Origin: a bacterium
GTDB taxonomy: Bacteria; Patescibacteriota; Minisyncoccia; Phycocordibacterales; Phycocordibacteraceae
Reading direction: 5' to 3'
NCBI GenBank assembly: GCA_021813965.1
Contig: JAKAJB010000002.1
Coordinates: 1-32,376 of the forward strand
DNA: 32,376 nucleotides
The notes under the pieces were generated by a model. The model searched no databases and was not told where the DNA came from. It worked only from the letters and a program-made list of their open reading frames with translations. Position 1 is the first letter of the stretch; every line of letters begins with the position of its first letter. The translations under genes were made by a program, and so were the position numbers. Shown piece after piece: positions 1 through 32,376 of the stretch.

Positions 1-75
1 GCACCGTATCCACGGCGAAAGCGTACGAGGCGAGGACACCTTAAGTCCCTGAAGAAACTGGCGAATCGCGCATGA
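1..75 (+). CDS. 3' end of an unidentified gene cut by the window edge (…APYPRRKRTRRGHLKSLKKLANRA*)
   Basis: Open frame from base 1 to TGA at 73-75, followed by a terminator-like hairpin. No family recognised. Confidence 0.35.
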   Translation, partial: APYPRRKRTRRGHLKSLKKLANRA

Positions 76-88
76 GAAGATTTCTTCC

Positions 89-116
89 GGCCTGTCCTTG
101 GATAGGCCTTTCATTT
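89..116 (+). terminator. Intrinsic terminator
   Basis: GGCCTGTCC-TT-GGATAGGCC hairpin followed by TTTCATTT. Confidence 0.6.
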
Positions 117-119
117 GCC

Positions 120-180
120 ATACTGCGCGCATGCATTTCACCATCCATACCGACGGGGGCTCAAGAGGGAACCCGGGGCC
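120..180 (+). repeat. Direct repeat copy 1: duplicated rnhA promoter-proximal bases and first ~17 codons
   Basis: 61 bp identical to 704-764. Reads MHFTIHTDGGSRGNPGPA, then diverges and stops at 212-214. Confidence 0.95.
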
Positions 181-268
181 GGCACCTCATTGCTCTTGTG
201 GCGGTATTTGCTAAAGTCTGACCGGAAGTTTTACCGCAGCTCAACATCACACTACTAAGGGGGTCTTT

Positions 269-652
269 GTGAAAATCAGAACACTTCTGTGGCTCAAGAA
301 GCATGACATTCGGCTCTTCGGTATTCCGCTGGAACAATTCCAAGAGCGCACCTTTCTCCGGTACATCGCCCCGGCGCGACTGCGCTTACAACTACGGCTC
401 GCTCGGATCGAAATGCGCTTCAACCACGGACACCCGGTGTACTCGTCTCATCCGTGGCTTCAGGTAGATACAGCCGCAGCAAGATATCTGAACGAGAACG
501 AATACTTCCAGTATCACAAACATCGCCACCGTCTTATCAAACGCGCGACACTCCAAGAGCAGGGGTACGACGTATGCAAGCGATTGCGCGCGAAGCCCGG
601 ATGGCTCCGCTTCTCGCGGCCGCTACGATCCGACAAGCACACGGGGTGGTGA
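269..652 (+). CDS. Orphan basic (Arg/His-rich) hypothetical protein, 127 aa; cargo of micro-island 1
   Basis: GTG start preceded by SD-like AAGGGGGT, TGcTAAAGT -10-like element near 209-217, own terminator at 669-697. No family recognised. Confidence 0.65.
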   Translation: MKIRTLLWLKKHDIRLFGIPLEQFQERTFLRYIAPARLRLQLRLARIEMRFNHGHPVYSSHPWLQVDTAAARYLNENEYFQYHKHRHRLIKRATLQEQGYDVCKRLRAKPGWLRFSRPLRSDKHTGW

Positions 653-668
653 ATCGGGATTTGATTTT

Positions 669-697
669 GCTCGTCCTTCGGGACGAGCTTTTTCTTT
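669..697 (+). terminator. Intrinsic terminator
   Basis: GCTCGTCC-TTCG-GGACGAGC followed by TTTTTCTTT. Confidence 0.85.
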
Positions 698-714
698 GTT
701 GGTATACTGCGCGC

Positions 715-1143
715 ATGCATTTCACCATCCATACCGACGGGGGCTCAAGAGGGAACCCGGGGCCTGCCGGCTCAGGCGCGATGATCCGCGACCATCTGGG
801 GAACGCGGTCGCGAGCGTGTCACAATTCCTCGGCATTCGCACCAACAATTACGCCGAATACGAAGCGGTCATCCTCGCATTCGAAATGCTCGCGAAACAT
901 GTCGGGGAGAAGAGAGTCGGCGCGACCGACGTCGAAGTGAAGATGGACAGCGAGCTCATCGTGAAGCAGATGAAGGGAGTATATAAAGTGAAGCACCCGA
1001 CTATGAAAGCCCAGTTCGCGCGAGTCATGAAAGCGAAAGAGGCATTCAAAGAAGTGTCCTTCACGCACGTCCCGCGCGCGCAGAACGCCGACGCCGACGC
1101 CCTCGCGAACGAAGCGATGGATCGCGGTTCGAATCCTAAGTAG
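715..1143 (+). CDS. rnhA: Ribonuclease HI family protein, 142 aa
   Basis: Motifs TDGGSRGNPG, TNNYAEY, MDSELIVKQM and HVPRAQNADADALAN. ATG 715 lies 6 nt after TATACT. Confidence 0.93.
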   Translation: MHFTIHTDGGSRGNPGPAGSGAMIRDHLGNAVASVSQFLGIRTNNYAEYEAVILAFEMLAKHVGEKRVGATDVEVKMDSELIVKQMKGVYKVKHPTMKAQFARVMKAKEAFKEVSFTHVPRAQNADADALANEAMDRGSNPK

Positions 1144-1200
1144 CCAGCCAGTTTTAGATGGATTCGGAGTCCGGCTGATTTCTTTTGCTACGATTTCTGC

Positions 1201-1263
1201 ATGGGTGCACTCATTGCCGTAACGACAGGATTCGCGAGCAGGGTTGGACTCCGCTCGCTTTTT
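1201..1263 (+). repeat. Diverged duplicate of the comEC 5' end
   Basis: 55/63 identical to 1909-1971. Preceded by TACGAT-N6-ATG, matching TACCAT-N6-ATG at the intact copy. Confidence 0.9.
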
Positions 1264-1286
1264 GTCTTTTGTCGTGTATAGTTTAT

Positions 1287-1375
1287 ATGTGCCTGTGGGG
1301 CGTCAGCCCTATTTCGGCTAATACATAAGCCGAAGGCAGGCATATCAAAACCACCGACCTCGCGTCGGTGTTTTT
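1287..1375 (+). ncRNA. Candidate small structured RNA (three-way junction plus terminator)
   Basis: TATAGT at 1277-1282; 10-bp outer stem 1287-1296/1336-1345 enclosing 5-bp and 8-bp hairpins; several G-U pairs on the + strand; terminator at 1352-1375. Confidence 0.5.
1347..1375. terminator. Bidirectional intrinsic terminator
   Basis: AAAAC-CACCGAC-CTCGC-GTCGGTG-TTTTT, just beyond the stop of the minus-strand gene at 1380. Confidence 0.8.
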
Positions 1376-1379
1376 GCTT

Positions 1380-1867
1380 TTAGTCATCCTCCGGGTTGCC
1401 CTTCATCGTGCTGTACAGTTTCATGTCGCGATACTTGTTCGTAGTCCATGCTGGCACGACGCTCCAGAAATGAAGCTGCCCGTTGTCGCCGATCTTCCGC
1501 AAGATCACTTTTATCTTGCGCCCGTCGATGATGGCGATGATGCCCCAATATTTCACCGGCTTACTCTTCCGTACTTTCTTCTTGAAGCTTTTCACTTCGA
1601 ATTCCTTGAGCGTCACTTCGTATTCCTGATATGTCGTAGAAAGCTAGAAAGCTCCGTGAGCCTGATCGCTATCGGCAGAAGCTTGAAGCGCAGTATCTGC
1701 GACGAGCGTTCACGCTCGCTTCGCGGACCCTTGAAAATCACGTGATTGAACCCTTCTGCGGTGAAATGTACGAGCTCGCCAAGCGCCGGGGAGTGGACCG
1801 GTCGCGTGCCGATATAAAACTTCTGCGCATCTTCGCGGAGCTTCTCGTAGTTGGAAACATCTTCCAT
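1380..1867 (-). pseudogene. Frameshifted ~159-aa protein, probable BECR-fold (PBECR/LPD3-like) nuclease; cargo of micro-island 2
   Basis: ORFs 1613-1867 and 1380-1616 join in frame (…LTELSTTYQEYEVTLKEF…) when one copy of TAGAAAGC (1637-1652) is removed. The VHFTAEGFNHVIFK…IKVILRK…HFWSVVP pattern suggests a BECR fold (inference). Confidence 0.75.
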
Positions 1868-1908
1868 ATCGAAAAAGTGTACACCCATCCTTGCGCTACC
1901 ATATACGG

Positions 1909-3528
1909 ATGGGTGCACTCCTTGCCGTAACGACAGGATTCGCGAGCGGGATATTTTTCCGCTCGCTTTTTCATTTCGGGTGGGAACCGGTGGCGTTTAC
2001 GGGATTGCTCGCCGCGCTTCTGGGCGCGGCGGCGTTTATGAAGCCGCGCCGAGTGTACTCGCTCGGCGTGGTGTTCTTTGTGCTCGTCGCCTTCGGGATG
2101 CTGCGCGCAGCAGATGCTGACGCGCCGCTCCCCGACGCCTTCGCGAGCCAAGTGCGGCATCGCGTGTCGTACGACGGGACGGTCGTTGCCGACCCTGATG
2201 TGCGCGATGCCAATCAGCGCGTCGAGATACGTGTCACGAGCGGCGCCGACACGACGACGGTGCTCGCGGTCGCGCCGCGCTACCCGAGCGTCGCAGTGGG
2301 GGATTCGGTGCACGTGTCTGGGACGCTCGAAGTCCCGCAGCCGTTCGCGGGCGACAACGGTCGCGTCTTCCGCTACGACAAATACCTCGAGCGCGACGGC
2401 GTGCGTTTCATACTCAACTTCGCCTATCTGCGCGTGACGCAGAGCGCGCCGTGGTATTCGCCGCCGGCGGCACTCGCGCGCATGAAGCACGCATTCCTCG
2501 ACGGTCTCGCCGCGACGCTTCCCGAACCGTACGCGAGCTTGGCGGGCGGCGTGGTGATAGGAGGGAAGACCGGTCTCGGGAAGGACCTACAGGACGCTTT
2601 CACGCGGAGCGGGCTCGTGCAGATCATCGTCCTCTCCGGCTACAACGTGATGGTCGTCGCCGAGTGGGTCATGGCGGCGCTCGCGTATATCAAACTCTCC
2701 AAGCGGTGGAGCTCGGTGGCAGGAGCGATTGCCATCCTCATCTTCGTCGGCATCGCGGGAGCCTCGGCCACGGCGCTGCGCGCCATGCTCATGGCATTCA
2801 TCGCGCTCTACGCGCGCGCGACCGGGCGCACCTACGCGGCGAGCCGCGCGCTCCTCGCCGCCGTATTCCTTATGCTCCTGTGGAACCCGCTCTACCTCGC
2901 ATACGACCCGGGCTTCGGGCTCTCGGTCGCCGCGACTGCCGGGCTCATCTGGCTCGCGCCAAATATAGAAAGACTGCTCGAAAACGTATCTTTGTGGAGG
3001 CGTATCAAAAAGCCCTCAGATGCGCGACGCGGGGAAGTGATTCCTGTAGGCGTACTACAAGGTACGACGGAAGGAATCACGGGGCCCCGCAACAAAGCAG
3101 ATGGGGCTTTGGGGTATGCCTCGTTCTGGAAGAATGCGATTGCGACAACCCTCGCTGCGCAGATCGCCGTTCTGCCACTCCTCCTCTACGACACCGGCAA
3201 CCTCTCGCTCGTCGCGATACCCGCGAACCTCATCACGATGCCGGTGGTGCCGGCCGCGATGGGGCTGTCTGCGCTCGCCGGGTTCGCTGGGATGCTCTTC
3301 GGCTCTTTCGCGCCGCTCTTCGCCATCGTGCTCGCGTCACCCGCCTACCTCGCGAACGCCTACCTTATATATGTCGCGCAAAAGGCCGCCGAACTTCCGC
3401 TCGCGGCCTTCACGCTTCCGTCATTCCCGTTCTGGCTCGTGCTTCTCGCTTATGCGGCGCTCATCGCAGCCGCGAAGCGCTTCTCGACGACCGGCCAGTT
3501 GAGGTTGGCGAGGAACGCTTCGACGTAA
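1909..3528 (+). CDS. comEC: ComEC/Rec2 competence DNA-uptake channel (OB/DUF4131 plus Competence domain, no fused MBL domain)
   Basis: Multi-TM protein with F…SGLVQIIVLSGYNV, SATALRA, WNPL…DPGFGLS and ANL motifs. ATG 1909 lies 6 nt after TACCAT. Confidence 0.92.
   Translation: MGALLAVTTGFASGIFFRSLFHFGWEPVAFTGLLAALLGAAAFMKPRRVYSLGVVFFVLVAFGMLRAADADAPLPDAFASQVRHRVSYDGTVVADPDVRDANQRVEIRVTSGADTTTVLAVAPRYPSVAVGDSVHVSGTLEVPQPFAGDNGRVFRYDKYLERDGVRFILNFAYLRVTQSAPWYSPPAALARMKHAFLDGLAATLPEPYASLAGGVVIGGKTGLGKDLQDAFTRSGLVQIIVLSGYNVMVVAEWVMAALAYIKLSKRWSSVAGAIAILIFVGIAGASATALRAMLMAFIALYARATGRTYAASRALLAAVFLMLLWNPLYLAYDPGFGLSVAATAGLIWLAPNIERLLENVSLWRRIKKPSDARRGEVIPVGVLQGTTEGITGPRNKADGALGYASFWKNAIATTLAAQIAVLPLLLYDTGNLSLVAIPANLITMPVVPAAMGLSALAGFAGMLFGSFAPLFAIVLASPAYLANAYLIYVAQKAAELPLAAFTLPSFPFWLVLLAYAALIAAAKRFSTTGQLRLARNAST
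2997..3122. mobile_element. 126-bp palindromic miniature element inserted in frame in comEC
   Basis: Nested inverted repeats GAGGCGTATC/GGTATGCCTC, AAAGCCC/GGGCTTT, GCGGGG/CCCCGC, GTGATTCCT/AGGAATCAC and CGTAC/GTACG. Encodes a 42-aa hydrophilic insert between TM segments. Confidence 0.75.
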
Positions 3529-4052
3529 TTCTTCTTCTCCGCCGGGACATAGTCCACCATGAAAGCGTGCTCCCAGAGATCGAGCGCGAGTACGATAGGG
3601 AGGCCGGCGAGCTGACCGAGCTCGTGATCATTCACGAACACGGTATGGAGCGTCTTCGCAGTAGGGTCCGCATAGACGATGACCCAGCCGATGCCGCGGC
3701 TGCCGGCGACTTCCTTTATATGTGCGATGAAGTTTTCGGCGCTGCCGTACTTAGCTTCAGCCGCCTGCGCGAGCGAGCTGCCCGCGTCGGGGGCCTGCGC
3801 GGCGCCCTCGAGCTGTTCAAAATAATATTCGTGCATACGCATGCCGTCGAACTCGAAGCCGAAGCGGCGGCGAAGCTCGTTGATGAGGTAGGCGTTGCCC
3901 TCGGCGTCAGCCGCCTTGAGCGCCTGGATCTTCTCCATGATGAGGTTCACGTGCTTCACGTAGCCTTCATAGAGGCCGAGATGCACTTTGATCTGCTTCT
4001 CCGAGAGCCCTTCGAGCACCGGCAGGTTGAATGTTTTTGTTGGGTACGTCAT
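3450..4052 (-). CDS. sod: Fe/Mn superoxide dismutase family protein, 200 aa
   Basis: Metal ligands in KVH, MHEYYF and DLWEHAFMVDY. The 3' end overlaps comEC convergently by 79 nt. Confidence 0.92.
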   Translation of the reverse strand: MTYPTKTFNLPVLEGLSEKQIKVHLGLYEGYVKHVNLIMEKIQALKAADAEGNAYLINELRRRFGFEFDGMRMHEYYFEQLEGAAQAPDAGSSLAQAAEAKYGSAENFIAHIKEVAGSRGIGWVIVYADPTAKTLHTVFVNDHELGQLAGLPIVLALDLWEHAFMVDYVPAEKKNYVEAFLANLNWPVVEKRFAAAMSAA

Positions 4053-4070
4053 AGAGCTAAAATGTACCAC

Positions 4071-4559
4071 ATGCCGCGACCTTTCTCAGCGGGATTCTAC
4101 ATCATCCTACTTTGCGGCCTCATCATCGCAAATATCGCTGTATATAGGGCCATGCTCGCGCCGCAGGTCCTCACCATGACCGTCTTCGACGTGGGGAAGG
4201 GCGACGCCGCGCTCGTGCACTCGCCCCGGGGACGGACGCTCCTCATCGACACCGGCCCGGATGCGAGCATCCTGCGGGCGCTCGGCGGCGCACTGCAGGA
4301 ATGGGACCGCACGATCGACGCGCTCGTCCTCACCGGCACCAAGGCCGCCTCCGTCGGCGGACTCTCAGATGTCGCTCTCCGCTATCACACACCGGCACCC
4401 GTGCGCTTCGGCGGCAAAGACATTCCCTACGGGACGACCGTCGCTTTCGATGCCGATGTTTCGATAACCGTCATCTCGCCCGGCACATTCGATGTCTCGT
4501 ATGGGACGACTCAGCTATCCGTCTCCTCCTCGACACCGCCCGGAACCTATCCGAAATGA
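4071..4559 (+). CDS. Stand-alone, shortened ComEC-type metallo-beta-lactamase-fold protein with N-terminal TM; metal motif degenerate
   Basis: FDVGKGDAALV…LLIDTG…IDALVLT matches the ComEC MBL domain, but HxHxDH is replaced by GTKAAS. ATG lies 7 nt after TAAAAT. Confidence 0.8.
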   Translation: MPRPFSAGFYIILLCGLIIANIAVYRAMLAPQVLTMTVFDVGKGDAALVHSPRGRTLLIDTGPDASILRALGGALQEWDRTIDALVLTGTKAASVGGLSDVALRYHTPAPVRFGGKDIPYGTTVAFDADVSITVISPGTFDVSYGTTQLSVSSSTPPGTYPK

Positions 4560-4596
4560 AAAGCCGCCGGCACTCGTGCCGGCGGCTTTTCATTTC
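4553..4596. terminator. Bidirectional terminator (21-bp perfect inverted repeat)
   Basis: GAAATGAAAAGCCGCCGGCAC-TC-GTGCCGGCGGCTTTTCATTTC between convergent genes. Confidence 0.85.
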
Positions 4597-4600
4597 ATTA

Positions 4601-4843
4601 TTAAATGACGCCTGCTTTCTTAAGAGCCGCGAATGCGCCGTTTTTCTTGATGGTCTTCAAGCCCTTCATCGAAACGTCGACGATGACGGTCTTCTCGAGC
4701 TCCGGCACGTAGATGCGGCGCTTCTGGAGGTTGGCCTTGCGGCGGACCTTCCCGGTCGGGTTGAACTGGGTCGCGCGGACGCGGTTGGAGTACCGCCCGC
4801 CTACCTGCGTGCTCTTTCCGGTGATTTCACAAGCTCGTGCCAT
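4601..4843 (-). CDS. rpmB: 50S ribosomal protein L28
   Basis: MARACEITGK…SNR…RRKANLQK…VSMKGLKTIKKNG. Confidence 0.95.
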   Translation of the reverse strand: MARACEITGKSTQVGGRYSNRVRATQFNPTGKVRRKANLQKRRIYVPELEKTVIVDVSMKGLKTIKKNGAFAALKKAGVI

Positions 4844-4882
4844 AGTCCCCGCATGGTAGCATAGGATACGAAACGAGCAACT

Positions 4883-5515
4883 ATGGCCACCATCCTCTCT
4901 TTCATCATCCTCATCATATCCATCATCGCCCATGAAGTGTCGCATGGTTACGCGGCAGACGCGCAAGGCGACCCGACCGCGCGCCTCGCCGGCCGCCTGA
5001 CCCTCAATCCGCTGCCGCATATCGACCTCATGGGCTCGATCGTCATCCCCGCATTCCTCGTATTCTCCGGTTCATCGCTCCTGTTCGGTTGGGCGAAACC
5101 GGTGCCGTACAACCCCTACAACCTGCGCAACAAGCGTTGGGGCGAGACGCTCGTCGCCGGAGCCGGCGCGGCGACCAACCTCTTCCTCGCCTTCATTTTC
5201 GGTCTCATCGTGCGTTTCGGCGCAGCGACCCTCCCGCCGGCAGCCATCTCGCTCGCGGTGACTATCACATTCGTCAATCTCTTCCTCGGCATCTTCAACC
5301 TGATCCCGTTCCCGCCGCTCGACGGCTTCACGGTGCTCCGGAGCGCGCTCCCGTGGCACCTCGCTTCCGGGCTGAACCGCTTCGAACAGAAGATGCGCGG
5401 CGCGGGGATACTTTCTCTCCTGTTTTTCCTCATCATCTTCTCCTATATTTTCGTCGGGCCATTTTTCAATTTCGTCCTATGGCTCTTCGGTCTCATCACC
5501 GGGGTGAGTGCTTGA
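4883..5515 (+). CDS. Site-2 protease (peptidase M50) membrane metalloprotease
   Basis: HEVSH and FNLIPFPPLDG motifs; GDPTARLAGRLTLNP. Confidence 0.92.
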   Translation: MATILSFIILIISIIAHEVSHGYAADAQGDPTARLAGRLTLNPLPHIDLMGSIVIPAFLVFSGSSLLFGWAKPVPYNPYNLRNKRWGETLVAGAGAATNLFLAFIFGLIVRFGAATLPPAAISLAVTITFVNLFLGIFNLIPFPPLDGFTVLRSALPWHLASGLNRFEQKMRGAGILSLLFFLIIFSYIFVGPFFNFVLWLFGLITGVSA

Positions 5516-5573
5516 AGCGCGAGTACACACTGTGACGCGCAGTTCCTCATGTGCGGCTGCTATACTATACGGA

Positions 5574-6020
5574 ATGGAGTACCAGGTACCGCAGTTCATC
5601 GAGGTCGAGGATAAGATCATCGGCCCGCTGACCTTAAAGCAGTTCATCTACCTCGCCGGTGCAGCCGGACTCGTCGTCGTATTCTTCTCCTACCTGCCTT
5701 TCATCGTCGCCGTCCTATTTTCCATCCCGGTCGCCGGGCTCGGCGCAGCGCTCGCATTCTATAAGGTAAACGGAAAATCTTTCGTGGAAATGCTCGAAGC
5801 GGGCTTCAATTATTACACCGGCAAGAAGCTCCTTCTTTGGAAATACACTGCTCCGACGGCGCAGGAGACGAGCGCGGCAGCGTCTGCGGCCGCGGCCGCA
5901 GACGCTGCCGCGCGGCCCGTGCGAGGCGCACCACGCCTCACGAGCGGGAAGCTCTCGGAACTCGCCTGGTCGCTTGACGTGAAGTCCTCGAGCAGCGAGA
6001 CGCCGAGACGAGCCGCATAA
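5574..6020 (+). CDS. PrgI family (VirB3-like) protein
   Basis: YQVPQFIEVEDKIIGPLTLKQF followed by two TM helices. ATG lies 7 nt after TATACT. Confidence 0.85.
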   Translation: MEYQVPQFIEVEDKIIGPLTLKQFIYLAGAAGLVVVFFSYLPFIVAVLFSIPVAGLGAALAFYKVNGKSFVEMLEAGFNYYTGKKLLLWKYTAPTAQETSAAASAAAAADAAARPVRGAPRLTSGKLSELAWSLDVKSSSSETPRRAA

Positions 6021-6025
6021 ACACT

Positions 6026-6664
6026 ATGCCGAACACCGCACAAGCAGGGAAAACGCAGCAATTCGTCCCCATAAAAGAAATACGAAACGGCACCATCGTC
6101 CTGAAAGACGGCGGCTACCGCGGCATACTTATCTGCTCCGCAATCAACTTCGGGCTCAAATCGGCCGAAGAACAGCACGGCATCATCCTCGGCTTCCAGA
6201 ACTTCCTCAACACGCTCGATTTCTCTATACAGATCGTCATCAATTCACGCCGCATGGACCTGCGCCCGTACCTTGCGCTCCTCCAAGAGAAGATGCCGGA
6301 CCAGAAAACCGAACTTATGCGCATCCAACTGCGCGAGTACATCGAATTCATCGGTTCGTTCGCCGAGCAGACGAACATCATGACTAAGTCGTTCTATATC
6401 GTCGTCTCCTACGCGCCGCATGTGACTGCCGCCGGCGCGGTGAGCTTCTTGCGCCAGGGAAGTGCGGCCACGAAGAGCGCAGCCGATGAAGCGTCCTTCG
6501 AAGAGGACCAGGCGCAGCTCGAGCAGCGTCTCTCACTCGTCGCTGCCGGGCTCGCAGGCACGGGCGTACGCGCCGTCCCGCTCGGCACCGAAGAAGTCAT
6601 CGAGCTTCTCTATCGCTCCTTCAACCCGGGCGAGCTTGAGAACCCTATCCGCCTTGAGGCATGA
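6026..6664 (+). CDS. TraC/VirB4 N-terminal-like T4SS protein
   Basis: TQQFVPIKEIRNG…INFGLKS.EEQ…FLNTLDFSIQI…LLYRSFNP; lies between prgI and virB4. Confidence 0.8.
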   Translation: MPNTAQAGKTQQFVPIKEIRNGTIVLKDGGYRGILICSAINFGLKSAEEQHGIILGFQNFLNTLDFSIQIVINSRRMDLRPYLALLQEKMPDQKTELMRIQLREYIEFIGSFAEQTNIMTKSFYIVVSYAPHVTAAGAVSFLRQGSAATKSAADEASFEEDQAQLEQRLSLVAAGLAGTGVRAVPLGTEEVIELLYRSFNPGELENPIRLEA

Positions 6665-6697
6665 GTTTTAAACTTTTAAATATTTAAATATCTCACC

Positions 6698-8518
6698 ATG
6701 GCACTCCTCGACTTCCTCAGCCGCAAACAGAAAGAAGAAGCTCCGGCGATCACGCCGGTGCTGCCGCGGGATATCTACCGGCAGAGTTCGCTCGATCTCG
6801 TCGATACTATCGCTCCGACCGCGCTCAAGATAGGCTCGCGCGAGCTTGAGCTCGGCGAGAAATTCGTCCGCACCTTCTACACCGTCTCGTATCCGCGTTT
6901 CCTCTCTGACAGCTGGTTCTCGCCGGTCATCGATCTCGACAAAGTGCTCGATGTTTCCATCTTCATCCATCCGGTCGAAACCGAGACCGCACTTCGCAGC
7001 TTCCAGAAAAAGGTCGCCGAGGTCCAGAGCCAGATCAATGAGCGCGAGGCGAAAGGGCTCGTGCGCGACCCGCTCCTGGATACGGCCTACCAGGATCTCG
7101 AGGCCCTGCGCGACAACCTGCAGCAAGCGCAAGAGAAGCTCTTCGACGTAGGTCTCTACCTCGCGCTCTACGGCGACACGAAGGAGGAGATAGCGAAGAC
7201 CGAGGGAGACATCCGCGGCATCCTCGATGCGAAGCTCGTCTATACCAAACCCGCCCTGTTCCAGCAGGAGCAGGGATTCCGCTCGTGCCTCCCGCTCGGA
7301 AGCGACGAATTGCTGGTCAATTCGAAGCTGAATTCCTCGCCGCTCTCGTCCATCTTCCCGTTCGTCTCTTTCGACCTCACGAGCGACCGCGGCATCCTCT
7401 ACGGCATCAACCGCCACAACTCTTCGCTCATCCTCTTCGACCGCTTCTCGCTCGAGAACTACAACTCCGTCGTCTTCGCGAAATCCGGCTCCGGCAAGAG
7501 CTATGCGACCAAGCTCGAAATCCTTCGTTCGCTCATGTTCGGCACGGACGTCATCGTCATCGACCCGGAACGCGAATACGAGCAGCTCGCCGAGGCGACG
7601 GGCGGACGCTCGTTCAACATCTCTCTTTCCTCAGAGAACCACATCAACCCGTTCGACCTCCCGCCGGTGCGGGAAGACGAAGACCCGAAAGACATCCTGC
7701 GCTCCAATATCATCTCGCTCGTCGGCCTCTTCCGCATCATGCTCGGCGGTCTCTCTCCGGAAGAAGACGCTATCGTCGATCGCGCCATCAGCGAGACATA
7801 CGCGCTCAAAGACATCACCGGCGAATCCGATTTCACCGGCGCCGAATCGCCCCTTCTCTCCGATTTCGAGCAGGTGCTCTCCGGCATGGAAGGAAGCGAG
7901 TCCCTGATTGAGCGCCTTTCCAAATACACCCGCGGCACGTGGTCCGGATTCATGAACCAGCCGACCAATATCGACCTCAAGCAGCAGTTCGCGGTATTCT
8001 CCGTGCGCGACATGGAAGACGAGCTGAAGCCGGTCGCTATGTACATCATCACGCACTATATCTGGAACGCCGTGCGCCATGAGATGAAGAAGCGTCTCCT
8101 CATCATCGACGAGGCGTGGTGGATGATGAAGAGCGATGACACCGCCTCATTCCTCTACTCGCTCGCGAAGCGCGGCCGCAAATACTACCTCGGCGTCTGC
8201 ACCATCACGCAGGACGTCGAAGACTTCCTCAAGAGCCCGTACGGCCGCCCGATCCTCACGAACTCCTCGCTGCAGCTGCTTTTGAAGCAGTCGCCGACGA
8301 CCATCGATGTGCTCCAGAAGACGTTCAACCTCACCGACGAAGAGAAATACCTCCTCCTCGAGGCCGGGGTGGGGGAGGGGCTCTTCTTCGCCGGATTGAA
8401 GCACGTCGCCATCAAGGTCGTCGCGAGCTACACGGAAGATCAGATCATCACCTCCGACCCCTCGCAGCTCATGGCGATAAAGCAGGAAAAGAGCCGCTAT
8501 GCCGCCGAGCAGAAGTAG
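6698..8518 (+). CDS. virB4: VirB4-like type IV secretion ATPase
   Basis: Walker A AKSGSGKS, VIDPEREY, INPF, Walker B LLIIDEAW, RGRKY and ITQ motifs. Confidence 0.9.
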   Translation: MALLDFLSRKQKEEAPAITPVLPRDIYRQSSLDLVDTIAPTALKIGSRELELGEKFVRTFYTVSYPRFLSDSWFSPVIDLDKVLDVSIFIHPVETETALRSFQKKVAEVQSQINEREAKGLVRDPLLDTAYQDLEALRDNLQQAQEKLFDVGLYLALYGDTKEEIAKTEGDIRGILDAKLVYTKPALFQQEQGFRSCLPLGSDELLVNSKLNSSPLSSIFPFVSFDLTSDRGILYGINRHNSSLILFDRFSLENYNSVVFAKSGSGKSYATKLEILRSLMFGTDVIVIDPEREYEQLAEATGGRSFNISLSSENHINPFDLPPVREDEDPKDILRSNIISLVGLFRIMLGGLSPEEDAIVDRAISETYALKDITGESDFTGAESPLLSDFEQVLSGMEGSESLIERLSKYTRGTWSGFMNQPTNIDLKQQFAVFSVRDMEDELKPVAMYIITHYIWNAVRHEMKKRLLIIDEAWWMMKSDDTASFLYSLAKRGRKYYLGVCTITQDVEDFLKSPYGRPILTNSSLQLLLKQSPTTIDVLQKTFNLTDEEKYLLLEAGVGEGLFFAGLKHVAIKVVASYTEDQIITSDPSQLMAIKQEKSRYAAEQK

Positions 8519-9263
8519 TGAGAAGCCGCCCGAGGCGATGACCTTGCTGAGAGCGATGCCGGTCATCGCGTTCGCCGGCGTTTTCGATCTCCTCAAGATG
8601 CTTTTCGAGGCGTTCTGGTTCTTCGGGCCGGCACTCGCCGCCGTGTATTGTTCTGCGAAAGTAAACGGGATTTTGACGACTTGGACGGCCGGGTTGCTAG
8701 GGATGAAAACCGCGGCGCTCGCATGCTCCGCGGCTGTTACGGGTGCCGTCGCCGGGGCCACTGTAGTCACCGGCGGGTTGAGTGCGGAAGCAATCGAGGT
8801 ATTCGGCATCATCATGGCGATGGCCGTCGGTTTTCTCGGGAACATCGCCGTCCTGTTTTGGCTCCTTGCGAAGAATCCTCGTATTTTCAAAGCGAATGAG
8901 CGTGCGGCGTTATGGTTCGGCGGCAGCTTCCTGGTAAGCGAATTGCCGTTCATCGGGGCGTTCCCTGCATTATCAGTGACGCTCTGGAGGATGTACAAGA
9001 AACAGATACAAGCTGACGCCGCGGCTCATGCGGCATGGAAACGGAAAAGTGCGCAAGACGCGGCGGCGCGCGTCCAGGAAAGACAGCAGCAGGCGGCGGG
9101 GCTTATGCAGGCCAATGCTATCCGTGCCGACCAGATGCAGCAACAAGCCGCGAATGACGCTCAGTATGCCGCGCAAGAGCAGGAAGCGACGGAGCGAGAA
9201 AATGCTGAGGTCGATGCTGCAAATGATGCGCAGTATACCCAAAACTTCGCTGACGCAGCGTAG
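8499..9263 (+). CDS. Multi-TM membrane protein with Q/A-rich coiled C-tail (start may be 8538)
   Basis: Hydrophobic N-terminal two thirds; overlaps the virB4 stop. Confidence 0.7.
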   Translation: MPPSRSSEKPPEAMTLLRAMPVIAFAGVFDLLKMLFEAFWFFGPALAAVYCSAKVNGILTTWTAGLLGMKTAALACSAAVTGAVAGATVVTGGLSAEAIEVFGIIMAMAVGFLGNIAVLFWLLAKNPRIFKANERAALWFGGSFLVSELPFIGAFPALSVTLWRMYKKQIQADAAAHAAWKRKSAQDAAARVQERQQQAAGLMQANAIRADQMQQQAANDAQYAAQEQEATERENAEVDAANDAQYTQNFADAA

Positions 9264-9292
9264 CGGCCGCGTCCAGGTTGTATACTATTTAC

Positions 9293-10291
9293 ATGCGCTT
9301 CGGATTCTTCACTGTGTGTGCGGTCGCCCTCTTCATCCCGATAGCGGCATCGGCGCAATCGATCGGCGGCACGACAGGGGGCGGCGCTCCTTCGTTTACG
9401 ATTTCGGTGTCCCCGCAGTACCCGGCGCCCAATAGCCAAGCATCCATCTCCTTCTTGTCTTCCTCGCTCGATCTCGCTAATGCGACCGTCTCGGTCTCGG
9501 TCGACGGTAAGAAAATCTACACCGGGACCGCGCAACCGGTTTCAATCCCTCTCGGAAGAGGGGGGAGCGCCACATCGGTCTCCGTGGATGTTTCCTCAGG
9601 TGGCAGCACCTATACCCAGTCGGTGTCGCTGCAGCCGCAGGATGTCTCTCTTATCGCCGAGCCGGTCGCATCCGCGCCGATACTCTATCCCGGCAAACCG
9701 CTTGTTCCTATCGAAGGCGATGTGCGCATCGTCGCTGTGGCGGCTTTGAGAGACGCAGGAGGGAAGATATACGACCCTGCAACGCTTTCCTACGTATGGA
9801 CGGTCGACGGCTCTCAGATAACGAACGCTTCCGGTATCGGGAAAGAAGCGCTTATGGTGGCCTCGCCGCTTCAGTACCGCGGACGATCTGTCTCGGTCGT
9901 CGTACAGAACCAGGCCGGAAATCTCGTCGGCGGCGCGGAGCTCTCCCTATCGGCCGCAGAGCCGTCGGTACGCATCTACGCGAATGACCCGCTCCTCGGC
10001 ATCCTCTATGACCATGCGCTCACCGGGGCCTATGCCATCACCGGCGCGGAGGCTGATCTGTACGCGGCGCCGTTCTCTTTCCCGCTCACCGGCGGTGCGC
10101 CTTCGCTCGAATGGTTCCTGAACGGCGCTCCCGCACAGTCAGGCGGTTCCCTGACGCTCCGGCCGACCGGGACCGGGCAAGGGAATGCAGCTTTGACGCT
10201 TACGTCGTCCGCCGGCACCTCCGCCGAAGCGACTGCGAACCTCTCTCTGTCCTTCGGCGCTGCACAGAATACTAACCTCTTCGGCCTATGA
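9293..10291 (+). CDS. Secreted beta-rich (Ig/PKD-like) protein
   Basis: Signal peptide ending ASA-Q, YVWTVDG and LEWFLNG Ig-like strands. ATG lies 6 nt after TATACT. Confidence 0.75.
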   Translation: MRFGFFTVCAVALFIPIAASAQSIGGTTGGGAPSFTISVSPQYPAPNSQASISFLSSSLDLANATVSVSVDGKKIYTGTAQPVSIPLGRGGSATSVSVDVSSGGSTYTQSVSLQPQDVSLIAEPVASAPILYPGKPLVPIEGDVRIVAVAALRDAGGKIYDPATLSYVWTVDGSQITNASGIGKEALMVASPLQYRGRSVSVVVQNQAGNLVGGAELSLSAAEPSVRIYANDPLLGILYDHALTGAYAITGAEADLYAAPFSFPLTGGAPSLEWFLNGAPAQSGGSLTLRPTGTGQGNAALTLTSSAGTSAEATANLSLSFGAAQNTNLFGL

Positions 10292-11277
10292 AAAAGATCT
10301 TCTTTGCGATTATCCTTGTTGCAAGTATGGCTGTAACCGGGGCTGGGATTGTATATGCAGATACTGCGACTGACGTGGCCAATGCCACCGCCGCACAGAA
10401 CGCCTGTCTTGCTAACGGCAACTCGGCGGCACAATGCCAGGCTGCATATGATGCTTACATGGCCACCGCTGCCTATAACGCATGTATCGCAAGCGGCAAT
10501 ACTGATGCTCAATGCCAGACAGCTTCGAGCGCGTATACTGCCGGCACGAATAATACGGCAAATACGGCTGCATCGCCGTCAACGAGCGCGCAGAGCGGCT
10601 TCACCGCGCTCGCGCCTATCCCCGGCCTCACCGATCAGAGCGCGACGAGCGTCATGAACGCGACGACGCTCGCAAACTTCTTCAACAACCTCTACAAATA
10701 CCTCATCGGTCTCGCGGCGATACTCGCGATTGTCGAGATCATCTGGGGCGGGCTTGAGATATCGACGAAAGATTCTGTCAGCAAACAGAGCGACGGGAGA
10801 GAACGCATCACTCAGGCGATCTTCGGCCTGGTCCTCGTCCTCTCGCCGGTCCTCGTCTTCTCGATCATCAACCCGAATATCCTGAATCTCTCACTCAACC
10901 TCCCGGCACTCGATACGCTATCTGCCAAAAACAGCGCTCCGACTACAGACACGACTACCATCACCCAGCAAAACAACGTCGATATCGGAGCGGCTATCGC
11001 GCAAGCTCAACAACAATGCAGGGATAAAGGGGGTACTCCCGTCACTGATTCAGGGAGTATCGCCGGAGGGACGTTCAAAGTGACCTGCGATATGACTGCG
11101 ACAGCGCCGGTTGGAACGCAGATAACTCAGCAGCAATGTCTCAATCTGATACCGAAAGGTACCATTTTCATGGGTTTCACCTGCAGCTCGGAACCAGCAA
11201 GTGCGACCAGCTTCCAAAAAGCCGGCAGCTACACCTGCAGTGACCTCGTCGGCGGCGGGGTATGCTTCCATAAATAG
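10288..11277 (+). CDS. T4SS pilin-like (TrbC/VirB2-like core) protein with Cys-rich flanking modules
   Basis: Signal peptide. Core FFNNLYKYLIGLAAILAIVEIIWGG…GRERITQAIFGLVLVL…INPNIL is typical of CPR pilin-like proteins. Confidence 0.75.
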   Translation: MKKIFFAIILVASMAVTGAGIVYADTATDVANATAAQNACLANGNSAAQCQAAYDAYMATAAYNACIASGNTDAQCQTASSAYTAGTNNTANTAASPSTSAQSGFTALAPIPGLTDQSATSVMNATTLANFFNNLYKYLIGLAAILAIVEIIWGGLEISTKDSVSKQSDGRERITQAIFGLVLVLSPVLVFSIINPNILNLSLNLPALDTLSAKNSAPTTDTTTITQQNNVDIGAAIAQAQQQCRDKGGTPVTDSGSIAGGTFKVTCDMTATAPVGTQITQQQCLNLIPKGTIFMGFTCSSEPASATSFQKAGSYTCSDLVGGGVCFHK

Positions 11278-11279
11278 CT

Positions 11280-12494
11280 ATGCGCCGCACGCTCATCATC
11301 ACCGCCATCGTCGTCCTCCTTCTGGGGGCGAGTATCGCCGCCTACTTCTATGCCTCGTCCGGCACGGCGACGGTCGCGGTGGCACCCGCCGGGAGCGCGA
11401 GCCTGCCGGTCGCCGGGCAGACAGCGCCGGGTACGATTAGCACGGCGAACACCGAGCCGAGCCTCGCTCCCGGGGCACCGAGCGCTCCGGTGAGCGTCTC
11501 CGCGCGACTGGTGCAGATAAGCACCGGACCGATCGTCCCGGGCGAGTCCGTCGTCGACACGAAAGCGGCGGACGCAAGCTCGTCGCCTGAAGTCACTGTC
11601 AATTACATCGAGCGCGCGAGCGGCAACGTCTTTTCATACGCCAGCCCGAGCGGCACGCTCACCCGCATCAATAACCGGACGATTCCCGGCATCCAATCAG
11701 CCGCATGGCTGCCGGACGGCATGACAGCGTATGTGCGCTACCTCTCCGGAAGCGATTTCTCCACCATCAACACGTACGCGCTTTCGGCGGCAAGCTCTAC
11801 CGGATTCTTCCTGCCTCAGGATCTCGCTGATGTGTCGGTGTCCGCGGCGGGGCTCCTCACTCTCGCGTCAGGAGGGAACGGTTCCGCCGTCTCCTTGAGC
11901 CGTACCGACGGGACTCGCTCGACAACCCTTTTCACGACGCCGCTCAGCAGCATTCGCACATCTTTTGCAGGCAAAAATCAGTATCTCGTGTTTTCGAAGC
12001 CGGCGGCGTCGCTCGCCGGAGACGCATTCCTCGTCGATAGCGCCGGGCGCTTCTCGCGAATCGCAGGTCCTTTGAACGGGCTCGTCGCCCTTCCCAGCCC
12101 GTCAGGGAAGTGGGTGTTGGTGAGCTACACTCAGAACGGCGCTATGCAGATGGAGCTCATCAATACCGCAACCGACACGACGCTCCCGCTCCCGCTCGCG
12201 ACCATCGCCGATAAGTGCGTGTGGGCCGCTGATGATTCTTCGATCTATTGCGGCATCCCGATGAGCCCGAGCGCCAATTACGCATACCCGGATGACTGGT
12301 ATCAGGGCGCGGCGCATTTCTCAGACCGCATATGGAAGATAGACGTCGCCGGACGCTATGAGCAGCTCGTTCTGGATTTCTCCCAAGCGAATAAAGGGGA
12401 TCTCGACGCCGAAGCTCTTGCTTTGGATCCTGCGAAGTCGCTCCTCGTGTTCATTAACAAGAACGACGGTTCGCTCTGGAGTTATTCGCTCTAG
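11280..12494 (+). CDS. Membrane-anchored beta-propeller (TolB-like) protein
   Basis: N-terminal TM, Pro/Ala linker, WLPDG and PSPSGKW blades, KCVW…IYCGIP…PDDWYQG…SDRIWK. Confidence 0.75.
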   Translation: MRRTLIITAIVVLLLGASIAAYFYASSGTATVAVAPAGSASLPVAGQTAPGTISTANTEPSLAPGAPSAPVSVSARLVQISTGPIVPGESVVDTKAADASSSPEVTVNYIERASGNVFSYASPSGTLTRINNRTIPGIQSAAWLPDGMTAYVRYLSGSDFSTINTYALSAASSTGFFLPQDLADVSVSAAGLLTLASGGNGSAVSLSRTDGTRSTTLFTTPLSSIRTSFAGKNQYLVFSKPAASLAGDAFLVDSAGRFSRIAGPLNGLVALPSPSGKWVLVSYTQNGAMQMELINTATDTTLPLPLATIADKCVWAADDSSIYCGIPMSPSANYAYPDDWYQGAAHFSDRIWKIDVAGRYEQLVLDFSQANKGDLDAEALALDPAKSLLVFINKNDGSLWSYSL

Positions 12495-12545
12495 ATTTAT
12501 CGGCCCCGCACGTCATGCGGCGAAGCCGGGAATCTGGCTGTAGCG

Positions 12546-13286
12546 TCAGGCGCTTTCTAGCTCAGAAACTTCTTCAGCGATCGTGCGGCGGACATGCCAT
12601 TCTTGCGCCGCGCCGACGAGATTCGTCGTGATGAAGTAGAGGCCGACCGCGCCGGAGGTCGTGTAGGAAATGGTCGCAATAAGGAACGGGAAGACGTATT
12701 TCAGTTGCATGCCGATGATCTTCTGGAAATCACCCTGCTTCGCGCCGGGAGCGGGTTTCATGGAGCCTGAGAGCGCCATATGCGCCTGGAGAAGCTGTGT
12801 AAGCCCCGCACAGACTGCTAAGAAGAGGCTTTTGCCGGCGACAGAGATGATGCCGAGGAACTCGAGCGAAATGGCGTGCGGCACCGGGGTGAAAGAATAC
12901 AGCCGAAGAGCGTTGATGGCCGGGAACGGCTCATAGGTGAAGACCCAGTAGAGCGCTAGAAGGATTGGGATCTGTATGAAAGCGGTAAGGATGCTCGCGA
13001 ACGGGTTCACCTCAGCCTCTTTGTAGAGCGCGAGGGTTTCGACCGCCTCGCGCTCTTTATCGTCTTTATAGGTCTCTTTAAGGGCTTTTATCTTCGGCTC
13101 GAGTATCTTCATCGCCCGCTGAGTGCGGGCCGCTGAGAGCGAGAAGGGGAGGAGGATGAGCCGGATGGCGATAGTAAGGAGGATAATGGCGATACCCACA
13201 TCAGAGCCTGGTACGAGCGCCACGAGCGCCACGAGCGCGTTATAGATCGGATTATAGAAAGCGGTGTGGAAAAGTGCCGATATCAC
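12546..13286 (-). CDS. yidC: Membrane protein insertase YidC/Oxa1
   Basis: DVGIAIILLTIAIRLILLP…YKE.EVNPF…IQIPIL; conserved position after rnpA. Confidence 0.92.
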   Translation of the reverse strand: MISALFHTAFYNPIYNALVALVALVPGSDVGIAIILLTIAIRLILLPFSLSAARTQRAMKILEPKIKALKETYKDDKEREAVETLALYKEAEVNPFASILTAFIQIPILLALYWVFTYEPFPAINALRLYSFTPVPHAISLEFLGIISVAGKSLFLAVCAGLTQLLQAHMALSGSMKPAPGAKQGDFQKIIGMQLKYVFPFLIATISYTTSGAVGLYFITTNLVGAAQEWHVRRTIAEEVSELESA

Positions 13287-13297
13287 AGAAGGATTGG

Positions 13298-13609
13298 TTA
13301 GGTGTTGATTTTTGAAAGAAGACCGCCCAGTTCTGTCCTCAAGTCTTGGTAGTGTACACCACTCGCCGACGCGCGGGGAAACACGATGAGCGCGGGGGGA
13401 AGCCGGAGCGTCTTAAGCGCCTCAAAAATCTGTCGTTTCAGCCGGTGCCGCCCGGATGAGAGGCGGACTACTTTCTTGGGGATAATGACAGCGTATCCGC
13501 GCATTTCCTCGGGAACGACGAGCATAAAATGCTCCGAAGAGAACCTGCGGCCGCGTTTGAGCGCCGCGGGGAACTGCTCACGGGAGAGTCGTTCTCGACG
13601 GGAGAACAC
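13298..13609 (-). CDS. rnpA: Ribonuclease P protein component
   Basis: RL…F…KRGRR and VIIPKKV…RHRLKRQI (RNR-like motif); lies between rpmH and yidC. Confidence 0.88.
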   Translation of the reverse strand: MFSRRERLSREQFPAALKRGRRFSSEHFMLVVPEEMRGYAVIIPKKVVRLSSGRHRLKRQIFEALKTLRLPPALIVFPRASASGVHYQDLRTELGGLLSKINT

Positions 13610-13615
13610 GGGAAA

Positions 13616-13756
13616 TCAGACGGCGAGGCTCGCTCGGCCGACGCGGCGGCGCTTCTGGAGGATTTTCTTGCCGGAAGCCGTTGCGGTACGCGCCAAAAAG
13701 CCGTGCGTCGTGGCGCGCTTCTTCTTTTTCGGCTGGTAGGTTCTTTTCGTGGCCAT
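13616..13756 (-). CDS. rpmH: 50S ribosomal protein L34 (46 aa; not in the ORF track)
   Basis: [46 protein letters not shown]. Confidence 0.95.
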
Positions 13757-13853
13757 ACGTGATGGAATTAGGTTGTACACATGATACTAACAGTTTCCCC
13801 GCGAAACGCCAGTGTGCGGCTGATTCCGAATAAGCGTATACTCCGAGGTACGT

Positions 13854-15203
13854 ATGGATAAAAGCAATCCGAAAGAGCTTTGGGAGCATATCCTGACACA
13901 AGTCGAGCTTTCTATTTCACCCGCCAACTTCAATACGTGGTTCCGAAACAGCTTCATCGTGAAGATAGATGACGGGGTGGTATATGTGGGTGTACCGAGT
14001 CAATTCTTCAAGGATTGGTTCTTGAAGAAATTCAATACGCTTCTCCTGAAGATCGTCCGGGATGTTTCCTATGAGTTCCGCAATATCGAGTATCTCATCG
14101 TGAAAGACGAGCATCGCAAGGTGCCGAAGGAGAATAAGACCGTCCGCGGTGCGCTTGAGCTGCCGCTTGAGGAGTTTTATATCAATAAGAGCGATAACCT
14201 CAACCCCCGGTACACTTTCGAGACGTTCGTCATCGGCTCGTTCAATAATCTCGCGTATGCAGCCGCACAAGCGGCTCTCAGCCGTCCCGGCATCACCTAT
14301 AACCCTCTTTTCATCTACGGCGATACCGGCCGCGGAAAAACTCATCTCATCCAAGCGATCGGTAATCAGTTCAAGAAACAATACCAAGGGAGGAAAGTCT
14401 TTTATCTCACTTCGGAAAAATTCGCTGTCGATTATACCGACTCTGTCCAAGCCGGGACGGCGAACCGGTTTAAGGATAAATATCGCCAGTATGATCTTCT
14501 TATTATGGACGATGTGCAATTCCTCTCTAAGAAAGATAAGACTCAGGAAGAGCTCTTCCATCTCTTCAACGCGCTATACGATACGAACAAACAGATCATC
14601 TTCTCTTCTGATCGTTCTCCGGCATCTATTCCGGATATCGCTGAGCGATTGAAAGGGCGCCTGGCGAGCGGTATGGCGGTCGATATCAGTGAACCTGATC
14701 CGGAATCGCGTATGGCTATCGTCCAAAAAAAGGCGGCATTACACGGTATCATCCTCTCCGATGAGGTTATCGAGTATGTTGCGACGACGCTGTCAGGCTC
14801 TATCCGCGAATTGGAGGGTATGGTGAATAGTATCGTCTGTCATGCGCAGGTGAAGGGGTCCGCGCCGGATATCGCCGAGGTGCGCCAATCGCTCCGTTCA
14901 TTCACTCGCCCTCAGAAGAATATCTCTGTGAAGAATGTCGTCGATAAAGTCGCTGAATTCTACGGTATCGATGAGGAGAGCATCTATGAAAAGACCCGGA
15001 GGAGGGAAGTGGTGCGGCCGCGGCAGATCATCATGTACCTTCTGCGTGAGGATTTTAATATCTCATACCCGACGATAGGTTCGAAGCTCGGCGGCCGCGA
15101 TCATACGACCGTTATCCACTCCTGCGAGAAGATAAAACGCGAAGTAGTTGTGGATAGCGAGCTCTCAAAGGAGATACAGAATATCCGTACGCTTCTTGTG
15201 TAG
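13854..15203 (+). CDS. dnaA: Chromosomal replication initiator DnaA
   Basis: LNPRYTFETFVIG, YNPLFIYGDTGRGKTH, DDVQFL, RELEG and GGRDHTTVIHS motifs. Confidence 0.98.
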   Translation: MDKSNPKELWEHILTQVELSISPANFNTWFRNSFIVKIDDGVVYVGVPSQFFKDWFLKKFNTLLLKIVRDVSYEFRNIEYLIVKDEHRKVPKENKTVRGALELPLEEFYINKSDNLNPRYTFETFVIGSFNNLAYAAAQAALSRPGITYNPLFIYGDTGRGKTHLIQAIGNQFKKQYQGRKVFYLTSEKFAVDYTDSVQAGTANRFKDKYRQYDLLIMDDVQFLSKKDKTQEELFHLFNALYDTNKQIIFSSDRSPASIPDIAERLKGRLASGMAVDISEPDPESRMAIVQKKAALHGIILSDEVIEYVATTLSGSIRELEGMVNSIVCHAQVKGSAPDIAEVRQSLRSFTRPQKNISVKNVVDKVAEFYGIDEESIYEKTRRREVVRPRQIIMYLLREDFNISYPTIGSKLGGRDHTTVIHSCEKIKREVVVDSELSKEIQNIRTLLV

Positions 15204-15315
15204 CCTTTATGGAGTACTTATCAACAACTTCTGTTTCGAAGAAAACACCTACAGTACAATCGTTATATAGCTTTTTTCGCCTATCCCCATTACCAACACC
15301 CTTAATAAGAATCGT
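15204..15315. promoter_or_regulatory. Putative oriC (dnaA-dnaN intergenic)
   Basis: DnaA-box-like TTATCAACA (15218-15226); tandem CTATCCCCA/TTACCAACA (15281-15298), then CCCT and TAATAAGAAT. Further near-boxes at 15112 and 15149. Confidence 0.7.
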
Positions 15316-16416
15316 ATGAATATTTCCATCGAAAAAAAAGAATTCTCTGAGGCTGTGCATATCGTCTCACGGTTCGCTGACAGGAAGAGTGCGACGCTCC
15401 CTGCGCTATCTTCAGTTCTTCTTATCGCCGGAGATGAGGGTATCAAGCTTCGTGCCACGAATCTTGAGACCGGCATCGATTTGAAGCTTACAGGGAAAAT
15501 AACGACTGACGGCGTCGTCGCGATCCCTGCGACTATCCTGCAACAGATAGCGAGTGCGTTCACTCAAGATGGGAATATCACCCTCGAGCACACCGGTGAC
15601 ACTCTTATGCTTACGAGCGGGACAGGAAAAAGCTCTATCAAGACCGTGCCGTATGATGATTTCCCCTCAATCCCTTTTCCTGAGAATCCTAAAAATCGCA
15701 TCATCCTCCCCGGCATCCTTCTAAAGAATCTTTTCACGACGATAACATCTTGTGCCTCGACCTCAACGGTCCGCCCGGAGCTCTCCAGCATCTATCTCTC
15801 GATAGAGGGCGGTATCCTTACCGCAGTCGCGACAGATTCTTTCCGGCTCGCTGAGAAAAAAGTACCCCTCTCCAATAAGGGGACGCAAGGGAAATTCCTT
15901 ATCCCGGCCAAAAATGCGCTCGATATCGCACAAGCACTCCCTGATGATGAGATAATCATGTCGTTCGACGAGCATCAGTGTGCGTTTGTGAGCGAGAAGG
16001 GTATGGTGGTATCACGGCTCACTAATGCGATCTATCCGGATTACCGGCAGATTATTCCGAAAGAATCAATCGTCGAAGCGGTGATCCTCAGAAAAGATTT
16101 CGAGACTGCCCTCAAACGGACAACAATCTTCTCCGACGCGTTCCAAAAAATACGCATAAGTTTCGATGCAAAAAAGAATCTTTTCTCATTCTTCGCTCGG
16201 AATGTTGACATAGGAGAATCAGTCGAAACGCTCCCGGCACGCATATCAGGAAGTGAGCTTGAACTTTCGTTCAATCATCGGTATCTCGCCGCAGTGCTCT
16301 CTCTCACGAATGCGGAAAGCCTCTCGCTCACCGCATCGGGTATAGGTCGCCCGCTCATCATCAAGGGCGTAGGAGATACCTCGCTCCTCTATCTCGTATC
16401 CCCGATGAATCAATAA
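15316..16416 (+). CDS. dnaN: DNA polymerase III beta clamp
   Basis: LRATNLE, VATDSFRLA, YPDYRQIIP and FNHRYL…LVSPM motifs; follows dnaA. Confidence 0.96.
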   Translation: MNISIEKKEFSEAVHIVSRFADRKSATLPALSSVLLIAGDEGIKLRATNLETGIDLKLTGKITTDGVVAIPATILQQIASAFTQDGNITLEHTGDTLMLTSGTGKSSIKTVPYDDFPSIPFPENPKNRIILPGILLKNLFTTITSCASTSTVRPELSSIYLSIEGGILTAVATDSFRLAEKKVPLSNKGTQGKFLIPAKNALDIAQALPDDEIIMSFDEHQCAFVSEKGMVVSRLTNAIYPDYRQIIPKESIVEAVILRKDFETALKRTTIFSDAFQKIRISFDAKKNLFSFFARNVDIGESVETLPARISGSELELSFNHRYLAAVLSLTNAESLSLTASGIGRPLIIKGVGDTSLLYLVSPMNQ

Positions 16417-16419
16417 TTC

Positions 16420-18579
16420 TTATCCTGCGCTTTGTGGTGTTGAAAGGGGGACCGGAAGCATCACACCTCCTTGGAAGAGTTCCGGATGGGAAGCATACCA
16501 AGAGTTGATCCCATACTCCCAATACGGGAATTGAGGGTCTTGAGCAGGATTTGAAGGTGCCGGACCTCGCGGATTATTCTTGTCAGTCCAATACAGAAGC
16601 GAATGCGGCTGGATGATCCCTTGAGCGTCAGGAATACGCCAATTCCCTTGAAGCATAGGAGGGACGGTCGCCGGTATTGCATCGGGTTCTCCGAAATATG
16701 CCTTCGGATATTTCGAGAGCGCATATGCCATGGCGTCATGCCACATCGGCGCAGCTATGAATCCGGCGATAGACTTCACCATCGGCGAATTATCGTTATT
16801 TCCGGCCCATACGCCTATAGCGATGGAGGGGGTATAGCCGACGACCCACGCGTCACGCGTATCATCGGTGGTACCGGTCTTCACTGCAACGTCGTATCCG
16901 GGGAATGAAAGAGGCGAGTCGAGGGAATATTCCGGGACGCGGGCGGGAGCATCGGAAAGCATAGCGGAGATATCGCGTGCGATATTTGCCGGGAGTACTC
17001 GCGTCGGCTGGGATGCGTAGCTTTGCAGCACGTGCCCTTGCATATCATCGACCTCAAGCAGGCCGGTCGGCGTATTTTTCACCCCATCATCAGCGAAAGC
17101 GGCGTACGCGCCGGTAAGGTCGAGAAGGCGCACGTCACCGCCGCCGAGCACGATGGTGAGGCCGTACTGAGCCGCATCACCGAGCGAAGTGAGGCCGAAC
17201 GATTTCGCAAGATTTATCACATTCGTCACACCGACCAGATACACTACCTTAAGAGCGGGGATGTTGATCGACTGGGCGAGCGCGGTTTCGAATGTCATCG
17301 GTCCGCGGAAGGTGTTGTCATAATCGGTCGGTGCATAGCATGGGGCGGTATTGTTGTTTATATCTTCCGGCTTGCAGGCGGTCGAAAACTGCGTCGGGGT
17401 ATCGAAGACGACGGTGTCCCGGGTGTACCCGTCTTCGAGAGCGAGAGAATACGCGAACGGCTTCATGGTCGATCCCGGCTGGCGCAAAGCTAGAGCGGCG
17501 TTATATTGCCCGTCGATACTCGTGTCGAAGAAATCACGCGAACCGACCATAGCGAGAATCTGTCCGGTCGAAGGATCGATCGCAGTAAGAGCGTCGTTGG
17601 AGGCGTTGAAATCTTTTGCATTCTTAAGCGCGTAGCTATTCAATATTGATTCCGCCTTCACTTGCAAATCCGCATCGAGCGTCGTGGTGACTTTCAATCC
17701 GGAAGTGAGAGCCTTCGGTCCATACGTCGCCTCAAGCTGGTTCAGGATGTAGAAGACGAAGTGCGGGGCGATGATGGCATTGCGACCCCCTGCAGGAGCG
17801 AAGGATACTTTTTCAGCTTTCGCGCTCGCATACACAGCATCGCTGATGAAGCCGAGCGTGTGCATCCGATCAAGGACGAGGTCTTTCCTGGTATCCAACT
17901 CCGCGCGGTGCGTGCCGTAGGGAGAATAATAGGATGGGGCCTGGATCATTGCGGCGAGGTAGGCCGATTGTGCGACTGAGAGGTCTTTTGCAGGGATGCC
18001 GAAATAAGACTCAGAAGCGGCCTCGATGCCGTAGAGCGTGCCGCCGTACGGGATGTTATTGAGGTACGCCTCGAGAATCTGGTCTTTCGAGTAAACCTGC
18101 TCGAGCTTGATAGCCAGCATCCATTCATGGATCTTCCGGACGATACTTTTTTCGTTCGTGAGAAGCGTGTTCTTCACGACTTGCTGGGTGATGGTAGAAC
18201 CGCCTTGCGCGAGCGCGCCGCCGAGTGCGTCCACGATCATCGCGCGGATGATCGACGTGAAGCGCACCCCGCCGTGTTCGTAGAAACTCGAATCCTCTAT
18301 CGCGATAGCCGCTTGTATAGCGTTGGGGGATATGGCAGAGAGGGGAACGATGTCGCGTTTCGCGTCGCGATTATAATCATAAAGGAGGACCTGTCCGGTG
18401 CGGTCGTAGATTTTCGTCGATTGGTCGACTTGGCGAGAGGCGAATGAGCTGATATCCGGTATCGGCGCGAGCGTGACGGCTATGAGGATCCCTCCGACGG
18501 CGATGAAAGCGATGCCGGCGAGAACGAGGATAGCCGCAATAATCGTGTGTCGCCACGATATGGGGTGACGGGGGATCAT
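16420..18579 (-). CDS. Class A penicillin-binding protein (PBP1A family)
   Basis: Transglycosylase motifs AIEDSSFYEH, GGSTITQQVVKN and RKIHE; transpeptidase motifs STMK, SIN and KTGT. Confidence 0.95.
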   Translation of the reverse strand: MIPRHPISWRHTIIAAILVLAGIAFIAVGGILIAVTLAPIPDISSFASRQVDQSTKIYDRTGQVLLYDYNRDAKRDIVPLSAISPNAIQAAIAIEDSSFYEHGGVRFTSIIRAMIVDALGGALAQGGSTITQQVVKNTLLTNEKSIVRKIHEWMLAIKLEQVYSKDQILEAYLNNIPYGGTLYGIEAASESYFGIPAKDLSVAQSAYLAAMIQAPSYYSPYGTHRAELDTRKDLVLDRMHTLGFISDAVYASAKAEKVSFAPAGGRNAIIAPHFVFYILNQLEATYGPKALTSGLKVTTTLDADLQVKAESILNSYALKNAKDFNASNDALTAIDPSTGQILAMVGSRDFFDTSIDGQYNAALALRQPGSTMKPFAYSLALEDGYTRDTVVFDTPTQFSTACKPEDINNNTAPCYAPTDYDNTFRGPMTFETALAQSINIPALKVVYLVGVTNVINLAKSFGLTSLGDAAQYGLTIVLGGGDVRLLDLTGAYAAFADDGVKNTPTGLLEVDDMQGHVLQSYASQPTRVLPANIARDISAMLSDAPARVPEYSLDSPLSFPGYDVAVKTGTTDDTRDAWVVGYTPSIAIGVWAGNNDNSPMVKSIAGFIAAPMWHDAMAYALSKYPKAYFGEPDAIPATVPPMLQGNWRIPDAQGIIQPHSLLYWTDKNNPRGPAPSNPAQDPQFPYWEYGINSWYASHPELFQGGVMLPVPLSTPQSAG

Positions 18580-18595
18580 GGTGCGTATGCTAACA

Positions 18596-18627
18596 TGCGC
18601 GACCCCGCCCTAGGGCGGGGTCGCGCA
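18596..18627. repeat. 32-bp perfect palindrome (REP-like and/or terminator)
   Basis: TGCGCGACCCCGCCCT|AGGGCGGGGTCGCGCA; no U-tract. Confidence 0.8.
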
Positions 18628-18645
18628 CGGTACGACGATCTGCGT

Positions 18646-18798
18646 TCAGTAGTCCGTTTCGGCTTCTGCGCCGTCCTCATGGAATCCCATAGCGAACGGG
18701 TCTTCCTCTTCATCCTCCTCGTCATCACCTCCCATCAAGAGAGTATCCTCGTCATCAAGCTTTCCTACAAGCTCCTCATCAAGTTCATCATCATTCAT
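18646..18798 (-). CDS. 50-aa highly acidic small protein (not in the ORF track)
   Basis: MNDDELDEELVGKLDDEDTLLMGGDDEEDEEEDPFAMGFHEDGAEAETDY; 24/50 residues are D/E; fills the ruvC-PBP gap. Confidence 0.7.
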   Translation of the reverse strand: MNDDELDEELVGKLDDEDTLLMGGDDEEDEEEDPFAMGFHEDGAEAETDY

Positions 18799-18908
18799 AC
18801 GGATGCGTTGCTACGGTTATATATGTATACGGATTAACCCCGACCGGGGACCGCTCTATTTGAGCAAAATTTGGCGGCAATGCAAGCGTTTTTAGGCCGC
18901 GTTGTGGA

Positions 18909-19385
18909 TTAATGCCGCCGCGTGCCGTTGGCGAGAGCGGTTATGCCGATAGCGATCGCGTCGAGTTCATCGTCGAGTCGTTTCTTTTCAGGTAGGGAGA
19001 GCAGCCGAGGGATCATCTGAGCGACCGCTTTTTTATCGGCACCGCCGTACCCGGTGACCGCGAGCTTCACTTGCTGAGGCGAACACTCGATGACCGGCAA
19101 TGAAGCGATGCCGGCGGCGGCGAGCACCGCCCCGCGCGCCTCCGCGACGCCGAGCGCCGTCTTCTTGTTGATGCTGAAAAAGAGCGTCTCGATGCCGAGC
19201 GCATCCGGCGCGTACTTCGCGACGGCGTCGCGGACGGCGAGCGATACGCAGGCGAGACGCTCCTCCACCGTGCCTTTCTCCGGTTGGACGCAGTCGCTCC
19301 AGAGCAGCGCCGGACGGGAAGGATCGCCCTCGACGACGGCGATGCCGAGCCGGTCGTAGCCCGGGTCAATCGCCAGAATCCTCAT
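18909..19385 (-). CDS. ruvC: Holliday junction resolvase RuvC
   Basis: ILAIDPG, GIETLFF, AEARG, VTGYGGADK and DDELDAIAI motifs. Confidence 0.95.
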   Translation of the reverse strand: MRILAIDPGYDRLGIAVVEGDPSRPALLWSDCVQPEKGTVEERLACVSLAVRDAVAKYAPDALGIETLFFSINKKTALGVAEARGAVLAAAGIASLPVIECSPQQVKLAVTGYGGADKKAVAQMIPRLLSLPEKKRLDDELDAIAIGITALANGTRRH

Positions 19386-19393
19386 ATGTCTAA

Positions 19394-19476
19394 AGCGAAA
19401 TGGTGATGCAAAAAATGAGGGTCAGACTCGGCCTAGCGGCCCGGAGCGCACTCATTTTTTGCATCACCATTTCGCT
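19394..19476. repeat. 26-bp perfect inverted repeat with 31-nt loop (miniature hairpin element A)
   Basis: AGCGAAATGGTGATGCAAAAAATGAG (19394-19419) and its exact reverse complement (19451-19476). Confidence 0.9.
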
Positions 19477-20035
19477 ACTCATCATCGTCAGTGCTCTCGT
19501 AGCCGCGCGCGTTCGTGAACACTTGCTGCACGTCCTCGTGCTCGTCGAGCGCCTCAAGGATAGCGGAGAGCTTCTCCTCATCCTCGCCGGAGACGTCGGT
19601 CAGCGGCTCATTCGGGATATAGGCCGCACCAGTCTTGGTGAAAGCCCAGCTCGCTGCGCCCGGCGCGGCGACTTCGACGCCCTGCTTCGAGAGGAGGTGT
19701 TTTATCTCGGGGGTCGTGCGGTTCTTATTGTCGGTGAGTGCGTCGATGATGATGGCGACGCCGGCGGGGCCATAAGCCTCATACACGACCTGCTCGAGGT
19801 TGCCGGAGTCTTTCGAAGCGCCTTTCGCGATGGCGCGCTCGATATTGTCTTTCGGCATGTTGGCGGCTTTCGCGCGCGCGATGGCGGCCGTGAGGCCCGG
19901 AGCGGTGACGATACCGTTCGCTTTCTTCGATTCCATGGCGATGAGCCGCGCGAAGCGCGAGAAGACGCGGCTGCGCGCGGCGTCGGTCACGCCCTTCTGG
20001 CGTTTGATCTGCGACCATTTGCTGTGTCCTGACAT
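19475..20035 (-). CDS. yebC: YebC/PmpR family protein (short, 186-aa form)
   Basis: MSGHSKWSQIKRQKG, NMPKDNIERAI, YEAYGP, LTDNKNRT and DVQQVFTN motifs. Confidence 0.95.
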   Translation of the reverse strand: MSGHSKWSQIKRQKGVTDAARSRVFSRFARLIAMESKKANGIVTAPGLTAAIARAKAANMPKDNIERAIAKGASKDSGNLEQVVYEAYGPAGVAIIIDALTDNKNRTTPEIKHLLSKQGVEVAAPGAASWAFTKTGAAYIPNEPLTDVSGEDEEKLSAILEALDEHEDVQQVFTNARGYESTDDDE

Positions 20036-20065
20036 ATGTCATTATGATAACAGTGTCGCTTGCGT

Positions 20066-20140
20066 GCCGCAAAAGCGATAGCGCTCCGGTTCGAGCGGCC
20101 AAGTCTTGCTACCGCTTTTCCGGCGCCGCTTCGCTCCGGA
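20066..20140. repeat. Miniature hairpin element B
   Basis: Imperfect stem GCCGCAAAAGCGATAGC/GCTACCGCTTTTCCGGC. The loop motif is shared with element A. Confidence 0.65.
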
Positions 20141-20159
20141 GAAGTACGCTCGTAAAACA

Positions 20160-21140
20160 TCAGCTCTGGAGATAGGCGCGGCCCTTGTCGGTGAGGATGC
20201 GGCCGCGGAGCGAGCGCTCGATGAGGCCGAGGCGCAGGAGGTACGGCTCATAGACGTTCTCGATGGTGTCGGGGTCCTCGTGAAGCGCCGAGGCGAGCGC
20301 GCGGACGCCTGCCGGGCCGCCGTGGAAGCTCGTCAGGAGCATCTCGAGATACCGCCGGTCATCCTTGGTGAGGCCGAGCTCGTCGATGCCGAAGAGCTTG
20401 CAGGCCTCCTCAGTGAGAGCCGCAGAGAGCGGGCGCTCATGCACCTCGGAGAAATCCCGGACGCGTTTCAGGAGCGCATTCGCGACGCGCGGTGTCGCGC
20501 GGCTCCGTGCCGCGATGCTCTCGATGACGTCGGCAGGCGCGTCCAGACCGAGCAGCTCGGCGGAGCGGCGGATGATATCGCGCAGATCGTCATCGCCGTA
20601 GAAATCGAGCTGGTAGGTGCCGCCGCCGAAGCGTGAACGAAGCGGTCCCGAGAGGCTTGCGATGCGCGTGGTCGCGCCCACGAGCGTGAAAGGCGGGAGA
20701 GCGAGCTCGACGGTGCGGGCCGACGGGCCCTTGCCGAGGATGATATCGAGGTGGCCCGATTCGAGCGCAGGGTAGAGGAGCTCCTCGATCTTGTGCGAGA
20801 GGCGGTGGATTTCGTCGATGAAGAGGACGGTGTTCGGTTCGAGATTGGTGAGGATAGCCGCGAGGTCGCCGGCGCGCTCGATCGCGACGCCGGACGTGCT
20901 CTTGAGCGGCGACTCAAGCGTCGCTGCGACGAGGTAGGCGAGCGTGGTCTTGCCGACGCCCGGCGGGCCGTAGAAGAGGATGTGCTCCGGCATGCCGCCG
21001 CGTTTCTTCGCGGCGTCGATGGCGATACGGACGTTCGCTTTTATCTGTTTCTGCCCGACATAGTCGTCCCACTTGCTCGGGCGGAGTGCCGCGTCGAGGA
21101 CTGGAAGGAGGGAAGCGGGATCATCAGCGGGTCTTGACAT
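20160..21140 (-). CDS. ruvB: Holliday junction branch migration helicase RuvB
   Basis: LRP…YVGQ, GPPGVGKTT, FIDEIHR, GATTR, PLRSRFG and YEPYL motifs. Confidence 0.97.
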   Translation of the reverse strand: MSRPADDPASLLPVLDAALRPSKWDDYVGQKQIKANVRIAIDAAKKRGGMPEHILFYGPPGVGKTTLAYLVAATLESPLKSTSGVAIERAGDLAAILTNLEPNTVLFIDEIHRLSHKIEELLYPALESGHLDIILGKGPSARTVELALPPFTLVGATTRIASLSGPLRSRFGGGTYQLDFYGDDDLRDIIRRSAELLGLDAPADVIESIAARSRATPRVANALLKRVRDFSEVHERPLSAALTEEACKLFGIDELGLTKDDRRYLEMLLTSFHGGPAGVRALASALHEDPDTIENVYEPYLLRLGLIERSLRGRILTDKGRAYLQS

Positions 21141-21162
21141 AAAAATGGGTCGATGCTATATA
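21134..21162 (+). promoter_or_regulatory. Sigma70-like promoter divergent from ruvB
   Basis: TTGACA-17 nt-TATATA with an extended -10 TG. No protein gene follows on +. Confidence 0.55.
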
Positions 21163-21169
21163 TGGTAGC

Positions 21170-21381
21170 ACAGTTTCTTGATCCTGTTCATACTCCTCTA
21201 GGCAAGGCTTGACGGCTTCGGGCGTTTCCCCAAGGACTTTCTGGTCCGACACTCCGGTGTTGGTGCTGGGAAAATCCTCAGGTGTCTCGTCCACCCGGCA
21301 TTTATGCCGGTTTTGCCTTGAGGATTATGGACGGGAAGAGAGCGCAAAAAAGACACGAGGTTACTCGTGTCTTTTTTGCGC
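21170..21381 (+). ncRNA. Candidate ~170-210 nt structured non-coding RNA
   Basis: About 26-position closing stem 21183-21208/21310-21335 with G-U pairs, branched interior, upstream promoter and downstream terminator. Confidence 0.6.
21342..21381. terminator. Bidirectional intrinsic terminator
   Basis: GCGCAAAAAAGACACGAG-GTTA-CTCGTGTCTTTTTTGCGC. Confidence 0.88.
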
Positions 21382-21429
21382 CGAACGACCGTTCATATGC
21401 CTACCTGTCGACTGGATTTTATTTTCATA

Positions 21430-23103
21430 CTAATTTCGGGGGAGATCGACGGTGGCGGCGACTTCAGAGAGGGAGGTGACGCCGTTCAGGGCTTTGAGGA
21501 GGCCGTCCTGCGCCATCGTGAGGTAGCCCTGCTTGGTCGCGAGCTTCGCGATCTCGCGTTCAGGCGGATTGTCGCGGAGGAACGAAGCCATCTCGTCATC
21601 CATGAAAATGGCTTCGTAGAGGCCGATGCGGCCTCTGTAGCCGGTCTCATCCTCGTTCGCGGGTGCCGGCTCCCACACAGTCTCGATCTTCTCAGGCAGC
21701 AAAGATTTATCCGCGAGCGGTTCGAACGCTTTCGCGATCATGGCTTTCTCGGCGTCCGTGAGCGGGCGCTCTTTCTTCTTGTCCGGATCAAGCTTGCGTA
21801 GGAGGCGTTGCGCCATCGAGACGGTGATGGCCGAGCCGAAGGATTTCGGGTCGGCACCGAGGTCGGCGAGGCGAGGGAAGGTGCCGGCAGCATCATTGGT
21901 GTGAAGCGTGGAGAAGACGAAGTGGCCGGTTAAGGCCGCCTGGATGGCGATGTCGGCGGTCTCGCCGTCGCGAATCTCGCCGACCATGATGATGTCCGGG
22001 TCTTGGCGCACGATCGAGCGGAGCCCTTCGGCGAAGGTGTATTTATCGCCTTCGACCTGCGTCTGTACGATGCCGTCGAGGTGATACTCGATCGGGTCTT
22101 CGATCGTGATGATCTTTATCTCCGGCGTATGCAGTTCGCGCAGGAACGAGTAGAGCGTCGTCGTCTTGCCGGAACCGGTCGGGCCGGTCGTGAGCAGCAT
22201 GCCGTTGCTCCGCCGGATCTCGGTTTCGAGCCGCGCGAGGAGTTTCGGGTGGATGCCGAGCTCTTTGTAGGAGACCATGGTCGCTTCAGGGTCGAGGATA
22301 CGCATCACGATGGATTCGCCGTAGTTACCCGGGATGAATGAGACGCGCATCTCGATGGCGCCGGCGGGGCGCGTGATGCTGAATCGCCCGTCCTGAGCGC
22401 GATCGGTGATGTTGAGCTTCACGCCGGAGAGGAGCTTTATGCGGGCATTGAGCTGATGGTAGGTCGCCGGGTCGAAATGATAGATATCGGTGAGGAGGCC
22501 GTCGACGCGGAACCGAAGGAGTGCGGCGTCCTCGCGCGGCTCGAAGTGGATGTCAGACGCGCGAAGCGCGAAGGCGCCGGCGAGAAGTATCTCGAAGATG
22601 CGCGTCACGCGGCTCAGCGCCTTCTCAGCGACGGCTTCGTCGAGCGCGTTCACGACGGCGCTTTTCTTCGTGTCGGTGGCGGCAAGTTTCGCAAACGTCT
22701 CGTCGATGACCGAAACGGTGCCTGCCTTGGATTCGGTCGCGAGCGAGAGCTCGCTGTAGCGGCCGAGCCCGCGCTCGAGGCTCTTCCCCGAGATGAGGAA
22801 TTGTTTTACCTCGAATCCTCGTCCCCGGATATCCTCAAGGACGTTCGCGAGTGCGGGGTTGTTGGGGTTGTGCACCGCAACGGAGAGCACGTTCGAGATT
22901 TTGGCGAAGGCGATCGCCTCTGCCTCGCGCGCTTGCGCCTCGGGGATGAGACGGAGGGCGTCGCTGTCTATCTGGATGAGCGAAAGGTCGGCATACGGTA
23001 TGCCGTACTTCTCGGAAAGGATGCTGGCGACATCTTCCTCCTCGCGTTCGCGCACCTCGGCGAGCTTCGCATCGGTGCCCTCTGTGTCAAATGGCAGATC
23101 CAT
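21430..23103 (-). CDS. pilB: Type IV pilus assembly ATPase PilB/GspE family, 557 aa
   Basis: ASDIHFEP, FRVDG, QDGRF, GPTGSGKTT, TIEDPIEY, RQDPDIIMVGEIRD and TGH…STLH motifs. Start at 23103 lies 7 nt after TATCAT. Confidence 0.93.
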   Translation of the reverse strand: MDLPFDTEGTDAKLAEVREREEEDVASILSEKYGIPYADLSLIQIDSDALRLIPEAQAREAEAIAFAKISNVLSVAVHNPNNPALANVLEDIRGRGFEVKQFLISGKSLERGLGRYSELSLATESKAGTVSVIDETFAKLAATDTKKSAVVNALDEAVAEKALSRVTRIFEILLAGAFALRASDIHFEPREDAALLRFRVDGLLTDIYHFDPATYHQLNARIKLLSGVKLNITDRAQDGRFSITRPAGAIEMRVSFIPGNYGESIVMRILDPEATMVSYKELGIHPKLLARLETEIRRSNGMLLTTGPTGSGKTTTLYSFLRELHTPEIKIITIEDPIEYHLDGIVQTQVEGDKYTFAEGLRSIVRQDPDIIMVGEIRDGETADIAIQAALTGHFVFSTLHTNDAAGTFPRLADLGADPKSFGSAITVSMAQRLLRKLDPDKKKERPLTDAEKAMIAKAFEPLADKSLLPEKIETVWEPAPANEDETGYRGRIGLYEAIFMDDEMASFLRDNPPEREIAKLATKQGYLTMAQDGLLKALNGVTSLSEVAATVDLPRN

Positions 23104-23146
23104 ACGCTGCATGATACCACTCGCGCTGCGGGCCGGGGGAGAGGGC

Positions 23147-23176
23147 TTGACAAATAGGCATAAATGGTGGTATCCT
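23147..23176 (+). promoter_or_regulatory. Sigma70-like promoter
   Basis: TTGACA-18 nt-TATCCT with an extended TG. Confidence 0.6.
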
Positions 23177-23205
23177 GCATGCAGTTCAACTTCGGGAGAT
23201 TCAAT

Positions 23206-23538
23206 ATGAAACTCATAATCGTTCTTTTCGCCGCCATGATATCGGTGCCGGCTTTGGCGGATTGCATCACCTACGGCGGCAGACTGTTCTGTGCCCCGCC
23301 GCCGGTCGTTGTGTACACGCCGCCGATTGCAGTCTACACACCACCGCCGGTGTACGTGCCGCCACCGTACTACTATCAGCCGCCGGTCTACACACCACCG
23401 CCGGCGTATTACGGATACAGCGTCCGAGTCGATCCGGTCGACGTCGGGATAGCCGTCCTGGCCGGGGCGATTGCTAACCGCATCGTTTGGGGCGGTCATC
23501 ACGACCACGACGACTACCACGCCTATCACCGCCGTTAG
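23206..23538 (+). CDS. Secreted Pro/Tyr-rich repeat protein with His-rich tail, 110 aa
   Basis: SD GGGAG, signal peptide ending ALA-D, VYTPP(P) repeats, own promoter and terminator. Confidence 0.8.
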   Translation: MKLIIVLFAAMISVPALADCITYGGRLFCAPPPVVVYTPPIAVYTPPPVYVPPPYYYQPPVYTPPPAYYGYSVRVDPVDVGIAVLAGAIANRIVWGGHHDHDDYHAYHRR

Positions 23539-23556
23539 TCGGCACCGAGCGCCACA

Positions 23557-23595
23557 CGCGCCTGTCTCCCTTGGAGACAGGCGCGCTTTCATTTT
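23557..23595 (+). terminator. Intrinsic terminator
   Basis: CGCGCCTGTCTCC-CTT-GGAGACAGGCGCG followed by CTTTCATTTT. Confidence 0.8.
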
Positions 23596-23615
23596 CGGCG
23601 GTACAATTACCCGTA

Positions 23616-24053
23616 ATGGAAAAGATCATCATGACGCTCGCAGAGCTTGAAGCGGAGGCGATGCGCTTCGCGGGTACGCTCGCGCCGAGTCCGCGAGGCG
23701 CGACCTTGGTGACGCTTTCGGGCGAGCTTGGAGCAGGGAAGACGGCTTTCACCAAGGCGGTCGCGAGCGCGCTCGGCGTCGGGGAGACGGTCACGAGCCC
23801 CACGTTCGTATTGGAGAAGATTTACGCGCTGCCGCCCGGAAAGCATTTTGACCGGCTCATACATATCGACGCCTACCGGCTTGAGTCGGGAGCTGATCTC
23901 GCACCGCTCGGTTTCGACGAGCTCATGAGAAGCGAAACGAACCTCATCCTGCTCGAATGGCCTGAGAAAGTACGCGATGCGCTGCCGGAACCTTCCGTGC
24001 ATATTTCGATCATCGCGGAGCCTGACGGCTCACGCACCGTTTCCTATGGCTAA
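23616..24053 (+). CDS. tsaE: tRNA t6A biosynthesis ATPase TsaE
   Basis: GELGAGKT, VTSPTF, HIDAYRL and LEWPE motifs. Confidence 0.95.
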   Translation: MEKIIMTLAELEAEAMRFAGTLAPSPRGATLVTLSGELGAGKTAFTKAVASALGVGETVTSPTFVLEKIYALPPGKHFDRLIHIDAYRLESGADLAPLGFDELMRSETNLILLEWPEKVRDALPEPSVHISIIAEPDGSRTVSYG

Positions 24054-26430
24054 AAAGGCGACCACGAAGAAACACATCGTCCTCCTCGACACGCATGCGA
24101 TCATCCACCGCGCGTACCACGCGCTGCCGGAATTCACCGGCCCCACCGGCGCGCCCACCGGCGCGCTCTACGGCCTCGTCGCGATGCTCCTCAAGATCAT
24201 CGCCGACCTTAAGCCGGACTACATCGCCGCCTGCTACGACTTGCCGAAGCCGACCATCCGCCACGAAGCGTATGAAGGCTACAAGGGCACGCGCGTGAAG
24301 ATCGATGACGCGCTCGCGCTCCAGCTCCAGGAATCCCGCAAGGTGTTCGCGGCGTTCTCGATACCGACCTATGAGCGGGAAGGGTTCGAGGCCGACGATC
24401 TGCTCGGCACGATCGCTCACGAGCTGCGTGCGGAAGATGTCGACGTCATCATCGCCTCGGGCGACATGGACACGCTCCAGCTCGTCGATGACGCGCGCGT
24501 CCGCGTCTATACCCTGAAGAAAGGCATCAACGACACGATCCTCTACGACGAGAAGGCGGTCATCGACCGGTTCGGCTTCGCGCCGGCGCTCATACCGGAT
24601 TTCAAAGGATTGCGCGGCGACCCCTCGGACAATATCAAAGGCGTTCCCGGTATCGGCGAGAAGACCGCGACGGAACTCATCACGCAGTTCGGCACGATAG
24701 AGGATATCTACGCGACCCTTGAGAAGAAGGGCGATGACGCCTTCCTCAAGAAAGGCGTGAAGGCGCGCATGATAACGCTCCTGCGCGATCATGAAGAGGG
24801 CGCGCGCCTGAGCAAAGCGCTCGCGACGATACGCCTCGATGCCCCGATCGCCTTCGCGCTCCCTGAGCGCTCATGGCGCGAGAATGCCGACATCGCGAAG
24901 CTCACCGCGATGTGCGACGAGTTCGGTTTCCGGACGCTCAAAGACAGGATCAAGGCCACGCTCGGCGCGCCGGCACCCTCCGAAGAAAAAGAGATCGAAG
25001 AGGAACTCCCTGAAGAAGAGATAGATGACACGCGTTTCCGGGAAGCGCAGGCGATGCTCTGGCTTATCTCATCCGAGTTCACGAACCCCACGCTCGACGA
25101 TCTCCTCGCCTTCGCGAAAGAACGCTCCTTCGACGCCGCGTATGCGGCGCTCGAGAAGCAGGTAGCCGCGCTCGGCCGGGTGCGAGAGGTCTACGAGAAC
25201 ATCGAGAAGCCGCTCATCCCCGTCATACGGAAGATGGAAGCGCGCGGCGTGCTCATCGACACCAAGGTGCTCGCGAAGCTCGCGAAGGCGTACACCGCCG
25301 AGCTGAAGGAGATCGAGGCGAATATCTACAAGGACGCCGGGCACGAGTTCAACGTAAGCTCGCCCAAGCAGCTCGGGGAAGTGCTCTTCGACGAGCTGAA
25401 GCTCATTCCGGATCGGCAGAAGAAGACCGCCGGCGGCGCGCGCTCGACGCGCGAAAGCGAGCTCGAGAAGATACGCGACGCGCACCCGATCGTCGCCGAC
25501 ATCCTCGCGTACCGCGAGCTGAAGAAACTGCTCTCGACCTACATCGAGAACCTCCCGCCGATGCTCGATGCAGAGCATCGCCTGCACGCCGAATTCCTCC
25601 AGACCGGCACGACGACCGGCCGCATGGCGTCGCAGAATCCGAATCTTCAGAACATCCCCATCCATTCCGAGCGCGGCCGCGCGATACGTCACGCCTTCGT
25701 CGCGCCGGAAGGCTTCCTGCTCGTCGGCCTCGACTACTCCCAGATCGAACTGCGCCTCGCCGCGATCCTCTCGGGCGACGAGAAGCTCTGCGCGATATTC
25801 CGGAGCGGCCGCGACGTGCACCAAGAGGTCGCAGCGCAAGTGTTCCACGTCGCGGCCGAAGACGTCGACGCGGAGATGCGCCGCCGGGCGAAAGTCATCA
25901 ATTTCGGTATCCTCTACGGCATGGGCATCAACGCGCTCCGGACGCAGCTCGGGACGACGACCGCCGAGACTCACGCTTTCTATGAGGAGTATTTCGGCCA
26001 GTTCAAGACGCTGTCCGAATATCTCGAATCGACGAAGGGCTTCGCGCGGACGCACGGCTACACCGAGACGCTCTTCGGCCGCCGCCGGCAGTTCCCCGAG
26101 ATGAAATCCTCCTTGCCCTACGTGCGCGCGCAGGCCGAACGCATGGCTATCAATGCCCCTCTGCAAGGGACGCAGGCCGACATCATCAAGCTCGCGATGG
26201 TGCGCATCGACCGCATGCTCGAGGAGGAGGGCGCGAGCGAGGATGCCCACCTCCTCCTCCAAGTGCACGATGAGCTCATCTACGAGATACGCGCTGATCG
26301 CGCGGACGCGCTCGGCGATAAGATAAAGAGCGTCATGGAATCGGTCTTGCCTCTCGAGGAGACGCGCGGCGTGCCGATCATCGCTACGATGAAGTCGGGT
26401 TCCGATTGGGGCTTGATGCAGCAAGTTTGA
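24046..26430 (+). CDS. polA: DNA polymerase I (5'-3' exonuclease plus polymerase; 3'-5' exonuclease region largely absent)
   Basis: EADD, SGDMD, GDPSDNIKGVPGIGEKTA, DYSQIELR, RRAKVINFG and LQVHDEL motifs. Confidence 0.97.
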   Translation: MAKKATTKKHIVLLDTHAIIHRAYHALPEFTGPTGAPTGALYGLVAMLLKIIADLKPDYIAACYDLPKPTIRHEAYEGYKGTRVKIDDALALQLQESRKVFAAFSIPTYEREGFEADDLLGTIAHELRAEDVDVIIASGDMDTLQLVDDARVRVYTLKKGINDTILYDEKAVIDRFGFAPALIPDFKGLRGDPSDNIKGVPGIGEKTATELITQFGTIEDIYATLEKKGDDAFLKKGVKARMITLLRDHEEGARLSKALATIRLDAPIAFALPERSWRENADIAKLTAMCDEFGFRTLKDRIKATLGAPAPSEEKEIEEELPEEEIDDTRFREAQAMLWLISSEFTNPTLDDLLAFAKERSFDAAYAALEKQVAALGRVREVYENIEKPLIPVIRKMEARGVLIDTKVLAKLAKAYTAELKEIEANIYKDAGHEFNVSSPKQLGEVLFDELKLIPDRQKKTAGGARSTRESELEKIRDAHPIVADILAYRELKKLLSTYIENLPPMLDAEHRLHAEFLQTGTTTGRMASQNPNLQNIPIHSERGRAIRHAFVAPEGFLLVGLDYSQIELRLAAILSGDEKLCAIFRSGRDVHQEVAAQVFHVAAEDVDAEMRRRAKVINFGILYGMGINALRTQLGTTTAETHAFYEEYFGQFKTLSEYLESTKGFARTHGYTETLFGRRRQFPEMKSSLPYVRAQAERMAINAPLQGTQADIIKLAMVRIDRMLEEEGASEDAHLLLQVHDELIYEIRADRADALGDKIKSVMESVLPLEETRGVPIIATMKSGSDWGLMQQV

Positions 26431-26487
26431 CATAGCTGATGCATCGGATATATTGCACTTTGCAGATCAACCAACGAGGGGGATGGC

Positions 26488-26631
26488 ATGAAAACCACGT
26501 TCTTTTTGATAGGTGTCGCAATCATCGCGCTTCCTTTCGGGGGCATATTCCTTTATCATCGCCGCTGGCAAGCGGCGCATCCGGAAGAAGACGAGGCCTC
26601 AGCCGAGGAAGCCAACCAATGGCCGAAGTGA
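26488..26631 (+). CDS. 47-aa single-TM small protein with acidic tail (not in the ORF track)
   Basis: MKTTFFLIGVAIIALPFGGIFLYHRRWQAAHPEEDEASAEEANQWPK; SD GAGGGG; TTGACA(26427)-16 nt-TATATT; hairpin at 26643-26672. Confidence 0.65.
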   Translation: MKTTFFLIGVAIIALPFGGIFLYHRRWQAAHPEEDEASAEEANQWPK

Positions 26632-26686
26632 ACGGCGCGAAGAAAGGGTACTCCTCCGGGAGCGCCCTTTTTGCTATGCTGGAGGA

Positions 26687-27424
26687 GTGATATACCTCTT
26701 CTGCGGTTCGGATGTCGATAAGGTTCGGACAAAGGCTTTCGCGTGGGTGGCGGCCGCGCGAGCGAAGGAACCGAACCTCGCGTACGTGCGCCTCGCTCGC
26801 GAAGAGCTCACGGACGCAGCGCTTGACGATGCGGCTCTCTCGGGCGGCCTCTTCGTCTCGCGGCTCCTCATCCTCCTCGACGACCCGTTCCCGACCGCGC
26901 GCACCGCAGGCGATGAAGAGGGGGGCGAGGAAGAAAGCGGCGCGGGCAGCCTCCTGGAGGACCATCTCGACGCGCTCGCGGCATCCGATAATGCTATCGT
27001 CATCCTCGCGCCGAAGCTTGCGGCTGTGAAAGCGAAGAAGCTCGTCGCGAAAGCGAAATTTTCATACGCATTCGATAAACCTGCCGCGCGCGAAGTCGCG
27101 CGCGGCTTCAACGGCGATCTCGTGAACGCGCTCGCGGCGCGCTCGCGCGACCGGCTCTGGCTCGAAGTGAACCGCGCGCTTATAGCGGGCGACGCGCCCG
27201 AGATGCTCCACGGCCTCCTGCATTGGAAAGCGCGCGACCTGATGGAGAAGGCTAAAGCCGCCGAAGGCGGCTCGCCCGACGTTTCAACGTCTAGGGGCAG
27301 CCGCGCCTGGACGGCGGCAGAATCGCGTCGGCTCTCGCTCGACCTCATCAAGCTCCTGCAGGACTCTCGCCGGAGCGGCCTTGATCTTTCGCTGGCGCTC
27401 GAGAAGTTCGCGCTTTCGATTTAG
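26687..27424 (+). CDS. holA: Divergent, shortened DNA polymerase III delta subunit-like protein
   Basis: VIYLFCGSD start, 'GGLFVSRLLILLDD', C-terminal 'DLSLALEKFALSI'. GTG lies 6 nt after TATGCT. Confidence 0.65.
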   Translation: MIYLFCGSDVDKVRTKAFAWVAAARAKEPNLAYVRLAREELTDAALDDAALSGGLFVSRLLILLDDPFPTARTAGDEEGGEEESGAGSLLEDHLDALAASDNAIVILAPKLAAVKAKKLVAKAKFSYAFDKPAAREVARGFNGDLVNALAARSRDRLWLEVNRALIAGDAPEMLHGLLHWKARDLMEKAKAAEGGSPDVSTSRGSRAWTAAESRRLSLDLIKLLQDSRRSGLDLSLALEKFALSI

Positions 27425-27645
27425 AGAATCATTGTCCCGGCACGCTCTGCCAGCAAGCAGTATATCGTGTGCCCGACAGGGTTACGAACCATCATATGGT
27501 ACTATACAAAGGGAGTCGTCGGAATAGGTGAGAGATGATACTGTGCGGTGAGAAAATATACCTGCGTCCGTATCTCCTCGGATTCGATACGGACGCCCGT
27601 TCTGAAAACAAAGAATCCGAGAGCAGTTCTTTGTTTCCTCGCCAC

Positions 27646-27718
27646 GCGCCCGTAGCTCAGTCGGTAGAGCAGCTCGCTTTTAACGAGAAGGTCGCAGGAT
27701 CGAAGCCTGCCGGGCGCA
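27646..27718 (+). tRNA. tRNA-Lys(TTT)
   Basis: Acceptor GCGCCCG/CGGGCGC, D-arm GCTC/GAGC, anticodon loop CTTTTAA, T-arm GCAGG-ATCGAAG-CCTGC. CCA is not encoded. Confidence 0.93.
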
Positions 27719-27719
27719 C

Positions 27720-28553
27720 ATGGAAACTTCTTTCAGAGAGCAGTGTATAGCCTTGCGAAAGGAGGGGTACAGCATCGTTGAAATAATGGCAGTAACTGGA
27801 AAAGCGAAGTCTTCTATCCATACGCATATAAGGAATATTCCCCTGAGCGAGGAGCGTTTAAAAGAGATTAAGAAAGCTTCCGGGGAGCGGGTTCGAAAAT
27901 TTGCATTAGCTCGAAAGGGGAAAAGTAAACGAGAGTTCAGAGCTTTTGATGAGTGGTCTGCAAACACGGTGCTCTTTATCGCGCACCTACTTTTCGATGG
28001 GGAGATAACGCGGACGAGATGTGCCTACAACAATCGCAATGTAGCGCTCATCGGACGTGTTGAGCGGCTCATGCGCGAATGGTATGACTTCGAACCGAGC
28101 CGGTACTACAACAAAATGACCGGGGTCTCGCGCATCACGTACGGTAACGTGGCTTTGGGCTCCTACCTAAAGATGAAATCCGGAGAATTGCTGCGGGATA
28201 TAAGGAAAATGCCGCCTGATCTCGAACGCGAATTCATTCGAGCCTTTTTTGATGACGAGGGGTGTATGGACTACCGACCAGAAGAAAATAGACGCAGCAT
28301 TCGAGGATATCAGAAAGATGTACGGATTCTTGAGATAGTAAAGTCGCTTCTGGCAGATTTCGATATTGCGGCGCGGATCGTGTTCCCGAACGAAGTCGTA
28401 ATCGTTGGCAAGGAGAATCTGATGAAATTTGAACGAGAGATTAATTTCTCACCGGGCGTATATATGAATGGGAACCGCTCGAACAGCCGGTGGAAGAAAC
28501 ATGTGGAGAAAAGAGAATTACTAAAACAAGCGATCGTTTCATTCAAAAACTAA
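27720..28553 (+). CDS. HTH plus double-motif LAGLIDADG homing-endonuclease-like protein
   Basis: N-terminal HTH (LRKEGYSIVEI…AKSSIHTHI); motifs FIAHLLFDGEI and FIRAFFDDEGC; AT-richer than neighbours. Confidence 0.85.
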   Translation: METSFREQCIALRKEGYSIVEIMAVTGKAKSSIHTHIRNIPLSEERLKEIKKASGERVRKFALARKGKSKREFRAFDEWSANTVLFIAHLLFDGEITRTRCAYNNRNVALIGRVERLMREWYDFEPSRYYNKMTGVSRITYGNVALGSYLKMKSGELLRDIRKMPPDLEREFIRAFFDDEGCMDYRPEENRRSIRGYQKDVRILEIVKSLLADFDIAARIVFPNEVVIVGKENLMKFEREINFSPGVYMNGNRSNSRWKKHVEKRELLKQAIVSFKN

Positions 28554-29512
28554 TAGCTGAACGCGTCAACCGTCTTGCCGGTCGCATCAAGCAGCTTCAC
28601 GACTTCGTGTTGCGTTCGCCACATCGAACTGCTCCTGCCGAGATAGACATGCCACGTGTCCCCCTTGAAATCAGAGTCGCCTCGGTGCGCGTTAACGCAG
28701 CCGTTGTAATTGAGATATTTCACGAGGAAACTCTGGCATGCGCCCGAGACGGTCGTCGGCGGAGTGAGCGCGGCTTGGCAGCGCGAGAGCGTGTTCACAT
28801 AATCGATGCACGACGCGTCGCGGATGTAATCGGCGCCGTAAAAGGAAGAGAGCTCCGTGGACGGAGAGGGGCAGTTGAGCGGCAGGGACGGATTGAAATC
28901 CTGGAAGCTGCTGAAATAGCCGATGCATTTATTCTCTCGGAACGAAGCGCCGATGGGGGACTGCCCGGACGCGATGATCGCCTGCTGCCCGGCGGTAAGC
29001 ACGATGTCCTGCGCTGCGTTCACGACGCCGGACGTCGGCGTCTCCGTGCCCTTCGGTATGGTCATGGAATTGCCGGTCGCCTCGCTCTCAAGCACCCACC
29101 CGGAGATATCGACCGGAACGCTCGCGTTCTGCGCCACGCGCAGGTTGATATATTCATTTCTCGGGTCAGCCGAAGCTGCGCCTGAGACGGAGTGGTCCAT
29201 CGACACGATGCCGTAGTACGGTGAAAGGTCGCCGAATGTCGTCCCGCCGATGAGCGGCGTATTCGGGGTGCCGCTGCTGCCTATGGAACCGCCGCCGGCA
29301 GAGCTTCCCGGGAGCTCCGTGTTGCTTCCGCCGCCGATACCGAAGGGCGAGCGCGGGAGGGAAAGGTAGGTGCCGCCGCCGAGCTGGCCCGGCAGGGCGA
29401 GCCGCGGCCCGGAGAAGGCTATCGGGTGCACCGGTCCGCCCGTGGCGATCCAGATGAGGAAAATGAAGACGAACACGCCTATGAAAAACCATGAATCATG
29501 CATGTCGCTCAT
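28550..29512 (-). CDS. Membrane-anchored lamin-tail-domain-like protein with Cys-rich insert
   Basis: N-terminal TM, Gly/Ser linker, NEYINLR…PVDISGWVL and C-terminal W…EVVKLLDATGKTVDAFSY. Confidence 0.7.
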   Translation of the reverse strand: MSDMHDSWFFIGVFVFIFLIWIATGGPVHPIAFSGPRLALPGQLGGGTYLSLPRSPFGIGGGSNTELPGSSAGGGSIGSSGTPNTPLIGGTTFGDLSPYYGIVSMDHSVSGAASADPRNEYINLRVAQNASVPVDISGWVLESEATGNSMTIPKGTETPTSGVVNAAQDIVLTAGQQAIIASGQSPIGASFRENKCIGYFSSFQDFNPSLPLNCPSPSTELSSFYGADYIRDASCIDYVNTLSRCQAALTPPTTVSGACQSFLVKYLNYNGCVNAHRGDSDFKGDTWHVYLGRSSSMWRTQHEVVKLLDATGKTVDAFSY

Positions 29513-29622
29513 AGAGAGATGATATCAAATTTTCGCTCGAAGTCGCACCATATAGGCACTTCTCATTTCCTAACTCACCCCGAGAGTACTTGGAATCTCT
29601 AATCGCTATGCTCAAGAGATTC

Positions 29623-30912
29623 TCAGCGCGCTTTGCTCCTAAGGAAATGAAGTCGCCCGAGCTCTTCACGGACGACGCTCGCGTCGTCCCAAGGGGTCTT
29701 TGATCCTTTCGGGCCCATGATGAACGGATCGGTCCCTTTTCCGCTTATGAGGACGGCGTCGCCGGGGCGCGCCATACGGAGCGCGGCGCGTATCGCTTCG
29801 CGCCGGTCCATGATGATGGTCGGTGCGCGTCGCATGCCGGTCGCCATGGCGTCGACGATAGCGCGCGGATCCTCATCATACGGGTCTTCGTTCGTGAGAA
29901 TGACCTGCTCGCATACCTCATCGGCGATTTTTCCCATCTCCGGCCGCTTCCAGGTGTCGCGGCCGCCGCCGGTGTTGCCGAGCACGCAAATCTTCCGCTC
30001 GTTCGGGAAGGCGCTGTAGAGCGCGCGCAGCGAGTCCGGCGTGTGCGCATAATCGATGACAACGATGAAATCCTGATCGGCGTCGACATGCTCGACGCGA
30101 CCGCGGACGAGCGGAAGCGCGGTGAGCGCCGCGGCGGAGGTCGAGACCGGGACGCCGAGCGCTTCGCCGAGCTTCATCGCGGCGAGCGCGTTCATCGCGT
30201 TGAAGGCACCAGGGAGAGGGAGCGAGACGGGCGTCCCGGCGTAGGAGAAGCGGATACCCCGAGTGTCTCCCGAGACATCGGCGAGTTCGCGTTCGCTGAA
30301 GCCGATCGCTTCCGTCACGCGGGCGGAGAGGAAGGCGCGGCTCTCCGGGATGTCGCTGTTCGCGACGAGTATGCGCGCCGCTTTCGGCGAGGCCGCGAGC
30401 GTGTCGACGATGACCCGCTTCGCCGCGACGTACTTCTCGAAGGAACCGTGGCTCTCGATGTGCTCTCTCTGGATGTTCGTGACGATGAGGGCGTCGAGGT
30501 CGAGGAATTGGTGGCGATACTGCAGGACGCTCTCGCTCGTCACTTCGATGACGAGGTGGGTGCAGCCGGCTGCGAGCGCTTTGCGCATGAATGCTTGCGC
30601 GAAACCGCGGCCCTGGAGCGTCATCTTGTAGCGATTCGGCTCTGACGCGTCCTCGACCGCGAAGCGGATCGTGGAGAGGAGCGCCGTCTTGTGTCCTGCG
30701 GCGCGCAGTATCGCGAAGACCATCTCGGCGGTCGTCGATTTGCCTTTGGTTCCCGTGATGCCGATGACGGTGAGCTTTCTCGCCGGGAAGCCGTAAGCGA
30801 GCGCCATGAGGAAGGCGAGCATCCGGTGGTAGAGAGGGCGCAGCGGCCGTACGATCGGCTCCGGCACGACCTTTTTCAATATGCGTACGAGCGTGTCTAT
30901 AAAAGCGTACAT
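29623..30912 (-). CDS. murE: MurE-type UDP-MurNAc-tripeptide synthetase
   Basis: GITGTKGKSTT, EVTS, TNIQREH, DYAHTPD, GGGRD, EDPYDE and GKG motifs. Confidence 0.92.
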   Translation of the reverse strand: MYAFIDTLVRILKKVVPEPIVRPLRPLYHRMLAFLMALAYGFPARKLTVIGITGTKGKSTTAEMVFAILRAAGHKTALLSTIRFAVEDASEPNRYKMTLQGRGFAQAFMRKALAAGCTHLVIEVTSESVLQYRHQFLDLDALIVTNIQREHIESHGSFEKYVAAKRVIVDTLAASPKAARILVANSDIPESRAFLSARVTEAIGFSERELADVSGDTRGIRFSYAGTPVSLPLPGAFNAMNALAAMKLGEALGVPVSTSAAALTALPLVRGRVEHVDADQDFIVVIDYAHTPDSLRALYSAFPNERKICVLGNTGGGRDTWKRPEMGKIADEVCEQVILTNEDPYDEDPRAIVDAMATGMRRAPTIIMDRREAIRAALRMARPGDAVLISGKGTDPFIMGPKGSKTPWDDASVVREELGRLHFLRSKAR

Positions 30913-30913
30913 G

Positions 30914-31459
30914 CTAGTTTTTCGCAGAGAGTGCCGCCTTGAGCCGGGCTTCTTTCCCGCCGACCCCTTCGGGGATGTGCTGGAGCGCTGTGCGCGCCTC
31001 GCGCTCGGTGTAGCCGAGAGCGACGAGCGTGTCGAAGACTTCGCCATCGGCGTCATCATGGGCTCGCGGGCCGACCTTGTCCGCGAGTTCGACGAGCATC
31101 TTCTCGGCGCTCTTCTTACCGAGACCGACCACCTTGGTGAGATAGTTCAGGTCGCGCTTCCCTATAGCGCCCTCGAGCGCTTCGCGCGGCGCGCGACGGA
31201 GGACGCTCTGCGCGGTCTTCGGGCCGACGCCGGAGACGGTGAGTATGAGCTCGAAGAAGTCCCGATCAGCGGTGTCGGCGAAACCATAGAGCTCCAGACC
31301 GTCTTGTTTGAGGGTGAGATGGGTCGCAAGCGAAGTCTCCGTGCCGACGACGAGCGTTTCAGGCGCGCTCAGGCGCACCTCGATGCCGAAGCCGGCCACC
31401 TCGACGACGGCGCTCGCCGGGCCGACCGAAAGCACCTTCCCGCGTACCTGCCGTATCAT
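30914..31459 (-). CDS. ruvA: Holliday junction DNA-binding protein RuvA
   Basis: MIRQVRG, LYGF, VSGVGPKTA, GLGKKSAE and LVALGY motifs. Start lies 6 nt after TACTAT. Confidence 0.95.
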   Translation of the reverse strand: MIRQVRGKVLSVGPASAVVEVAGFGIEVRLSAPETLVVGTETSLATHLTLKQDGLELYGFADTADRDFFELILTVSGVGPKTAQSVLRRAPREALEGAIGKRDLNYLTKVVGLGKKSAEKMLVELADKVGPRAHDDADGEVFDTLVALGYTEREARTALQHIPEGVGGKEARLKAALSAKN

Positions 31460-31514
31460 ACGCGTATAGTACCATTTGCCATAGAACGGGATATAGCGTA
31501 TATATAGAGGACAT

Positions 31515-31781
31515 ATGGCAATCACCAGTTCAGCGAAGAAAGCGATCCGTTCTTCTGCGAAGAAGCGCGTGTTCAACCTGCGCCGCAAGGACGCGATGAA
31601 GGACACGGCGAAGTCGCTCACTAAAGCGCTCGCCGCCAAAGATGTCGCCGCAGCGGAGAAGCTCCTTCCGGAGGCCTACGCGACCATCGATAAAGCGAAG
31701 AAGCGCGGCGTCATCAAGAGCAATACCGCCGCCCGCAAGAAGAGCCGCCTCGCCCTCGCCATCAAGAAGGCGAAGTCCTAA
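31515..31781 (+). CDS. rpsT: 30S ribosomal protein S20
   Basis: SAKKAIR…IDKAKKRGVIKSNTAARKKSRL. Confidence 0.97.
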   Translation: MAITSSAKKAIRSSAKKRVFNLRRKDAMKDTAKSLTKALAAKDVAAAEKLLPEAYATIDKAKKRGVIKSNTAARKKSRLALAIKKAKS

Positions 31782-31784
31782 CGG

Positions 31785-31819
31785 AAAAGAAACGTCCCGC
31801 AAAGCGGGACGTTTCTTTT
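31785..31819. terminator. Intrinsic terminator after rpsT
   Basis: AAAAGAAACGTCCCGC-AAA-GCGGGACGTTTCTTTT. Confidence 0.9.
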
Positions 31820-31917
31820 GTGCGGCGTCGCGAGCCCTACGCGCGCCATTGCCTTAGTGAAAGAAATCGAGCGCCTTTGCGTATATTTTTATGTAGAAAG
31901 TAATTGGCGTCTTACGT

Positions 31918-32295
31918 ATGACCTACCTCATGACTTACATGCCTTTTATGCTCGTGCCAGCCTTCATCGGGTGCGGATTCCTCGGTGTCTCATGTTCCGT
32001 CCCGTCCGCCATGCCGGCTGCAGATAGCGTATCCGTTCAAACGTCCTCAATCGCGACCTCGTCTCCTGACGTCACGGTGACGACCATAATCGACGGGAAA
32101 TCCACGACGAAGACTCTCGATGCGCCGTATGGCGTCCGAAGCAGCGTGATTACTGATTCGAATGGGAGCACGACGACTGCCGAAGCATCGACGACGCCGC
32201 TTACCGAAGCGGATGCGGCCAAGCTACAGCAGCAGATGGAGCGCATGCTTGCCGAACAGCAACAGCTGTTCGCGAGCACATTCAACGGCTTCTAG
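31918..32295 (+). CDS. Hypothetical exported Ser/Thr-rich protein (start uncertain among three in-frame ATGs)
   Basis: Hydrophobic N-terminus with two Cys, S/T-rich middle, Q-rich helical C-terminus. Confidence 0.65.
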   Translation: MTYLMTYMPFMLVPAFIGCGFLGVSCSVPSAMPAADSVSVQTSSIATSSPDVTVTTIIDGKSTTKTLDAPYGVRSSVITDSNGSTTTAEASTTPLTEADAAKLQQQMERMLAEQQQLFASTFNGF

Positions 32296-32338
32296 CTGCC
32301 GCGCGCTCGGGAATCACCGCGGTTTCATTATCCAATTG

Positions 32339-32376
32339 TGCTCCCAGCAGGAATCGAACCTGCATCTGCTCCTTCG
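32339..32376 (-). tRNA. 3' half of a tRNA, probably tRNA-Arg (NCG), cut by the window end
   Basis: Reverse complement reads CGAA-GGAGC-AGAT-GCAGG-TTCGATT-CCTGC-TGGGAGC-A. Confidence 0.8.

What the first reader, a model, noticed from the sequence alone, without database searches (positions are those of the whole stretch)
120..1971. Two adjacent integrase-less micro-islands, each bounded by a duplication of a housekeeping gene's 5' end
Seen: the same layout occurs twice in 2 kb: [-10 box + first ~20 codons of gene X, dead end] - cargo gene and terminator - [-10 box + intact gene X]. For rnhA, 120-180 equals 704-764 (61/61; period 584 bp). For comEC, 1201-1263 resembles 1909-1971 (55/63; period 708 bp). 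The cargoes are unrelated, and the window holds no integrase or transposase. Established: integrative elements that target coding genes restore the disrupted end, but they normally encode a recombinase. Inference: this may be a general route for capturing single-gene cassettes at leaderless gene starts, by single-crossover integration of small circles or transformed DNA carrying a gene-start homology tag. It would be reversible by recombination between the repeats. The different divergence of the two repeat pairs suggests independent events of different age.
Basis: partly seen in the sequence, partly recalled or inferred. Interest (0 to 1): 0.82.

Follow-up and report, generated by a model that had tools for sequence, protein, structure and literature searches.

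The report
Displaced gene-end copies flanking acquired genes
Two small foreign gene units sit at the starts of two housekeeping genes of a tiny uncultured bacterium, each bracketed by a spare copy of the gene's start, which looks like the scar of how these recombinase-poor bacteria take in genes from their relatives.

Summary
Both repeat pairs are real: 115-183/699-767 (69 nt, exact core 61/61) and 1182-1263/1890-1971 (82 nt, 82%). The longest exact direct repeat in 200 shuffles was 17 nt.

Cargo 1 is a rare 127-aa gene with its own ribosome site and terminator. Cargo 2 is a two-part module: a ~90-nt structured RNA plus a convergent 159-aa gene, broken here by an 8-nt duplication. The module occurs across Patescibacteria; 79 of 80 fetched loci keep the RNA.

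The rnhA|comEC junction is a hot spot. It is empty in 10 and filled with unrelated genes in 15 of 25 genus genomes.

The layout is not specific to gene starts. It also occurs at gene 3' ends: rpsR in this genome, and a five-copy array behind an ABC-transporter gene in a closed relative. One more start case (alaS) was found.

Dead and live copies differ mostly by silent changes and stop-to-stop swaps, so they look like different working alleles.

No integrase, resolvase or DDE transposase was found in the genome; RecA is present.

Best reading (0.5): scars of homology-anchored uptake of relatives' DNA. This is a new variant of known "sequential displacement". Circles and reversibility remain untested.

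The parts
89..108 (+). Terminator-like hairpin with a T run, ending the unknown upstream gene just before the left rnhA-start copy.
   Evidence: stem 89-108, 8 pairs; sequence.
115..183 (+). Left, dead copy of the rnhA start. It has a -10-like CATACT at 119-124, ATG at 131 and 17 rnhA codons, then runs out of register to a stop at 212-214. It probably serves as the promoter for cargo 1 (inferred).
   Evidence: family D2; 61/61 exact.
184..698 (+). Cargo 1 unit. It holds a Shine-Dalgarno-like AAGGGGG at 258-264, a GTG-started ORF at 269-652 (127 aa), and a terminator hairpin at 669-688 with a T run. No promoter of its own was found.
   Evidence: Only itself in the word-indexed search. Seven distant homologues at 31-41% identity. 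No Pfam, PHROG or NCBIfam hit.
699..767 (+). Right, live copy of the rnhA start (TATACT 703-708, ATG 715), continuous with intact rnhA at 715-1143.
   Evidence: RNase_H, RVT_3; the same promoter-ATG geometry in 29 of 29 relatives.
1182..1281 (+). Left, dead copy of the comEC start (TACGAT 1189-1194, ATG 1201). It has 21 codons like the live copy and about 3 more like orthologues, and reaches a stop at 1279-1281. It keeps the conserved hairpin with T run (1234-1258 plus TTTTT). It sits where comEC starts in empty-site relatives, 57 nt after the rnhA stop.
   Evidence: (family D1). The matching hairpin in the live copy (1942-1966) is.
1277..1378 (+). Small-RNA gene of cargo 2. It has a -10 TATAGT at 1277-1282, a conserved core at 1289-1343 (three helices) and a terminator at 1352-1370 with a T run. 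Its usual -35 is replaced here by the comEC remnant.
   Evidence: 79 of 80 loci, 79-95% identity; 18 predicted pairs, 2 with compensatory change; terminator on both strands; no credible Rfam match.
1380..1867 (-). Protein gene of cargo 2 (family of about 159 aa), convergent with the RNA. It is broken here by a tandem 8-nt duplication at 1633-1648, which gives the two ORFs 1613-1918 and 1380-1616.
   Evidence: intact 159-aa copy in L028; the 8 nt are missing in runs X3 and X4 at full depth. Also (635 homologues; model pLDDT 73, no PDB fold match at E <= 0.001).
1890..1971 (+). Right, live copy of the comEC start (TACCAT 1897-1902, ATG 1909), continuous with comEC at 1909-3528.
   Evidence: (Competence, DUF4131).

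Best explanation
The two 'micro-islands' are recombination scars at a hot spot of gene exchange. They are not self-mobile elements.

Proposed steps:
1. DNA from a related strain carries a foreign gene unit next to its own copy of a conserved gene end. That end is either promoter + first codons, or last codons + stop.
2. RecA pairs the shared gene end, which acts as the anchor.
3. The other side is joined illegitimately inside the resident gene. Alternatively, the incoming piece first closes into a circle and crosses over once within the short homology.
4. Either way the gene stays intact. One end copy is left behind as a dead duplicate, and the cargo sits between the two copies.

A dead start copy keeps a leaderless promoter and can drive promoterless cargo such as cargo 1. 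Repeats much longer than about 100 nt would quickly recombine and delete the cargo, so only short ones persist. Repeated rounds at one site build arrays.

Shown: the layout, its recurrence at gene starts and gene ends, empty and alternative alleles in relatives, allele-like differences between copies, and no recombinase found by the profile searches while RecA is present.

Inferred: the anchor-plus-illegitimate-join mechanism, uptake by competence, promoter use, and the stability filter on repeat length.
For: 1. Hot spot. I counted 25 genus genomes with rnhA and comEC on one fetched locus. The junction is about 0-100 bp in 10 of them and holds 260-2200 bp of mutually unrelated genes in 15.

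2. The bracket recurs with unrelated cargo and at both kinds of gene end.
- rpsR 3' end: 40 nt at 95% identity around a 294-aa gene in contig C20.
- G017 alaS start: 63 nt at 95% identity around two genes.
- G017 ABC-transporter 3' end: repeated five times, each copy ending exactly at a stop codon and followed by a different gene.
- L085 murA 3' end, L074 gene 3' end, L093 promoter + start.
- L065 carries two dead comEC starts.

3. Copies look like working alleles. In 9 dead-versus-live comparisons from 6 loci, 28 of 40 differing codons are silent or stop-to-stop. Against 28% expected the p-value is 4e-8. Counting shared differences once gives 19 of 31, p 1e-4. Five of 6 changed stop codons are still stops (p 4e-4). 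The dead comEC copy carries residue states (V-G-L) seen in orthologues G036 and G007, and the live copy carries I-F-F as in G010, G002 and G033.

4. The machinery fits. In this 93.5% complete genome there were 0 hits for Phage_integrase, Resolvase, rve and DDE_Tnp_1. RecA has 1 hit, and comEC itself is present.

5. A published model of the same kind exists for effector-immunity arrays and Rhs orphans (PMC5361080, section 13, read).
Against: - No donor-recipient pair was identified. A sliding-window comparison of comEC with 11 relatives showed no mosaic. All relatives are only 55-84% identical, so that test had little power.
- The rnhA pair is 61/61 identical and carries no allele signal. A fresh in-place duplication fits it equally well.
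- If the live copy simply went on evolving after an in-place duplication, about 42% silent differences would be expected (my estimate). Against that figure the conservative count (19 of 31) gives only p 0.024.
- The G017 pheT case shows 5 non-silent changes against 1 silent and a lost stop. It surrounds an rve-family transposase gene, so a transposase-made long duplication is possible there.
- Repeat lengths cluster at 26-136 nt. The anchor model does not itself predict this; the stability filter is my inference.
- Within each genome the dead and live comEC starts share genome-specific stretches in patches. The model needs later gene conversion to explain that.
- Of the 15 filled junctions in relatives, none shows a comEC-start repeat.
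Confidence: 0.5

Rival explanations
1. One reading: a cassette system based on small circles. Each cassette carries a short homology tag (a copy of a gene end). It excises by recombination between its two flanking copies and re-inserts by a single crossover into any genome that has that gene. This would work like integron cassettes but with RecA in place of an integrase, and it would be reversible.
For: - The final structure is identical to that of the best explanation. All repeats (26-136 nt) are at or above the length RecA is known to need (the figure is recalled).
- The array in G017 and the double dead start in L065 look like cassette arrays.
- The rnhA pair is identical over 61 nt, so excision is possible in principle.
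Against: - No circle junction or same-strain empty allele was seen. However, k=31 contigs cannot show either, because the repeat is longer than k.
- In run X1 the depths of the left flank, cargo 1 and the stretch after the repeat are 14.1, 14.9 and 16.4. That gives no sign of an extra circle or an empty allele.
- The inner end points of the five array copies differ (49-69 nt). One cassette family re-using one tag would not give that.
- Most repeat pairs are only 82-95% identical, which would hinder RecA excision.
Confidence: 0.18
2. Long, variable target-site duplications made at insertion by staggered cuts. The enzyme would be unrecognised and act in trans, or for cargo 2 it could be the module's own 159-aa protein with its RNA. 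The dead copies then simply decay.
For: - Some insertion sequences are reported to make duplications of 8-514 bp (IS1549 and IS1634; PMC2266710, passages read).
- In G017 a 72-nt pheT-end repeat surrounds an rve transposase gene, with decay-like differences.
- Nine of 79 module loci carry flanking repeats of at least 50 nt, against 25 of 700 random places (odds ratio 3.5, p 0.005).
- The module is patchy in the genus: 8 of 151 genomes have the close form. It often lies on very short contigs.
Against: - Cargo 1, the C20 gene and the G017 cassettes share no ends or protein.
- I noted no terminal inverted repeats when reading the cargo ends. This was a check by eye only.
- The distance from repeat to module core varies from 0 to about 355 nt.
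- Differences between copies are mostly silent and stop codons are kept.
- The module protein has no known fold: 0 of 749 Foldseek matches at E <= 0.001. It has no transposase domain.
- No DDE, rve, tyrosine or serine recombinase was found in this genome.
Confidence: 0.14
3. Site-specific integration. The gene ends would be attachment sites, and the cassettes would be non-autonomous elements moved by a recombinase encoded elsewhere, by a phage or by a neighbouring cell.
For: - Three species share exactly the same junction in comEC.
- The five array copies share one exact outer end at the stop codon.
- Known integrative elements restore the gene end that they interrupt. The example SXT at the prfC 5' end is recalled, not checked here.
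Against: - No recombinase of the four families searched was found in the genome. The two Y1_Tnp genes belong to a family that, as far as I recall, makes no duplication.
- The targets are many unrelated sequences: rnhA, comEC, rpsR, alaS, murA, an ABC-transporter gene and intergenic DNA.
- The shared comEC junction is explained more simply by common descent or by transfer of the whole block.
- The fixed outer end is simply where the alleles stop being alike.
Confidence: 0.1
4. Assembly artefact: strains mixed in one bin were joined wrongly at short shared sequences.
For: - The bin holds more than one strain. Contigs C21 and C32 are 87% alike, and both are 78-79% like window 4614-8983.
- k=31 contigs of the four runs break at both repeats.
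Against: - Contig overlaps of 127 nt show a large final k, far above the repeat lengths.
- Unitigs run from inside one repeat through the cargo into the other repeat with 0 differences (records 2, 10, 18, 26).
- The same comEC layout stands in three other assemblies.
- Similar brackets stand in a closed one-contig genome.
Confidence: 0.03

Closest known systems
Sequential displacement by homology-facilitated illegitimate recombination: T6SS effector-immunity arrays of Vibrio cholerae and Rhs orphan arrays (PMC5361080; abstract and section 13 read)
   Same: - A conserved stretch anchors the incoming DNA.
- New genes go in next to the anchor and the old end is pushed downstream.
- Repeated rounds build arrays.
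- No integrase is involved.
- The copies come from different strains rather than from in-place duplication.
   Different: - Here the anchors are ends of ordinary housekeeping genes, including leaderless 5' ends with their promoters, not toxin genes.
- The cargo is any small gene.
- The leftover is only 26-136 nt.
- The hosts are Patescibacteria.
Minimal mobile elements of Neisseria. Named in PMC1538595 (passages read). The definition, from Saunders and Snyder 2002, is recalled and was not read.
   Same: Different whole-gene cassettes lie between the same two conserved genes in different strains of a competent bacterium. They are exchanged through flanking homology without any mobility gene. 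This matches the rnhA|comEC junction: 10 empty and 15 filled of 25.
   Different: As recalled, minimal mobile elements leave no duplicated gene ends, because both crossovers are homologous. Here one side leaves a dead copy.
Insertion sequences that make long, variable direct repeats: IS1549 and IS1634 (PMC2266710, passages read)
   Same: The inserted DNA is flanked by direct repeats of tens to hundreds of bases of target sequence. The mechanism of these IS elements is unexplained.
   Different: Those elements carry a large DDE transposase and terminal repeats. Cargo 1 and cargo 2 have no such transposase, and I noted no terminal inverted repeats by eye. Their repeat copies also differ in an allele-like way.
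Integron gene cassettes (general knowledge, also mentioned in PMC5361080 section 13)
   Same: Single, often promoterless genes are added at one site, expressed from a resident promoter, and stacked in arrays with a repeated site between them.
   Different: There is no IntI (0 Phage_integrase hits) and no attC-type imperfect palindrome shared between cassettes. The repeated site is a piece of the neighbouring gene.
Integrative elements that enter a gene's 5' end and supply a new start (SXT/R391 at prfC; recalled, not checked)
   Same: The gene's 5' end is targeted and its function is kept by a replacement promoter and start.
   Different: Those elements are large and carry a tyrosine recombinase with a short core site. 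None of these features is present here.

Membership tests
Integron cassette array | An IntI tyrosine recombinase gene next to the array | tested here: not met
   PF00589 gave 0 hits in the whole genome (93.5% complete), while the control rang in 14 of 14 genomes.
Integron cassette array | attC sites, which are imperfect palindromes shared by cassettes | tested here: not met
   The repeats are direct copies of rnhA and comEC starts and are unlike each other.
Site-specific integrative element (attL/attR) | A tyrosine or serine recombinase encoded in the element or the genome | tested here: not met
   PF00589 gave 0 hits and PF00239 gave 0 hits. The cargo proteins have no such domain.
Site-specific integrative element (attL/attR) | Direct repeats of the target bound the element and the interrupted gene is restored | tested here: met
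Insertion sequence or transposon with target-site duplication | A transposase gene (DDE, rve or Y1) in the element | tested here: not met
   There is no Pfam hit in either cargo. The genome has 0 rve and 0 DDE_Tnp_1 hits. Its 2 Y1_Tnp genes lie on other contigs.
Insertion sequence or transposon with target-site duplication | The two target copies are identical at birth and later decay at random | tested here: inconclusive
   The rnhA pair is 61/61 identical, which fits. Other pairs show 28 of 40 silent codon differences (19 of 31 when shared differences are counted once), which does not fit.
Minimal mobile element (hot spot between conserved genes) | Different cassettes, or none, lie between the same two conserved genes in related genomes | tested here: met
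   10 empty and 15 filled of 25, with unrelated cargoes.
Minimal mobile element (hot spot between conserved genes) | Exchange by natural transformation | not testable with these tools
   Only comEC and recA are present. The organism is uncultured.
Sequential displacement / homology-facilitated illegitimate recombination | A displaced remnant of the anchor gene lies next to the older cargo, and arrays form after repeated rounds | tested here: met
   Window, L065 with two dead starts and the G017 five-copy array.
Sequential displacement / homology-facilitated illegitimate recombination | The copies stem from different strains, not from in-place duplication | tested here: inconclusive
   The excess of silent and stop-to-stop differences favours it. 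No donor was identified, there was no mosaic signal, and patchy within-genome likeness was seen.
Sequential displacement / homology-facilitated illegitimate recombination | Microhomology at the illegitimate joint | not tested
   This needs a near-identical empty allele. The relatives at hand are 55-84% identical.
Toxin-antitoxin pair with an RNA antitoxin (type I or III), considered for cargo 2 | A toxic protein neutralised by an adjacent small RNA | not testable with these tools
   Only the gene-RNA linkage is shown (79 of 80 loci). There is no family or fold match.

The most novel reading that the evidence does not exclude
Patescibacteria, which largely lack integrases and transposases, may use short copies of conserved gene ends as portable recombination sites. 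These copies would be a promoter plus first codons, or last codons plus a stop. Single genes tagged with such a copy could leave as small circles and enter any relative that has the same gene, using only RecA. Expression would be ready-made from the duplicated leaderless promoter. Arrays would grow at favoured genes. This would be a homology-based counterpart of the integron and a main route of gene flow in these reduced genomes.
Probability: 0.15. Interest if true: 0.85.

Novelty: new variant of a known kind. Interest (0 to 1): 0.6.

Why it matters
How the very small, recombinase-poor genomes of the candidate phyla radiation gain and lose genes is poorly understood, and these organisms cannot be grown alone.

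These brackets are a readable footprint of single acquisition events. They show where DNA came in and which gene served as the anchor. They also show that ordinary gene ends, including leaderless starts with their promoters, serve as entry points, and that arrays can build up there. The pattern can be searched for in any genome without knowing a mobility gene.

The work also brings out a very widespread and very conserved RNA + 159-aa protein pair of unknown function that travels between these genomes.

Tried and rejected
- **Upstream extension of the rnhA repeat.** Alignment of 60-119 with 640-703 scored 2.0. Shuffles had mean -4.4, sd 3.6 and maximum 7.5, so the score is not significant.
- **Mosaic test of comEC against 11 relatives.** No break was seen. 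All relatives are too distant for the test to have power.
- **Tree of RnhA + ComEC N-terminus (27 rows; rows lacking either part were left out).** The window groups with L063 but also with G024 (empty site) and G011 (other cargo). L065 falls elsewhere. Support is weak and was not used further.
- **Function of cargo 1.** Pfam, PHROGs and NCBIfam gave nothing at E <= 0.1 apart from one PHROG of unknown function at 0.035. The Atlas feature search pointed to Rep_trans fragments at 0.87, which is under the tool's own bar, so it is a lead only. Two metagenome scans found no locus. An order-wide scan gave 9 of 401 genomes, G000 included; the other 8 hits are weak, with best E 1e-7.
- **Function of cargo 2.** Pfam gave only LPD3 and NAT10 hits below cut-off. 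Foldseek against the PDB gave 0 of 749 matches at E <= 0.001. There was no match in plasmids or phages. Rfam gave nothing at gathering score and only chance-level hits at E up to 10.
- **Same-strain empty alleles and circles.** Read laying returned only k=31 contigs, which cannot tell these forms apart. The joints it listed (999>1935, 1124>1934, 1128>1936) carry other letters and belong to related organisms with empty sites. In run X4 one contig puts 1144-1342 behind a tRNA-like end, and another continues the rnhA end into other sequence. This is unexplained.
- **Search for G017 array cargo next to a live ABC gene in other genomes.** Only two candidates per genome were scored, so the result is inconclusive.
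- **Other repeat pairs set aside.** Several pairs in G000 proved to be tRNA genes (C9, C41), domain repeats or paralogues (C3, C4, C37, C12, C22, read by eye), or terminator-like hairpins (C7, C24, C27). They were not counted as brackets.
- **Papers.** Three paper searches were run. No search was made for prior descriptions of gene-end brackets in Patescibacteria or of the RNA + protein module. I therefore make no claim that these are not in print. Supplementary files were not opened.

Full report
**The observation.** The window is one whole contig (C16) of a 565-kb, 60-contig bin.
- 115-183 vs 699-767: 69 nt at 96%, with an exact core 120-180 = 704-764 and a period of 584.
- 1182-1263 vs 1890-1971: 82 nt at 82%, with a period of 708.

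In 200 dinucleotide-preserving shuffles of the first 5 kb, the longest exact direct repeat within 3 kb was 17 nt, against 61 observed. Pfam confirms rnhA (715-1143), comEC (1909-3528) and a superoxide dismutase on the other strand. Each repeat holds a -10-like hexamer, six bases, ATG and 17-21 codons. The same hexamer-to-ATG geometry stands before rnhA in 29 of 29 relatives, so these are leaderless-type starts. An assembly artefact is unlikely. Contigs of this bin overlap by 127 nt, independent k=31 contigs of four runs run from one repeat through the cargo into the other without a difference, and the comEC layout recurs in three other assemblies.

**The cargoes.** Cargo 1 (184-698) is a GTG-started 127-aa ORF. 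It has a Shine-Dalgarno-like motif and its own terminator, and I found no promoter of its own, so the dead rnhA promoter is its likely driver (inferred). The word-indexed search found only the protein itself. The exhaustive search found seven homologues at 31-41% identity with shared motifs. It is therefore a real but rare gene of unknown function.

Cargo 2 (1264-1889) has two parts. The first is a small-RNA gene on the plus strand, with a -10 at 1277-1282, a core at 1289-1343 and a terminator at 1352-1370. The second is a convergent gene of a 159-aa family on the minus strand (1380-1867). In the window this gene is split by a tandem 8-nt duplication at 1633-1648. Runs X3 and X4 lack those 8 nt at full depth, so the gene is intact in some populations.

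The protein family has 635 hits, nearly all of 159 aa and 57-84% identical across many Patescibacteria lineages. In 79 of 80 genome loci the RNA lies directly behind the gene at 79-95% nucleotide identity. RNAalifold predicts three helices with 18 pairs, most of them invariant and two with compensatory change. Neither part matches a known family or fold, and neither occurs in the plasmid or phage collections. In the genus the close form is patchy: 8 of 151 genomes, G000 included.

**The neighbourhood in relatives.** The order recJ-rnhA-comEC-sodA is kept in most of the 12 relatives whose upstream DNA I read; in G019 and G029 a HIT gene, not recJ, lies next to rnhA. In G000, recJ lies on another contig. 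The 72 nt at the start of the window encode a different C-terminus, so what lies left of the first repeat is unknown.

In 25 genus genomes both gene starts lie on one fetched locus. The rnhA|comEC gap is about 0-100 bp in 10 of them and 260-2200 bp in 15. The filled gaps hold mutually unrelated genes: a glutamine-amidotransferase-like gene, a PemK-like gene, a DUF559-like gene, a PurM-like gene, a HIT gene and others. These names are from reading the translations by eye. None of those 15 has a repeat of the comEC start. G023 has a 26-nt repeat of the rnhA 3' end around its HIT gene.

Three further species carry cargo 2 at this junction. L062 and L063 have the same dead comEC start, cut at the same point just before the RNA's -10 box. 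L065 has two dead comEC starts and extra cargo. The comEC event is therefore old or was passed on as a block.

**The layout is general and not tied to gene starts.**
- In this genome, the last 12 codons and stop of rpsR are repeated 1049 nt downstream (40 nt, 95%). They bracket a terminator and a leaderless 294-aa gene.
- In the closed genus genome G017 (rebuilt), a 63-nt repeat holding a -10 box, ATG and 13 codons of alaS brackets two genes.
- In G017, a 72-nt repeat of the pheT 3' end brackets an rve-family transposase gene.
- In G017, the last 49-69 nt of an ABC-transporter gene stand five times in a row. Each copy ends exactly at a stop codon (TAG, TAA, TAG, TGA, TGA) and is followed by a different gene, including an AAA-type gene, a RhuM/Fic gene and an HD-domain gene.
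- Among 79 module loci, 9 have flanking repeats of at least 50 nt. They cover a murA 3' end, another gene's 3' end, a promoter plus start, and intergenic DNA. The rate at random places was 25 of 700, giving an odds ratio of 3.5 and p 0.005. This is a modest enrichment.

**What the copies say.** In nine dead-versus-live comparisons from six loci, 28 of 40 differing codons are silent or stop-to-stop. Counting differences shared by array copies once gives 19 of 31. Both counts exceed the 28% expected for random change (p 4e-8 and 1e-4). The lower count exceeds only weakly the 42% that I estimate if the live copy alone kept evolving (p 0.024). Five of six changed stop codons are still stops (p 4e-4), though two of these may share one origin.

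The dead comEC start reads like a working orthologue. Only one invariant glycine is lost, and its V-G-L state is found in G036 and G007. The live copy's I-F-F state is found in G010, G002 and G033. Within each genome the two comEC copies also share genome-specific stretches in patches, which points to later gene conversion. The pheT case goes the other way, with 5 non-silent changes against 1 silent.

**Machinery.** Profile searches of the whole genome (93.5% complete) found no Phage_integrase, Resolvase, rve or DDE_Tnp_1. They found two Y1_Tnp genes on other contigs and one RecA.

**Reading.** The best-supported account is that these brackets are scars of homology-anchored acquisition. A conserved gene end on incoming DNA from a relative pairs with the resident gene, and the foreign part is joined illegitimately or through a one-crossover circle. 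The gene stays whole and one end copy is left dead. This is the mechanism proposed for effector-immunity and Rhs orphan arrays (PMC5361080, section 13), here acting at housekeeping gene ends. The junction behaves like a Neisseria minimal mobile element. The upper limit of repeat length (136 nt) would follow if longer repeats recombine and lose the cargo, which is my inference.

I cannot separate the linear and circular variants. An enzyme-made long duplication, as reported for IS1549 and IS1634 (PMC2266710), is not excluded, least of all for the identical rnhA pair and the pheT case. Reversibility, circles and same-strain empty alleles remain untested because only k=31 contigs were served.

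**Verdict.** This is a new variant of a known kind of process. It has a useful side product in the widespread RNA + protein module.

Noticed in passing
window 1277-1867; loci L057-L136: A two-part module is spread across Patescibacteria and occurs in a few other bacteria, including records titled Brevundimonas (L125, L127). It consists of a ~90-nt structured RNA with its own promoter and terminator, convergent with a 159-aa protein of no known fold. The protein has 635 homologues at 57-84% identity. The RNA is present in 79 of 80 loci at 79-95% identity. The function is unknown; an RNA-protein pair such as a toxin-antitoxin or defence unit is a guess.
   Followed up: partly
window 2996-3113 (inside comEC): A palindromic stretch of about 115 nt is inserted in frame in comEC and is absent from the comEC of relatives. 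It folds as one long hairpin (z -4.9). It has two more copies in G000 (C24:11828-11920 and C13:1394-1487) and copies at other loci in many genus genomes. It resembles the palindromic elements that insert in frame in Rickettsia genes (recalled).
   Followed up: partly
window 1942-1966 and 1234-1258; comEC starts of relatives: Codons 11-21 of comEC (G-F-A-S-G ... R-S-L-F) are unusually conserved at the nucleotide level. They form an 8-bp GC-rich hairpin followed by a T run, a terminator-like signal inside the start of the gene. This may be an attenuator. The dead copy is cut just behind it.
   Followed up: no
G017:C1:526440-531241 (L166): An array of five copies of the 3' end of an ABC-transporter gene. 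Each copy ends at a stop codon of a different kind and is followed by a different accessory gene, including an AAA-type gene, a RhuM/Fic gene and an HD-domain gene.
   Followed up: partly
G000:C1:5914-6036 and 9521-9643 (L048): A 123-nt direct repeat (91%) brackets a 3.6-kb stretch whose largest ORFs are 462, 252 and 246 aa (functions not tested). It lies next to tRNA-Asp. The repeat has no Rfam match. It may be a further bracket or an unknown RNA gene.
   Followed up: no
L029 294-363 and 1520-1588 (G043, another family): A 70-nt direct repeat (91%) of hairpin-rich DNA behind rplE brackets an AT-rich 265-aa ORF and a small membrane ORF. It lies directly beside a decayed copy of the cargo 2 module.
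   Followed up: partly
G000 whole genome: No Phage_integrase-family gene was found, so not even a Xer-type recombinase, in a genome rated 93.5% complete. The bin also holds contigs of a second and third related strain: C21 and C32 are 87% alike and are 78-79% like window 4614-8983.
   Followed up: no
window about 1144 (runs X1-X4): Public-run contigs branch right after the rnhA stop. In run X4 one contig places 1144-1342 behind a tRNA-like 3' end, and another continues the rnhA end into unrelated sequence (tables 7 and 8). This suggests other arrangements of this hot spot in the same community.
   Followed up: no
G000:C27:18927-19484; C24:15845-16700; C7:3859-5510: Pairs of terminator-like hairpins of 35-47 nt bracket small units: a HicA/HicB-like pair, a PEBP-like gene and a Y1-transposase-like gene. 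The first two names are from reading by eye; Y1_Tnp is confirmed. They may be repeated hairpin elements rather than target duplications.
   Followed up: no

Follow-up and report, generated by a model that had tools for sequence, protein, structure and literature searches.

A candidate small RNA that folds into a three-way junction and a convergent gene for a basic protein of about 160 residues occur together in Patescibacteria. The pair lies in a contig of 32,376 nucleotides, which is the whole stretch of DNA analysed here and is referred to as the window (contig C16 of the source genome G000, an assembly of 565 kb in 60 contigs with a completeness of 93.5%). Comparison of homologous loci across the phylum indicates that the RNA is a new and strongly conserved structured family without an Rfam match, and that this family is linked one to one with the protein family. 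Judged from the reading frames, the protein gene has been inactivated in the source genome by an 8-bp duplication, and the RNA gene is intact. In our estimate, the probability that the pair represents an RNA-antitoxin module, probably acting by protein binding, is about one in two. Transcription of the RNA, nuclease activity and toxicity of the protein, and neutralisation by binding are what we infer from sequence comparison.

The RNA gene occupies the plus strand of the window. A -10 box, TATAGT (positions 1277-1282), whose register is conserved among homologous loci, precedes the three-way junction at 1287-1345, the latter being delimited by RNAfold, the consensus structure, covariation and the strand bias of the G·U pairs. 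The outer stem P1 pairs 1287-1296 with 1336-1345 and encloses two hairpins, namely GGGGC-GTCA-GCCCT at 1297-1310, with stem P2 at 1297-1301/1306-1310, and TTTCGGCT-AATACATA-AGCCGAAG at 1312-1335, with stem P3 at 1312-1319/1328-1335. Further downstream, a bidirectional intrinsic terminator with a flanking A-tract and T-tract (1352-1370, called on both strands) is common to the RNA and the protein gene. The protein gene runs on the minus strand from an ATG at 1865-1867 to a stop codon at 1380-1382 (1380-1867 in total) and should encode an LPD3-like basic protein of about 159 residues with a predicted RelE/CdiA-CT-like fold. A perfect 8-bp tandem duplication (TAGAAAGC, 2.1 copies, 1637-1653) shifts the frame of this gene, the translations of which fall into two pieces in different frames, 1613-1867 and 1380-1643. 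Apart from this lesion, we found no tandem repeat in the region 1100-2000. Three metagenome contigs (X1, X3 and X4; at least 85% likeness, from three runs) span positions 1316 to 1965 or 1971 with zero to four differences and with no indel listed at the duplication; because the runs may be the source samples of the assembly itself, contigs with the frameshifted form do not constitute independent support.

RNA and protein gene together make up a small island. A direct repeat of 82 nt (1182-1263 and 1890-1971 on the plus strand, 82% identical, spacing 708) forms its borders. The upstream copy at the left border duplicates, in decayed form, the promoter and the first ~21 codons of comEC, and the downstream copy at the right border contains the functional comEC promoter and the 5' coding end of comEC, the neighbouring gene, which bears the Pfam domains Competence and DUF4131. 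The RNA and the protein gene are the sole contents of the resulting 708-bp unit. Much of this anatomy had been proposed in the initial annotation, and the analysis upholds it: the TATAGT box, the outer stem, both hairpins and the shared terminator were each found in their place; the second micro-island of the window indeed holds the RNA and the protein gene alone, between the 82-nt repeats; no ORF for a protein antitoxin is visible inside the repeat-bounded units; and the repaired protein of 159 residues agrees with intact homologues of exactly this length, the source copy being split by the 8-bp duplication. In one further metagenome contig, position 1128 is joined to position 1936 with 32 different nucleotides in between, as would fit a relative lacking the island; the reservation about source samples applies to this contig as well. 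The ORF of the other island (island 1, 269-652) has no Pfam match and no homologue in 60 relatives.

RNAfold folded the plus strand into exactly the three-way junction described above, with a free energy of -46.1 kcal/mol (z = -6.6) that none of 200 shuffles equalled, and gave a weaker fold for the minus strand (-41.3 kcal/mol, z = -4.9). From an alignment of 11 sequences, RNAalifold derived a consensus structure with 18 pairs, and compensatory changes were present in 8 of them. In an alignment of 35 sequences, which is biased toward the structure because it was fitted to our covariance model R1, standard pairs filled 98.4% of 617 cells, compensatory changes on both sides were present in 17 of the 18 pairs, and 0 of 500 shuffles reached any of the observed covariation measures; when the partners were slid by one to three columns as a control, pairing fell to 23-52%. 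The first 10 homologous junctions had been spotted by eye, before any model was built. Covariation is concentrated in the junction-proximal pairs, and the loops vary in both length and sequence. Read on the RNA strand, the pair types include 74 G·U against 2 A·C, and the folded molecule should therefore be the strand opposite the protein gene. At gathering thresholds, the sole Rfam 15 match in the whole window was a tRNA at 27646-27718, and a permissive search of positions 1200-1450 (E <= 10) returned three chance-level matches of 14-16 bits, as against thresholds of 40-67. Ribozyme and tRNA-like readings of the junction received no support from Rfam and were rejected.

A simple sigma-70 -35/-10 scan called no promoter in the region 1100-2000, and the proposed promoter of the RNA therefore rests on comparative conservation. 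Among 35 loci, the motif TAnnnT keeps its alignment register in 31 and precedes P1 by 4-10 nt in 33; a TG at -15/-14 is present in 18 of the 35. At the other end of the RNA, 29 of 32 loci have a hairpin or a T-run 3' of the junction on the RNA strand. Most of these T-runs come after a strong terminator composed of A-tract, hairpin and U-tract, and in six loci a U-run directly follows P1, beside the stop codon of the protein gene. Upstream of the protein start, TAnnnT was found at a distance of 4-12 nt in 13 of 32 homologous genes, compared to 15% at random positions, and a Shine-Dalgarno-like motif was found in none of the 32. In the window, the candidate -10 box of the protein gene, TACACT (1876-1881, minus strand), is located 8 nt upstream of the ATG, which suggests that the gene is expressed from a leaderless mRNA.

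The linkage between the RNA and the protein gene extends well beyond the source genome. With the C-terminal piece of the protein as query, 61 related genomes yielded 10 homologous loci in 7 other genomes, and in each of the 10, the strand opposite the gene carries a three-way junction immediately beyond the stop codon. The R1 model matches 35 of 40 sources, including 24 of the 29 loci that were gathered from a 401-genome sample of the phylum by protein profile alone. Among the five misses, L038, L040 and L041 exhibit a diverged -10 box and a three-way junction by eye, with a weak model match at that position in L040 only (9.6 bits); L026 is a truncated protein gene, and in L042 the domain is part of an open frame of more than 760 residues with a Hint-like motif. 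Counting the three junctions seen only by eye, none of the 31 intact stand-alone genes examined is without a junction. When whole genomes were scanned for the RNA, the 61 relatives gave 12 matches in 9 genomes, 11 of which adjoin the protein gene, and 151 genomes of the phylum gave 16 matches in 15 genomes, 14 of which adjoin a protein match. An orphan RNA in G028 adjoins a Doc/Phd-type pair, and at an orphan site in G104, two junctions stand in tandem beside a Fic-domain gene, with no protein match. Altogether, 28 of the 35 RNA-bearing loci have an apparently intact ORF spanning the family profile, and the ORF is truncated or interrupted in the other seven. The idea of a two-part unit, put forward in the initial annotation, is thus borne out as a genuine pair of a protein gene and a convergent structured RNA, found likewise in homologues. 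The check that it had suggested, examining the DNA downstream of homologous genes, revealed a covarying three-way junction on the opposite strand; its argument that G-U pairs favour the plus strand as the RNA extends to the homologues; and the RNA is no genome-wide repeat, being single-copy in the 565-kb source genome and matched in the scans almost solely beside the protein gene.

Intact homologues of about 160 residues are distributed in a patchy manner, occurring in 31 of the 401 genomes. The context of the module differs from genome to genome, with RNase H and comEC as neighbours in the window, greA and lysK in G015, and recQ and radC in G457; G043 carries three divergent copies. Comparing the window with G015, we observed that similarity stops at the ATG of the gene on one side and at the -10 box of the RNA on the other. 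The islands comprise ~700-900 bp, and the bounding duplications 66-140 nt. Long direct repeats of host promoter regions bound four loci, that is, the window (82 nt), L015 (68 + 64 nt), L022 (111 nt) and L057 (66 nt), and such repeats are absent from 12 of a set of 15 loci examined. In G460, an island with an intact gene for 159 residues and a matching repeat arrangement occupies the identical site, and in G024, RNase H directly adjoins comEC, representing the empty site. Between G000 and G460, identity amounts to 89.9% for the RNA (measured from the -10 box through P1, the junction itself being nearly identical), 82.5% and 75.3% for the C-terminal and N-terminal parts of the protein gene, 77.4% for the RNase H gene, 72.7% for the first 600 nt of comEC and 57.9% for the upstream repeat remnant. 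According to this comparison, the insertion should be old and the frameshift in G000 recent, and the RNA is the segment under the strongest constraint. Since the divergence of the module is about that of its flanks, the island at this site appears to be old and vertically inherited, which is compatible with a domesticated, non-selfish function. Searches of phage and plasmid collections by tblastn gave no match, and no relative of the single G015 protein was found in viral contigs. A full-text search found no paper describing the RNA or the module, within the terms and the collection covered.

The homologous proteins are all named 'hypothetical protein' and originate from Patescibacteria, Parcubacteria, Kaiserbacteria, Azambacteria and Paceibacterota, which places the source organism among the CPR bacteria. 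The family is large: the N-terminal piece retrieved 174 cluster representatives at E <= 1e-3, and the intact orthologue of G015 at least 635 clusters at E <= 1e-5. Its members are ~140-185 residues long, with a median pI of 9.7. In an alignment of 39 sequences, G39, H42 and R52 are invariant and Y18, P27, Q57, Q78, G127, F131, S133 and P136 nearly so. The only recurring Pfam signal is LPD3, detected in 18 of the 39 members with a best E of 4.4e-5; the N-terminal piece from the window scores 14.6 bits (E 0.038) against LPD3 (PF18798), the gathering cut-off of which is 27 bits, and one homologue, P0166, bears a precomputed PF18798 tag. Judged by these scores, the protein is a distant relative of LPD3 and not a clear member. 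In the passages of Iyer et al. 2017 that concern it, LPD3 appears among the domains of unknown function in polyvalent proteins and, for proteins of Helicobacter phages, is mentioned with PBECR and RelA-SpoT domains (PMC5512222). None of the 39 members matched RelE, ParE or PBECR families or the ToxN model of Pfam at E <= 0.1, none matched NCBIfam or PHROGs, and no toxin family was matched in any of these three collections; PADLOC returned weak PDC-M04B matches for 3 of the 39.

We next consider the predicted fold. The AlphaFold model (pLDDT 87.9, pTM 0.79) has the topology helix, hairpin, two helices and then four long antiparallel strands. Aligned with VIA-align to 48,161 PDB chains, it gave two matches at Z >= 5, and the top rows were mostly CdiA-CT, RelE, RegB, BrnT, MqsR, ParE and a colicin-type RNase at Z 3.4-5.1, values at which, as the tool warns, a match can reflect a mere common arrangement. 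The best PDB matches were 6cp9 (Z 5.1), 7vd7 (5.0), 7m5f (4.9), 9g12 (4.7), and 2hx6, 2khe and 3u97 (4.3 each). The ToxN fold was absent from the top 50 of the PDB structure search, a weak test by itself. Foldseek found nothing in the PDB at E <= 0.001, its top rows being NTF2-like, and a sequence-profile search of the PDB gave 0 matches at E <= 10. Among viral predicted structures, LPD3 proteins ranked at the top, with a probability of 0.96-1.0 and a TM of 0.39-0.48. An automatic cluster name in the ESM Atlas, 'PBECR2', serves as a lead only. Of the BECR-like fold proposed in the initial annotation, the topology and the RelE/CdiA-CT-like character of the best PDB matches are retained, but Z stays at 3.4-5.1, Foldseek finds no significant match in the PDB, and sequence links it to sub-threshold LPD3 only. 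Given the low-Z matches and the null result of Foldseek, a BECR-type fold is therefore plausible but weak as an assignment.

In the mechanism that we propose, the basic protein of ~160 residues would be a toxic RNase, predicted to be RelE/CdiA-CT (BECR)-like and distantly related to LPD3, and probably translated from a leaderless mRNA. The sRNA of ~60-95 nt would have an (extended) -10 promoter of its own, directing transcription toward the protein gene, and would consist of the three-way junction followed by the shared terminator. As cognate antidote, it would most likely bind the protein via the conserved core of the junction, following a type III-like logic and not pairing with the mRNA. 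Junction-proximal covariation combined with variable loops, a basic partner and orphan or 'widowed' RNAs point to a protein that reads the shape of the RNA, and on this basis we prefer a reading in which the RNA disarms a toxic RNase by binding it. More tentatively, and with rather less confidence than an even bet would express, the pair may define a new toxin-antitoxin or immunity class of CPR/Patescibacteria, in which a RelE/CdiA-like (BECR-fold) RNase would be neutralised through direct binding of a single three-way-junction sRNA made from a promoter of its own. The junction, composed of an acceptor-like stem and two hairpins, could in that case act as a pseudo-substrate mimicking the natural structured RNA target of the toxin. 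The RNA-antitoxin module envisaged in the initial annotation is retained in part: the two-part unit exists, but the anatomy of a classical type III system does not, there being no tandem repeat and the RNA being neither upstream of the gene nor co-directional with it. That the RNA persists next to broken genes could also reflect its roughly eight-fold smaller mutational target, and an obligate partnership of an RNA with a protein would be expected to show linkage just as strict outside toxin-antitoxin systems.

There are two main rivals. The first is a non-toxin ribonucleoprotein, in which the RNA would be a substrate, cofactor or guide of the protein and not its inhibitor, for example in a defence effector or in RNA processing. 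The one-to-one linkage and the basic protein suit such a particle, as does the long retention of the island between RNase H and comEC in two lineages, and the function of LPD3 is left undescribed where Iyer et al. 2017 (PMC5512222) treat the domain. Orphan RNAs and RNAs beside broken genes are harder to explain, however, if the RNA works with the protein alone, and selfish modules of the toxin-antitoxin kind typically show the patchiness, the multiple divergent copies (three in G043) and the frequent decay of genes seen here; on balance, we regard a ribonucleoprotein of this kind as unlikely. The second, type I-like antisense control, to which we assign a low likelihood, would have the convergent RNA anneal to the toxin mRNA at its 3' end and cause mRNA decay. 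Contact would be made either in the common terminator or, in loci lacking a separate one, in a 3' UTR extending across the junction; the junction would then merely stabilise the RNA or initiate a kissing contact. The convergent geometry with a common bidirectional terminator fits this scheme, and in the six loci with a U-run beside the stop codon, a read-through mRNA would have complete complementarity to the RNA. There are also nuclease toxins with type I regulation, as the published account of RalR/RalA indicates. In most loci, however, a strong terminator separates the stop codon from the junction, and terminators limit the sense/antisense overlap to ~30 nt or less. We also tried trans-antisense pairing of the junction with the 5' end of the mRNA or with the 3' end of the coding sequence (its last 60 nt) and rejected it: the cognate rank fractions were 0.48 and 0.49, where random pairing gives 0.5, and there is no cognate-specific complementarity. 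Moreover, antisense pairing does not require strong strand-specific covariation at the junction core, and the protein, with 159 residues and a basic character, is no small hydrophobic peptide.

Two further readings dispense with a regulatory RNA. The junction might operate at the DNA level, as a folded single-stranded recombination or integration site comparable to integron attC or the ends of IS200/IS605. The small size of the islands, the long direct repeats at four of them and the position of the junction at one edge of the conserved block point in this direction, but the -10 box, conserved and constant in its spacing, and the terminator or U-run that shares its strand point to transcription. 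The repeats are copies of the target sequence and not the ends of an element, and 12 of the 15 loci examined lack them. With its promoter and terminator signals and with no recombinase in the unit, the attC-like or IS200/IS605-like reading was rejected, and we consider an element of this type very unlikely. Finally, the location directly downstream of the stop codon would also suit a junction that serves the protein gene merely as an elaborate terminator or as its 3' UTR. On the gene strand, though, the 74 G·U pairs would turn into A·C mismatches, as opposed to 2 in the converse case, a separate simple terminator usually intervenes between stop codon and junction, the opposite strand carries a conserved promoter box, and orphan copies occur without the gene, so that hardly any weight is left for this possibility.

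CPR bacteria have tiny genomes and are mostly uncultured, and to our knowledge almost no small RNAs have been characterised in them. Given textbook covariation, a promoter and terminator of its own and an obligate protein partner, the function of the present RNA is directly testable in E. coli. Should the protein prove to be neutralised by the RNA, the range of RNA antitoxins would reach beyond ToxN-type toxins and antisense control, and the pair would provide the first RNA antidote for a toxin of the BECR fold. LPD3, which is widespread in polyvalent proteins of phages and plasmids, would then gain a biochemical role as an RNA-targeting toxin domain. The islands of ~700-900 bp between duplicated host promoter regions may illustrate a route by which reduced genomes acquire genes.

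Among known systems, the type III modules ToxIN, CptIN and TenpIN consist of an endoribonuclease-type toxin that is neutralised by a protein-binding structured RNA, which is encoded upstream as tandem repeats and co-transcribed. The present module would resemble them in possessing a structured RNA that binds and neutralises a toxin, and is likewise small, patchy and island-borne. In contrast to type III, however, its RNA is a single junction, the tandem pair at one orphan site being the exception, and lies downstream in convergent orientation with its own putative promoter instead of upstream and co-directional; the protein has no ToxN Pfam match (0 of 39), and its fold matches are RelE/CdiA-CT-like. 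Convergent genes with a shared terminator are found in type I systems such as par/Fst-RNAII of pAD1 and TxpA/RatA and BsrG/SR4 of B. subtilis, with which the pair has in common that a gene for the (here presumed) toxin and an sRNA gene converge on a bidirectional terminator. Whereas type I toxins are small (<60 residues) hydrophobic membrane peptides, the protein described here is a basic alpha/beta protein of ~140-185 residues, and the conserved part of its RNA is situated outside the overlap and has no cognate complementarity to the mRNA. With the BECR toxins (RelE/ParE, BrnT, MqsR, CdiA-CT), the protein would share the predicted succession of helices and a four-stranded antiparallel sheet, but it belongs to none of their sequence families and Z values are low; moreover, these relatives employ protein antitoxins or immunity proteins, whereas the adjacent partner here is an RNA. 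Similarity to the LPD3 (PF18798) polyvalent proteins of phages and conjugative elements is seen in the recurring Pfam signal, the viral fold matches and the L042 domain within a giant ORF; unlike them, our proteins score below gathering, stand alone on the chromosomes of CPR bacteria and always have an RNA partner. In sum, the pair differs from type I and type III in their defining anatomical features and, as a new RNA family joined to an uncharacterised protein family, is best filed under RNA-antitoxin systems.

Comparison with related genomes and with metagenome contigs revealed both filled and empty versions of the site at which the module, comprising the toxin-like protein gene and its convergent junction RNA, resides. 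In the related genome G460 (locus L057), the junction between the RNase H and comEC genes is occupied by the same island as in the window, and the island protein gene is intact, encoding 159 aa. In G024 (L058), the RNase H-comEC junction carries no island, and one contig of metagenome run X1 connects window position 1128 to 1936, with 32 other letters in between. Contigs of runs X1 and X3 also contain variants of the module itself. Here, 1 nt of the junction linker is deleted at window position 1312, and synonymous-looking differences form a block at 1467-1509 (differing region 1432-1547), so that the same community must contain a second, related module copy or strain.

We further examined the start regions of the genes at this site. 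Upstream of the module's protein gene, the comEC start region is mirrored by a 17-nt inverted repeat (window 1874-1890 and 1907-1923, 82% complementary), suggesting that comEC and the protein gene have divergent promoters of the leaderless type, arranged back to back. The host genes RNase H and comEC appear to be leaderless, with a -10-like hexamer located 6-7 nt ahead of the ATG and no Shine-Dalgarno motif preceding it (window 703-717, 1188-1203, 1900-1911). A further micro-island, at about 184-698 of the window, is flanked by a 69-nt direct repeat (115-183 and 699-767, 96% identity between copies), the repeated sequence being the RNase H promoter together with the 5' end of that gene. Besides a terminator, it contains a single ORF (269-652, 127 aa), for which we found neither a Pfam match nor a homologue among 60 relatives.

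Orphan junction RNAs, with the protein gene absent, are present at L050 1501-1583 (G028) and at L070 1501-1640 (G104). At the latter site, two differing junctions are arranged in tandem ahead of a single terminator. Fic/Doc-family genes adjoin both orphan sites as well as the L015 module. At L042 (G397:C19), an LPD3-like domain of the protein family sits within a very large open frame of 1783 aa, with a Hint/intein-like motif downstream of the domain, and no junction RNA was detected at this locus. In many family members, a low-confidence linker leads into an acidic C-terminal tail that is conserved as G-[ND]-[PL]-E-[ED]-D (for example L003 1285-1761, residues 140-159), and a subgroup of ~130-aa proteins lacks this tail.

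Host promoter or intergenic sequence, duplicated directly over 66-140 nt with a spacing of 700-920 bp, can border the modules, as seen in the window (1182-1971), L015 (1251-2287), L022 (1365-2299) and L057 (2022-2787); a comparable flanking repeat was absent in 12 of the 15 loci examined for it. Where present, the module-flanking duplications look like very long target duplications, or like the product of Campbell-type integration by homology.
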